DNA of 64,000 nt from Raillietiella orientalis. Taxonomy: Eukaryota. The translations under genes were made by a program, and so were the position numbers. The notes under the pieces were generated by a model. The model had not been told where the DNA came from. It searched no databases and saw nothing but the letters and a program-made list of their open reading frames with translations. Shown piece after piece: positions 1-64,000 of the stretch. The number at the start of each line of letters is the position of its first letter. The first letter of the stretch is position 1. Where the stretch lies: assembly GCA_036172245.1 (NCBI GenBank), contig JAYWIR010000019.1, positions 434,001 through 498,000 on the forward strand. The letters run 5' to 3'.

Positions 1-409
1 AACACCTATGGGTTTTGCTGGATCCACGTTGCAGTGCATATGTATTGGTACAGTTAACTATATTGCTTAAAATTTCGTCATGAAATAATTTTCGGAAATG
101 GGTCATAGGAGAGTAGGGTGCTTCAGTATCTTCAAGACAATTTCCTTTTCAAAGAAGATGAAGGCTGTTTTTTCGGACGGGATACTGACTGCCAAGAAAT
201 TTTTTTTGGAATTTCAAATTTTCATCATCTGATGATGATTCATCACTACATTCATCGTCGCTATCAGTAATATTTATATGCCGTCGGGTAAGCTCTGTCG
301 GCTGATCTTCGTCCGAGTCGGATTCTAATAAAGAATCCACGGATCTATTACTGCTAATGCTTCTTCTTATTCTTACTACTCTTTGATTTTTATATGCTCT
401 GGTATTCAA
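1..409 (-). pseudogene. piggyBac-like transposase, N-terminal part, with in-frame stop; runs off the window start
   Basis: The acidic N-terminus (SDSDED...DSDDECSDESSSDDE) reads through the TGA at 149-151 in frame into KGNCLEDTEAPYSPMTHFRKLFHDEILSNIVNCTNTYALQRG, which matches the start of the piggyBac DDE_Tnp_1_7 domain (P..YF..FF.DE....IV..TN.YA). Confidence 0.75.
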
Positions 410-1534
410 ATTTTAGGCCTCCAGTATATAAAACTAAAAAAAACATGAAAACATAGGCCTTGTCTGAAACACACCGAATTCTGCCGTCACAGCTCATTGC
501 GACTTGAAAGTCACAAAGCTGTATCATGTGAAAGTTATAACAAAATGGCTGTTTCAATGCAGACAAATAAGAGATTCCTGATACACAGACTGAAGGAACA
601 AAAAATAACACCTGAACAGAATTGTTCATACAACTGTTATCTGCAGACAACTCGCAAAAGCATTCACCTCGATACCTCGGGTTAGAGTTGGCATCCGTCA
701 CCGGGACTGTTGTTGGTTACCAAGGAAACGTTATACGACGAGATGTGTATATGCTACCTTGCGGTCAGAAATGAAATACATCAATAAGATATCGATGTAT
801 TAGTATGTGACTTCAAAGTCACGTACGGGCCTAATAATTGAAAACTATTTCGACTTCCCAATCATTTTGTCATTAGGAATAATCGGAAAGTCATCAGAAA
901 GGTCAGCCATTTTTTTTTAAAAAAAAAAAAAAAAAGAAAGGTGAAGAAACCGACCTGGACGTACTCTGGTCTAAGCTCGAACTGCAGAGTTTTTTTCGAC
1001 CGTTATTGCAAACCCCGAAGATACCGTCGTATCCGACACCGAGGTCGCAATCTCCCACATCCATCCGAGCTCGGCTGGGAATTCCTCTCACATCCCTTAG
1101 GTAGGGCTTTTTTTTTTTTTTCTTCTTAATTTCAGAATCACATTCCTTTCTGTGCGATTCACGCACGCATGAAGAGCCATTCCTCATCACGCACCCCAGA
1201 CGGCATTTCCTGACGATTTGCGCTCCTCCGGCAGCTGCGCTCCGTTCGGGAGGGTCTCCTTGTCCTTTAAACTGTAGATTTTCCACTGCATGACATTTAG
1301 CACCACGAAACAATACGGCCCTACTCAATACGATCTTTCATCCGTGCCAGCAATTAAACAGCCAGCCCGTATGCCGCGTCAGCACGCTCCATATGCCTCG
1401 GCTGTTTCACAATCACCAGGCGGACCCAACCTCACATGACTTGCAAGAGAACGTCTTCGAGTAAACTTTCGCCCGATCGCCTGCCCCGCTTCCTCCGACG
1501 CAACACTTCCAGTGCCCACTCCCACCCATCCGTG

Positions 1535-1536
<2 letters not shown>

Positions 1537-1587
<51 letters not shown>
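1537..1587. repeat. (TG)n microsatellite
   Basis: About 25 perfect TG units. Confidence 0.98.
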
Positions 1588-1588
<1 letters not shown>

Positions 1589-3016
1589 GTTTTTCCCTCA
1601 TGTTTCTTTCTCTATTAATTGCACTCTGGCGACCTGAAGATCAACCTGAGCTTTTAGTACCGATCCTGTTTTGGTTGCCACACATTCGCTTAGAAAATCA
1701 CTTCCTTATCGGTTAGCAGCCGGAAATATCAATTTGTGAGCTTATCATTTGAGCTGAATACGACCTGAGAGTACCAGGCTGCACACCGCGTCAATCCCAT
1801 CTATCCGTCAACATCCAAGTGTTAAATATTCATTTCCATTTAGTTCCTCTCCGGGGCAAAAGATATGTAGCACTTCGTCTCTGTTTACCACTTCTTTTCC
1901 AACACTGCCGGCTTTCAGTAGCAAATCAGTTTGTTCCTTCCTAATCGATCGCCCACGATGATCCATACAGCAGGACCCTCTTGCCTCGACACCCGCGTGC
2001 ATCCTCCAGCAGCTATCCTACGACTTCCCAAGCCTCACCCCAGAGAGGAGGACGGTCTGCACTCAGCGACTATTTAAATTAGCGCTAACTGATTCACCCG
2101 TTCGGTCCTGTTTCATCAGGAAGCATTAGATTTGCATATCCCTGATTAACGTATCGTGTGCTTCACCCTACCCTTTCTTGTGTTGCGTCTCGATCGGAAC
2201 CCCAACTTAGCCCTGATAAAAGGATTGATTTGCTCTCAAACAATCAAAGCAAAGGTGTACAAACACGAAAGGAGGTCGCCTCCTGGCGGACGGTCCATTA
2301 TTAAGCAGGACCTCCCGGTAGCTGTTCCAGCTAGCGCCAAATTAAGTCCCCTCCCCCCCCTTCCTTACCTGTCCTATGTCCGCAGCCACAGAACATCTAC
2401 GTGTTGGTACCATCCATCCCCACAAAACAAGCCGATCCTCTTGCAACACGAAACGCCGACAATCCGACGCCAACAAGGAAAACCCCCGTCTCAGTGCCGT
2501 TGCCATGGGCTCACCCTCAATTAGCGAACTTCCCCAACAATCGCCGGCTCGAATTATTTTTGGACTGAAATCCTAGCAACCGCGATCCTTTTTGACATCC
2601 ACCTCTCCCAGGTTAAAAAATATAAAAAAAGAAAGAAAAGCCAGTGGCGTGCGCGAGAAGTGTTCATAACAGCTTGAGCATAATTAAATCCAAATTTTAT
2701 GCGCATTTGCAATGCATAAATCAGCCAGCCATGTGCCCTTTCATCGTAAACAAACCAACTAAACTGAGTCTGGATTTTTTATATAAAACAAATCCTTCCC
2801 GCTCCCCCCCTTTCCTGTTAAAGGACAAACACAACTGTTAAAGGAATATTTTAAAGCAGGTTTGAACAACTTTTCGAACAATCTTGAATCTTCTATTTCA
2901 CATTATACAACTTGTGCTTTACATCGTACGCTTGTAACCATAACTACTAAAAACTGTAAATGGCATTTGCAATGCTTGCAAATTACGTTTTAATTGCGCT
3001 TCTCGCAGGCGCTCAC

Positions 3017-3070
3017 CACATTATAGAATATAATTTGACGGTTATTAATCTTGGCATTTGTTTCATCCAT
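3017..3070 (-). CDS. candidate 54-nt host exon of unknown gene in an AT-rich island
   Basis: Minus strand: TTTTTTTTCCCAG acceptor, an exon open in two frames (MDETNAKINNRQIIFYNV in phase 0), GTGAGC donor, then a 63-nt intron ending TTTACAG at 2954. No homology recognised. Confidence 0.22.
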
Positions 3071-3224
3071 CTGGGAAAAAAAAGGCACGTCTCAGCTTTC
3101 TCCAGAAGGTGGGATTGCCAATGCTATACGAAACGCGTGGATGCTGTTTGCTCCTGCGACCATCTCTGATCTCCGTAAGCACCTGTAGCAGGAAATAACG
3201 GAAGCGACTTTGCCGCTTGGATTT

Positions 3225-4610
3225 TCAACCAGATGCGCCAGGGAGTTCATTTAATAAAATAAAAATTTACAACTTTGTGCTAGGACCGGTGGTCTAACCG
3301 CGTCCACTTCCAAAGGAACCTGCCGGGTCGCCGGCAAGCGGACCGGTGGGGTTCGCCTTGGCAGCAGAGGGGAGCGGGCAAATAAAATGAAACAAGTGAA
3401 CTTGGGAAGGTGAGGGAAGGGAGCACATCTTGCTGGGAGCGGTCCTCTGCATTCCTTCGAGGATTCTGACAAGTTCTCTCTGCATGGTGTTCTTCAGGTG
3501 GGGAATCATCTTGGTGCCATTCTCATGAAACGTATGGCGAAGTGGATGGCACCCCTGTTACTCGGTCCTCTTCTTGCGTGGCTCCAGGACGACAGCCCCA
3601 CGTAGGCGGCAGAGAGCTGCTAGCGAGGCTGCTGGCCGAAGGGCGTCGCGTAGGAGGAGGGATCTTACAACGTCCCTGGAATTGCCTCCAGGGATACCTC
3701 GGATCGCGGAGAAGCGTTCTCAAAGGGGCCGGAGGGCAACAGAATCCACAAGAAGGCGCGGGAGGGATTCCCGCTCCTCGCACCTGGCACACTTCGGGTC
3801 CACACATACCTGTGTCCAGTGATGCCGGCGGGCGTTGCACGGGAAGCCCCAGTGCAGCAGTAGCAGCAGCGACGACTCCTGCCACTTCAAGGTACGGGTG
3901 AGTGTCCGAGAGACCACTGGGGGTCACTGCAGGGCTTCCACCGGAAGTTCCAGTAGTTCGCCCCAGCGCAACAGTCCACGAGGTGGGGCACTCGGGGTCG
4001 CAGCTTCCGTGAGCTGGCCCACCGTCCACTCGACCAGTCCTTTTCTCCTTGCGGAGATTTCCGCACTGACCCCCGATTTAGCCGCGAGGCTGCTGCCCAT
4101 TTGTTCCCTCAGGATACCGGGGAGCGTAGAAGCAAGGGAGGGTGATAACCCAGTCCACGCACTCTTTAGAAGGTATTCCAGGATCTTCCGGAGCGAGCAG
4201 CTGTCAAGGGAACCGCTCAGCAAACGCCGTGCCTGTTCCAGGCGTTGTTCGTTGTGCTGAGCCCACGCGCGAACGGTGCCCCGCGACCAGGCGCTACCGT
4301 TCGCGGGGGGCGGCAGGAGATCCATCCCATGTTCTTCCTGGCCAGCGTGGCCACCTGCCGGAGGTGCAGCCCGCAGTGGGAGAAGCTGCGGAGATGGCGC
4401 CGCAACGTGTCCCAGAGCCCTCGGTGAAACTCCGGATGGTGGGCGCGGAGCTCGGGACGCATTCGTAGCTCCGCCGGCCATCCTTGATGGCTCACAGCCG
4501 TTCACGCTTCTGGGGAGCAGGTTGAAGGCAAGGAAGCGCATTTCCTCGGTCTCGGACCGCTAGACCAGGCTTCTTGCCCCCCCTTCCTTCGCGGAAAAGA
4601 CTCGGCTTCT
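3225..4610 (-). mobile_element. L1/Tx1-like non-LTR retrotransposon 3' fragment (copy A): post-RT region, zf-RVT, 3'UTR
   Basis: WTVGQLTEAATPSAPPRGLLRWGELLELP, then LLHWGFPCNARRHH...DPKCARCEERESLPRLLVDSVALRPL (zf-RVT-like), with stops. Homologous to copies B (12.3-13.1 kb) and C (59.5-60.4 kb), including the 3'UTR. Confidence 0.8.
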
Positions 4611-5359
4611 CGGCTTCAGGTGGTGTCGTCAACCAGGCGGAATCGCCGCCGCGGAAGCGTCTCTCTCTCTTCCCTCCCCCTCCCCCGAACAGCCGGAAAA
4701 GCGTTCGCGTCTTCCCTGCATGCTAAGGAGAGCATGAGATCGCTTGCCCTCAGGCACTTTCCTTTTCCTTTTCCTCCCCCGCCACCGTCTGTGTGGGTGG
4801 CTGCCGTCGGGCGTTGCCCGGCGCGAGTCCACCTTTTCGTCGGACGTGCGGGAGGCCACGGCTTCGCTGCTGCTCCGCATCCCGAGGTGCGCTCGTTTCC
4901 ATGGAGGCGCGCCGTAACACGAACGCGGCGGCAGACCGGTGCCCGCGCGCGCCTCGCGTTCCCCTGCAGCCCGTGGCGGCCTTCCCCCCTTGTCCGCTCG
5001 GAGCTCCGATCGGCGGCGTGTCGTTCACTTTTCTTTCTTTTCCTTCCCTTCGCCTTCTTCTCTCCTCTCTTGCGAGTTGCACATACCTGCGAGCCAGCGC
5101 CCGAGGTGGCTCCTGGAAGCAGACCCTCCTTCTCCGCTCACCCTCTACTCTCGAACTATTTCGGGAGCTCCCAGACTGCTGTTTTGTCTCCAGGGGGAAT
5201 TTACGATTTCCTTCCTTGCTTTCCTATCTGGCCCTGGAGAAAGAAAGGATGGCACGAAGACCCAGGCAGGGCGCCTCGACTTCCGGAATTCCAGGGGAAA
5301 GGGCAGTTGGGATCTTGGTGAGCGTTGCATAGCTGACTCGGTTTCCATCCTCGAAACCC

Positions 5360-5765
5360 CGTCCTCGTCGTCGCCGTCGCCGTCACCACCATTATGCCCG
5401 TCGTCATCATCATCCCCAGCATACTCATACTCGTACTCACTCAAATCCTCATTATCATCTTCAGCACAGTCGTAGTCGTCATCTTCATCATCGTCGTCGT
5501 CATCATCATTCCCTTCTCATGGTCATCATCATCATCTCTGCAGCAGTCTCCATCATCATCTTCCTCCTCCTTGCCATCATCACCATCACCATGATGCCCA
5601 TCGTAATCCTCATCTTCATTGTCATTCTCACCATTACTATCATCATCTTCATCATTCTCCCTTCCCCTGATCATCGTCATGGCCATTGTGTCCGCCATCG
5701 TCGCCACCGACGTCTCTGTCATCGTCTTCCTTTTCCTCCTCGTCATCATCATCGTCATTATCCGC
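5360..5765. repeat. degenerate (CAT/CGT)n trinucleotide low-complexity tract
   Basis: Continuous TCATCA/TCGTCG/CCATCA triplets; explains the poly-D/S/I/H ORFs. Confidence 0.85.
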
Positions 5766-7149
5766 ATTCCCATCCGCCGCCGCTGCTTCGAGAAGGACTG
5801 CAGGCCATGCCTCCGTTCTTCTGCTGATCCTTTCCAGGAGCTCCGGAAGGATGGACGTCATAACCGGAGCTGCGCCCCCCTACGGTGCTACCCCCGCTTC
5901 CCGGCCGCTGACCCGACCGCCTTCCCACCTCCCGTCAAAGCACCGAAGCGACCAAGTTGCTCCGGAATGCCCGAGATTCCCTGAGCGCATGGCGGTCCCC
6001 GAGTCCAGGGCGGATCAGAGGCGGGTCGCTGGCTTGCGGCGAGAGCCCCTGCTGGGAGACGTCCCTCCTTCCCCGGGGACAGGCTCGACCTAGATCTTGG
6101 CCTCCGGGTCCGCTCCGCCCCCTGTCGCACGCCGCACCCGGCGTTTCGCCTTCGCTGAGGGGGCGGCCCCGACTGCTCCGCGCGACCGCGGTCACCCGAC
6201 TCCCCACCTCTTCCCTTCCACCTCTCCGTTCGCGGGAGGACGGGGGCTCCACGACCCTTCCAAGGACCTCTGCGGACCGGAAAGGCCTCGACACTCTTTG
6301 GCCCCGCGCGGCAAACGCTCGCGCTTCCTGCACACGTCAGATCCGTGGACCGGACACGCTTCACAGGGGTCCTCCGGTCCCCCGACGGAGGCCCCCAGGA
6401 CTTGCTGAGAAGACGGGAGCGAGGAGAGAGACTCCGGTTGTCTTCTGCCGCTTGCGGCAGCTTTTCCAGCCACCTGCCGCCGGTACGGAAGAAGGGTTGG
6501 CGGCGTAAGCTGACATGATGAAACAGCCTTAGGGAAAACGCGGGCGAACACCGGGTCACCACCCGCACACACCCCTCTTTCCTTGCATTCAGAAAACAAC
6601 TGCGTACTCCCTGCCCCAGGAGGCGCATGCGCAACCTGGAACGCCGTCTCCACCTGACGGGCAGAAGGGACAGGGCGCGGCGCGGAGTCGACCGGAAAAG
6701 CGCCCGCGATCCGCCTCCTAGACTGCAGCGTCCTCCGTTCGGTCTGGGAGCGCGCGCGCCGGCGCACTTTCAGAAGCGTTCCGCAGCCGAGGAACGAGTT
6801 TCGCCGACTGCCAGCCGCCACTGCTACCTCTAGCGTCAGTACTACCAATGCTGCTGCCACCACCAGCATTGCTAGTTTAGTGTTGCTGCCACTGCCACCA
6901 GCACTACTTCTGTATTCAGCACTACCAGCGCAGTGCTGCCCACCGCCGTCACTTCCAGCGATCAGTACGACCAGTGCTGCCGCCTTCAGCTTCGCTCGCG
7001 TCTCGGCACAGCCTACCGGTGCGTCCCGGATACGGGTCCCGGGCGCCCACCTCCGCTGGTGCCGCGGGAGCGAGGCGAGGGTTCGATGCTCCAAGGCGAG
7101 GTGGTTTCGTTCCGGACGCACGCGTCAGACGAAACCATCTCGCCGTTGT

Positions 7150-7795
7150 TTACTCCCATCTGTTTACGATCCTCTCCGCCCTTTGTGCTTCAGGATTCTT
7201 CCTCCGGACTAAGTGCGCGCCGAGAAGCATCAATCCTCTGTGGGACTCTGTAGGAAACTCAGTTACCGAGGTGTGGATTCTTCGGTAGCAAAATTCCCGA
7301 ACCGGCCTCCTCTTCCCGGATCGTCGGGTCATTTATTAGGAGTAGATAAACGGAATTTCGGGAAAGTCTTCTCCCTGTCGGCAGCCTTCCATCCTTGTGT
7401 TTCTTCAGCCAAGGGGAAATCTCATCACTCAGGTTGGGGCTGGTCATCTCGAGTTCCTCTCCGCTTCTGAATTTGAAAAACAGGCTGCTGCGCGTCAGAA
7501 TCGAGGGGAACAGCTTCTCACTCTTGTCATTCAAGGAGGAGATCGCCTCGGTGGTTCGATCAGATGCCCAGATGGAATGCTCGCCCGCGACTGTCGAACC
7601 CGTGTCATGGTGTTTCAAGGTCGATGCACCAGAACTGCTCGTTGGTCAGCTCACCTCACGAGAAATCTCTCCATTTGCTGGACGCATCCCTTGCGGATCG
7701 AATCGGCAGCTGCTTCTCAAGTCGTGCAGGACACGACTGAGACGGTGCTTCCAGTAGTCCCTTCTTACGCTGAAGGACGCTGAATTCCGTCATGA
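7150..7795 (-). pseudogene. possible BEL/Pao gag relic
   Basis: MTEFSVLQRKKGLL then, after a frameshift, KHRLSRVLHDL resembles BEL gag N-termini. Downstream RLP...F and IH...A...NR(W) spacing loosely follows DUF1759. Very decayed. Confidence 0.25.
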
Positions 7796-8193
7796 GGCTG
7801 GGGTTCCAGATCTTTCGATCGCTGTCTGAGCCCCAAGATTCTAGTGACCCCACGAGGATTGCGCTCACTATCCTTGTGATCCCCTTGGAGAGCATCTGGG
7901 GGAGTGACTCGACGACATTTACTCTCCTCGTTCTCCCGAGCCAGCCTGCATGCTTCACGGACGTCCTCGAAATCCGAATTATGGCTCGATCTCTTCTTCG
8001 CAACTGGAGATCAGACGTAACTGCGAGCCAACGTCTGGCATTTACGGTTCTCGAGAGACGAATTCTTCCACCTTCCGCGTGCTGGTATGCGATGCGGTTG
8101 ATAACAGGAAGAGCAACTGCAAGCCTGCAGAGCCTCTCTGCGTTTCCCCTCAGAGCCTCACTCGCGACGCGCTGGCTTTTTAATAGCTCACCC

Positions 8194-8421
8194 TGTATTT
8201 TTGGATCGCATTGTTGGCCGCGACACGCTGACGTCACGCCGCAAAGCTCCACTTGAGGCGGGCCAGTTCAAAGTCGCTCTGCGTGTATTTTTTTGGATCG
8301 CATTGTTGGCCGCGACACGCTGACGTCACGCCGCAAAGCTCCACTTGAGGCGGGTCAGTTCAAAGTCGCTCTGCGTGTATTTTTTTGGATCGCATTGTTG
8401 GCCGCGACACGTTGACGTCAC
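8194..8421. repeat. 92-bp tandem repeat, about 2.5 near-identical copies, each with TGACGTCA
   Basis: GGATCGCATTGTTGGCCGCGACACG starts at 8203, 8295 and 8387; units differ only by a few substitutions and T-run length. Confidence 0.95.
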
Positions 8422-11029
8422 GGTGCTCCATGCCCATCCGCAGAGCGTGCTGCTTTGAACGCTTTTGCCGACGCTCTTCCAAAGCACAAGGCTGATTCGG
8501 AACGCTGTTTCGTTGTGCCCCGTAGGGAAGAAGTGAAGTGGCTCCGCAGTGGAGGGTAGTGCATCCCTTAGTTTCACGTACGGAAGGCCTTTCTGAAATA
8601 AAGGAATAAAATTTGAGAAAATTCGGGAATAATGGGGGGAACGAGTATTTTGCGGTTCTCCCACCATTTGAAGTCTTCTAGCTATCGACCACGGTCCCAT
8701 CACCGTATTTTAAACTTCTTGTCCAGAGTCGGACTGAGAAAGGAACGGGGGGAGGGAAATGGGGTGGTACTCTGGCCACGACAGTTCTAATTTACATCCT
8801 GGTTTGGGCCGCTTCATGTCACTCCGCACGAGGAGGATGGCGGCTCCTGGGATGACGGCCACATCGGGTGATCGGGTGAAAAGTGCCAGTCTTCGGCCTT
8901 CATGCCCAACGGCATGTAACCGGTCCAGTCCGCCTTTATTTACTGACCGACAGGCCTTCCTCCCTCGCTCCTCTTCCCTCCCATTGAAATTTGGGTCAAT
9001 TCGTTCCGGGAACCCTCTCTTGTCGTATTTTGTTTATCGTCTACATAGAGTAGGGGGTCTGGCGTGCTGGAGCGAGTGGGCCGTCACCTCGCAGAGTGCA
9101 CTCTGCCCTGGTTCTTTCCTGTTTGTGACTTGTGCAAGATGTGCTTGGTCTCAGGTTATCAGGAGCTCGCTGATCTCCAAGGTCGCGACACTTTCGGAGC
9201 ACCTTCTCACCCTCTGGATCGCACCGTCCGGTTTCCGCCGAACTCGTGGGCATCACCGTGCAAGGAGCGAACGCGTCGGTGACCTCGCATGGCGCGTTTC
9301 GCCGAGTAGTCCGCCGCTGGAACAGGAGGAATCTGCGCGCCGCCGTTTCAGCTTCCGGTGGCTCTCGCTCGATGGTGCTGCGTGGCACCCCGCTCCCGTA
9401 GCAGCATTCTCGATGCGTGCTGCCATCTCGCCGTGACTGGCAGAGGTCGGGCCGCGGTCGCCGGAGCTCTGATCCCGCGCTGCGCTGCTCTCTTTGGGCA
9501 TCTACTGTCCGGTCCGCTCCCCATGGCCCTGCCTCGCGTGGGCATGGCACACGTGGACCCTCTCCGCGTGGACGACCCGAAGGTCGCGCTCCCTGACGGT
9601 GGCGTCGTACATCTCGCAAGCGCCGACCGATGCGATGATTTTGCCCGTCCGGCTCCCTTCCTCCCTAGCGAACGCTGCACCCAAATACGCTTCCTCGGCT
9701 CCATGGCAACGCGCGCCGGCAGGGAAGAGAGGGGGAGGAGGTGCAGCAGCGGATTTCGAGCGGTCCTTCGTTTCTCACCCGGTTGCGCCGGGGCATTTAT
9801 TCTTCCGAATAAAACGAGAGTCTGTGGCTTAACTGGTGATCCAGCCATGCACGAATAAACATGAGCGGTCCTTCGTGGACTCTTCCGCGCCGAATCGATC
9901 CCGCAGGATTCGCGCAGCCCTCCGAAAGGCGGCAGCATGGGCTCGATCGATATCCCGGCACGGAGACGGAGTTCGCTCCCGCGCGTCGGCCGTCGGCCGA
10001 ACGAGGGTGGAGTCCCCCTCCTTTGGGGACGTTTCGGGATGATCAGACGATGTCAAAGATCCGGACGAAGTATCATCTGATGCTGGAGGTGTTCCGGGAA
10101 GCGGAATACCATCATCGAAAGAGGTGATGCTGGGACGGGCGGTCGCGGAGGAGACGCGCTCCATGGCATCCCCCCCACGCGCGCAGACGTGTAGCTGGGG
10201 AGCCTGGACCGAGATCCGCAGCGGAGGACCCGCGGGCACCGAAGACGTGGGCTGGGCGGCTCGAGCGTGACCTTGAGGAAGCACCTCTGCCGGTGTCTGA
10301 GGGTGTGCTCCGGATGTATGAATGACTGGTCCGCGCGCGACTCCCATCCAGCCCGGTCCAACGTGAGCAGCGCTCGGCAGGACGTGGCTTCCTCCGGCAG
10401 ACACCAGGGGAGGGTCGTCAGGACGCGATACTGACCCCGCCTCGAGCGTTTCCGTGTCCCCACTTGCAGAAGGAGATTCCGTTCCGCCGTCGCGCCGACG
10501 ACGCTCTCTGCCTCCTCCCGGGAGGGATTTTTTCATCTTTCATCACCCCACACCTCCCTCCGCGGTCGCTGTCCCCGGATACCGCACCTGACCCCCTGTA
10601 TCGGGGACGGCCACTGACCCCCGGACGGTAGGCTGGAAATTCCTCTTTGACCTGCCACCCCACATCAGAGAAAAAATTTCGCATTTCCCCTTTAAAGAAG
10701 CGTCTCTAAGAAGAGCGGCCGTCTCCTTCCGGTCATCGCCTACGCCCTGGACGTCATCACCGCCAGCGTGGTCGCTGTCGCGTCATCACTGTCGGCGCAG
10801 CGGCCAACGTCGACCGGATGTGGAAGCGATTGTTGTGCTCTTCTCAGCGGAAAAGTTTTTTCTTGAAGTATGCGGTATCTTTTCGCGGTCGTTGAAGGGC
10901 AGAAATGCCTGAAAACGCCGCTGTTAAAGGCAAGGGAGGCGGGAAAACCACGTCTACGAAGCCTGTGGAGGTGGGGTCTCGCCCCACCACCCAACCGACC
11001 CCGCCATCCCGGAGAGGGCATGGAGCGCG

Positions 11030-11665
11030 GTGGCAGAGGCAGAAACGCCTGACGTCGCCGCGGAAATTGCGGCCTACATACAAGAGGGCTATAATCCCGC
11101 CCTCCTGTACAAGGTAGGCAATTTATACTCGCCTCTCCGGACGCGAAAATCTGGAAATGCCATCCTTAAGATGGGCATTAAGGAAGAGGAGATTGCGTGC
11201 CTCTCCTCTTCCTTAATGCCCAGCGGCGGGCAGTTCGCCGAGTTAATCTGCCGAGATGCAGCTCTGACTCACAGACTGCTCTGCACTCCCGTACAGATGG
11301 AGGGCCGCAACATCCTTCCCTACACGATGGGTCGCTCGATCGTCATTCACCTTACAGACACAGCAGTGAGAATGGCCGTTTCGTCCATTCGCACTGAAAT
11401 TGAAAAGTATGCGATCATCCACGCGACATGGCGCCAAACCCAATCCATTCGAGATAAAAGGCATGTCGCTGCACTCGTGACCATGCTCTAGGGATGCGAA
11501 CTGCTCCACAAACTCCAGATCGGCAACGAGTTTGTCGACGTCTGGTACGTGGAGAAGCCGAAAATTTGCGGGCTATGGAAGACCTTCGGGCATCTCAAAA
11601 AGAGATGCCCAGACGCATTATGCCCCACGTGCGGCGAAAAGGGCCATACCGAAGTGGTTTTGTTT
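11030..11665 (+). pseudogene. L1/Tx1 ORF1 (gag-like; RRM-like region plus two CCHC knuckles) with in-frame TAG at 11489-11491
   Basis: Reading past the stop gives GCELLHKLQIGNEFVDVWYVEKPKI-CGLWKTFGHLKKRC-PDAL-CPTCGEKGHTEVV(C), a tandem zinc-knuckle array typical of Tx1/L1 ORF1. Confidence 0.8.
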
Positions 11666-12900
11666 TACGGCTCTTCTCCTTCACCCCCTACTTTTTGTTT
11701 CCCCCACCACCACCACCGATCATGAAGAAAAGGACCGAGGGGCTCTTCAGGAAAACCCTTTGGGGCACAGGGAGGTCCCGTGTCCTCTTAAAAGACTTGT
11801 GCGCTCCACGCAGGGACGGTGGATTGGGTTTTCTTACGCTGGAGCGCATTCGGAAGATTCGCCCTTGCAGAGAAGTTTTGGATTACACCTTGGTGCAAAC
11901 CCGCACTCCTCCTCGCCAGCAGAGCGACCGGCTGCGAAGGATTGTCCTCGATCCTCGTGGCATACCAGAGCAGCTTAGGCGACTGTGGCCATCAGCTGCG
12001 CCAGATGGCTGCCCTGACGAGGGAGGATACCTGGATCTCCTGCCTCCCCGCGAACTGCACTGCCTAGATTCAGGAGTCAGTTTCCGCGTGGGCCAAGATC
12101 AACGGCACGAGCGAGGCGGAATCCAACTGCCTCCGTCGAGGACCCAACGCTCCCCTGCAGGAGATCATCAACAAGTCGCGGAAGTTTCTGTGGGCTTCTT
12201 TGACCCCCCTTGCCCCCGTGCTGTCCTCCCTCAAGAACATTAGGAACAGCAACGAGCGAGCATCGTGGGAAGTGTCCTGCCTCATCCGAGGCAGGAGAAA
12301 ACCACTGAAGGCGTGGACGACTCGGGAGCTAGCGGACGCTGCGACCCCGAGCGTCCCGTCCAAAGGACTTGTGCGCTGGGGCGAGCTGCTGGGCATACCT
12401 CCGGAGGAGGTGAAGTAGCCCTCAGCGTGCTGGGATAGTCGCACCCTGTCCCTGGAATGGCAGGAGACGGCGCTGCTAGTGTTCCATTGGGGACTCCTTT
12501 GCAAAGCACGCCTCTCCCATCGGACATTCGGGACTGTGGATGCCAATTGTGCAGGGTGCGGGGAACGGGAGACCTTCCCCCACCTCAACATCGAGTGTGT
12601 CGCCCTTCGACCCATGTGGGATCGACTGTCGTCGATCTTGGACATTCCCGGGGGCGATCCAAAGGACCTTTTCCGTCGCCTCCTGATGCAGGACGCCCTG
12701 CCAGCAGCCGCGTGTGTTGCAGTTCTCTGCTGCATACGCGGAATCCTTGCAAAATGATCCGCGTAGAGGACAGGCCACAATAGCCGGAACGCCATCCACT
12801 GGGCGGCTGTGAACATTGAGAAAGCTTTCCGATGGCCCTGAGTAAGAACTTTGCGACCAGCACTTGTCCGCATCCTGAACAGGATGCAGAGGACCACTCG
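11666..12900 (+). pseudogene. L1/Tx1 ORF2 C-terminal region (post-RT and zf-RVT), frameshifted
   Basis: LFRKTLWGTGRSRVLLKDLCAPRRDGGLGF (the post-RT FLW...L..P...GGLG motif) and FHWGLLCKARL...DANCAGCGERETFPHLNIECVALRPMW (zf-RVT). Confidence 0.85.
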
Positions 12901-13399
12901 GGGCGAACAGTGATCCCTTCCCAGCCCTCCGCTCTCCTGAAAACATTCCTCTCCCCTTTAGTTTTTGTTTAACTTTTTGTTTTTTTTTTGTGGTTTTCCC
13001 TTCCCCATCGCCTGCAGAGAGGACCTCAGCGGCCTGCGGGCCGGTAGCGGCAAGTGTGTCAAGACAGGCAGAACCACGTGTTCTGCCTGAACATAATTAT
13101 AAGACTTTATTACGAAATTTTTCTTGTAAAAATTTTAATAATAAATGCCCCGCATATCCGGGTGACACACGTCGTCGCCGGCATCCTCGCCATCATTGTC
13201 ACTGACGTCATCATCGTCATCCCCGACTGCCAACCCCCGATCGCGTCCCCCTGGCGCTGACCTGTGTCCCTACCCGGCAGAGTCTTCGCCCTGACTTCCC
13301 TATTCCCTTCCTCCCGCTTTCCTGGCGCGAGGCGTGGCCAGCATTGGGCCCCTGCGGCGCTGAACGCCCTCGAGGCAGTCACTGGGTTGTAGGAGCAGG

Positions 13400-14800
13400 C
13401 GTCGGCCGTAGGGTGGCCTCACCATCTCTCCCTGGAGCCCTCGATCGGGTCGGAGATTCCGGCGTTGTCCGTTGGAGGAGCTGCCGACGATCGACGATCC
13501 AGAAGTCCGTCGTGCCTGTAGATCACGAGGTCAGACCTGGAATGGAGAGTATGCTCATCTCTCGCATGGATCACCGCGGAGATGGTAGGCTGGAAACCTG
13601 CCGGCAGCCCACTGGGGAAAGAGTTGGGAGATGACGATCCCTGCCCTTCCGGCGATGGTCTCTACGATCTTCTCAAGCCCCTGAAGATGGCCAACGGAGA
13701 GCGCCCTTCGCTCGCAGCCTCTGCGATCCCGGAGGCGACTTTTCTGATTGCATTCGGCCCTTAACCCGACCACTTCCGGAATCCTTGAAAATGGTGCCTT
13801 CCTCCGGGTCACTTCCGGTAGCCCGGGGGCGTGAAGAGCTCGGAAGCCACCCAGTCCAACCCGTCCAAGTCGATCGGGAGATGTCTCCCCTTTTCGCATG
13901 TGCTGCGCGGTGCTGCGTGCCGCTGCCGACCGCTCGGGATACTGGAGGTCCAGTTGCAGTCTCCCGGTGCCCACCTGCTTCCGGAGCGGTGAGTTCCAGC
14001 GAGGGGCACGGGAGGTCTCGCGGTGCGCATGAGCGCCAGGGACGGCCGGGATTACGGGCGGCGCTGGAACGGCTCCCGGAACACGAGGTCCTCCGATCTT
14101 CCAACAGCTCCTCTGCCTCCCTCCTTCTCCTTCCGTCGCCAAGTCACGAGGGCCTACGTCACGAGGCGTCCCTCCGAATCTGAAGGCCGTGTGAAGGAGG
14201 AACTGACCTTGGGGCTGGCGGAGAATCTCATGGCTTCCTGGTGGAGGCGAGCGGGGCCGCGCCGGCAGGTGGAGGCGTTCGAAGCGCGCGAAGGTTCCGT
14301 TGGAAGATATCCTCAGGCATCCGAGGTGCCGGACGGTCCAGGAAGCCGAGCCAAGAGAGGAAGGAGATGCTCTCTCGCCTCCTCGAAGATTCGAGCCCTG
14401 GAAGGTCGCGTTCCGGGAACCGGGCTGGGAGGAGGCCGAAGTGCCCGGGAATCGCCTCACAGCTTCCTCCCTCCCGCCGCCACCACCACCTGCACCACGA
14501 GGTCATCAACGCACCAGGGGGGTCCGCTCCTTTGAGCAACTGGAGAGGTGCCCGTGAGGACTTCTGCTCCATCTTGAAACCGGTGGGGTCCTCCGGTGAG
14601 AGGGGTCCTCTCTCCGTTGCACGACAGGAGAGGGAACTCCCCACTCCTTTATTCCTGGAAGGAGCCGAAGGTCGACTCCCATTGTTCCGGCCTTCATCAG
14701 GGGCTTCCGGCTTAATCCACCGCCGGTGCCACGCCCGAATGATTAGGCCAACCAGCGCCATTGCAGGAGAAACTCGGAACCCAACGATGCAGTGGCGTCA
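13400..14800 (-). mobile_element. decayed L1-clade endonuclease C-terminus and RT N-terminal fragment
   Basis: In minus-strand order: GVDLRLL (RID-like), GFKMEQKSS (WKLN-like), KGETSP/DLDGL (SPGxDG domain 0), RRALSV...LEKIVETI (domain 2a), DFW (domain 3-like). Many frameshifts. Confidence 0.4.
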
Positions 14801-14999
14801 GTTTCTGCAGGAATATTCGAACCCGCGACGCATGGTGCCACGCGCGGGAGCCTTAACCACAAAGCCTCCGACGCGGACAGATCGACCTCCCTTCCTTCGG
14901 TCCGGCTTCACACCCGGGAGACGAACTACTCGAGGGGTGCGGACGGTTCCCTCCCCCTTTCTCTTTCGGGGAACACCACGCGTTCCGCCCTGCTCCCGT

Positions 15000-15700
15000 G
15001 GGGAGATGGGACTCCCCACGGGAGCAGTGGCCGAGAGGTGCGTCGGCCGAACGCAGAGGACCTACCGCCTGAGGCACCCCCGCTCTTGTCCCGCACATCC
15101 TCCTCCTCGACCGTCGCCAAGCAGCTCCCCGAAGAGCGACGTTGCAGCAGGAGCATCGGCAGCCTGCCGCGAACCGCCGCCTCCAGGTCTCTGCCCCGCG
15201 GTGGCGGTCCCTTCTGCTCGGCGCTCTAGGGTCGGCTGAACCTGCTCTCCTTCGTCTCCTGCGGCTCACTGCCGACTCGCAGGACCCGACCTCTTCCCAG
15301 AAAGGGGTCCCCACGGACGCCCACTCACCCGGTTGCTTCTCAGGTCGAGACTGTGCCCACATACGATGCACACCGCAGGATCCGCTACCTCTGACCTGAC
15401 CCGGCGAGGCGCCAGGGCGGACGGGGGAAGGGGGGGGGGAGAACGGCGAAGATTCTAAAACTCCTGATCCAGCGAGGCACCAGGTATGAAATGCCCCTTT
15501 TCTGGAGAAGGACCCGGAGACAGGTAGGAAGGGTCATCGACAGGGCGGGAAGACGGTAGAGGACAGGACAGGAGGAGGTTGGATAGAGAAGGAAGAAGGT
15601 GGAGAATAGGGAAGGAGGAAGGTGGAGAGGGCATGGGGAGCACGGTGAACAAGGCACGAGAAGGGTGGACAAGGAAAGAGGGTGAACAGGGCAGGAAGAT
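15000..15700 (+). mobile_element. LINE 3' fragment (zf-RVT-like) ending in a purine-rich minisatellite
   Basis: FVSCGSLPTRR, then PGCF/VET/AHI..C across frames. The tail 15520-15700 is the reverse complement family of the 24235-24720 repeat. Confidence 0.35.
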
Positions 15701-18700
15701 GGCTGTTCATCCCATATTGCTGTGGTCCCCACGACTTGATGGTGACGCGAGCCGAGTTTGCCACGTTTCCTGCGGGCGAAAGGCGGAGCGCGTGGCTGGA
15801 GCGTTTTTCTTCCTTCCGCGCTCCTTCTCGAGGGCTGGACCGATGCATTTGCCGATAGGGCAGCGCGCGTCCGGCCACGTGTCGCGGTCGCTTCCGCTCG
15901 GGTCGCAGCGACGGCACTGGTGCCGGGTATTCCCCCGGTTGCTTCCCGGCCTCCAGCCGTCTGCGTGGGTTTTCCCTTTTCGATGCGCTCGATTGAGCTC
16001 TCCTCGCCATCGGGCGCAGAGATGAAGGCGCCGCTCCGCAACGCCCGCCGCCAGCGACATTCCGCAAGACCCGGTGGAGAGCTGCCCTCGTTAAGTGAGC
16101 GAGGGCGGTTCTCCACTGCTGCCTCCAGCCATTTGACCTCGGATGCTCCCCCCTCGGAGATACCTTGTCCTCCTCCTCCATTACCCCTCGTCTTCGGCGC
16201 CTGCGTGGCTGACCAAGGACCAGCGGATGAGAGGCGACTGCTCCAGGCTTTCTCTTCCTGGAATCCGCGGACGCGTCTGCTCCGTGCCGACGCCCGGAAG
16301 GGTCAGCCCGCTGACACGGATTCAGAGAGCATGAGATGCTGAAACTTTTTCTCGGAAGAACGTCCGTTTCGGGAAGCTTTCGGGGAGCGTAACCATGGAC
16401 ACACTTTCCGTGACCACTTTCTCTCTCTCTCTCTCTCTTTTCGGTCTTTGTCCAGCACAGATGACGTGTGCGGACTCAGCTAAGCACCGTAACCGGGTCT
16501 GTGATCCACTTTCGGTACCCATTAGCGCCGCATTCCTCCGGACAACCCGTCCTCGAGCCGGCACGCGTCAGGTGCTGCCATCTTCCATCCATCGGCCTGC
16601 AGCAAGCCCGACCAACCCGACTGAGAACGCGATGCCGCTTCCGCCTCCGTGGTATGGAGGGATGCGGAAGCAGACGGGAAGGCGGAAATGACACACGCGT
16701 GACCCAACCGGAAGACCGGCTTGCAGTCCACGGCGGCAGCAGCCACTTTTTTTCACGGCTTGTTCCGACATCAACCCCCCCTCCCCTTCCCCAAATAAAA
16801 AACTGGAGCGGCGTATCTTCACGGACGAAAGACTTCACAGTGGTGCCAGATTTTCCTCGGCTTTGTTTATTCTTTGTCTTCTGTCTAAGAAGCGGGGAAA
16901 GAAACAAAGAAAGGAAAAAAACACAGAAAACTGGAGTCTGCGCTTCCGAGCCCCGTTCGCGCCAGAGCGCAAGTGCATTCGAAGAATTCCCGTGGTAACC
17001 GCCGTCGATGCGTGGAGCCGAAGGCGAACTTCACCCTCGCTTGAGCTCCTCCGAGGAAGAACGCGGGAGAACCAGCGAGCGAGCGACAGTGATCGTGCGC
17101 AGAGCGCGTTTCCAAGGAAATCCGCCAAGCAGTGGAGGAAGGGAAAATAGAAAGGATTCTCACGCCGCATCAGGCGGCAGCAACCCTTGCTCCCGGACCG
17201 CCGGAAAGGGGAGGCATGGAGCCCATCCCCCCCGACCTCCCTAGTCACCCTCTCAGCTGCAGACGAACGCGCTTCTGGGGAAGGAACGCCTCCTTAAGAG
17301 TCACACGAGGAGCGAGTTCGAATCCCCGGGTGCGAGCACCCTTGTGGGGGAATGCGCGCTCGCCTCAACAACGATCGAGCCTCGCGCATGCGCCGACTCG
17401 AGCGGAGCGGAGACGGCAGAGTGACGGAGGGCAAACAAACAAAAACAAAAAAAACGTGCCGTGCGTCTCAAGGAGCGGATTCGAATCTCGGCATGCGGCG
17501 CGTCGGGCGAAGGCAAGAGGACGAATGAAGGGGGGCAAGGAAACCATGAAAAAATGGCAACCCGTTCGCGGGAGAGGGGTGGTGATGAGCGGATCCAACC
17601 GCGGCGACCTGCGAGCGCGAGGACCGAAGCACCTCCGGCAGGGGGGGGGGAGGCAGACACACGGCAAAGGAGGGCACATGGCCTTTCCTCACAGAAAAGG
17701 GGGGAGCCATCGCTTCTGCGCCGCTCCGTGCAGCACCCGACCGCTGGGCGGTTCAGCGGTCCGCCGGGAGAACCCAGCCTGGACGTGCGGGAGCGCTTCC
17801 CTCCCTGCCCGCCTCCGAAGGGCGAACGCGTGCCGCGACGAGGTCGCTGAACTTTCCCGCCGGTGCTTCGCTCATTCCTCCGTGCGCCGCTGGGTGCCGC
17901 ATCGGGTTAGCTGTCCGGGTGAGGCCGTCCCAAACCCACAAGGGAGTCGAGGGGTCCGCTCTACCCCTGCGTTCCGACGGCCGCCGCTGCTCTTGTGGTT
18001 GGTGTGAGCGCCGGCCTCTGCTGCTAGGACGCGGCTCCCTCGGCCAGGGAGGCGGGCAGTGACGTCACACGCCTGCGGAGGGCTCGCAACGGCAGCAGCG
18101 GCTCGCAGACGTCTCGGGTCCGATTCGGCCGGCCCGCCGCGGGCGGAAGAGCGGCGCGGGGTCTCCGGGAACGCTGTTGGTCGTTGCGGTGCTCAATTCT
18201 CCCTTCACCCTCCCCTCGAACGACCTCGGAAGCCGCCGGCGTCCCCCAAGGTCGAAGCCGAGAACTGCACCTTTCGAGGGATTCAAGATGAAGCCTCGTA
18301 GGTCTCGCGGTCTCTCCTTTCGCTGAAGGGACACAGCGGCGAGACGTTGGTCCCAGGGTCTCCGGTGGAAGGGATGCTGAGCTCGGGAAGATGGTCACTG
18401 CCCGGTGGCGGAAGCGGCGACTGCGGAAAGAAGGGCGCCCGAGATTCTCCCGCGACCTGCGGGCGCGTTTTGTGTGTCGAGGCGAAAGATGCGCTCGCGC
18501 CGCCGACGGCCTTCCTCGCCGACTGGCGCCACCGGTGAGGAAGACGGCGGCCAGCACGCGGGTCCAGTCGGAACGGAACCTTCCATCCCCGGCCGGAAGG
18601 ACGCAACCCGTCCCTCCTGGAAGGACAGCGAGCTCCTGGGGAAAGCGCAGAGTCCGCGTGGGCTCGCGCGGCACCTTCAAGATCGGAAGAGCGTCGACAG

Positions 18701-18949
18701 CTGAGGGGACACGGAGTCTTGCAAGGGTAGCTGCCGCCCCCCTTGAGTCCGACAGCGGGACGCGCTTCGACCCCTCGTCTCTGAAGGGTTCCTTCAGCTC
18801 CTCTTCCGCCAACCCGGTCCTCCCTCTTCTGCTCCCCTTTTCGCCTTGTGCCCGTCCCGCAGCAACCCCCTACCGCTCGACTGACTCCCCCGAGCACTCC
18901 TGACGAACGTCTCCTTCCGGGTAGATGCCGGCCGAAAATCTGATCGCCT

Positions 18950-19250
18950 TTTGCCCTGGTTGTCCCCAGAGGAAACTCCAAAGATCACCATCGTCTTGGT
19001 TGTTCCCGCCCGGAGGGCACCCCTAGGGGAACTATCCGTCCTGGTTGTCTCCATAGGGAACCCCGAAAGTTACCCTGGTTGTCTCTGGAGGGGATTCTGA
19101 GGGTCAATATCGCTCTAGTTGTCCTCGGAAGGAACTCCAAGGTCACCGTCTGCCTGCTTGTTCCCGGAGGGGACCCCGGGGGAACGTCCACCGAGGTCCC
19201 GTGGGGAGGACCACTCGTCATTTCTTCTCCGGAAGGGAACCGGAGTAGCT
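18950..19250. repeat. degenerate ~39-bp minisatellite, 6-7 units
   Basis: Recurring CC(C/T)TGGTTGT(C/T)(T/C)C.GGAGGGAAC unit. Related units occur at 19850-20180 and 61440-61680. On the minus strand it reads as ~13-aa repeats (GVPSGDNQ-like). Confidence 0.7.
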
Positions 19251-19599
19251 ACGAATGGGGCAGCTGGCGTGGGTCCGACGGCACCTCCGGGCGGCGGTTG
19301 CGGCTGGCCGCGCACGACCCAGTGGCTCTGGCGCCACTCCTGACTCGGCGCAGCAGCCGGAGCCGCTTCTCGACGAGGGTGCAGTGCACTCGTCAATGGG
19401 GCGATGTTCTTTCGCAGCCGCTGCTGCCTCTGGCGATGGTTCTTGCTGTTGTTGCTGGGCTTCGCCCGCCTGTGTGGCAACCGAGGTAGCAGCGGTCGTT
19501 ATCGCCCGCTTGCAGTCCTGTCAGGAGGGGGTGACGGGATGCCTCCTCGGCGCTCCCAGGAAGTCTTTCGCAAGGACCATTAGCGGTCAGCGGTCGCCG

Positions 19600-21010
19600 C
19601 CTCTGCGGAGATCTCCGGACTTGTTGACCTCAGGTACGTTGCCCTTTCCGGGGTAGCCGAAGAACTCCAGCCCTCGAGGGGTGCGTAGCCAGGAGGCTAT
19701 TCCATTGGGTGCTGTGGTACAGGTGCTTTTCTGCTTTGCCCTCCTTTTCTAAAAAAGAGGTCAGCAGCGACCTCAGCGGCCTCGGTTGACGGGACTCCTT
19801 TCGGGGATTTTGTCGTTTCCCTTTCTTCTGGGTCCGCGAGTGCCGAGGAACCACTCATCCCTTCAAAGAGGGGGACGGAGCTCTTTGACACGGTTCTCTC
19901 CTCTCGAGGGTGCTCGCTATCCCTCAAGCTGGAGGTAACCATGGAGAGATCACCCTGTAAAACCGGGAAGGCTCCAGAGGAAGGAGTCCTTTCGTCTCTT
20001 AAGCTTGGTAGGTCGAAGGTCACCTTTGCCCTGGATGTCTCCGGAGGGACCTTTCGCAGGGGCCACTCCTCATTTCCTATCCCAAGGGAATCCGCTAGGG
20101 ATCCGCTCCTCGTTTCCTCCTCTGAAGGGAACCGGTAAGGAATGCTTCCTAATTCCTCTGAAGGGCCACTCCCCGAAGGGAGCAGCGAGCTTCTTGCACT
20201 CTGGAGAGGTGACCATCCTAGGGGGATATCGACCGGCTTCGACCAGGGGCTATCGTTTGGAAGGGAGCCCCGGAGGGCTCCTTGATTGCTGGGAGGATCC
20301 TGGGGTCAGTTTCCAATCCCAGCCAGTCGACGGGAGTCATCTGATGTCCACTAGTGCCGCTGCACCCGACGCCAACCGTGGCCAACCAGCGTCTTCCTGC
20401 AGGGCGGGACGCGAACCCGCAAACGACTCACCTCCCCTTTCCCCTCTTTCATTTCTCGATGCCGATCCTCCAAGTGGGAATTTGAACCCGCGACGCCTGG
20501 AGCCGCACCTTGCGGCACCAGGGCTTCTCGGCATCTCTTCTTCTCTTCTCCGGCATCGCTTCTCGGCCTTTTGGCTTAGATCAAAGTGCGGCGGGAATCG
20601 CAGACGCAGGGGCGCTCCTTTGTCGGCGGGGTGGTGACTCAGGAATGCCATCGAGATGGGGGTGAGAGAGACCGTCTGGATGATCATTCGATGCCCAAGT
20701 TGCTCGGGAGTCTTCTCCACACGTCCCGAACCGCGGGGAAGGAAGAAAAACGCCCGGAGGAGGAGACGCGGACCTTCCTTCGGGGCGGAGGAACTGTGCG
20801 CCACCAGCAGCAAAATCGTGGCGTTCTGAAGTAGCTCTTCCACCCGTGGAAGAGGCGGCGGGGGCGTCCGGCAGCGCCAGGTCCGAGGCGGTTGCGCTGC
20901 CGCCCCGTCCTCGTCCGCCGAGGCGCTCCGAATCCACGGAGGACGCGTGACGTCACTGCCCGCCCTCCGTAGCCGAAAGAGCCGCAGCCGAACGGCAGCA
21001 ACCAGCGGTC
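19600..21010 (-). mobile_element. dispersed repeat family, probably the ORF1 low-complexity C-terminal region of the LINE; direct homolog at ~61400-62050, inverted homolog at ~18010-18600
   Basis: GGAGCAG...ACTCTGGAGAGG...GGGGGATAT(C/T)GACCGGCTTC at ~20180-20240 matches ~61660-61720, and 20370-20520 matches 61835-61965. GTGACGTCACTGCCCGCC at 20947 is the reverse complement of 18051-18068. Confidence 0.6.
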
Positions 21011-22420
21011 ATCCTGATGGAACGGCCGCGGACGTGCCGCTCTGCCAGCTCCGCCGACCTTCAGGGTTGCTTCAGTTGACCTCGGGGCACCTACCGGTCC
21101 TCGACGAGACCACTAACTGCAGTGAGGAGAGGAAGGAAGATCTGTCCCTATGGAAACGGCAAGTTGACTCTTCCCTCCCTGGACATCACTCTCTTGCTCT
21201 GTGCACCACCCCCTTCCTGCATGAAGGCGCGTTGCCATAGGGATTGCCTGTTCGCCCGGAAGCTCGTAGGGGACGCGTGTGGGGTTCGACGCGCACGGAA
21301 AGACAGCGCAGCGAAAAGGGAAAGGGCTGCTGAGGTCACTTGAGCCTCCAGCGGAAGCAGCGGGCTGGCGTCCCGGGAGCTCCACGACAGCTACTTTCGC
21401 TCTGCGCGTAGGATCCGGCTCAGTCCGAGCAGAGATGCCACACCTCGTCTGCAGCCGGAAATCCACGACGAAAGCTTTCAAGAGAAGAAGGCAGTACGGT
21501 CTGCCGCCTTCTTCTCCCCCTCCCCTCTTCCCCTTCTTCGGGTTCTGCGCTGCGGGATTCGCGCGTTTTGATGCTACGTTCACTCCTCCTCCTGGACCGG
21601 AGCGTGCGGAGGACACACTTCTCCTGCTCCCATCCGCGGCAGCAAATCCAGGCAGTGGCAAGGGCTTCCGGGAGGGAGTGCGCGCACACAGAGCCCAGCA
21701 AGGCGCGATGGCCGCCGCGTAGGAAGCTCCCGCGGACCTCACAAGCTGGGGTCGTCCTTACGGGGCGCACAGGCTCCCCCATGGTCCTTCGCGGACCTTC
21801 TGCAGCATCAGGTGCACCGGCGGAGGCCGTCGACGGACGAGGAACACACTTGGTGATCCGGGAACACTGACCGACGAGACATGAGTTCCGGGGAACCTCC
21901 GAGGAGCCGCTCGCCCCACCGGAGGAGGCAGGGTAGTCAGGAGGCGACTTGCAGCTCGCTGCTTGGAGCCGAGAAACCGTCCAGGGGTGCGCGTGTCCTC
22001 GGAACAGGAGGCGGTTCTAGCAGGAATCCGTGTCAGCGCGACTGGGATCCCGGGAGAGGAACAGAATCTGAACGCCACCGTTCAGACAGAGAGAGGACGT
22101 CGGTAGGCAGACACGCCAGCAGCGCGGGCGTCAGGTCGCTAACCATCGCGGGGCAAACGTTGCGAGCGGACGCTGCTTTCAGGACAGACGACGGAATCGA
22201 ATGGGAAGTCCATTTCGTTGCCAGGACGAGGAGGGACCGTTAAAATTCGGTCCCTGGCGGTCGTTGCCGGTGTAGAATGAGGTAATGAATTAGAAAGTTC
22301 CTTTGGATGAAGATTCCGGGGTGCCTGGAAGGGAGTGGGGGGTGCGACCGTTCCTTCCCTGAAGTCAGCGCGTTTCCAGCAGCGGTCTTCAAAGGTCCGC
22401 CGAGCAACGGACCCAAAGAG

Positions 22421-22790
22421 CAGGTTAGGTCAAGTTAGATAGGCCAGGTTAGGCCACGTTAGGTAGATTGATCAGGTCAGGTCAGGTCAGGTAAGATTAG
22501 CCAGTTGGGGTCCGGTCGGATCAGATTAGATGGGTTGGGTTAGCCAGTGTGAGTCCAGCCAGGTTAGGTTAGATAGGTTGGGTTACGTCAGGTGTGGTCA
22601 GGGTAGGTCGCATTAGGCAGGTTGGATTACGTCAGGTTAGGCGGGATAGACTCGGTCAGGTCAGGTTAACCAGTTTAGGTCTGGTCAGGTCAGGTAGGTT
22701 AGATTAGGTAAGATAGATTATGTTTTGCAGGTTGGGTTTCGTCAGTTTAGGTTTGGTGAGGTGAGGCTAGGAAAGTCAGCTAGATCGGAT
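22421..22790 (+). repeat. degenerate pentamer array (TTAGG/TCAGG/TTAGA), arthropod telomere-like
   Basis: About 370 bp of AGGTT/AGGTC/AGATT/GGGTT units. Confidence 0.85.
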
Positions 22791-24234
22791 TCGGTTCTTC
22801 TGCATTCTGGAACATTCTGCGTAAGGAGAGTTTCTTTCTTTTTTTTTTGTCATTTTCTGTTGCTTTATTGATTTATTCTCTTACGGTCTCATGTTTCCAG
22901 GGGCCATTCGTGATCGAACTGATCAACGTTGCGCGATCACATTGATCGGTTTTTCGGCGATGTCACGAATCGTTCCGACGGCGTTTCGTGTGAAGACCGT
23001 AGTCGCGTGTGATCTCGAACCCTTTTCAGGTGACCTTATAACTAGAGGAAGATTTCTATCCCGTGCTCATGGGAACGAACGGTGTCTCCTGTCCTATCGG
23101 AGCATCCCGTCAATCTGGATCAGGGAAAAATGGTCTCAGAGCGTAACATTAGCTCATTAGCCTTCCCTCTTGGTCTTTGTCACGCCTGAGTGGTCATTTT
23201 CGGTGCCGGAAGCTGGCCTTCCGAGGTCAGACCTTCCTGTCGACGTTCCAAGCAGCTTTCCTTCCTCTTCGATGCTTCTCCTGTGCCCCTTTCCTAAGGT
23301 CCGAGCCGGAGGGGCACTGCCCTGGTCTCCTTGGTTTCTCGCGGCCTGAGGCTACCCGGAGCAAGGTCTTCCCTTCCAGTTGCCATCTCCTCCTCCCGAC
23401 TTCCCGAAAACTTCTCGGAGAGTATCGCTCAGGACTGCATCCAGCGCTCCGGCTTTGGGAGCACGCTGGAGGCTCGCGGCAATCGCAGGCCGCTGCTATG
23501 GCCCCGCGCCCGCAACCACGCCTTATCTCGGCGGAAGCGACAACATCCTCCCCTCCCCCTCCTTCCCCCTCGGGTCGCGACGAGAGTGTTCTTTCGCTTC
23601 TGACGCAACCGATGGTGAGGCGCCGTTCCATCCGAACCTCCCCGTAGTACTCAGGCTGGCACCCACCGGCTTTCTGTGGCTTCACCTCCGTTGCGAAGCA
23701 ACTAGGTTTCCTCCCTCCTTGTCCTCCCTGGAATCTCCATCCGGACCTCCTTTTGGAGCAGACCGAAGGTGGTCTAAGCAGGTGGTGGCGGAGGCGACCT
23801 TGGCTTGGGCGCGGCACGCCTTCCCTTCGGTTGGTTCCACGCCTCCATTCCCGAGAGCAGACGTCGGCCGGCGAACCGGTACCACAGTGCAGCCCAGATT
23901 CCCGGAAGGCGTTGCGGAGGGGACCATCTCCAACCTCCTCTTTAGCAGGCGAGAACGCTAGGCTCACCCCGATTCTGTAGCGCCTCCAAACTCCTTGGCC
24001 TGCCCTTGATCACCCGTGACACGGAAGCCGCTCCGACGCGAGCTACTCTCCCCTTTACCCACCCCCTCATTGGCATGTCCATGGCTCTCGCCTCGCCCTT
24101 CTCCCCTCCCGAACGTGGTACGCACGATCTTCGCGCCAGTCATCGGTATCCCAGCAACGACCATGCCCTGCGGGAGCTGCAAATCCCAAGGCGCGCGGAC
24201 CTGCTCTGCTCAATGGGTCGAAGAATCGCGTAGG

Positions 24235-24720
24235 AAAAAGTCATCCTTTTTTCCTGCTCACCCTCTTTTCCACCATCCTCTTCCTGTGCTGTCCACTACC
24301 CTCCTTTCCTGTCTGTCCTCCACCCTCTTTCCCCCCTATAGTCGTCTCTTCCACTGTCCACCTTCCTCCTGACCTTTTTACCCTCTTTCCCTATTCACCA
24401 CCCTCTTCCCCCTCGTTCTCCCTTCTTCGTATCTTCCACCATCTTCCTCCCGCCTCGTTCACCACTCTCTTCTTGCCCTGTCCACCACCCTCCACTTGCT
24501 CTGTACGCCATCTTCTTTCTTTCCTGCTCACCCTCTTCTTGTCCTGCCGACCAACTTCTTGCCCTGTATACCACTCTTCTCCTGCCTTGTCCACCACCCT
24601 CTTCCTGCCTTGTCCACCTTCCCCCCTGACACGTACACCATCCTCCTGCCCTGTATGACACTCTCTTCTTGTTCTGTTCACCACCATCCTATTTTGTACA
24701 CCATCCTTAAGCCCTGTGCA
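24235..24720. repeat. pyrimidine-rich ~22-23-bp minisatellite (CTGTCCACCACCCTCTTCTTGCC-like)
   Basis: Roughly 20 degenerate units; strongly strand-biased. Confidence 0.75.
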
Positions 24721-25450
24721 CCCTCTTCCCACCAACTGGCCTGTTGGAACTTGGTCAGGTCGCTCGAGAGGAGGACGTCCCACCGTGGTGTGTGTAGCAC
24801 CTCCCATTCTTTCGAAGGACACGAGCGTGGATCCGAAGGGTTGGAGATGCCTCTACGTGGATTCAGTGTATCGAAAAGATGGCGGCATACCAGGAGGGTC
24901 TTCACACGATCCCATCACTCTGGTCCGAGGTGAGGTGGTCCTTCCGGAAGCGCCGGCGCCGACGACGACCAGGAGCCTGTCGCTCCCCATAGAGGGAGGG
25001 TGACGGCTGATGAGGGCAATCCGTGCCAGGGAGGAGGATCTGCGTGACGTCCGTCGTCCTGGGCGTCTCTCTTGGAGACCGACAGGCTGAGGGAGTTATG
25101 GGAGTAGCGGACGTGGGAACGGTTCCGCTCGGGGGCGTGCTGCGAGCATCCCGCGGGTGCCGCCCAGAAACTGCCTTTTCCTGACATTCTTCCAGACGAA
25201 ACTTTGTTCGTAGCAGAGGCAACCGCTCTCTGGCGACGCTGTCCCGGCACGTCTGCAGGCGAAGGCACTGCCTCCCGTGCGTCCACGTGCAGGCCTACCC
25301 TCTTGCGTTCCTGGACCGCTTTTTCGAAGTCACCCTGTCTCCTCGCACGACGAGCATTTCTCTGCTCCCTTCCTGCATCCCGCCCGTTCGGCACCAGGAT
25401 CCGAGCTCTTCCCCGGTTCGTTTCGAGAGGAAATAGAAGAAAAATCGCCA
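24720..25450 (-). mobile_element. LINE ORF2 3' fragment
   Basis: RARILVPNGRDAG (post-RT L..P...GG-like), then WHGLPSS (zf-RVT H..LP-like), followed 3' by the minisatellite tail. Confidence 0.3.
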
Positions 25451-27479
25451 AATTGTAGATCTTACAGCGCCATCCGAACCCATTTCCTCTCCTCCTTTCT
25501 TACAGGCCACTGCATGAGGTGCGCCACTTGCAACCGACACGTTTCAAGTCCGGCAAAGTGGCGTCGCCGCGCGCGGTCAGCACGGCGGCCGACAGTGCGA
25601 CGCGCCGTGCGCTGGCACCTCAGTGCACGCAAGGCGGCCCCAACCCGGCCCCCTGCTCGGGTCTGGCTGGCTTCGCGACGAGCCGTGGCCAGGCCCCACG
25701 GCGGGTCGGTTCCAGGCGGCTCAAACTGGATTGAGACAGGATGAAGGAAATGCGCGGGAAGCAAATCGGACCTCGACCGGCTTGTGAACTTCGGTCACAC
25801 AGAAAAGGGAAGAAAGCAACGAAACCGCAGCAGCCTCGCGTCCATCCACTCTCTCCACAGCGTGAGGATAAGCTTTCCAGCGCCTTTCTTCTCCGATGCG
25901 AGCCTCCTCGCCGCCTGGCGAGAAGAGCGCGCGCGCAAAAGCGTGCGAAACGGACTCTGCCACGGAACTCTGTGACGTCAGCGCGCGCGGCCAGGATGGC
26001 GACTGCCAACAGTCTCGAAAAAATACGCGGGCAGGGCAGACGTCAGCCCGACCCTCCTCGACCTCGGAGAAACTTGGCGAGGAGGGTAGCAGACCGACTT
26101 TAAGCGATCCACCACGCGCCCTCTTCGTTACGCCGGCACCGTCCTGCCTCCGAAGCCAACCGGCGCCAGTCGTTGTACCTTATTCTTCCCTTTGCCAGAG
26201 ACCTGTGTGGTCCTTTTCCTCCTCCTCCTCGCATCCTTCGTCCTCTTCATCGACACCAACACCGTTTCCCGCCCGAAACGAGGATGCTGAAGGAGACCGG
26301 GAGAGCTCCTCTCTCTAAGCGAGGCACCAGCCGGGGAGCCATCCCTGGCCGGAAGGGATCCCGACCGCTCGCGGGGAGACGCCTGCCGAGGGCGCATCGA
26401 AACACCAAGATGGAAGAGCCCTGCGGCCGCGTCGCGCGCGCCAACCGCCTTCCCGTTTCTCCTCTCCCTCCACGAGGTGATCGACCCCTCCGTCGAGGGC
26501 AAGCGCGGCGGAGGGAGGGGCGTCGAGAAGAATGTTGCTGTCGGGACGCTCTTCCCCCCTGTCCCTGGGGGCTGCCGCCCTCACTGCCACGCCGCATCTG
26601 CTTCGCAGGGAGACCCGTGGTTTTTTTCCCAGCCGAAGAGTGGCGGCAGCTGGGCTGCTCCCTGTCTCCCTAGAAGGATGCTCGATCTCTTTCGTCTCAT
26701 TCTTTGATCACCTTGAGGGAGACTGCGGGTCAAGGGAAGGAGGATATTCTCCCCCCCCCCTCCCTCCTTGAAATCCTGGATTCGGGAGGGGAACGCATTG
26801 CCGGCCAAGCGGCCCGTGGTGGCACGGGAAACGTGGACGAAGACGTCCCAAACGTGTCGTCCTCGAATATATTCCTCCCTGACATCCCCTGGCCATACAG
26901 GGCCTCCTCTAAAAGGGGTTGCGCGAAATTTGGGCGGCGGTGGCTTCGAAGGTTCCTTCGGGCGATGGGAGCGGCACAGAACGAGCCACGACCTCGGCCT
27001 TCCTTGGTCTGGCGGAGATCAAGTGAAGGCTGCGCCCTGCCCTGGTCCATGTCGGCTCTCGGTGATCGCCCGGAGCCGCCCGCCGGGGACGGCGCGCGGG
27101 GGAGCACGGAGCATTCCTTCCGTCTAGGAGCAGAGGCTTTCCTCCTTGCAAGGCGGATCGGGGGGGGGGAGAGGAGGGAGGGGTCCTTCGAAAGAGTGCC
27201 ATACGAGACGGCACACCCTGAAGGCAAGGGATGGTGACGCTTGAACGCACGTAGCACTTCTGGGACACCGGTTGGCTCGCCGAATACCTCAGCATCGCCT
27301 GGACATCTGGGCAAAGGTGAAAGTGATGGAACGAAAGCGTTTCGTGAGATGTGATCCCTCGAAGTGACCGCACCCCATCAAAGTGGGTCAGATTACAACC
27401 AAAATGTCCAACACGGCAAAAGCCTTGCGGGATGGGAAAACGTGAAGTCAACAAAAGTTGAGGGGATTAGGCTTCCTGG

Positions 27480-27850
27480 ACAACCCATGGGACTCTCGGC
27501 TGCCAGGAGGTGCCCCGTACTTCATCGAGGACATCGGGGATTGCCCCTGCCACCACCTGCGGCGGTTTCGCTACCACCCCGTGCCCTTTCCGACCTCCCA
27601 GAGCGACGGAAGATCCCTCTGTCTTGGCCGCCGCCGCCGTCATCGACGTCTCTCAGGCGACCCAGCGCCCACGGAGTGCAGGAGCCACGCAGGCTGGGAT
27701 CCTCGAACTACCTCCCCCCCCCCCCCCCATCGAGGCGGTTCCTCGACCACCTGCAGCGCGCGTCATGCAGAAGAAGCGGCAGGTGGCTCAGAAGCTCAAG
27801 GCGGAGGAGCTGTCCTACCCGCAGAGGGTCCTCGGCTTCCGGTAAGGGAC
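27480..27850 (+). pseudogene. gag/ORF1 relic of an I/Jockey-group LINE
   Basis: APYFIED..PCHHLRRFRYH, LCLGRRRRH and TECRSHAGWD (three eroded knuckles), followed by MQKKRQVAQKLKAEELSYPQ, resembling the E.EI..IK....SY.EA motif. Confidence 0.35.
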
Positions 27851-28394
27851 GACCGTTGCGGAGGAGCCGACCCCGGTGGCAGGAGACAAGGGACGACCTC
27901 CTCCGGCGTGCACCAGAGGCTGGAGCAGCGCCTCGCCGAAGGCTCCTTCCCTCTCCAGAATGGACTGTCGACGCTCCTCCACGAAGGAACTGCCTCCCCG
28001 CCTCCTCCCAGGAGGAGCGATTCCACACAGCTGAGTGCGAACCGCGCCACTGATGACAGACCTCCGATCGAAGTGTCCGGTCAGGACGGACCCGTCGGCC
28101 GCAACGGGTGGAACTTGTTCCAAGAAATCCAAGAGCGTTTCCTTGAGGTGAATTCCGTCTGCAGGGAATGCTCGATCGACTCGCCTGCTGACTGCAACCC
28201 TTTCATCGATCGTAATTCGGAAGATCGTCGCCTCGCATCCGAAACCACGCAGCGCGTTCGAACCGGATCTGATCACCCGTAGCAAGCCGTGAAGGCAGCG
28301 GGCAGCCACGCCACCTTTGCTTGGTTCGCTTATCGACTTCCGGTCGGTTTCGGCGCCAACAGACAAACAACAACAACAACAACACGGATGCCCG

Positions 28395-28465
28395 CACCGG
28401 CGGGCGTGTGGTGGTTGCAGTTTCCACGCTGCACCAAGCGACCGAGGTTCGAATCCCCTGCGAGG
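28395..28465 (+). other. tRNA-derived (SINE-head-like) relic
   Basis: GTGGTGGTT A-box-like sequence about 35 nt upstream of GGTTCGAATCCC B-box; no intact cloverleaf. Confidence 0.3.
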
Positions 28466-29659
28466 CGGTTCGACTCCGATGGGGGGGGGAGGCGTCACTG
28501 GCTTGCCCCGGCGAACAGGTGATTCCCGGAGACCTTCCTGGAGTCCCTGGCTCCCTCCGGAGTTCCCCTTTCATCTAAAAAGGAAAACACGGGATGCATG
28601 CATATTGATGATGCAAGGAACGGGACGTAAACGGATACGCGAGCGAGGATATTCGTTGGAGAGGGAAGAAAAAAAATCCCCCCGATCGAATTTCCACTGC
28701 TCGTTTAATGAGTCTCATGCATGAGGCTCGCATGAGTTGCCTCCTTTCCATTAAGCTTTTCCTTTCCACGGGACCACACCAAGCACACGGGGAGAGCTCC
28801 GCGCGTCTCGAATCGTTTCTCTCCGGCCCGAGCGGGGCAAAGGGAATTCGATGACAGGAGCGGGAAGACATCCATCCGACCAGACGCGAAAGAGGAGCGG
28901 AAAGCTGCGGCGAGGGGAAGGAAGGGGAAAGGGGAGGGGAGGACGGAGGAAGCCATCAGGTGGCGTTGGGGAGCCCTTTCAACGCACGTTCCACTCTTGT
29001 CTTCTTTGAGCCGCCCTGCGGCACGGATACGGGCCGGGCGAGACCCTGGTTGTCTTATCCGTCCCGCGGGCAGCGTTGGCTGGGGGACGGTCGAACACGG
29101 TTGGAAGCGAACCGACGGTTTCAAGGCGACGGTCCGGGCGAATTGTGAAAACGGGCGAGCACGGAGCTGCGACACGTCGAAAGTCCGCCACTCTCTTTTT
29201 GCCTCCTTTTGTTTTGTTTTGTTCTCGGCCTTTTGTTTTTCCTTCTGCGACCCGTTGCTGTCCGAGGGAGACCGGTTTTCTCCCAAGCAATGGGAACCCG
29301 CTGAGGTCAGACCAAGCGGGTGCGGACGGGGGGCAGGGCAAACTTGAACCAGGTTGCCTCGCTCGCTCTGCAAGACCAGAACGAGTCCGTTCTATTTTTA
29401 GCCGTTGGCCGCCGCGCTTATTTTTAGCAACGGCAAGGCAGCTGCAACTTTCTAAACTTGCCGATTGAGAAACATCCGTGGATGAGTGGACTGCTGAGTG
29501 GTTTCGGAGGCGAAGGATTCGAGCGCTGCTGCGTCCCCGGAGCCCGCGAGGGCATTCTCATCCCGAGACCAGCCGAAACGAATAAAACAGATAGCATAAA
29601 TTTGTCGGTGGTAACGTGCACGGAATGCGCCATTTCCCTCCTCTTCCTGCTCCCTCCCT

Positions 29660-29692
<33 letters not shown>

Positions 29693-30148
29693 GCAGGAAG
29701 ATTCTGGTAGCCGAAGGGTGAAGGGCTGTGGAGAAGCTAAAGGTTTCGAGATTTATGAAGTCAGGCGTCTTCTGCAAGGCACTGATTTCGACTGCAAGGC
29801 TTTGCCATCTTCATTACTTCTGCTGCTGAAGAAAGGAAGGGGGGGGGAAAAAAAGCCGGAAAACCAACGCCCCATAAACTCGAGAGCCCTTGTAGGACTT
29901 GCGGACTTTCCTTGGGATGCTGTTCCAGATGCAAAACAGGTGCTGATTCCACGCTTATCCTTGCGCATCCGTGGTCCGTTCAGACATTAATGAATGGGAG
30001 GATTCCCTTTTTTTTTCCTTCTTTCTTCGAAGCTTTCAGAGTCGTTGTCATGAATATTGCCTGCACAAATGACGACTTTCATCGAACATTTCTCCTTAAG
30101 ACTCACTGTAGACAAATGCCTATATTGCCTATAGTGCATTCCTTTCAA

Positions 30149-31074
30149 TAAGAGGAGCATTTCAGTTGTAATAGCGGCTCGAATATAAAGAACGAACAAA
30201 TAGGGGGAACGAAAATGTATTGGTGGTGGTTCGAAACACGTGCATCCCCATGCCATTCTTCCACGTAGTCGCCATTCTTTCCCCAACCCCTTTCGACACC
30301 ATGGAAGGAGCTTTTTGGAACTGTCCGCATGAAATTCCGCCGCCTGAGAGTTCATTCAGTTCAGCAGCGCCGCAGTTTTCCACTCCTCGCCTTCCCCCTC
30401 GAACCGTCGAGCCACCCCTCAAGGCGCAGGAAGACGTGGTGGTCACTGGGCAGCACTGTGGGGTGGGTGATGTTGAAAAGTTCGCGTTTGAATTTCTGAA
30501 CTGTCTGGAATGTGCGGACAGCAGTGTGTGGGGGACCGAAAGGGTGCGCTTTTGGTGGTCTTCATGGAGCCTGGAGCAACCACCACTTCGCAAGTCCACA
30601 GTGGAACACTTTCAAAAGTGCGGCGTGCCATTCAGCAGGACCGACGACGTGGGATGCTGAGATCAGGAATTGCTGTTCTCCTTCACGACAACCCACGCCC
30701 ACACACTGCTGTCCAGACAATTCGGGAATTCGAACGCGAACTTTTCAACACCACCCACCCCGCAGTGCTGCCCAGTGACCACCACGTCTTCCTGCGCCTC
30801 GAGGGGTGGCTCGACGGTTCGAGGGGGAAGGCGAGGAGTGGAAAACTCTGCGGTGCTGCTGAACCGACTGAACTCCCAGGCGGCGGAATTTCATGCAGAC
30901 AGTTCCAAAAAGCTTCTGCCACGGTGTCGAAAGGGGTTGGGGAAAGAATGGCGACTACGTGGAAGAATGGCATGGGGATGCACGTGTTTCGAACCAGGAA
31001 GACATTTTTGTTCCTCTTGCTCGTTGTTCTTCCTTTCTATCCGATGCGACGTTACTTTTGAGATGCGCCTCGTA
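30149..31074. mobile_element. palindromic mariner derivative (MITE-like) built from two 3' ends
   Basis: Right TIR TTACTTTTGAGATGCGCCTCGTA (31052-31074); decayed left TIR TAAGAGGAGCATTTCAGTTGTAA (30149-30171); TA at both ends; inverted arms 30228-30532 and 30698-30995. Confidence 0.85.
30525..30970 (+). pseudogene. mariner transposase C-terminal half
   Basis: GDRKGALLVVFMEPGATTTS...LSKVRRAIQQDRRRGMLRSGIAVLLHDNPRPHTA...PSDHHVFLRL, then frameshifted SQAAEFHADSSKKLLPR and KNGDYVEE; mariner HDNARPH and GDYVEK motifs. Confidence 0.9.
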
Positions 31075-31273
31075 TTAGTACTTTACTATTACTCCCTAAG
31101 AAGTGTTAATGGAGATTTTCTTTCCCGCCAAATAATTCATTCTTAACGTTGGAAGCAGTCTCGCTCTGTATTCTCACCTGGACAATTTATAATTGAGATG
31201 TAACTTGCAATTCATAACTGAGCATCCGGTTGCTGCAGCGATCGAGTTTCGTCTTTTTCGATTTCTATTTTAC

Positions 31274-31464
31274 CTCGGCAGTCGGAATTCCCTATGCCTT
31301 GGAATTTCAATCAAGAGCTTCTTCACCCATTCATTGCCCAGTACTGGAAAGATAAGAAAATTCCTCTTCGGCAAAAAGGGATTCTCTCAGAAGCAAAACA
31401 CTGCTTTATTTGCCGACTTCTACTCTTCACTTCTCCCTCCGTATACGTACTGTATATATTGTGT
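31274..31464 (-). CDS. candidate host exons (14-nt micro-exon 31451-31464 and 70-nt exon 31274-31343), unknown gene
   Basis: Strong pyrimidine acceptors (TTTTCTTCCTTCTTACAG, TTTTCTTATCTTTCCAG) and donors GTACGT and GTAAAA. The joined frame is open: HNIYILGNEWVKKLLIEIPRHREFRLP. No homology recognised. Confidence 0.25.
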
Positions 31465-32449
31465 CTGTAAGAAGGAAGAAAACACTTGTTCAATGCTTTA
31501 AAGGTATGTTAAGCATCTTTGAAAATTGCTCCATCGTTTTCGTGCGGAACACTCCAGATCTTCAGCGAAGTTTAGAAACGGTTTCAGGAATTTCCTATGG
31601 TTTGGATTTGTTGTTAGGCATCATTAGATGGAATCAAAAAAAAAAAAAAAAAACAGCGGACAGCACGCAAGGGTGAATGAATGGTTTAGGTTGCAACCTT
31701 GATTCCTTTTCGATTCAAACTACTCTCTCGGCGATTTGTTAAACGTCAGGAGAAAAAAAAAAAAAAATGAAATATAAAAATCGCCCTCCAGATAAGATTT
31801 TCCTGATAGAGCAGGCGGCATCATTGACACAGATGAGACACCAAATCTGTACAGCGGTGTGAAAAGAGGCTGTTCACTGTGCTCATTACCGGAAGAAAAC
31901 AAAACAAAAACACACACACACACACAGTTTCGGCGGAAATTCGGTCCCCGTGAAACGTACGAAGGGCGTGGCTCTAAGAGCTGCGACCTGCATCTGGGAG
32001 AGCCTCAACCGCTAAGCTGCTGGAGCTCTCGAATCGGTTGCGTGCCATAACGTAAAGAAGGTTAGTTTAGACGTTTCGGTCACCGTGAGGTCATCGTGAA
32101 CCTTTGCCTGACCAAACGACTTCCCAGACGGCTTCACCTTCGACGCCAGTTTACGGAGATCACGTTGCTCCGGACGTTCATGGCGGTGTTGACCAGCCTG
32201 GTTCGAGCTTGCCGCAAGAGTTCCACGGAGCAGTCAGGACCCGCGCGCGCACGCGCGCGCGCGTTTTTTGGTCAGAAGCACAAGGCTTCAGGCACGCATT
32301 CCACGGGCAGACGGCTTTGCAAGAGACCGTTCTCGGAAAGCAGACCTTTCGCAAAAGCATTCGCCCAGGTCCTCCTGCCAGAAATCACCTTCCAGTCCCT
32401 TGCTCCCACCGAGCAGGAAGGGAGGGGGGGATAAACCGGCCAGCACCGG

Positions 32450-33400
32450 TCCTTCCGCTGACCAGTATTTCCTCGTTCATTTTCGTCAGTACTTCCGTGC
32501 TCTTTGGTTCCGTTGTGGTGGTTTTCCAAGGATCTCCCGAGCATGCATTGTACCTGATGAATGCTGATCGGGAACAGCTGAGCGAGATCTTGCAAGCATA
32601 TACTGCGTCCGTGCACCATACTGAGACGAACACACACACAGATGTGTATGTGTGTATAATTTGATATGTATTCATCATGCTGGGCCGCACGCGTGCGCAC
32701 CGAGTCGCTCGATCGAGGTGCCCACGCAGGCTTCGCGTGATACGGTGGCACGTCCAGACCCGCAGTATTTGAGTTTTTGTTTTTAAAATAAGCTCCCTGG
32801 ACTGACCGAGTGAAAAGCTCCTCCTGTTGCCAGAAAGCTAAGGGCCACGATGCGTCGGCAGATCCTCTGAAGCCACGCCAGCCATCTACCACCCGTCCCG
32901 GCCACGCCGGCCCCTCCAGCGCCTTCACCGGAATGCGCGCGGCGTGATCCCGGACGGTGAACTCTCGCTCGTCTGATCCGTCCAGACAGGCGAGGTTGCG
33001 AACCTGGCGTGCGCGCAGGTGCGATTCGCGCCGCCTCGGCACGGAAGCCATGATGTCCTCCTTCCTTCCGTCACCGGCGAGGCGTGCTCCCTTCGTACCA
33101 TCCGGCGATGCCACGGCACCACGCTTCTTGGTTTCGCGTTGCCGACTTGCTGTGGGTCCCACGATAGGTCCGTGATAGGAGTCGCATTTCCGGGAATTCC
33201 AGGAATGCACGCGCGCGCAGCAGAGGGAGCTGAGAACTCAGCTCCCTTCGGGGGATCGGAGATGCGGGATTCGAAGACGGTTCGCCGCTCCCGGCAGGCA
33301 CCTCTCACCCGGGGGACGTTCCTGACCTTTCCGAAGCAGAATAGTCGATGGCATCCTCCGGAGAGGAAAGAAAGGGCGTAAGTTGCAGCGGCGACGCGAG
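32450..33400 (-). pseudogene. decayed DNA-transposon transposase, possibly Sola-like
   Basis: Ordered motifs RAFL, GAVASPDGTKGARL (D.RG.H-like), IMASVPRRRESHLRA (I.S.P..ESHY.R-like) and LQDLAQL...RSLENHHN. The family assignment is from memory and uncertain. Confidence 0.35.
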
Positions 33401-34049
33401 GACCGCTGGAAGACGGGCGGTGCTTTCGAAATCTTGGATCGTTGCGCCCCGCCCTCGCGAAGGCGGAGAGGGAAGCGCCTCGCTTCCTCGTAGCCCCCAA
33501 GAGGACGGCGGATGCGGCGGAGCTCGGCAGTGAGCAGGAGGAACCACTGGGGAAACGGTCGTCGAGAGCGAATCCATCTGCCCGCCCGCAGCGTCCTTCC
33601 CCGCTCGGCGGTCGTCGCCGTGTAGACGCGCCTGGTCGGGGTCGGTAAGCTAAAAGGCAGCGCACTTCCGATCTGACCTCGGAGGGGGAAGGAGGGGGGG
33701 CAAGACAGGTGCATGACCTCTGCGCGTTCGCGCCGCGGAGGAGCCCAGCAAAGAGATGGGATTATTGCCGGCGGGCGGGCGGGAGACCTCGATGGCGGCG
33801 GAGGAGGGCGCGACCGTTTCGTCGCCGTCACGGATTGCCGGGTGTCTTCATCTAAAAATAGATGGCGAACAGTTTTCGGGAAGAATGGGGGGCCACTGCC
33901 CAAGGGTTCCTTGAAACCTCAACGGAAGTGCGCTATCCGACCCGGAGAACTTCGCTTACTCCGGGAGTTCCCGCTACTCGCCCCGTCGGTCCGGCTTCCA
34001 GCCTCGTGGTTCTTTAGCCGGGGAGACCTGAACTCCCAGAATGATGCCG

Positions 34050-34900
34050 GCGCCTGACCTCCCTGAGGGCACGAACAGGCAGGGGGCGGAGGACAGGGAA
34101 GATTCCCGGAGTCCACCTCTGGCAGACGAGGTGTCGTCGCTGGCTAGCTGCCCGGAGTCGCCCAAGGCCTTCTTGTAGCCCGCCTGCAGTTGGGGACACT
34201 CCTCATCGCATGAGGGCGATAGTGGCACCCCTGGACGACAGACACACCCTTCTTCCACCTTAGCGATCCCCGCTGCTGCCCCCCCACGCGGCAGGGGTTC
34301 TACGGGACGAGCCTTGCGGCAGCGACATGGAGAGGTCTCTTCGAGTAGGCTCCGCGGTAACGGAAATCTCCCCTTGACGAGGGGCAATCCTGAAGCACGC
34401 GAGGAGCACGTGCGGCAGCGTTGCCACTGTCCCGCACCGGGTGCACTCTCTGGGAAGCATCCCCTTCGCCGAGGAATGGTGGAGACCTTCCTCGTTCCCG
34501 AGGAAGGCCTTCTGCTCTACCAAGACGGCGGTCTGCTGGTAGCGTAGAGGTGGGTCGGAGCCAACGATCTTGAGGCTCCTAGGAAGCGCCGGGAAAGCCC
34601 TTGAGCACCACTCTCGAGCGAGGTCCTTGGACTCCTACCTCCCCCTTTGCTGATGCACAAGGACGCGTTCGCGAGCGGAAGGGAAAGTAGGCTCTCGGCC
34701 GAGCTTGGTCCGCGCCGCCCTTGGAGAATCCTCGTGACCCCCAAGAGCAGGTCAGTACCCGTCTCGCCCGGTAGGAAAAAACCACGGCAGCCACGGTCCT
34801 CGCATCGGCTCCGAGGCGGCGGTGATTCTCCGAATACTCCGGTGGCTCTCCACAGCACCACCACCACCACGACTTCCCACGGCGCTCCAGAAGACCACAC
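34050..34900 (-). mobile_element. LINE ORF2 3' fragment (zf-RVT)
   Basis: RECTRCGTVATLPHVLLAC; similar to PRCGKGATGSLVSLAC at ~47815. Confidence 0.55.
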
Positions 34901-35889
34901 CCTCGCGGCTCCGTCCTCGGGGCGGCCGCGCTGGCAAGTCGATCGCTGCCGGGCGAAACCGGACGCGCGTCGGCAGGCAGGAGTCGACCTTGGGGATCAG
35001 GAAAAAGGGATCGATCGCGACCCTGTTTCATCGCGCCCGGATCAGCCGCTCCCGGGAGCGATGCGCCAAAACGTCAAAAACTCGGCAAGACAGACTCAAG
35101 AAACGAATTGTCTGCGGTTCCAAAGCTCGCACCGGGTTCACTCGTCTGCCGCCTCCCGGTTCCCCCTCCCCCGACAAATAAATAAACCCCTCCAGGTTCC
35201 TGAGCACTGATTACGCGCGTCCTGGCTTTTCGGCGGCTTCCGGTCTCAGCGCCAAACGGAAGCGCAGTCGGCAAGGCGCAGTCTGAGGCGGCAAAGCCTT
35301 TCGGCACCATAGCGCCTGATCGAACGACAACCACGGAAGACACTCAGTGGCTCCTTCGCGACGACTAGCAGCAAGGAAGACAGGCAAGGCGCCTTCGCAA
35401 CAACTAGCGAGGAAGGCAGGCAGTGGGTCCGATAGGAGACGCCGGGCGGGCAACCGAATAGCCCGCGAAGACCATCCGGATAGGACGATCTCAACCTGGG
35501 GATGCTGGCAAGCTTTCCCGTAAAATAATCGAGGAGATGCGTTTCTAAGTGCACCCGAGAAGTTGACGGAGAAATTCTGAATACCGATACAACAGAAAAG
35601 CAGCTTGGAAGGGTAATACAATTTGTTACCCCTCAGCATATTGGCCCCAGACCGTGTTCCTGGAGCTGAGAGATGCGCAGGTCTTAAAAGCACTGCGAGC
35701 GCACTGCCTTTCGCTCGGCTGCACTTCCCGCGGATTCGAAATTGCGTCTTTCCGCTCGCCTTACGACGAGGAGGGGAGGGGGTGGGAAGGGGCTCCACGC
35801 CCATGGGGCATCACTGCTTGCCCGAAACTCGGGACTGACAGCGCATGAGGCATTCTTGAGGAGAGCTCATTGCCCCCCCCCCCCCCTGC

Positions 35890-35980
35890 TGCGACGCTGC
35901 CAGGGATTCGAACCCGCAACCTTCCGTTCCGCACCACGACGGGTCCCCTCTGCTCCCGCTTCGCCCTTGCGCGGGTGCCC
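35890..35980 (-). other. tRNA-derived SINE-head-like relic
   Basis: Minus strand GCGCAAGGGCGAAGCG...CGGAAGGTTGCGGGTTCGAATCCC (A-box-like and B-box). Confidence 0.35.
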
Positions 35981-36489
35981 ACAGGCCTCACCCTGGCGGA
36001 TCGCCCGCGCACCTCTGCCGCTCGGTCGCTGGCAGCTGCGTCCGGAGGACGCGCATCGGCCGTGCCGCACCTCACCACCGCACGTTCCGAGGCGCGCCGC
36101 GTTTCACTGCTGGCGGGCCGCACGCGTGGATTTCCTTCCGGATTTCCCCTGCCTCTGCGAAAAGGGGCGGTCCATTCCGAAGAAGCGCACGGCCTTTCCC
36201 ACTGACCAGCAAGGTCTTCCCAGGTCGGCGCGCGTCCCTCTGAGTTGGATGCTGCGACCGCCGGGGTGGACTGTCGTTCCACGCTGTCGCCGTCCAGTGG
36301 CTTGCCGCCGCATCTCTCCCGTCCCGAAAGTGCCATGGGGCAGCTGCGTCCCAGCGGCCCCGAGCGTCGTCGGTCGGTCCTCCGTGCAAACTTCCTGCCG
36401 GTCTTGGCCCACCCTCCCGGGGCCGCGCCGGTGTTCGGCACCTTCTCCGCCGGACTGGCGCAAACCGTCCGGTCGGCGGTGAGCAGCTC

Positions 36490-37850
36490 GTGGCGGCCCC
36501 CCTCCGTCCACTTCCGACCGTTCCCGCGCTTCGCGTGCGCTCAGACCCCTCCAGCGCACGCACCTCTCCGCGGCCATCCGCGCAGGCTCTCTGCAGAGTG
36601 GAAGGACGAGGCGTTGAGTGCAAACGGAAGACGCCCGCAGGACTCCGCGGGAGCGAGTCGCCAGTCGCCAGCCCCCCCCCCCTTTCCCCTTTCCTTCCTT
36701 CCTTCTTTCCTTTTGCGAATGACGCGCGTAGCCAATCAGCGAGCACGCGGCCATCGGCGGCGTCACCAGGACTGCTGGTCGCAACGGTCTCTTCGCAGCG
36801 CGAGCCATGCCGCTGGCCAACGCCGTGCTCTCGCTCTTTCCTTCTTCTTGCTGTTGCGCCCGACGGAGGTCGCTCCCTCTGCGACTCCTCCTCTCGTGGC
36901 ATCGGACGACGACTCTCCTGTCCACTTTTTCCACAGCGGGCTGCGCGAGGCGTCTCTTTGAGCGAGTGCCGCGGAAGAATCGCGCGCGTCACCGGAACAG
37001 CAAGAAGTGAGAAGCGGGCGGCGCGCTTCACTCTGCGCTGCTGCCGAACGGGCAGGCGTCCGAAGCAGCCGCTTCCAAGGAAACGCCTGTGCCTGCTGCT
37101 GCTGCTGCTGCTGACGCTCGCTGCCAAAGGCGATAAACGTTCGAGCGGTGTGCCTCGGCGTCTGCAGCACGGGCGGAAGACAGTTAGTGGTGGTGGTGAT
37201 TTCGTCACACGAAGGCACCCGCGCATGGGCGGTGAATGAGAGGGACCGAAGCGGCAGCCGTTTGAACATGCGACCGCCACTCGGCGGCGGTGCTTCCGCC
37301 TCGCAGGGTCGAAGAGTCGCGACGGGATGGCTGGGACGCCGTCTCCCGAGCACCGGTTGGCGCTTGCGACGGCCGATGCGCGTTCCTGCGGATGGACGGA
37401 GAGTACCGCCGTGAGTCGAAGGTGCGGCGAGCGCGCTGAAGTGGGCGATCGTCGTCGTGCTGGCCGCGACCGTGGGGGAGGCGAGCGCCCTCCGCAGGCG
37501 GCTGCGCCGCGGACCAGAAGGTCGGATCGGGATGACCGCTGAGCAGGAGCAGGGATCTCGGCGGCCATCCCGGTTCCGCGCGAGCGAAGGGCCTTCTCAG
37601 GTCGGCTGGCTCACGCGGGTGTTCCGTTGCACGTGGCGCTTGCGACCAGAGATGGATGACGTCACCGCGCCCGGTGCTCGCTGATTGGCTACTCTCGGTA
37701 TTCGAAAAAGGAAGGAAGGAGGGAAGGGCGTGCTGGCGACTCGTTCCCACGCAACGCCTCGAACAGGGTGCTCCGGAGGCGTCTGAGAGCACGAGAAGCG
37801 CGGGAACGGTTGCAGCTCCGGCAACGAGCAGCAGCCACGGGTCCATCGTC
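36490..37850. repeat. long diverged inverted repeat (foldback/MITE-like), arms ~36490-36810 and ~37600-37850
   Basis: GTAGCCAATCAGCGAGCAC (36728) versus GTGCTCGCTGATTGGCTAC (37674); CCGTTCCCGCGCTTC (36508) versus GAAGCGCGGGAACGG (37795); colinear with internal indels. Confidence 0.8.
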
Positions 37851-38990
37851 ACGCGTCTCCCGCACTGGTCGCGTGGGTGTCCCGGACGGACGCGACGCGC
37901 GCGACACCTGGCGGCCGTCTCGCCGCCAGTTGCACCCCCGCTGCCCGATCCACCATCGCCGCCTTCGTGGATGGAACGGGCCCGCAACGGCCGCACGGAA
38001 CCGGGGTGACTGGGAGCCGCCGTCGCAACCGGGAGGGAGTCCCGATGGCGGAAGGTGTGCGCCGGCTCGTGTCGGCAGCAGACGACCCGCTGTTTCCGTA
38101 GCAACGTCGAATCTCCAGGTGGCTGCGGTCGGCAGACGCGGGGTAGCGGTGAAACTCCGGGGAGCGACGGGCGGCGACGTCGGGAGGTGGACCGCGGGTG
38201 TCCGGGAGGAAAGGAAGGGATCGCTGCGTGCCATTCCGCCGCCGCCTCTCCGGAAACTCCTCTTCGACGTCCAGCAGCACCTCCCAGGTGGAACCACAAA
38301 ATGGCATCTCTGGGAACCGTTGCACAGGTAGAGGTCGATGGCTCGCCTGTTGCAAGGAAGCCTCTACCGATCTGGACTTCTGCGCACGTCGGATCGATAA
38401 TGATGAAGCGGGAAGACGCGACCGGAAGTGCAGGTTTCCGAGCAATCGCTCTCAGCACCGAGCATGCACTCCGTTGTCATGGATCCCATGTACGTCTGCG
38501 AACGAGGTGCTGCTTCGTGCGTGATGCAACCAGAGTTGGCAATCAAGACGGACGCGCTCGCGTCTGCCCGCTGTTATTTTCTCGGCTGCTTCCAAGCGCT
38601 CCGCTGCGCTGTACCTCAAGACGCCGCGCAAAAGCGTCAGCCTCGCTCGCCGGCGGACGATCCCTCATCCCCTTGTTTGGCTCTTCCTCCCTTCTTCCCC
38701 TTATAGGCACGTATTTGATCCCTGCTCCCTCCGTCTCCGACTGGGGACACCCCCTTCCCTTCCCACCCCGGTGTCTGCAGCAGACGACGGACGACAAGCT
38801 GCGGCGCTCGCATCTCGGACCGGCTTCCGGTGCTCCCAGTGATGCTGCCGGCCGCTCCGCTCAGGAACCCGGGAGACGCGGCTGCGCACAACCGTCGATG
38901 AGCCAGCGAGCACCTCTACTGGTGTCTCCATCCAACCCCCGCTTGACACGAGAACGAAAGAGACGGAGAGAGAGAACGAAAGGAGGAAGT

Positions 38991-39193
38991 GTAGGTTAAG
39001 TTAGGCAAGGTTAGGTAGGGGCAGGTGGGTAGGCAGGTAGGTTAGCTAACCTATTCACCCCATCCTACCTAACCTGACCTACGCTACCCTAACTAACCTA
39101 TTCTACCCTACTCTACCTTCCCTACCCTACCCAACCTGTTCTATCGAACCCGACCTAACATATCGTATCCCAGCTTACCCTGACCTGCCTAAC
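38991..39193. repeat. head-to-head degenerate (TTAGG)n / (CCTAA)n array
   Basis: G-rich units switch to C-rich units at the perfect palindrome TAGGTTAGCTAACCTA (39038-39053). Confidence 0.85.
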
Positions 39194-41649
39194 GCAAGCT
39201 GTGGTTCTGTCGCGGACGCCGGACATCTGCTCTTTCGCCCATACTTCATCCTTGGCCGCAGACTCGGTGTAAGACAGAGAAACCATGCAAGGAGGTAGTA
39301 GAGGTTCGTGGAGAGCGAGGAGGGAAAGATGCTTCCAGAATGCCTGTGGAAGCTCCTGGACTGGAGCGCTGTGGTGGCCGCCGTTGTGGCGACGCTGCTT
39401 GACCGAAGCAGAGGACGAAAGCTAGCAGCCATGTTCTGCATTGGAAATGTGGCACGCGCGGGTCCGTTGGTGGGCTCCAGTGTGGTAGGTTCGCCTCTCG
39501 GGTTCATGTTCGGAAGTAGTTTCGTCCTCCTGGGACTCACGGACGGAGGAGGTTGCAGCGGGAGACGGGAGAACGCGGAAGCCTGCGACGAGTGCCGTCC
39601 AGGAGCACTGCTGTCCTTTAGGCCCATGATCCTTCCTTTCGCTTGCCGGTCTTTTGGCTAAGACCAGAGTGCAGCCTCCTTCCGTTTCTCCGGCCTGCTG
39701 CCGGTGCGCTGCCGACAGCTAAGTGACGCCTCGTTCTGTCCCGTCCGGTTGTCCGGCGCCAGAGGACGAAGGCGCTCTCAGGGAGCGGCAAGCGAAAAGA
39801 AAAGGAAGGTCGGCAGCGCGAAGAGTTCGCCACCCAAAACCCCGGGAGACTCCCGGACCTCTCCGGGCGCGGTCTGCTTGCGTGGAACATCGCCGCTCCC
39901 ACGAGAGGACACCGCCGGCTGGCAGTTGCCTTCCTGAAAGCGAGGTCGCGCGATCCGATGGGTGCTCGCGAGTTTCCAGCCGTTGGTCATCCCGAGGCTC
40001 AAGAGGGCCAGTTCCTCCAGGGGAGGGTCGCTGAGGCCGTTCGTGGCCTTTCCCGACTTCGGGATGAAACCTCCAGGATGCGACGGAAGCTGGTCGCGAT
40101 TGCGACGCGAACTCCGCCCCACGATCGGCCGGAAGCGTCTGCGAGCAGAGCTTTCGCGGCGGCCTGCCGAAAAAAGTGCGACGGAAGCTCCCGCGCGCGC
40201 TTGCCCTCCCCCCGCCCTCGCCTAAAGGCGAAGAAAAATCGCGAGAAGAAATGAGCTAGGCGCATGCGCGCTCCCTTTACTACAGACGGTGCGTGGACTG
40301 AATATCCGCCCTGCCTATTAACTACGGACGGACTAAGGGCGGATGGACGGACGGTCCTGCGCGGGAGGAACGCGCGCGCACTGGAAGACTTCGCGCCGCC
40401 TTCCTCGCGTGTCTCCCCCCCACGCTCCCCACGCAGGCGACGGAAGGGGACCTGCGGCGAGAACTCCATGCCGCCTACCTGACGGAGGAGACCCGCCTCC
40501 TGGCTCGAGGGGAAGGTTCTTCTCAGAAGGGGGGATCGGCAATCGCGGATTCCTGGCCGGGGTGAGCTGGCGCGCGTTGCCGGCGGAGGCGCCGCGCGGA
40601 AACGGCGAAACATTGGTCGCGTCACGTGTGTTTTCGAGGGAACCAATCACCGACGGCCTTCGGGAATTTTGGAAAACTCCGGCTCCCCCCCCCCCCCCCT
40701 CAACGGGAGGGGGGCAAATACGCCACGGAGTCGAGCGAAGCGCTCGTTAGTCCGCGCAGGCGCGCGCCCGAGCTGCGCGGTCAGAGTTCCCACAAAGCCT
40801 TGGCTACGCGTGGGCCCGGAGCGAAAGCGCAGCTCTTGCATGACGCGGTTGCGAAAAATCCGAGCGTGCCCTCTCTCGCGCTGCTTTCCCTCCGCTGGGG
40901 ACGCACGTGCGGGCGGGAAACTCTGCCGTCCGCCCCCCTGAAGAGGAGGAAGGAAGACGTCCCGTCGTCGTTTCAGGCACACGAGGGGGGAGGGCGTGAG
41001 GGAGGAAGAAGGTGGGGATGTAGAGAAGCCCGGGCACGGGTTCCACCTGACCCCGGGTCGACCCTGCGTGAAGGGTGGGCGCCGCTTTCTTCCTGTTGGA
41101 ATTTTTCGGAAAGCGTGTCAACTACCCCACCCCACCCCTCCTCCCCCGCCACTCCTATCTACTCCTACTCTGCACTGCGTGCGCGCGCGTCTGCCGCGCA
41201 ACACCCGAAATTCTCGGAACCGCGGCTTCGGGTGCGACGCGGAGCCGGCTTCCCGGTGTCGCGCCAGAAACACAGTGCTGCCAGTCTCTTTCCTTCCATA
41301 TGCCGGGTCGTCGTTCGACAGCGCTGCTGTCACGATCCTGCGAACGTGCGCCAGTACGAACGTACGTGGGGTGCCGTCCATTGCCCATACCATCACTGTT
41401 TTTGTTTTTTTTTTTAATTGCTGATACTCCTGTCACTACCGTTTACTATTATTAGCATCAGTGTTCCTGTGTTTGCCACTATCAGGATTTCTATTTTATC
41501 CCCTTTTCCTTCAGGTCTGTCATTACTGTCGCTGCCCTCACCAACACTGCTCCATAATTAACAGCTCAGCTACCAGCATTGGTATTATTAATAACTGCCC
41601 ATTCATATAATTACAACAAATACCGTTACTATCGGTACCAACTAGTAGG

Positions 41650-42230
41650 TCCAGTTCAAAATCCCGAAAGATCATAAAAAATAAACGTAGATTAGTATAC
41701 AGATTTCTACATAGATTAAGATACAGATTTATTTTAACATACACAGTTATTCATATTCGAGTCGCACATACTAACAGGAATATTATTGGAACACATTTAT
41801 GTAACATAATTAATAAGTTATGTTGTTCATGTATATATTAAAGATTGTAAAAAACACATACGTATGCTTAATATATATGTTCACATATATATTTATACCA
41901 AGAAGGATTAATATATATCTTGAAGATAATAAAAAATAAGTATACATGTTTATTGTATATGTATATATGTGTCTGTACGTATATATATATAAATTAAATA
42001 TGTAAATGATTATATTATCTATAAATATTGATGTATATGATAAGCATATGGTTCTATTTTTTAAAATCTTCACGATGTATATAGCAGCAGTATAATCAAC
42101 GTATTAATGGCATTCATAAAATGTATGTTACTGTAGTTGCTTATATTCATGAAAGACTCATAAATATGAGTAGCAACGTATATTAAAAGAATCTGTAGAA
42201 TAAGCCCATGTCTTCATTTTTTATGAACTT
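41650..42230. other. AT-rich (TA-rich) low-complexity island flanked by degenerate (ACT/ACC)n tracts
   Basis: Abrupt switch to very low GC with TATATA runs. Confidence 0.8.
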
Positions 42231-42809
42231 TCGGGATTTTGATCGGCACCTACTGACGCGACTACTGCCATGCGGCACTACTACTACTAGCACTGTTTTT
42301 TTGGATATTGTCACTGCAATTATTCGTGTCACGATCAGCGGCTACACTGCTACGAACATCCAGCGTCGCCGTTACCACGGCTACCACTGCTGCCACCTGC
42401 GAAGATGCGCGCGCTCCCGTGTTCTTCTGCACGGACTTTCGCCGTCCGGAGGCTCCTTCGTGGGCGGCATGGGAGGTGGTGGGGCGTGTCCGGCTGGCCA
42501 CTGTCCCCCTTCCCCTCTCCTCCTTCCGCGACCCGCTTCGTTCCTCGGGAGCACGAAGCCCAGAGGAGAGGAAAGCCTCCTTTCGGAGAGGTCTGTGGCT
42601 GGATCACGAATTGCCGCCGTCGCAGCATCACCGAGCGCTCCATTCTCCGGAGGGGCCGCGAGGGGACGGGGTGGGCCGCCTCTTCTGCTGCGAGCGGGGA
42701 GCGCGATCCGCTTTCCCCTTCCGTCAGCGAGGGGGGGGGGAGTCGCGTGCGTTTGGAATGGCGACCTTCGCGAAGAGGAAAAGGGGAGGAGGGGGGGAGG
42801 GAGAACACT

Positions 42810-43000
42810 GAGAGAGAGAGAGAGAGGGAGAGAGATGGGGGAGGAGGAGGGCGAGAGGTTGGGCGCCCTTCTCCGCTGCGACTGCCTGCGGCGTCCGGCC
42901 GTGGCGGGTGGGGCGAGCTGCGCGTGCGCGCGCCGCCATTGGTCGCTGCCCTGCCGCAGCAACGCTCGCCGGCCCCGCAGCCCGTCGTCACACCGCAGTA
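42810..43000 (+). promoter_or_regulatory. putative Pol II promoter of the small secreted-protein gene
   Basis: (GA)n tract 42810-42834, GC-box-like sites, ATTGG (reverse CCAAT) at 42938 and Inr-like GCAGT at ~42996. Confidence 0.4.
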
Positions 43001-43227
43001 GGCGCTCGGAAGGTTCGCGGAGTCGGAGGAAACGCGCGAGGCGAGCAGCAGGCACTGAAGGGGTTGCTGAGCAGCGAGCGAGAAGCAGCCAGCGGTAGCA
43101 GCGTCGGCGTCTCCTCTGGGAGTTGCGAGAAGAAGAAGGAAGACCAGCAGCAGGAAGGAGGTTTCTTGTTTTTGTTTTTTCCTGCCCCGCCCCCCTCCCT
43201 CTTTTTTCTTGCTGCGCTGGCCTTCTG
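42998..43227 (+). other. putative non-coding first exon (5'UTR)
   Basis: Ends at a CTG|GTAGGT donor. Downstream acceptors lie at 43708 and 43875, with a possible optional UTR exon 43709-43773. Confidence 0.4.
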
Positions 43228-43933
43228 GTAGGTGGTGGCGCGAGCCGCGGCAGGGTGGGCAAGCTGCGAGCTCCCTGCTGCCACCGTCTTCGCTCCCTCG
43301 GGCTCCGAAGGGTCGGATGAGGGGAAGGATCCGGAAGGTCGCCGGCTGCGAGCCTCCCGGGGTTCCCTTGTCGCATCCTGAGAGTGGAAGCACGCGGCCT
43401 CTGTGGGGGGAGGGGAAGGACAGACAACACGTTGTCGCCCCCACTCTCTCGCAGGCCCGTGCCGTGCGTTTTTTTAATGTTTTACTCGATGTTTTTTTTC
43501 TCCTCACTTCCCCGCCTCAGCACCGCAGCAGCGCCACGGATGACGTCACGACCGCCCGCGGCGCGTCGGCGTCGTTTCTGGCTTTCCCGGACGGTTGAAC
43601 GACCCCAGCGTGCGTGCCCTCGAGCGAGCGAACGTGCGGCGCCGCGTTTCCCCCTTCCTCCGCCCCTGCCGCGGCCCTCATTCTGCCCCCAACTCCCTTC
43701 CCCCGCAGGTGCCCGAAGGGAATCGCCAGCAGGCGGGGGCAGTAAAGGGAGTGCGAATCCACCGTCGCCGCAGGTGCGGAGGAAGGGGCCGTGACCCTCT
43801 CCACCCTTCGTTCCCCCCCCCCTCGCCGCAACCGTTCCCGACAGAGGGTCATTCAGTTGCCCTTCCCTCCGGCAGGTGCCCCCGACAGAGGAGTGCAACA
43901 GCGGAGGACGTTGACCCCATCAGCTCTCCAAGC

Positions 43934-44117
43934 ATGAAGCTGTGGATATGCTTAATGCTGTTGGCGCTCGCGCAGGTGTCCCGAGCCGAGGAGGCGGCGG
44001 CAGTGGCGGCCAGCGCGGAAGGTGAGCCACAGGCCGAAGGGGAGCCTGCGGACAAGATAGACCACAGCGGTCACGGGAAGCTTTTGGCGGAGCCTGAAGA
44101 TGATGGCTATTTGTCGG
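43934..44117 (+). CDS. coding exon 1 of a small secreted/GPI-anchored protein (signal peptide plus acidic ectodomain)
   Basis: Acceptor CCTTCCCTCCGGCAG at 43875; AGCATGA start; MKLWICLMLLALAQVSRA|EEAAAVAASAEGEPQAEGEPADKIDHSGHGKLLAEPEDDGYLS; phase-1 donor G|GTGAGC at 44117, alternative AAG|GTGAGC at 44021. Confidence 0.7.
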
Positions 44118-44201
44118 GTGAGCAGTAGTGTCCGGCCCATTTTGCCCCCGCCCCATGCCCTCCCTTTGCCCGCCTGCCTTGCGAGCTGTCACTTCTTTCA
44201 G

Positions 44202-44281
44202 GTGGCTCAGTCGCCATCCCCCAGCTCTTGCCTGTGGTTCTAATACCCGTGCTGTACGCAGCTGGAGGGCCGTCGATGTGA
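44202..44281 (+). CDS. coding exon 2: GPI-signal-like hydrophobic C-terminus and stop
   Basis: 84-nt intron ending CACTTCTTTCAG; the phase-1 join gives G-GSVAIPQLLPVVLIPVLYAAGGPSM-stop (TGA 44279-44281). Confidence 0.65.
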
Positions 44282-46499
44282 CAGGCCCAACCTCCCGGCG
44301 GGTGCCGCGTGGACACGCGCGCCCCCTCCATCGCAGTCACTGTCCTTGCAGCTGCTCCCGACCGCCCGTTTTCCCGTTTTCCTTTTATTTTGTTTTTTTT
44401 TTGCTTTCACCCCCGATTTTTTCGCCCCTCCCCTGCTCCTCCCCCTCCATCCATCTCCACGGCCAATTACACATTTTTTTTCTACAACTCGCCTCGAGTT
44501 GCTGTTGTTGGGGTCAGGCAAGCCCTTCGGGGAAGGGCTCGGCGGGGCGTGGCCGGAGGCGCCCGCCATCCCCGCGGCTTCTGGGCGTCGGGACGGCCTC
44601 AGCAGGGGGAGGGCGCGTCTTCCCCGTCGCCTAGCATACCCAAGGCGGGCGATCCGTCTGCGTTCACCCGAGCACCCAAAACGCTTCATGAGAGACGGTT
44701 GAAATCCCAGAAGGGCGCACACCGCGCAAGTAAGGGAAACGGAAGTGCCTCCCATCCTACCAGCATTGTGAGCTGGACCCAGGCGAGACGAATGGGAAGA
44801 TGGGACACCAAGGTCAGTCGCCCAGGGGATGACCTTGGGAACGAAACGCGGGCCCCCAGGCTTAAGGGGAGCCGAAGTCAAAGCTGGTCGGTCTTCTCGT
44901 AAGTGCGTGTGCTGCTTCTGTGTGGAGTTGCGCAAGGTTCTGCGTGCCCTCCTCGTTCCCCTGCCAGCCCTGCCCTCTCGTGTGAGGCGCTGGAAAGCAC
45001 GTTGCACGAACTCCCGACTTTCCCCCCCCACACACGCACTTCCGCACCCGTCCTCCTCGACAGCTTGTCGGGAACGACAACCTTCCCAGAGCAGCAGTCG
45101 CATCCCTTCGGGAACTCGTTTTACGCCCTGCTCGGCGGGACGCGGCGTCTGGCCCCAGCTGCCGAGACCTGGGAGAGAGAGCGTCTGCAGGGACGCCCCA
45201 GCTTTCCCGTAATATCCGTTCTTCGAAGCAGGGGGCTGCCAAGCGTTTCAGCTTCTGCCGGCAGCATCCTTCGCGATGCGTGATCGGAAAGCAAGCGGGA
45301 AGGGAAACGCGCGCGTTTCTTTTCTTCTGTCTTCACCTGTTGGAGATGCTCTGTTCGTGATGCCTATGGCCGAAAGATTTGCAAAGAAGAGAATGTTTGC
45401 TTTCACGATCTCCACCCCCGTTTGCTGCAAACCCAGCTTCGTATGGAGTGGGAGCCGCAAGATGAAGGGAGGCGAGAAGGCGGCTCCTGTGCTTGTCCAG
45501 AGTTCGCGCCTACGCAGAAAACGCAAAGGCAGGGCAGATGCGACTGGCTTTGTCGGCCGCCCCCTCTCTTTGTTCTGCATCGTTTCTGCTTCTGCTAGGA
45601 GTGATCCCTGTGCCACCCGCGCTGCTGGGAACGCGCAAAACGTGCCCTCATGTGCAGCAGGTTTGCAAAAGGCGCTCCAAGAGGGTTTTTCTCGAGCGAC
45701 CGCCTGCGGGTAGGCATGATGCGCAATCGTTCTGTTTCGACGAACCGACAGGGACGGACGGGTTCCTGCGGCGCGGAGGTTCCTCCTCTTCGCGCGACTT
45801 TTGTGCTACGTCATTGTGAGCTTGCGAGCGCCCGCGAGACGGCTGTTTGCAAGGCCTCGCCATTTTTTTTTTTTTTCTCCTTTTCTTTTTGTAGGACCTA
45901 ACGTTTCTGCGGCAGCAGGCAACAATGCAAGGCCGGATTTTCGTGGATGACAACGCGTGCTGGCTGTACGTGTCCTCGGCAACGGGCAACAATGCAAGGC
46001 CGTGTTTCCGCGGCAACGCTAACGGCAGCAGAATGCCCTTTCGGGCTCGCGTGGCGGGGACAGTCTGGGTGAACTGACAGCCCGGTTACCAGCTGAATTC
46101 CGCATGCGGATCGAAACAGCGGACTATTTCCGCTGTAAGACGAGAAGTGCCTGTGCGCGAACGAGGAGCTCTCGCCGAGAACATCACTAACGGTTGTCAG
46201 GCCGCGTCTGCAGGAAGACGCCTATTAGTAGTGCACGAAGTGTCTGCAAACCCCGCCTGCCATCGTGCTGCCGTGGATGTATTTGGGCCGAATTGCGACC
46301 GTAGCCGCGAGGTTCCCCGATCTCCGTTTGGATCGGGGGCCATGCTAATTTTCCACCGCATACCTCAGCCGTGCTCTCCCAGGTCTTGCTTGCACAGTGG
46401 GAAGGAAACCGCTTCCGGAAGTGAACTCGAAATGCAGCGATCCGTCCTCATTTGGGTCACCGTCTTTCCACTCTCGTTCCTCCGAGTCCTTCGCTTCCT

Positions 46500-48130
46500 A
46501 GGAACTCCCGGTGCAGCAGGTGACTTCTGGAAAAAGCGTCCAGGGAGAGTCCGTGGCGCGAGTTGCCTCGTCAGCTTCCTGACTGTGCAGTTTGGTTTCC
46601 CTCCTGCCGAGTGTATGCGACGTGCTGGGAGGGGGTGGGGGGTTGGCCTCCAATCTTTCCAGACAACAGATTCATGGGAACTAGGCATCCTTAAGGACAC
46701 TGGCGAAGCCACTAACGGTGATCCTGGGGGTGGTGGTGAAGACAACGGCCACCTCAAGACCTACTTCGTTGCCACCAAGGCGACGCCCATGGTCAGGACA
46801 CCAGGGAGAATTCTCGGGCGCATTGTATCCCAGATCCTCCTGATTTGGCACCCCACGTCTCGGGCCGGGGGCATTCGGGTCCGGCGGCCCTGAGTTTTAG
46901 GCGTCAGTTCCACAGTTGCAGCACCTTTTCCGGGAAGGTCGCGTGAGGGGAGTTTCTCCGCCTCTGCTGCCGTACGTCGCCTACTATCGTGGACATACGC
47001 AGCCACGTCCGGTATCGTGGACCTCGGCTGCGCTCGCCAGGGATCAGAGTAAGATTCCAGAGTACGGACATGGCCATCGGCGGCGCCATGAGGACAGGGA
47101 GAGCAAACAAAAGGTGGGCGTCTCTCCCAACTGTGTCACCTCCCGTCCCTCAGGCAAGCGCCGTCGTCCCCAAAGGGAGCGTCATGACCGACGTCGCATG
47201 GGCGAGGAGGTGGAACGCCTCTTCCCCATGGCGGCGGCGAGATGCGCGGGAGGCGGTGCTCCGCCCATTTGCGGCTAAGGGCTGTGATAGAGCAGCCACG
47301 GTAGGTATACATCGACCTCTCCTTACCCCACATGCACCGCCCGTGGGCCCGACTTCTCTACCAGGTCGGCGACCCCTCCGTAGGCAGCGGAGAAGGGCGT
47401 GAGATCAGCGTACGTACGCTCCCCGGGTGTGCCCCTTTTCCGCTCTTTCCCTCCCCCCTTGGTAAAGTCCTCCCGGCTGACCTGCTGCGAGGAGCAAACG
47501 GCACTCCCGCGGTTCTCCCGAGGACGTGGCTAAGGGTGTTCCCGAGAGAACCCCTCAGAATACCAGGGCTGTGAGGTCGCTCCGCAGAGGCGGGAGGCAC
47601 CCTCTCGACCCGAGGTTCCTCGACGACTCTCGGCGGCGCCGTGCCCAGATCCTTCATGCCGTCCGGGTTCAGCACTGGCTACAGCGTCCATACGCCGTGC
47701 CTGCGAGGAAAGAGGACACGGAGTGGCGATCCTCTCTGAGCACTGGACCCCCTTCTGTGCTACATGCGAAAGGACGAGCAGTGGCACGCGGTGGACGAGC
47801 AGCGCGGGGTACCACGATGCGGGAAGGGAGCGACCGGGAGTCTTGTCTCCCTCGCCTGTAACCGCTCTGATAGCCCACCGCTCCCCAGACTGAACGGAGG
47901 CTGTCGGGGAGGTCAACCGCACCCTGGGAAGACGTGGAGAGATGTCCCTCCCGCGCACGCTTTCCGACGCCTCCTGCCAGTGGCGTGGGAAGCTGACCAC
48001 CTCGTTGGCTGAGGTCGGCGACGGCTTAGTTAAGGAAAGCATTCACCTGATCAAGGCTGACCTCCCTCCCAGTAGGACAATCCTGGAGTTGATGCTCGCA
48101 TTATCAGGGTCGGTCTGCCTGCCCCCCCCT
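46500..48130 (+). mobile_element. decayed L1-clade ORF2 (RT domain 3 to zf-RVT)
   Basis: DFWKKRPGRV...FLTVQFGFPP (D.EKAFDRV...FGF), HVRYRG (YLG-like) and PRCGKGATGSLVSLAC, in the correct order. Confidence 0.55.
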
Positions 48131-48194
48131 TCCCTTCCCGGTCGGATCGCACCCAGCCCTACGCCCGCGACGCATCGCCTCCTTCCGAGCGCTC

Positions 48195-50500
48195 CTCGCC
48201 TACCCGCGAGATGCTTTGTCAGGATCCCAGAATCCCGAGGATGCTGTACCCCCGAGCGCGCCGCCTCGCGACCGGTATCGACGCACGGACGGCTTTTGCC
48301 CGATTACGCCCGAAAGACACGCAGATGCGGCACGACATGACCTCCCGTCCGAATGGGTGTAAAAAGAGAGGAGGAGGGTCCTCACGGTCTTGTGGGTGGA
48401 GTGGGGGGTGCAAGGAAAGTGTCCCGCGCATATCACGCGGAATGGAGCCGCCTCGCGTGACGCGCAGAGCACGGTTTGCCAAGCGGCGGCCTCTCCGCCT
48501 TTGCGCGGCCTCTCTCGGCCGCGCGGCGACCGTGCCTCCGCCGCCGCTCCAGCGGTAGGGCGCTGCGATCGTGGGTGCAGGCTGTGCTGCGCTCCCATCG
48601 GAGCGCATTCGCAGCTCTGCCGGGGAAGCGTCCCCACGACGCCCTGCGGCGCCTCGAAGTCGGAGGTCGCCGCCTTTGCGACCGTGAGGGTGGCTGGCGT
48701 CCGGTTGCTCTGTACGCGACCCCCGGGTAGGGTCGAGTCGGTCCGCAATTTCCCCGTCTCTTGGCTCCGGGCGCTGCCGTTCACTGGGCGGCGGATTCCC
48801 GAAGAATTAAGGCTCCGTTGACCTTGAGCTCGAAAGCAGAATTGCCAGCAGTTCGCAGCAGCTGCGGGAGGTCCGACCACCACCGTCTCCACGGCATGGC
48901 ACGGTCTACCTGTTGAGGGGGAGCTGCCCGTTTCCCTCGGGTCAGGAGGTGGAGCGCATCGCCGCCACGGCAGCGCACGTTGCTGCAGCAACTGAAAGGG
49001 GAGGCCGCTTGCTCTTCCTACCCCTGCGTCCGGCGGGGGTCCCAGAACTCCCGGACTGCGAGATTTCCACGGGCGCGCGTGGGAGATAGGGAGAGTCTGT
49101 GGAAGGGCCTTCCGGCCCTTCGCTTCTCGGCTGCGACCCCAGAGGTCGTCGCCTCTCGCGCGGTGATCCCTCTGCGCCCCCTCGGCGTTGCCGAGCTCCC
49201 TGGTCAAAGACTAGAGAGCTCATGCACTTTGACGGAAGGCCGCATCGCGGCGTGTTCTCCACCAGCGCTGGAGGTCACGGGATGCGTGCGGCGGTGAGGG
49301 CCTTGCCGCGTCAGCAAGCCGGCCGACCTCCCTCCTGCCATGACTACGCGTTCCCCTGCGACCCGAGGTCTCGCTCCCTCCTGTGCTCCCGGTAGCGCTG
49401 ACGAAGGGTAGGAGCTGCGACCGGGTCTCCGGAGCGTCCGCTCCAGGCTGTTCCCGGTGACCTCGTTTGGGCTATGTGGTTTGGAGTTTTGGCACCGGCG
49501 GCGCATCAGCAGCCGGGCGACGGTCACGCTGACCGGTGGCCGACACCCGGAGGGCTATCGTGAGGCGCCTTAGCTCGAGCGGCCGGTAACGCCAGCCTCT
49601 CTCCCGGGAGAAACTCGCGGGAAGGGGAGGGTAGATCGAGGGTCCCGGGGAGAAGAGGCCAAGTCGAGAGATGGCGCCTTCCCGGGTCGCTCCGAGCCAA
49701 AGTCCCCGCCCCCCACTCCGCGTGCCGGGGAGGTCGCGCACGTGGAGTGAGTGATTCGGAGCTGGCGGATGCCATCGGGGAAGAAGAGAGAGGAAGGAGG
49801 GGGAGCAGGAAGTCCCGAAACCGCTGGCATCTTCAGTTCTTTCACGGTCGTTTTTCCGGTTCCCGCGAGGCGGCGGGGATGTCCAGGAGTGCTAGCGAAA
49901 GCGCGCGCTCCATCGAGGTCGCGTCCCACTTCGGGCTCTCCTTTCTCGCTGAGGGCGTCCCCAATCTCGCGGGCGGGAGGAGACGGCAGGCGAAAGGCCC
50001 TCCAGCGCCGTCGCTTTCACCCGGAGATGGGCAACCACTCGGGAGCGGAATCGTTGCGAAGGCGCCGTCCGCCTTCCGGTGTGGGGGAGGCGCCTCGCGG
50101 GCATGGTCAACACTCGCCGAAGTATCTGGCGAGCCCGCTGATGGCAGACACCTGCCCGCCCTCGGAAGGACCCCCCCTCCCTCGGTCTGCCACTCTCGCT
50201 GAGCCGGCGCCAGAGGTTGCCGAGCTGCCCGGAGATCTGCGGGACGGAAGCGTGTCTCCCGGTCGTCATAGAGGCTGAAGGGAGCATCACCTCCCCCGCC
50301 ATCTGGAGTTGCTGTTGGACGCCCGATGGGGCTGGTGTCGTCGTTCTCTGCGCCGACCGCTCTTCTTAGACCCGTGGCTGGCGCTCTCTTTTTGCATCCT
50401 GGTTTCCATAGGTGGAGGAGGGAGTAGGGGAAGATGGGTATCTGCTCCAGCTTTCCATCTTCCTAACTCCTCCTCTCCCTGCCTTCCTTCCTCCCTTCCT
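48195..50500 (+). mobile_element. decayed L1-clade RT and downstream region; inverted homolog of 52400-53230
   Basis: TGIDARTAF (G.DG-like), RFAKRRPLRL, VRRGSQNS (RQG-like). 48195-48525 aligns to the reverse complement of 52900-53228 at roughly three-quarters identity. Confidence 0.5.
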
Positions 50501-51299
50501 TATCTCATCCTCCCTTGAAGAGAGCAACTGAACCTGCTACTTGCCCGAATCCGCGAGCCGCGGTCTGCCCATCGCCTCAGCGACGGCCGCCTGGCGCCTG
50601 AGCTCTCCTGCCCACGGCTTCCCGATTGCTTCCGGCTCTTCCTGCTGCTTCCTGTCCTCATTGTCCTCCGCGGAATCCTGAGAAGAGGAGTTTTCCGAGT
50701 GTCCCCGGCGGACCGGGACACTCGGAAAACCCCCGCCTGGCGATGTCTATCCGAGCGTCGGAGTCCCTGAGAAGCAGGCGCCCAAGGCTGCGGACTGCGA
50801 CCTGCACGCTCCATCCCGAGCGGCTCCTTCGCGGTGCCCCTGCCCCCGCCGGCGGGCACTTCGTCAGCGGGCCGGGAGCCCCGAGGAACGGGAGGGCCTG
50901 CTCCGATGTCCCTGCGGCGTGATCTCACCCGTTCGGGCGACTCACGAGCGGCAAGAGTGAGGCGTGGATGGAGCTGTTTCCTCTTCCGCTGAGCTGGCAA
51001 CTCGGAGATGGTCGCCGGGAAGCACGGCCGGCTGGCGGTCCCGGAGCGGAGGTGCCGGACGAGGCGTCTCAGGGCAACGGGAGAAGTGACGTCATCGGCT
51101 GTTTCCCGTTCCTGTGGATCTCGGGTCGCCCCTTCGGAATGGGAACAGCGTGACGGGGACGGGCGCACCAGGGGCCGGGACTGCATGTGCGCCAGCGACT
51201 GCGGAGGGTCACCCCCGTTGCTCGCGACCCAGAAAGTGGATGCGCCGCCGAAACTGCTCCCGGCGATCTTCGGGCGTTTGCTATCAACGGGACGCGCGA

Positions 51300-54200
51300 G
51301 GCAGCGGTAGGACAGAGGCCCCGCCGAGCCCCATACCAATGCCTACTCCCGCTGGAGGGTAGGTGCTGTGCGACCAGCCAGCTGGCCAGCGAGGTCCTTA
51401 CTGGGAAAGGCGGAGAAGGCAAAGGGAACGTCAATGAGTAGCCATTGATGTGGAGTCTTGGGGGGAGGTTGCAGTTGCATCCCAGGCATCCTCTGTGTCC
51501 GGGAGGGTTGTAGACAACGGCGGCGTAGATGCAACCGCCGCTGCACTGCGCCGCGCCACCGCGGTTCCCCGTCAGAAGACGGAGGGACGTGGCGCGGTAG
51601 GCCCGAGAGCGCCGGGGCTGTGAAGTCCTGCAGCAGGCACCAGAAGGACACCACCTCGCCACCCGCGAAGCATCTCGAAGAAATTTCAGTAAAAGAAGGG
51701 GGTTCCTTCGTGGAAGCGAAGAGGAAGGGAGGGGAGGAGGAGGAAAAGAGGGGGGGAAGGGAGGGAGGAAGGGAATAATGGAAGAGGAGGAAGGGAAGTA
51801 GGAAGGAGGAAGAGAGGATTCAAAGCATGGAACTATCCAAGAGAATGCTGGGGTCGAGACGGTCTGCCCAGCGGTCCAGTCCACGGGAGCGAGCGCTCGG
51901 TGCCTCTCCAACTGGCGACCTGCTGGTTTCAGCGGCAGCTGGAGCTGGCCGAAGAAGAAGCTGCCGGTTTTTCTTCCGCCAGGAGTGCCTTCCTCCCTCG
52001 GAAAGCACGTGGCGCCTGCCCTTCCTCTGAGCCGGCAGCCAGGGGCCGCGCTGCCTGCACGACCAGTGACGGGCGCCCTGCTCGGGATCCTCCCGAAGAA
52101 GCGCTGCTTCGCGCTGGGCGGACCTCCGCCCGCCGGCCCGACCGCAGCCTCCTCTCGCGCGCCAGGCGGTTGGCTGCGGCTCCCGGGGCGAGGGGCACAC
52201 CGGGACGACTCACCCGAAAGATCGAGTGGGCGGGACGACGTTGCTGGCGGCTCCTAGAGGCTGCAGAAGGTCCGGATGGCGGCAGCGGTGGACCGGCTGC
52301 TCCCATATTTCTTTCCGGTCTCCCGACCTTGACCCTTCCTGTCCTTCCGTGCATCCGACCTGCCAATCCTCCCCCCATTCTCCCGACCCCAGGGGCTCGG
52401 AAGGTCTCGTAGGGCCGCTGCCCTACTTGTTCGTTTTTCTCTCTGAGAAGTGGCACCAGTGGGTCGCAGCGCCACCCTGGGAGGGTCCTTGGAACCCCGG
52501 GCGCATCTCCGTGTCATTTTGAGGGGCCTCACGGGAGATCAGGGTCGCAGCGTAGGCGGGTTGACTGACGCGCCAAACAGCCACCGAGGTTTTCCTTCTA
52601 GGCGACGTGATAAGACATCCTTCGGCCGTTCGGAGGCGGGGCTCAGAGCGCGCCCCAGCGGAGCCCGCAGCACTCGCATCTTCGGAAGGATGGGAGGCGG
52701 CGACCAGCTGCGCCAACTCGACCTTCTGTCTGCGCAAGGACGAAGCGTCGCCGCCGCGAGGGGTCTCCGGGTGGCCTCTCCAAAAGCTCCCCGGGAGCCT
52801 CAGGGTAGGCCGAGCAGGGAGAGGGAAGGGGGGGGGGGACTGGCGCTCCATAGCGGGCGCCGCTTCAACGAGAGGGCTCGACACAATTTCCGTTCTCTGA
52901 GCGACCGAGGGAGGGCACGCAAAGACAGAATCTCTGCTCTCTTGGCAACCCCTGCCCTGCAAGTCTCGAGGGGCGGACCCATCCCTCGTGGGATTCGCGG
53001 GGCCTTTCCCTTGCTCCCCCCTTCACCCCATCCCCCCGACCGCGAGGAGTCTTCTTTTCTTCCATCTCACCCTCTCGGGCGGGAGGTCACGTCGTGCCGC
53101 ATCTGCGTGTGTGGCGTGACCGGACGGAAGCCGTCCATCCGTCGATCCCGGCTTTGAAACACCGCGCTCGGGGCTGCAGAATCCTCGGGATGCTGGGACC
53201 CGGCAACGCATCTTGCGGGTAGGTGGGGATCACTCGGAAAGGAGGCGATGCTTCGCGAGCGCCGGACCAGGTGCGGGCCTCGACCGAGGAGGGTCGAAGA
53301 GGTCCCTCCGTTCCCGACGCGGCGGTGGATCGAGCAGCGAGCGCCTCCACGCGGTAACCCGGCGAACTGGGAACCTCCCGAGGCGCCCGCAGCGAGGTGG
53401 CTGGCCGAGGAAGCGGGGACAGGGAGGGGGTGCCGACAAAGAGCCTCTGGATCAGACCAAGACGGCGTCGGCGCGCCACAGACGGGTGCCTTTCCGCGCC
53501 GGACCCTGGCGGGAAAGATGAACCAGATCGAAGATTGACCTCGCGGGGATCGCAATTGGCGAACACGGCGCGGGGGCGGCTGCGCTTGTGGCGCTTGCGG
53601 TGGCCGAAGGCTGTCCGCCCGTCGGAAGCGCCGTAGGATGGGCTGAAGGAGCAAGGGGGCGGTGCTGCTGTAGCGGCCAAGCAGGCGAGGAAGGGCGCGG
53701 GCAGTTTCGCCCCATGAGGTGGAAGACATCAGCAACGGATCTGCACCACCTTGCCGGCCGTCCCGCGGGAGGGGGGGTGGATGCGAGCCCGCAGGCTGAG
53801 GTGGTGGACGATGACCCCGCGTCAGGAGAAGAGCACTCAAGCAGCTAGGCCCTGGACCCCTGAAACACCTCTGGTGGAGCTGGCCTCCGCGGATGACCCG
53901 TTGTGCCCATCGAGATGACCGCAGGCTCAGCTTGCTCGCAGCCTTGTGAGCAGGCGGGAGCTGCAGTTCCAGCCCGGGCCCTCCCACCACTCCTCCGTTG
54001 CCACGGGAACCTCCTCCCTCCCTCCCTGCTTCTTGCAGATCGAGTGGGATCACCAGGGAGTCTGCATGTCCCGCATCTGGGGCGCCGGTGGTCGTCGCTG
54101 CTGCTTGACACCGAGACCGTGATCTGCCCGGTTGCTGGGGAAACCGCCGCCATCCTCACCTGTTCGTCCCGCATCTCCTCGTCCCTTGCCGGTTTCCACG

Positions 54201-54700
54201 AGGGGAGCCCCTGGAGGAGATGGAGCATCCACCGTGGTACCGGATGCGGCGTGGGAGCTCCCCTACTTGCGCACGCCGTCCGGGGGGGGGCAGATCGCGA
54301 AAGCTGCACAAGGAGGACCTGGCATCTTACACGCTCAACTGGGCATCTCCTCGCGCCCGCGTGGGATGCCGAATCGGATCCCCAGCTTCTCCAGGGGGGA
54401 GAAAAAAGACGACATCTCCGTGGCAACCCCTCTGGCCTCGGGTCTGTTTTGGTTCCGTCCTTCCAAGCAGGAAAGCAAATGCCGAGCGCGCGCGGGACTG
54501 GGAACTGCTTGGCCGTGGGCGGAAATGGCGACCCTGAAGGTGAACCATTTCCCGCAGCAGCCACCGCACGGTCCCGAGCGGAGGGTCGCTACCGGGCGAG
54601 CGCCGTTTCCTTGGTTGCGCTGGCACCCCGAGATGGCTGCGCCGCCGAAGAGCGCTCCTCCACAGGACGCTTCCCCGAGAGCACGTGCCTTCCGAAGGAG
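51300..54700 (-). mobile_element. decayed near-complete L1-clade ORF2 (EN-RT-zf)
   Basis: In minus-strand order: MVHLQGRH (LQETH, ~54530), ARGVAT (RGVAI, ~54425), SDDH, KAGIDGWT (~53150), and CLGCN...KTPHQWLLIDVP (zf-RVT, ~51450). Confidence 0.55.
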
Positions 54701-56639
54701 AAACTCGCGGAACGACTGAAGCCGAACTGGGCGCTCGCTGACGGCCCTCAAGGTCGGCTCCGGACGAGCGAGGGTCCCTGGAAGAGAGTCGCTCGGCAAG
54801 AATGGCATCTGCCGCCACGCTTGCAGCCACTAGTACTCCTCCCTTCTTCCTCTTCCTCTTCCTCCTCCTTGCCTGCTTGCCCTCTGCCGGGAGATGCTCC
54901 AGATGCTGCGGTGAATCCTCTCCCGCCCCTCACAGAGGAAAGCTGGCGGCGTTCCCCGTCCATCCCCAGCATCCAGTCCTCTTCCTTCCCCTTCCGGCCT
55001 GCAGGCGCGATCTGCACCCGTCGCTCCCCCTGGAGTCCTCCGCGTTCGCTGGATAACCTTCTGGTCGAAGACCCCCTGCTTTCCGGTACACGCGCCAGTC
55101 GGGAGCTCTGCGAGTCCGCGACGCCACCTCCCGGCCCCAAATCGCTCCCGGAAACGCGGCCTCTCCGCGAGGGAGAGGGCCCGCCCCTCGAGAGAGCGAG
55201 CGCGGTGCCCCGCCCTCAGGAACGCGCCCGCGGGGTTTTCCGGGAGTGCAGCCGGCGTGGGCATCTCCCTCCCAGAAGGGAGGGTGATGCCGACCCCCTC
55301 CCCATAGGGAGCCGGAGAGGGAAGGAAGGGAGGTCGCTAGCAGCCCGCGACCTTTTCCTCCCAGATCTGCAACTTTGTGAGGGAGGGACCCTACTGACCC
55401 GGGAGTCTGGGGCGGCTCTCCGCCTCCGGCAGCGGATGCTAAGTGCGCAAACTTCTGTGTGGCGCCGATTGACGGAGTTCCCCGAGTCGCCCCCCGAGCG
55501 GAGCAAGTCGCTCGCCCACCTGAGGACCCAGGACGAGGTCTCCACGGCTCCTGCTGCGAGAGCGACCCCTCGGGTTGGGCGGAGACCGCAGGCGCAGAGG
55601 TGGCGCTCCCAGTGCCACTCCGCGGCTCCTTTTCTGGCTCGTCGAGCTAACGGTGCCCTGGTCGCGGGAGACCCAGGAGCTGAGGTCGTCGATCCCGCGG
55701 ATACCTCGTTCCGATTTGCCTTCTCTCCCCTTCATGCTGGTTCCGCCGTCCCCCCATGCGGGCAGCGCGGGCCCCACGCCTCTTCCCAGTCTCGTCCGAT
55801 AGTCCTGGACCCGCAGCGAACCTGAAGCGCTGCTCTCGGGTGCAGAGATCTCCTGGAAACAATGGCACTCTCGCCCGGAAGAGGCCGCTGGCCTGCCCAG
55901 TTCCTCCGCCTCTGAAGATACGAGGGGGAAGGGAAGAAGAAGAGAGGAGGAAGAGGAGGAGGTGGAAGGAAGGAGGAAGAAGAGAAAAAGAGGAACTGCA
56001 AGAAGAGCCCCGCATAAACCTTACACATCTGGGAAGCGAGGCGAGTGGACGGAGGAAGGCAGAGGAAATTTCCGGTAGCAGGAATATCTCTAGGGAGGCA
56101 GGGGCTTATCGGAAGCAGCTTCGCTCCTCAGGGAAGGTTCGATGAGACATTGGAACTCCGCTCTCTTTTTCTCTCTCGTTGTGTCTCCTGCATCGCTTCC
56201 TGAGGCCTGGAAAGAACGAGATTGCGCCGGGATGGTCGGCCAAAGGTCATTGATCGGAAGACGCCTCCGGGACGCATTCCCACGAAGGCGGAAGGGAGGC
56301 GGGCATGAGAGGCGCACTGCTGCCGGAGGGAGTCACAGCGGTACCTTTCTCTGTTCGGGAGGTGAGGAGGAGGAAAAGCAAGCCACGGACACCGATGGCG
56401 GCCACGAAGCACTCGTCAGCCATTTGCGGAAATCGACCACGGTGTGTGACGCGAGGTCCCTGCGAGATGGCACACGCGGCGACCATAACGGCCTGAATAA
56501 CTGGGCCAGCGCGCGAGTGTGTGTGTGGGGGGAAGGGGGTCTTGACTGCTGCCGCTATCTAGCGGCGGTCTTTCAAAAGTACTGAAGCGGGACGCTGGGA
56601 AACCATCAGACGCGCATGTGCAAACATCAGGGTGAGTAA

Positions 56640-57020
56640 CAGTTGGGGTCCTCTTGCGCCAGCCACGGTCGTCCTCCCCATCCACCTGGAAGGAGAGAGG
56701 CGGACGACCGTCCAAAAGAGCTCCAAGGAGACGCACGCCACGCTTTCTACAGAGCTCTGCACGACGTTTCCCTGCGACTGGGGCCGCCGAACGTCTTGTC
56801 GCCGCCACGTCTCTCCCCTTGGAACCGCAGACGAGCCGCCGAAACAGAGTGCTCCCTCCCTCCTCGGTCTGCCCTTACTGAGCGCGGAATGGAACTCTGG
56901 GATGCATCCGAAGCTGATCTCATCTTGGGTGGACTGAGGTCCGGTCCAGACGCGTTCGCTCTGCAGACGTTCATGGTATTCCACAACCAAGGAAGGCCCC
57001 ATTCCCTCTCAAGGTCGTAA
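56640..57020 (+). mobile_element. LINE zf-RVT fragment
   Basis: RHAFYRALHDVSLRLG...AAETECSL...EADLILGG. Confidence 0.45.
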
Positions 57021-57039
57021 TCTCGCAAGTGTTCTGTTT

Positions 57040-57520
57040 CATGCCAGGTGCGATATAAATGTGTGTAATCAAATGACAGTGAAATCATTAAACGTGTTCA
57101 TGCTGAGTGGTGCAGCTTAGTGGCTGTGTTTTCTACGCAGTTAACTATGCATGCAGGAACGCCAAATGACTGTAAAATTAATGAAACAGGAAATTAATAC
57201 GAATGGAAGTATCATAATATAAAAATATAAAACTGAATCAAATTCGCATATAATATAAATGTGTGCGATTAAATTACAGTCAAAGAATTAAATACGTTCA
57301 TGTTGAGTGATTTTATTTACTATCCATCTTATTTACTATTTCTATTCAAATATTCAAGTAAGAACGCAAAATAAGTGTAAAATCAATGAAATATAAAATT
57401 AATATGAACGGAAGTGTTGTAGCATTAAAACATAAAATGGAGTCAGATGTGCATGTAATTTGATATGTACCAATGAAACTGTTGTAATGTCATACTTTAT
57501 GCCAGGTGGATGATAGGCGG
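57040..57520. repeat. diverged ~200-205-bp AT-rich tandem duplication
   Basis: ATATAAATGTGTG at 57053 and 57253; GTTCATG(C/T)TGAGTG and GAACGC.AA...TGTAAAAT.AATGAAA are repeated at the same spacing. Confidence 0.75.
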
Positions 57521-57891
57521 ATTTAACTGAATGAAGCATCAAATGCAATCACTCTTCGTAATGTATCTTGGTAACTGCTTTTAACAGAATAAAATTGAAA
57601 AAAAAATCCATATAATAAATAGGAGGTCAAAACACACTGGAATATATATAAATTCCGAGTAAACTGAAACTGAATATGCATACAATTCGGAACGTACAAA
57701 ATCAAATGCAAGAAAATAACGAGAAACACATTATGAATGCCATTTTATGTACCAGCTGCAATCTGAATGTATTTGACGAGATCAGGTAATGCGTTTACCT
57801 TGCCTAACTGTTTTTAATAGAATTAAGCCCATGATTTAATACATGGAAATCAAATCCTCTAATCCTATAGATCCTATTAATCATATGATCG

Positions 57892-58078
57892 CTTTTTTAA
57901 TATATATATATACATAAATCAAATCCTCTAATCCTATAGAATGTATATATATATAATCTAATCCTATATATATATATATATATATAGGATTCTCTTGATC
58001 CTATGCAATACATATTTATATATATATTTATTCTATAGGACCGCAGGATTTGATTCATGTATATATATATTAAAAAAG
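57892..58078. repeat. AT-rich palindrome (MITE-like hairpin) centred on (TA)n
   Basis: CTTTTTTAATATATATATATACATAAATCAAATCCT pairs with AGGATTTGATTCATGTATATATATATTAAAAAAG; centre is AATCC(TA)nGGATT. Confidence 0.85.
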
Positions 58079-59529
58079 ACATCTTTAGTCCCCACTTTGC
58101 CCTAAAGTCCACTTATTAAAAATTTGCGGCTAAATGTTTACCGCTCTTTGCGGAAGACGACATCCGGTTCCGCACCCTGTTTGGCACCTAAGGGAAAGCG
58201 GCGAGGGAAGACTCGTAGAGGCTCTGTGTTCTGGAGCACGGGTGTGGGCTGGCAAGGGCTCGCCCCCCCACCCCCCTCCCACCCACCTCAGGGCGTGAGC
58301 CTGGCAGACTCGTGGGGCCCCGCGAACGCGACCCATCCGAGTTGCGGAGTGAACGCTCTGCGTCCTCGCGCGGTTCCTCCGCGGGCGTCCAGCAGCAGCG
58401 CCTTGGCTTCCAGGGACAGCTGGGGCGGGACTTCAAGGAGGCTCGCGCGGCACTCCGTCTGCGCGGCGCCTCCTCCCTCACGGTCCCGAAAAGCGCCACA
58501 ACGCCGCCACGTGCCGTCCGGCAGCTGCGCGCTTGTTCGGAGCCGTGGATGCGCCGCCGTCGTTGCTTGGCGGCTGTGGTTCCGCGTCTCCCGCTCATCC
58601 AGCACGTGGCGACACCCCAGCGCGGCCATCGAAATGGCCTCTTCGCCCACCTCCGCTGAGCGTGCCGGCGCAGCCGAGACGGCACCAGGAAGCCGGAAGC
58701 CATCGATCCCACGAGACCGCACGCGCCACCTGGAGACGGAGCCACAGGCGAAGCTCCCTGCCGACCACGTACTCTCCTCTCCTGGAGGCAAACGTCACCG
58801 CCCCCTCCCCAAGGTCTTAAAGAAGCGGAAAATCCCTTGGGCCTGGTCGGATTCCGTCTCGGCACGGGAGACTCCATCCGCCCCGCTTCTCCTCCTCCTA
58901 TTCCTCTTCTTGAATTGTTATAATTACAAGATGCAGATCTGCCGGGAAGGTGGAGGAGAGCGGGAGGAGAGAGAGCAGATAATTAGCACTTGCGCTTGTC
59001 TGTTTGAGATGGCTTCAAAGCAAACTATCCGAATAGGTACCGTGGCTTTCCGAAGAAGATTGATGGACCTCCGTCCATCCAATCACAGTCATCGGCCGCA
59101 ACATTAAAGAGCGATTGATGAGATCGCACACGGGTCCTCGTGGAAGTCGGGGGAACCCATTTTCTCCCGTTATTGCGCCGGCCTTCCCGACCGGCTTTCT
59201 CGGAGCTCCGAGTCGCGGCGCGGCCGCCCGCTCTTTCGCCCGGTCGGCGCTCGCATTCCGCGCCGGGCAGGGAAGCGGGAGGCCACGTCCACGTGACTCC
59301 GGCGCCCTGCGGCCTGCCTTCGTCCAAGGTTCCAGTCGCCTTCCACATGGCTTTCTGTGCTTCCACCGCCTGATGATCCACTTTCACGCCCTCCTTACCT
59401 CCACTCCTAAGGAACGCCTCGCTCGACCGTTTCCTCGACCTCCACTGCGGCCCGCAAAAGTTCTTTCTTTTCTTTTTCTAAAGGCCAGCAGCGACCTCAC
59501 GGGGACATCGTCACTATGGGCCTGAGGTG

Positions 59530-62050
59530 ATTGGCACCCATTTATGCCGGGGCATTCCTTACGTAATGTAATGTAATAAGAATACATTGCTGTGATAGGA
59601 CCGTTGGTTCTACCACGTGCAAGGAACCTGCCAGGGAGCTGTGCGCAGACCGGCAAGGTCCACTTCGGTAGCGTGGGAAAAGAAAAATCAAAAACAGGGG
59701 AGGGGAAATTGTACATGGGGAAAGAAAGAACGAGGAAAGGATCATGGCACGCTGCCAGGCGTCCTCTGCATCCTGTTCAGGATGCTGGCAAGTTCATATC
59801 GTCCAGATGGGGCCATCTCGAAGCTCTCCTCACGAAGATCCACGCCCAGTGGATTGCGTCCCTGCCATGCTGGTCTCCTCTGACCGTTCCAGGCCTCCAC
59901 CATCTCCCGGACGGGATAGCGGAGAACCTCGAGGGATGCGGCTGGAGGCGGTGCGGCACGCGCGAAGGGACGCCTGAAAATGTCCCTAGGGGGGCGCCCA
60001 TCGGAAATCTAGGACCATCGCGAGGCGAACTTAGGGGGGTCAGAGAGCAGCTCAGTCCAACAGAAGGTGAGGGAGGGTCTCCTCATTCCCGCACCTGGCG
60101 CACGCTGAGCGTCCACGCTTCCTCCCGTGTCTAGTGGTGAAGGCGCGCTTTGCACGGAATTCCCCCGTGCAACACCAGCAGCGCCAACTTCCGCCACTCG
60201 AGGGGGAGGGAGCCACTGTTCCAGCACGCTGGGTGCCACTTCATCCCCTCCAGAGGGATGTCGAGCAGCTCTCCGTAGCGTATAAGTCCGTGTGGTGGGA
60301 CACTCGGGGTCGCAGCGGTCGTCACCTCCCGAGTTGTCGGCGCCCCCAGAATTTTCTTCTTTACTGCAATGCAACAAGTCACCTCCCACCTTGCCGGGAT
60401 CACGCTGTCCCTTGCATCCCTTAGGGAGGGCAGCACTAGGGAAAGAGTGGTTTACGAGGGCAGGTTGCGGACGATCTCCTCCAACGACTTGAGTTGATGC
60501 CTCGTTGCAGTCAGAGGCGTACCCCGCCTCACTGACGCCGTGGATCTTCCCCCCAGGCGAAGACCGACTCCTGGAGCCAGGCACTGCAGCTTGCAGGGAG
60601 GCAGGAGATCCAGGTGTTCTCCACCAGAGCAACCATATGGAGGAGTTGGTATCCGCAAGGTCACCTCAGCAATCTCTCACAGGAGACGAGGAGTAACGCA
60701 AGTCCCTCGCAGCCAGTTGCGCTCTTCGCGAGGAGCCGTGCTGGCGCGCACCAGGGCGTGGTCCATAATCTCGTCGTAAGGGTGAGTCTTCTGATGACGG
60801 TGCATCCTCTTCAGCATGAGGAGACCCATCCCCACCGTCCCAACGAGGAGCACACAAGTCTTTGAGTCGAACTCGGGATCTCCATGTGTCCCGCAGGACT
60901 TTTCTCAGGAGGTCCTCGGCCCTTCCTCTTGACGTCAGGTGGGGAGGGCAAACGAAAAGCAGGGGGCAGAAGGGGGGAGCCTCGAACGCGTTCCGCACCG
61001 CGGTCCGTTCCTGCAATTGAAACCTGCCGTTCTGGAACGAGTCGAAAGCCATCTCCATTCTTTGGAGACGGCCGGACCAGGGTGCTGCTGCGATGCCGAA
61101 CGGAACGCCAAGGTGCTTGAAGTACCCGGCCATGGGGATTCCCAGGCGGATACAGTCCTGCCGTCTGGCACACGCTGCAACCACTGGCACCAAGGACGAC
61201 TCCACCCTGGCCGCCTAGGTGGGCCCAGGGTGATGGAAACTCTTCCGGGTTCTTCTGTTTCGCTGCTTTCCTTCCGGCTTCTTTTTTTTTTTTTTCCAGG
61301 TTTTCTTTTTCTCCTTTTCTTTTTGGTTCCCCAAGTGCCGAAGAACCGTCCGCCTCCTCGAGAGGCAGGGGGGGAGGAATCACGAAGCTCTTCAACGCTG
61401 TCCACGCCGCCTGAGGGTGCGTGTGACCCTTCAAGTTCGGGGGTGACCCCGGAAGGAAACCACTCTGGAAATCCAGGAAAGGCTCCCGAGGGAAGGAATC
61501 TGCTCCTCCCTTACTCTTGTGAGGAAACCTTGGAAGGGGCGACTTCCTCGTTTCTTCTCCGGAGGGAGCCCCAGGAAAGGACCTGCTCCTCGTTTCATCC
61601 TCCTCTGAAGAGAACCCTGAAGGCACGCTTCCCGATTTCCCAGAAGGGCGCTCCCCGGAAGGAGCAGTGCTCTTCTGGTACTCTGGAGAGGCCCCCCCCG
61701 AGGGGGATATTGACCGGCTTCATGGTAGAGGCCCCATTTTCACAACCGGAAGGGGAAGAGGAACTCCGAAGAGCTCTTCGATTCTTGGAAGGACCCTGGA
61801 AGGTCGACTTCCGATCCCATCCGCTCAACGGGGGCCAACGGAGGCCAACCCGCGTCATCTAGAGGGGAAGGGACTCAAAACCCGCGGCGCCCTCCCCCTC
61901 CGACCCTTCCCTAGGCAGCAGAATTCGAAGCCGTGACGTCCGGTGCCGTGCCTTGCGGAGGCCGCAGCCGTGCGGGCTTCGGTTGCTCCGATCCTTCGCG
62001 CCCGGTGGCACGTGGGGCGAACTTCTAGGATGGCTCGTCGCCACTTCTGC
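59530..62050 (-). mobile_element. L1/Tx1-like element (copy C): ORF1-like repeats and Lys-rich segment joined to RT C-terminus, post-RT region, zf-RVT and 3'UTR
   Basis: YFKHLGVPFG (RT YLG), RSRVRLKDLCAPRWDGG, AATPSVPPHGLIRYGELLDIP, LVLHGGIPCKARLHH. The 3'UTR is homologous to copies A and B. Confidence 0.8.
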
Positions 62051-62643
62051 TCTTTAACCCCCGCCGAGATGGTCGGAATTGCAATCTCCTGGGGGTGGGG
62101 GAGTGGGAAGGCAGCATCTAGTTTCGGTTGCCTCAGGCGTTCCTTCGAAGAACCGCGATCTGCGGTTGTTCGCCATTTCGTGGTGCCGCGCCCCGTTCCT
62201 CCTCGCGCGGAGCGGGACCGTGCAGGCGGATGCGGATTTCCGATGTTGGGAAGACGGGGGAAAATCCTCAGAATGGCATCCCCTGAACGGTTCCAGGATC
62301 GCCACAGCCTCCGCCCAGTGGCAAAAGCGTAGTCTCCATCCTGCACGATCCCGCGGATCGAATTCACTTCCCTTGGCGTGGTATCAGTTCAGCTGTTTGT
62401 TTAAAAAAAACACAAACACGCGATTCCAGTAGGATCGGTGCTCCATTTTATTCTCATTTTCGTGAATGAAAGGCCCCAAGAAGATCCAGTTCTCCGCAAC
62501 GGACACAAAATTCCAAAACCCTGATTGAAACGAAACTACGATTAAACATCCACAAAACTCTAAAAGCGTTTTTTTTTTTTTTTTTTTTTTCTACCTTCAG
62601 TCAACTAATAAATAAACGCCCAACGTATCCCTCCGTTTATCCA

Positions 62644-62775
62644 CGCGCAGGCTCCTGTAACACGGAACGCATTCTCCCCGTTAATCCACGGTCAGGGAAC
62701 CTGAGCTTCTGCGTTATAGGAGCCTGCGCGCGCATTAATCAGCAGAGTGCCTTCCGCGTTATAGGAGCCTGAGCG
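62644..62775. repeat. short inverted/direct repeat cluster (~40-bp unit)
   Basis: GCGCAGGCTCCTGTAACACGGAA, followed by two reverse-complement copies TTC(T/C)GCGTTATAGGAGCCTG at 62707 and 62752. Confidence 0.75.
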
Positions 62776-62799
62776 AAGATTAACAGTTGGAGAGTAGAC

Positions 62800-64000
62800 C
62801 CCTGTTGAGTCCCAATCTGCATAAAGGCAGCAGTGCCTTGGAGACAAAGCATGCAGATCGAATTATTTACTTCCTCCCAGTCCGGTGGCGTTCACGACGC
62901 CCATCTTCTGCTTGCGCGGCGAGTGCCATATCAACGGCATTGGCTGGTCCATTCAGCTCCAAATGCCTCCGCCAATCCTATCGTCGGACTGAAGAGCAAG
63001 AGCCTCCGTGGGCATCCCTGCTCAACTGCCATGAAGATCATGGTGTTTCGCGGAGCGTGCGGTGCGCATTGCAAAGAGTCACGCGCGTTCCTCGTACAGA
63101 TGTTTCGGCATTCCTTCAAAGGTTCCTCCCGCTTGTCTCGCCCGCAAGGCACCATGCGGCGGTTCACTCGGTATCACCCCGGACGCACCGGCTGGGTAGG
63201 GAAACTGGGTGCGGGTGCTCTGTGGGGCGTTCCTTGGGCCGCCGTCTCGCCTGCGTCACGGAGCCCCGTCCGAGGACTCCGCCGGACAGAGGGAACTCTT
63301 CCCGCTTTCTTGGACAGAAGACCTCATTGTCCCTCATCCATTTCTGCAGCCTTCGCGAGGGGCACCTCTCGTGGAGGAGACGAGGACAGCCACCCACCTA
63401 CTCCTCACTGAAGATGATGTCAGAAACGGATGGAAGTTCTCAGTCGCTTCCGAATCGCCGGGATCGGAGGTGGAGGTGAGCGACAGGCTCCCACCGTTTG
63501 TACGTCGCTCCATCCCAACCTGGTGATGAAGTCTCCGTTTGAGTGGAGTCGTGGCTTCCTCTTCCGCCCCGAAAGGTGAAGGATCCACTAAGGAGGCGGG
63601 AGCTCCGTCCGGACGATCTCCAGACACCCTATTTCTTCAGAAGGGATCCCATATTGCTCATCTGAAGACGCGGCCCTGTGTTTCCTTCCTTTATCATCCA
63701 TACCCCGGACTGTCCTCGAATGCCCCTTTGTACCCTTTGCTTCTGCGTTCACACCTGCACATTTCCACGTGATGCGGCACGTCTCGCACGGACAGACTCG
63801 CAGGAGGCTAACGGCTGGAGACATTCGAAATACCCATCCGTCCTGCTTTCTCTACTGCCGCCATGACACCTTGCTTTTCTCCAGGATTGTGAGGTCACTT
63901 TCTTCAGCCACGTCATCATTTCCAGATTTCCTAACTCATCCCACATTACCTTGGACCGGGTGGTTGCATCCATACGTCGAACGTCCTTCCTATTGCTCTT
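62800..64000 (-). pseudogene. possible Ty1/copia pre-integrase/integrase relic
   Basis: In order: SWRKARCH (WH.RLGH-like), CETC, HPFLTSSSVRSRWVAV (YFLTFIDD.SR..WV-like), CVRGDTE, APHAPRNT...VEQ and LLLFS...LAEA. Spacing is imperfect. Confidence 0.3.

Follow-up and report, generated by a model that had tools for sequence, protein, structure and literature searches.

Very small or repetitive proteins held at the cell surface by a GPI anchor are a familiar theme. They include the EP and GPEET procyclins of trypanosomes, which are acidic and rich in Glu and Pro, the arabinogalactan peptides of plants and Cwp2 of yeast, while the mammalian CD24 is rich in Ser and Thr. CD24 is described as a small, highly sialylated GPI-linked surface peptide in the accessible part of PMC7917337. 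Mature CD52, also of mammals, consists of 12 residues (accessible parts of PMC7125958 and PMC7917337) and works through a large sialylated N-glycan (accessible part of PMC7917337). The general layout of a GPI preproprotein, as given in the accessible part of PMC7125958, comprises a signal peptide, small residues at the omega and omega+2 positions and a tail of 20-30 residues; the GPI signal itself has about 10 hydrophilic and then about 20 hydrophobic residues, without a cytoplasmic tail.

The locus studied here lies in a window of 64,000 nucleotides, by which we mean the whole stretch of DNA that was analysed. Like CD52, its predicted product combines a signal peptide, a tiny mature peptide and a GPI signal. 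Unlike CD52 it has no Asn and no sequon, and no sequence similarity between the two was found. Since the N-glycan site of CD52 is missing here, a glycan-poor acidic peptide would need another mode of action. The candidate also differs from CD24: with 3 Ser and 0 Thr in 43 residues it is not mucin-like, and no homology was found. Judged by its predicted product, it shares the design of CD52 and CD24 without belonging to either family. The procyclins, arabinogalactan peptides and Cwp2 belong to other kingdoms; compared with them, the candidate lacks a long EP repeat as well as Ala-Pro glycomodules, and no homology was found.

The candidate gene is on the plus strand, with its ATG at 43934-43936 and a TGA at 44279-44281 (Table 1). 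A phase-1 intron of 84 nt with GT-AG ends (44118-44201, GTGAGC...TTCTTTCAG) interrupts the frame, and its removal leaves a CDS of 264 nt, or 87 aa. An earlier, sequence-only reading had proposed this canonical intron and this product, and its coordinates proved exact when we re-read the sequence. That reading had also let the hydrophobic tail run into the stop; the tail is present, but five residues (GGPSM) sit between its YAA and the TGA. The reading frame and the splice-site sequences are observed here, and the transcription and splicing of the candidate gene are predicted. On the sequence features taken together, we consider it very likely that this is a real, single-copy, lineage-restricted gene. 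That its main product would be an 87-aa GPI-anchored precursor with a 43-residue mature form is our preferred reading, to which we give a probability of roughly 0.6.

Table 1. Features of the candidate locus, in window coordinates (a slash marks a splice boundary)
Feature	Position	Strand	Remarks
Possible promoter region	42810-42942	+	GA repeat 42810-42857; reverse CCAAT box 42938-42942; weak inference
Putative non-coding first exon	42950-43227	+	ends CTG/GTAGGT (4/6); 5' start imprecise
Putative 5' UTR intron	43228-43875	+	acceptors 43875 (10/12 pyrimidines) and 43708 (11/12)
Predicted signal peptide, residues 1-18	43934-43987	+	A at -3 of ATG; cleavage after S-R-A; own rules
Predicted mature peptide, E19-S61	43988-44116	+	43 aa; net charge -10
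Six-codon tandem duplication	44015-44050	+	AEGEP part; spans alternative donor
Alternative in-frame donor	44022-44027	+	AAG/GTGAGC, 5/6 consensus; 180-nt intron; 55-aa precursor, ~12 mature residues
Coding intron	44118-44201	+	pyrimidine-rich, C+T 0.67; coding score -13 bits; phase 1
Second coding exon	44202-44281	+	predicted GPI attachment signal, residues 62-87, then TGA
Putative 3' UTR	44282-44515	+	U-rich tracts; ATTACA 44466-44471; GU-rich ~44498-44511; 3' end uncertain

The hydropathy layout of the 87-aa product is a direct observation: two peaks, at residues 3-13 (11-residue KD mean 2.78) and residues 70-80 (2.53), flank a hydrophilic, acidic middle. By our own hydropathy and (-3,-1) rules the N terminus reads as a cleavable signal peptide. 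The predicted omega residue is S61, with 26 residues after it; G62 (25) and S64 (23) are alternatives. The predicted GPI signal, residues 62-87, consists of an 8-residue spacer with V, A and I, a 13-residue hydrophobic core (L70-A82) and five small residues; it contains four prolines and no charged residue. Omega, omega+2 and tail length agree with the description in the accessible part of PMC7125958, while the core of about 13 residues falls below the roughly 20 given there, which counts against a GPI signal. The genome encodes GAA1, a subunit of GPI transamidase, as seven pieces on contig C11 that cover the model; this presence is likewise observed. Together with the shuffled control below, the agreement with PMC7125958 (accessible part) and the presence of GAA1 support the signal-peptide and GPI-anchor-like architecture of the sequence-only reading, as judged with our own hydropathy rules, which do not replace SignalP or NetGPI. 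Its estimate of about 45 mature residues was close; our cleavage and omega rules give 43 (E19-S61).

The C-terminal stretch might instead stay in place as an uncleaved membrane anchor, which would make the product a single-pass microprotein that has hardly any cytoplasmic tail. Its hydropathy of 2.5 over residues 70-80 would suit this, and residues 65-82 could cross a thin membrane. Three prolines fall within those same residues, no basic residue lies beyond them and small residues stand at the correct distance for an omega site, all of which argues against it, and we regard an uncleaved anchor as highly improbable.

The chance expectation for such an architecture was estimated by scanning both strands for a signal peptide, a GPI signal and splice sites in one- or two-exon products of 55-130 aa. 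The real DNA scanned amounted to 855,869 bases (the window, its flanks, scattered 10-kb stretches and gene loci). Under these rules, which were drawn up after the candidate had been seen and are in that sense a post hoc fit, it is the sole ATG to pass in the 855,869 bases, in strict and loose settings alike. In 162 Mb shuffled by 10-nt blocks there were 4 matches under strict and 30 under loose settings. Blocks of 70 nt leave real hydrophobic stretches intact, and with these the counts were 11 strict and 109 loose in 167 Mb. The expectation per 64 kb is thus 0.0016-0.004 strict and 0.012-0.042 loose chance matches. Extrapolated to the genome, 5-14 strict matches would arise by chance, which counts against the candidate. 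When both hydropathy peaks and the coding score were required to be as strong as the candidate's, none of the 11 strict and 3 of the 109 loose matches from the 70-nt shuffles remained. Reversed and complemented DNA (643 kb; the two amount to one control) gave no match.

These counts bear on the possibility that the locus is no working gene at all but, within GC-rich intergenic DNA, a frame that is open by chance or a gene in decay. Signal-peptide-like starts are about twice as common in real DNA as in the 10-nt shuffles (77 in 0.86 Mb against 6,809 in 162 Mb) and the locus was a first-stage pick made from very many windows; both points favour chance, as do the codon usage, the absent canonical poly(A) signal and the failure to find a homolog or paralog, all treated below. 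What such a frame would leave to coincidence is the convergence of both signals, the splice sites, the frame and the coding score on one locus, at a strength that no strict shuffle match reaches, next to a duplication with synonymous changes and a putative 5' UTR that is free of upstream ATGs and has splice sites of its own. We consider a chance or decaying frame unlikely.

Coding potential was scored with models trained on 5,717 codons from 38 genes of the same genome. A synonymous codon score as low as that of the candidate, -4.3, is seen in only 7% of 56 coding chunks, and 59% of 1,358 stop-free stretches equal or beat it; the candidate's codon usage is non-diagnostic, like background, and it is here that a chance or decaying frame draws support. 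Three-periodic Markov models were applied in six settings. In five of them the candidate frame ranked first among the six frames and exceeded 97-99% of the 1,358 stretches; in the sixth it did not rank first and exceeded 90%. Compared with true genes, the Markov score sits at the bottom of the range, and in 3 of the 6 settings it falls under every training chunk. As the training genes are globular, both kinds of model may be biased against a signal-rich peptide. The tandem duplication provides evidence independent of training: its AEGEP copies differ at 3 bases, 3/3 of them synonymous third positions, and the sixth codon changes from Q to A. This synonymous pattern, expected roughly 1 time in 27, suggests a coding sequence. 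The genes of this genome form two classes, one with low CpG and low GC3 and one with CpG near 1 and high GC3, as expected under gene-body methylation; the candidate (CpG 0.85, GC3 0.70) belongs to the high-GC3 class. On contig C19, which carries the window, AT-rich gene clusters alternate with GC-rich regions.

The splice sites of the candidate match or exceed most of 14 control rows, which counts for a gene; in the control set, which includes three rows that are doubtful, donors scored at least 4 in 7/14 rows and acceptors at least 9 in 5/14. The sequence-only reading gave a single splice form. Its 87-aa product is open to translation, but donor 44022 and intron retention, which would give 55 and 64 aa, had been overlooked. 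Donor 44022 matches the consensus better than the 44118 donor (5/6 against 4/6); both are phase 1 and they have the acceptor in common. Were it the main donor, the same gene would make a 55-aa precursor, and the resulting GPI-linked peptide, with about 12 residues, would equal mature CD52 in size. This form passes the architecture rules too, and its 180-nt intron is within the span of the control introns, about 50-200 nt. It would omit 96 nt that are purine-rich and, at +9.5 bits, the most coding-like segment, whereas the 84-nt intron scores -13 bits; the whole 55-aa form scores -0.025 per codon against +0.096 for the 87-aa form. Because the 96-nt segment is coding-like, the 84-nt intron is not, and the synonymous duplication crosses the upstream donor, the 44118 donor is favoured, and we think it very unlikely that the 55-aa form is the main one.

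Retention of the 84-nt intron would take the product in another direction. A TAG at 44126-44128 lies in frame three codons into the intron, so that retention would yield a 64-aa product without an anchor, which as main product would be a secreted, soluble acidic 46-mer. This peptide is acidic and Cys-free with a Tyr between acids, and in composition it would be similar to the anticoagulants of ticks and fleas, which are small acidic peptides, if it came from a blood-feeding parasite; pentastomids feed on blood. They also possess a cuticle and anterior glands (accessible part of PMC2643528), which we counted for a secreted product. Variegin-like acidic thrombin inhibitors of blood feeders are, like the candidate, short, acidic and Cys-free, and the spacing from a Lys to a later Tyr among acids is 18 residues in the candidate and 17 in variegin (accessible part of PMC3203879). 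The same part of that source gives variegin a Pro at P2, a His at P2' and a Phe for exosite I. These features are absent here: K41, in the place of the P1 Lys or Arg of such inhibitors, has Asp at both P2 and P2', and the whole protein has 0 Phe. We rejected a variegin-type identity as far as that source describes it. Such inhibitors are soluble, unlike the predicted anchored form, and the candidate had no PDB match among them. Furthermore, a secreted main product would not explain why a good acceptor is followed by a GPI signal that is intact and in frame. It would surprise us considerably if the soluble form were the main one, and the 87-aa precursor remains our preferred product.

Upstream of the start codon, no ATG occurs between 42900 and 43227, and all four upstream ATGs fall within the putative 5' UTR intron; the sequence makes it plausible that a non-coding first exon ends at 43227. 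An N-terminal extension was considered and rejected: the frame is open to 43544 and across the putative first exon, but has no Met before 43934. Between 43700 and 43890, CAG/GTGC occurs at 43708, 43773 and 43875, and these sites may be alternative acceptors or delimit a 65-nt extra 5' UTR exon.

The 3' end is the weakest point of the candidate gene, and the sequence-only reading had passed over its lack of a canonical poly(A) signal. No AATAAA occurs 3' of the stop before 57588 (about 13 kb), and none of 12 common poly(A) hexamers before 51678. At 22 control loci, mostly highly expressed genes and including several 'stops' that are probably intronic, AATAAA lies downstream in 18 and within 250 nt in 14. 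The only hexamer present is ATTACA at 44466, flanked by U-rich and GU-rich tracts; ATTACA accounts for 0.40% of human mRNA poly(A) signals in the accessible part of PMC12421377. The absence of a nearby poly(A) signal would fit a longer transcript that starts with these exons and continues, by splicing, into exons far away that encode a larger protein, either secreted or in the membrane. Donors at 44730, 44813, 44899 and 46520, which would also permit a spliced 3' UTR, are compatible with this, as is an 18-nt segment at 46502-46519 (acceptor 11/12, donor 5/6, phase 1 on both sides) that could be a micro-exon or a 3' UTR exon. The sequence-only reading had itself named splicing from 44117 to such exons as the case that would overturn it, and among 164 downstream acceptors we found no convincing plus-strand coding exon: the best phase-1 exon scores 7.1 bits, against 20-70 for exons of the neighbouring genes. 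The second exon contains only a weak donor (3/6), and the next recognisable genes (TPR and Ig-domain) are on the minus strand. We give the longer transcript hardly any credence.

Searches of the organism's own genome (210 Mb, 491 contigs) with the DNA, exon 1 and exon 2 returned only the candidate locus itself; one further match, at E=3.2, reads as chance and was rejected as a paralog. A degenerate pattern spanning the junction revealed no processed copy (10 matches against 41 for a control pattern). With the first coding exon, a protein search found no homolog of near length, and an 831-aa repeat protein (E=3.6e-4 among 1.84 billion proteins) was discarded because its score adds up seven repeats. 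Nor did this exon match anything in Pfam or Atlas. Among solved chains (PDB), at E up to 10, the only hit was one unrelated chance match (E=1.2), and no Rfam family matched between 40 and 50 kb of the window. The earlier label 'orphan' therefore stands in that no homolog was found, but it carries little meaning: with no close relative in the protein databases and a low-complexity 43-mer, the absence of homologs says little, and cox1 itself has no relative above 74% identity.

Within the best 120 of 8,000 matches, cox1 is closest to three pentastomids (73-74%), with insects next (68-71%). A tree of 19 rows, using 18 of those 120 matches, groups it with the three pentastomids at 100/100, while the other rows hold insects plus a single unnamed sequence; it sits on a long branch, and groupings of this kind can be spurious. 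At least 14 matches to Chitin_bind_4, a cuticle family, identify the organism as an arthropod. The composition of the mitochondrial contig (A 36, C 29, T 28, G 7%) is close to the 34, 27, 31 and 7% (A, C, T, G) of Armillifer agkistrodontis in the accessible part of PMC5266366. The organism is likely to be a pentastomid, or tongue worm, a group of parasitic crustaceans, and to fall outside the genera sampled. On the mitochondrial contig (1-260 and 1774-2300) trnW seemingly lies beside cox1 and about 500 nt between trnL2 and cox2 are unassigned, which may reflect a rearrangement, a nuclear copy or an assembly error; at the relaxed threshold the tRNA order is too noisy beyond cox1-L2-cox2-D-atp8. 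As a separate observation, 54 cox1 matches spread over many nuclear contigs indicate numerous mitochondrial insertions. A literature search, whose reach left out most subscription papers, found nothing on GPI-anchored proteins or on secreted or surface peptides of pentastomids.

A Pfam scan of 354 of the 355 stop-to-stop frames of at least 100 aa in the window gave no match at the curated cut-off. This is compatible with the earlier claim that the candidate is the only intact gene there, though genes with short exons could escape such a scan. Outside the window lie TNFAIP8, inscuteable and a pyroglutamyl peptidase (its match under the cut-off) upstream and the minus-strand TPR and Ig-domain genes downstream, and these neighbouring genes offer no functional clue. 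Several repeats share the window. An AT-rich MITE at 41644-42254 precedes the putative promoter by about 600 nt; it is bounded by 42-nt terminal inverted repeats, and its diverged copies number in the dozens across the genome. The element at 30227-30996 has inverted arms of about 285 nt (95%) and a Transposase_1 fragment that is the window's best Pfam match (E=2e-4, below cut-off); from its sequence it is probably a mariner-type deletion derivative. A tandem repeat at 8198-8422 contains 2.4 copies of a 92-nt unit at 98% identity. One element, retroelement-like by eye and without a Pfam match, is present as two decayed copies in opposite orientation (12022-12921 and 59734-60622, 72-82% alike). 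Finally, 38000-38317 and 36391-36525 have copies near 514-516 kb of contig C19 (98% over 317 nt), either a recent local duplication or a young element.

Returning to the 87-aa precursor, its signal peptide would route it into the ER and be cleaved after A18. GPI transamidase would cut at S61 (or G62) and replace the tail of 25-26 residues by a GPI anchor, leaving a 43-residue acidic, Cys-free and probably unfolded peptide on the outer face of the plasma membrane, from which a phospholipase could shed it. We infer ER entry, transamidation and surface display because the precursor fits the published GPI layout and GAA1 is encoded in the genome; anchoring, location and function are predictions. 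Cys, Asn and Thr are absent from the 43-mer, which contains 3 Ser, 2 His and a single Tyr between acids. Since the peptide has neither a catalytic fold nor an N-glycan site, its simplest mode of action would be through charge or His-mediated binding. Our guess, a tentative one that we would not call likely, is that the peptide acts by charge, either by repelling contacts as a polyanionic spacer or coat or by binding cationic proteins or metal (His44/His47). Far more speculatively, and as a long shot, one exon pair might give three splice products (the 43-residue GPI polyanion, the 12-residue GPI peptide and the soluble 46-mer) with a role at the host interface, where the peptide, possibly Tyr-sulfated, would damp clotting or immune attack without an N-glycan.

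Tiny GPI-anchored peptides are already known, so the design itself is not new; the candidate sequence is without a known relative. For now the candidate gene is a well-formed prediction. If real, it would be a gene that annotation by homology would overlook, in a parasite group with scant molecular biology, and its product would be a candidate species-specific surface antigen.
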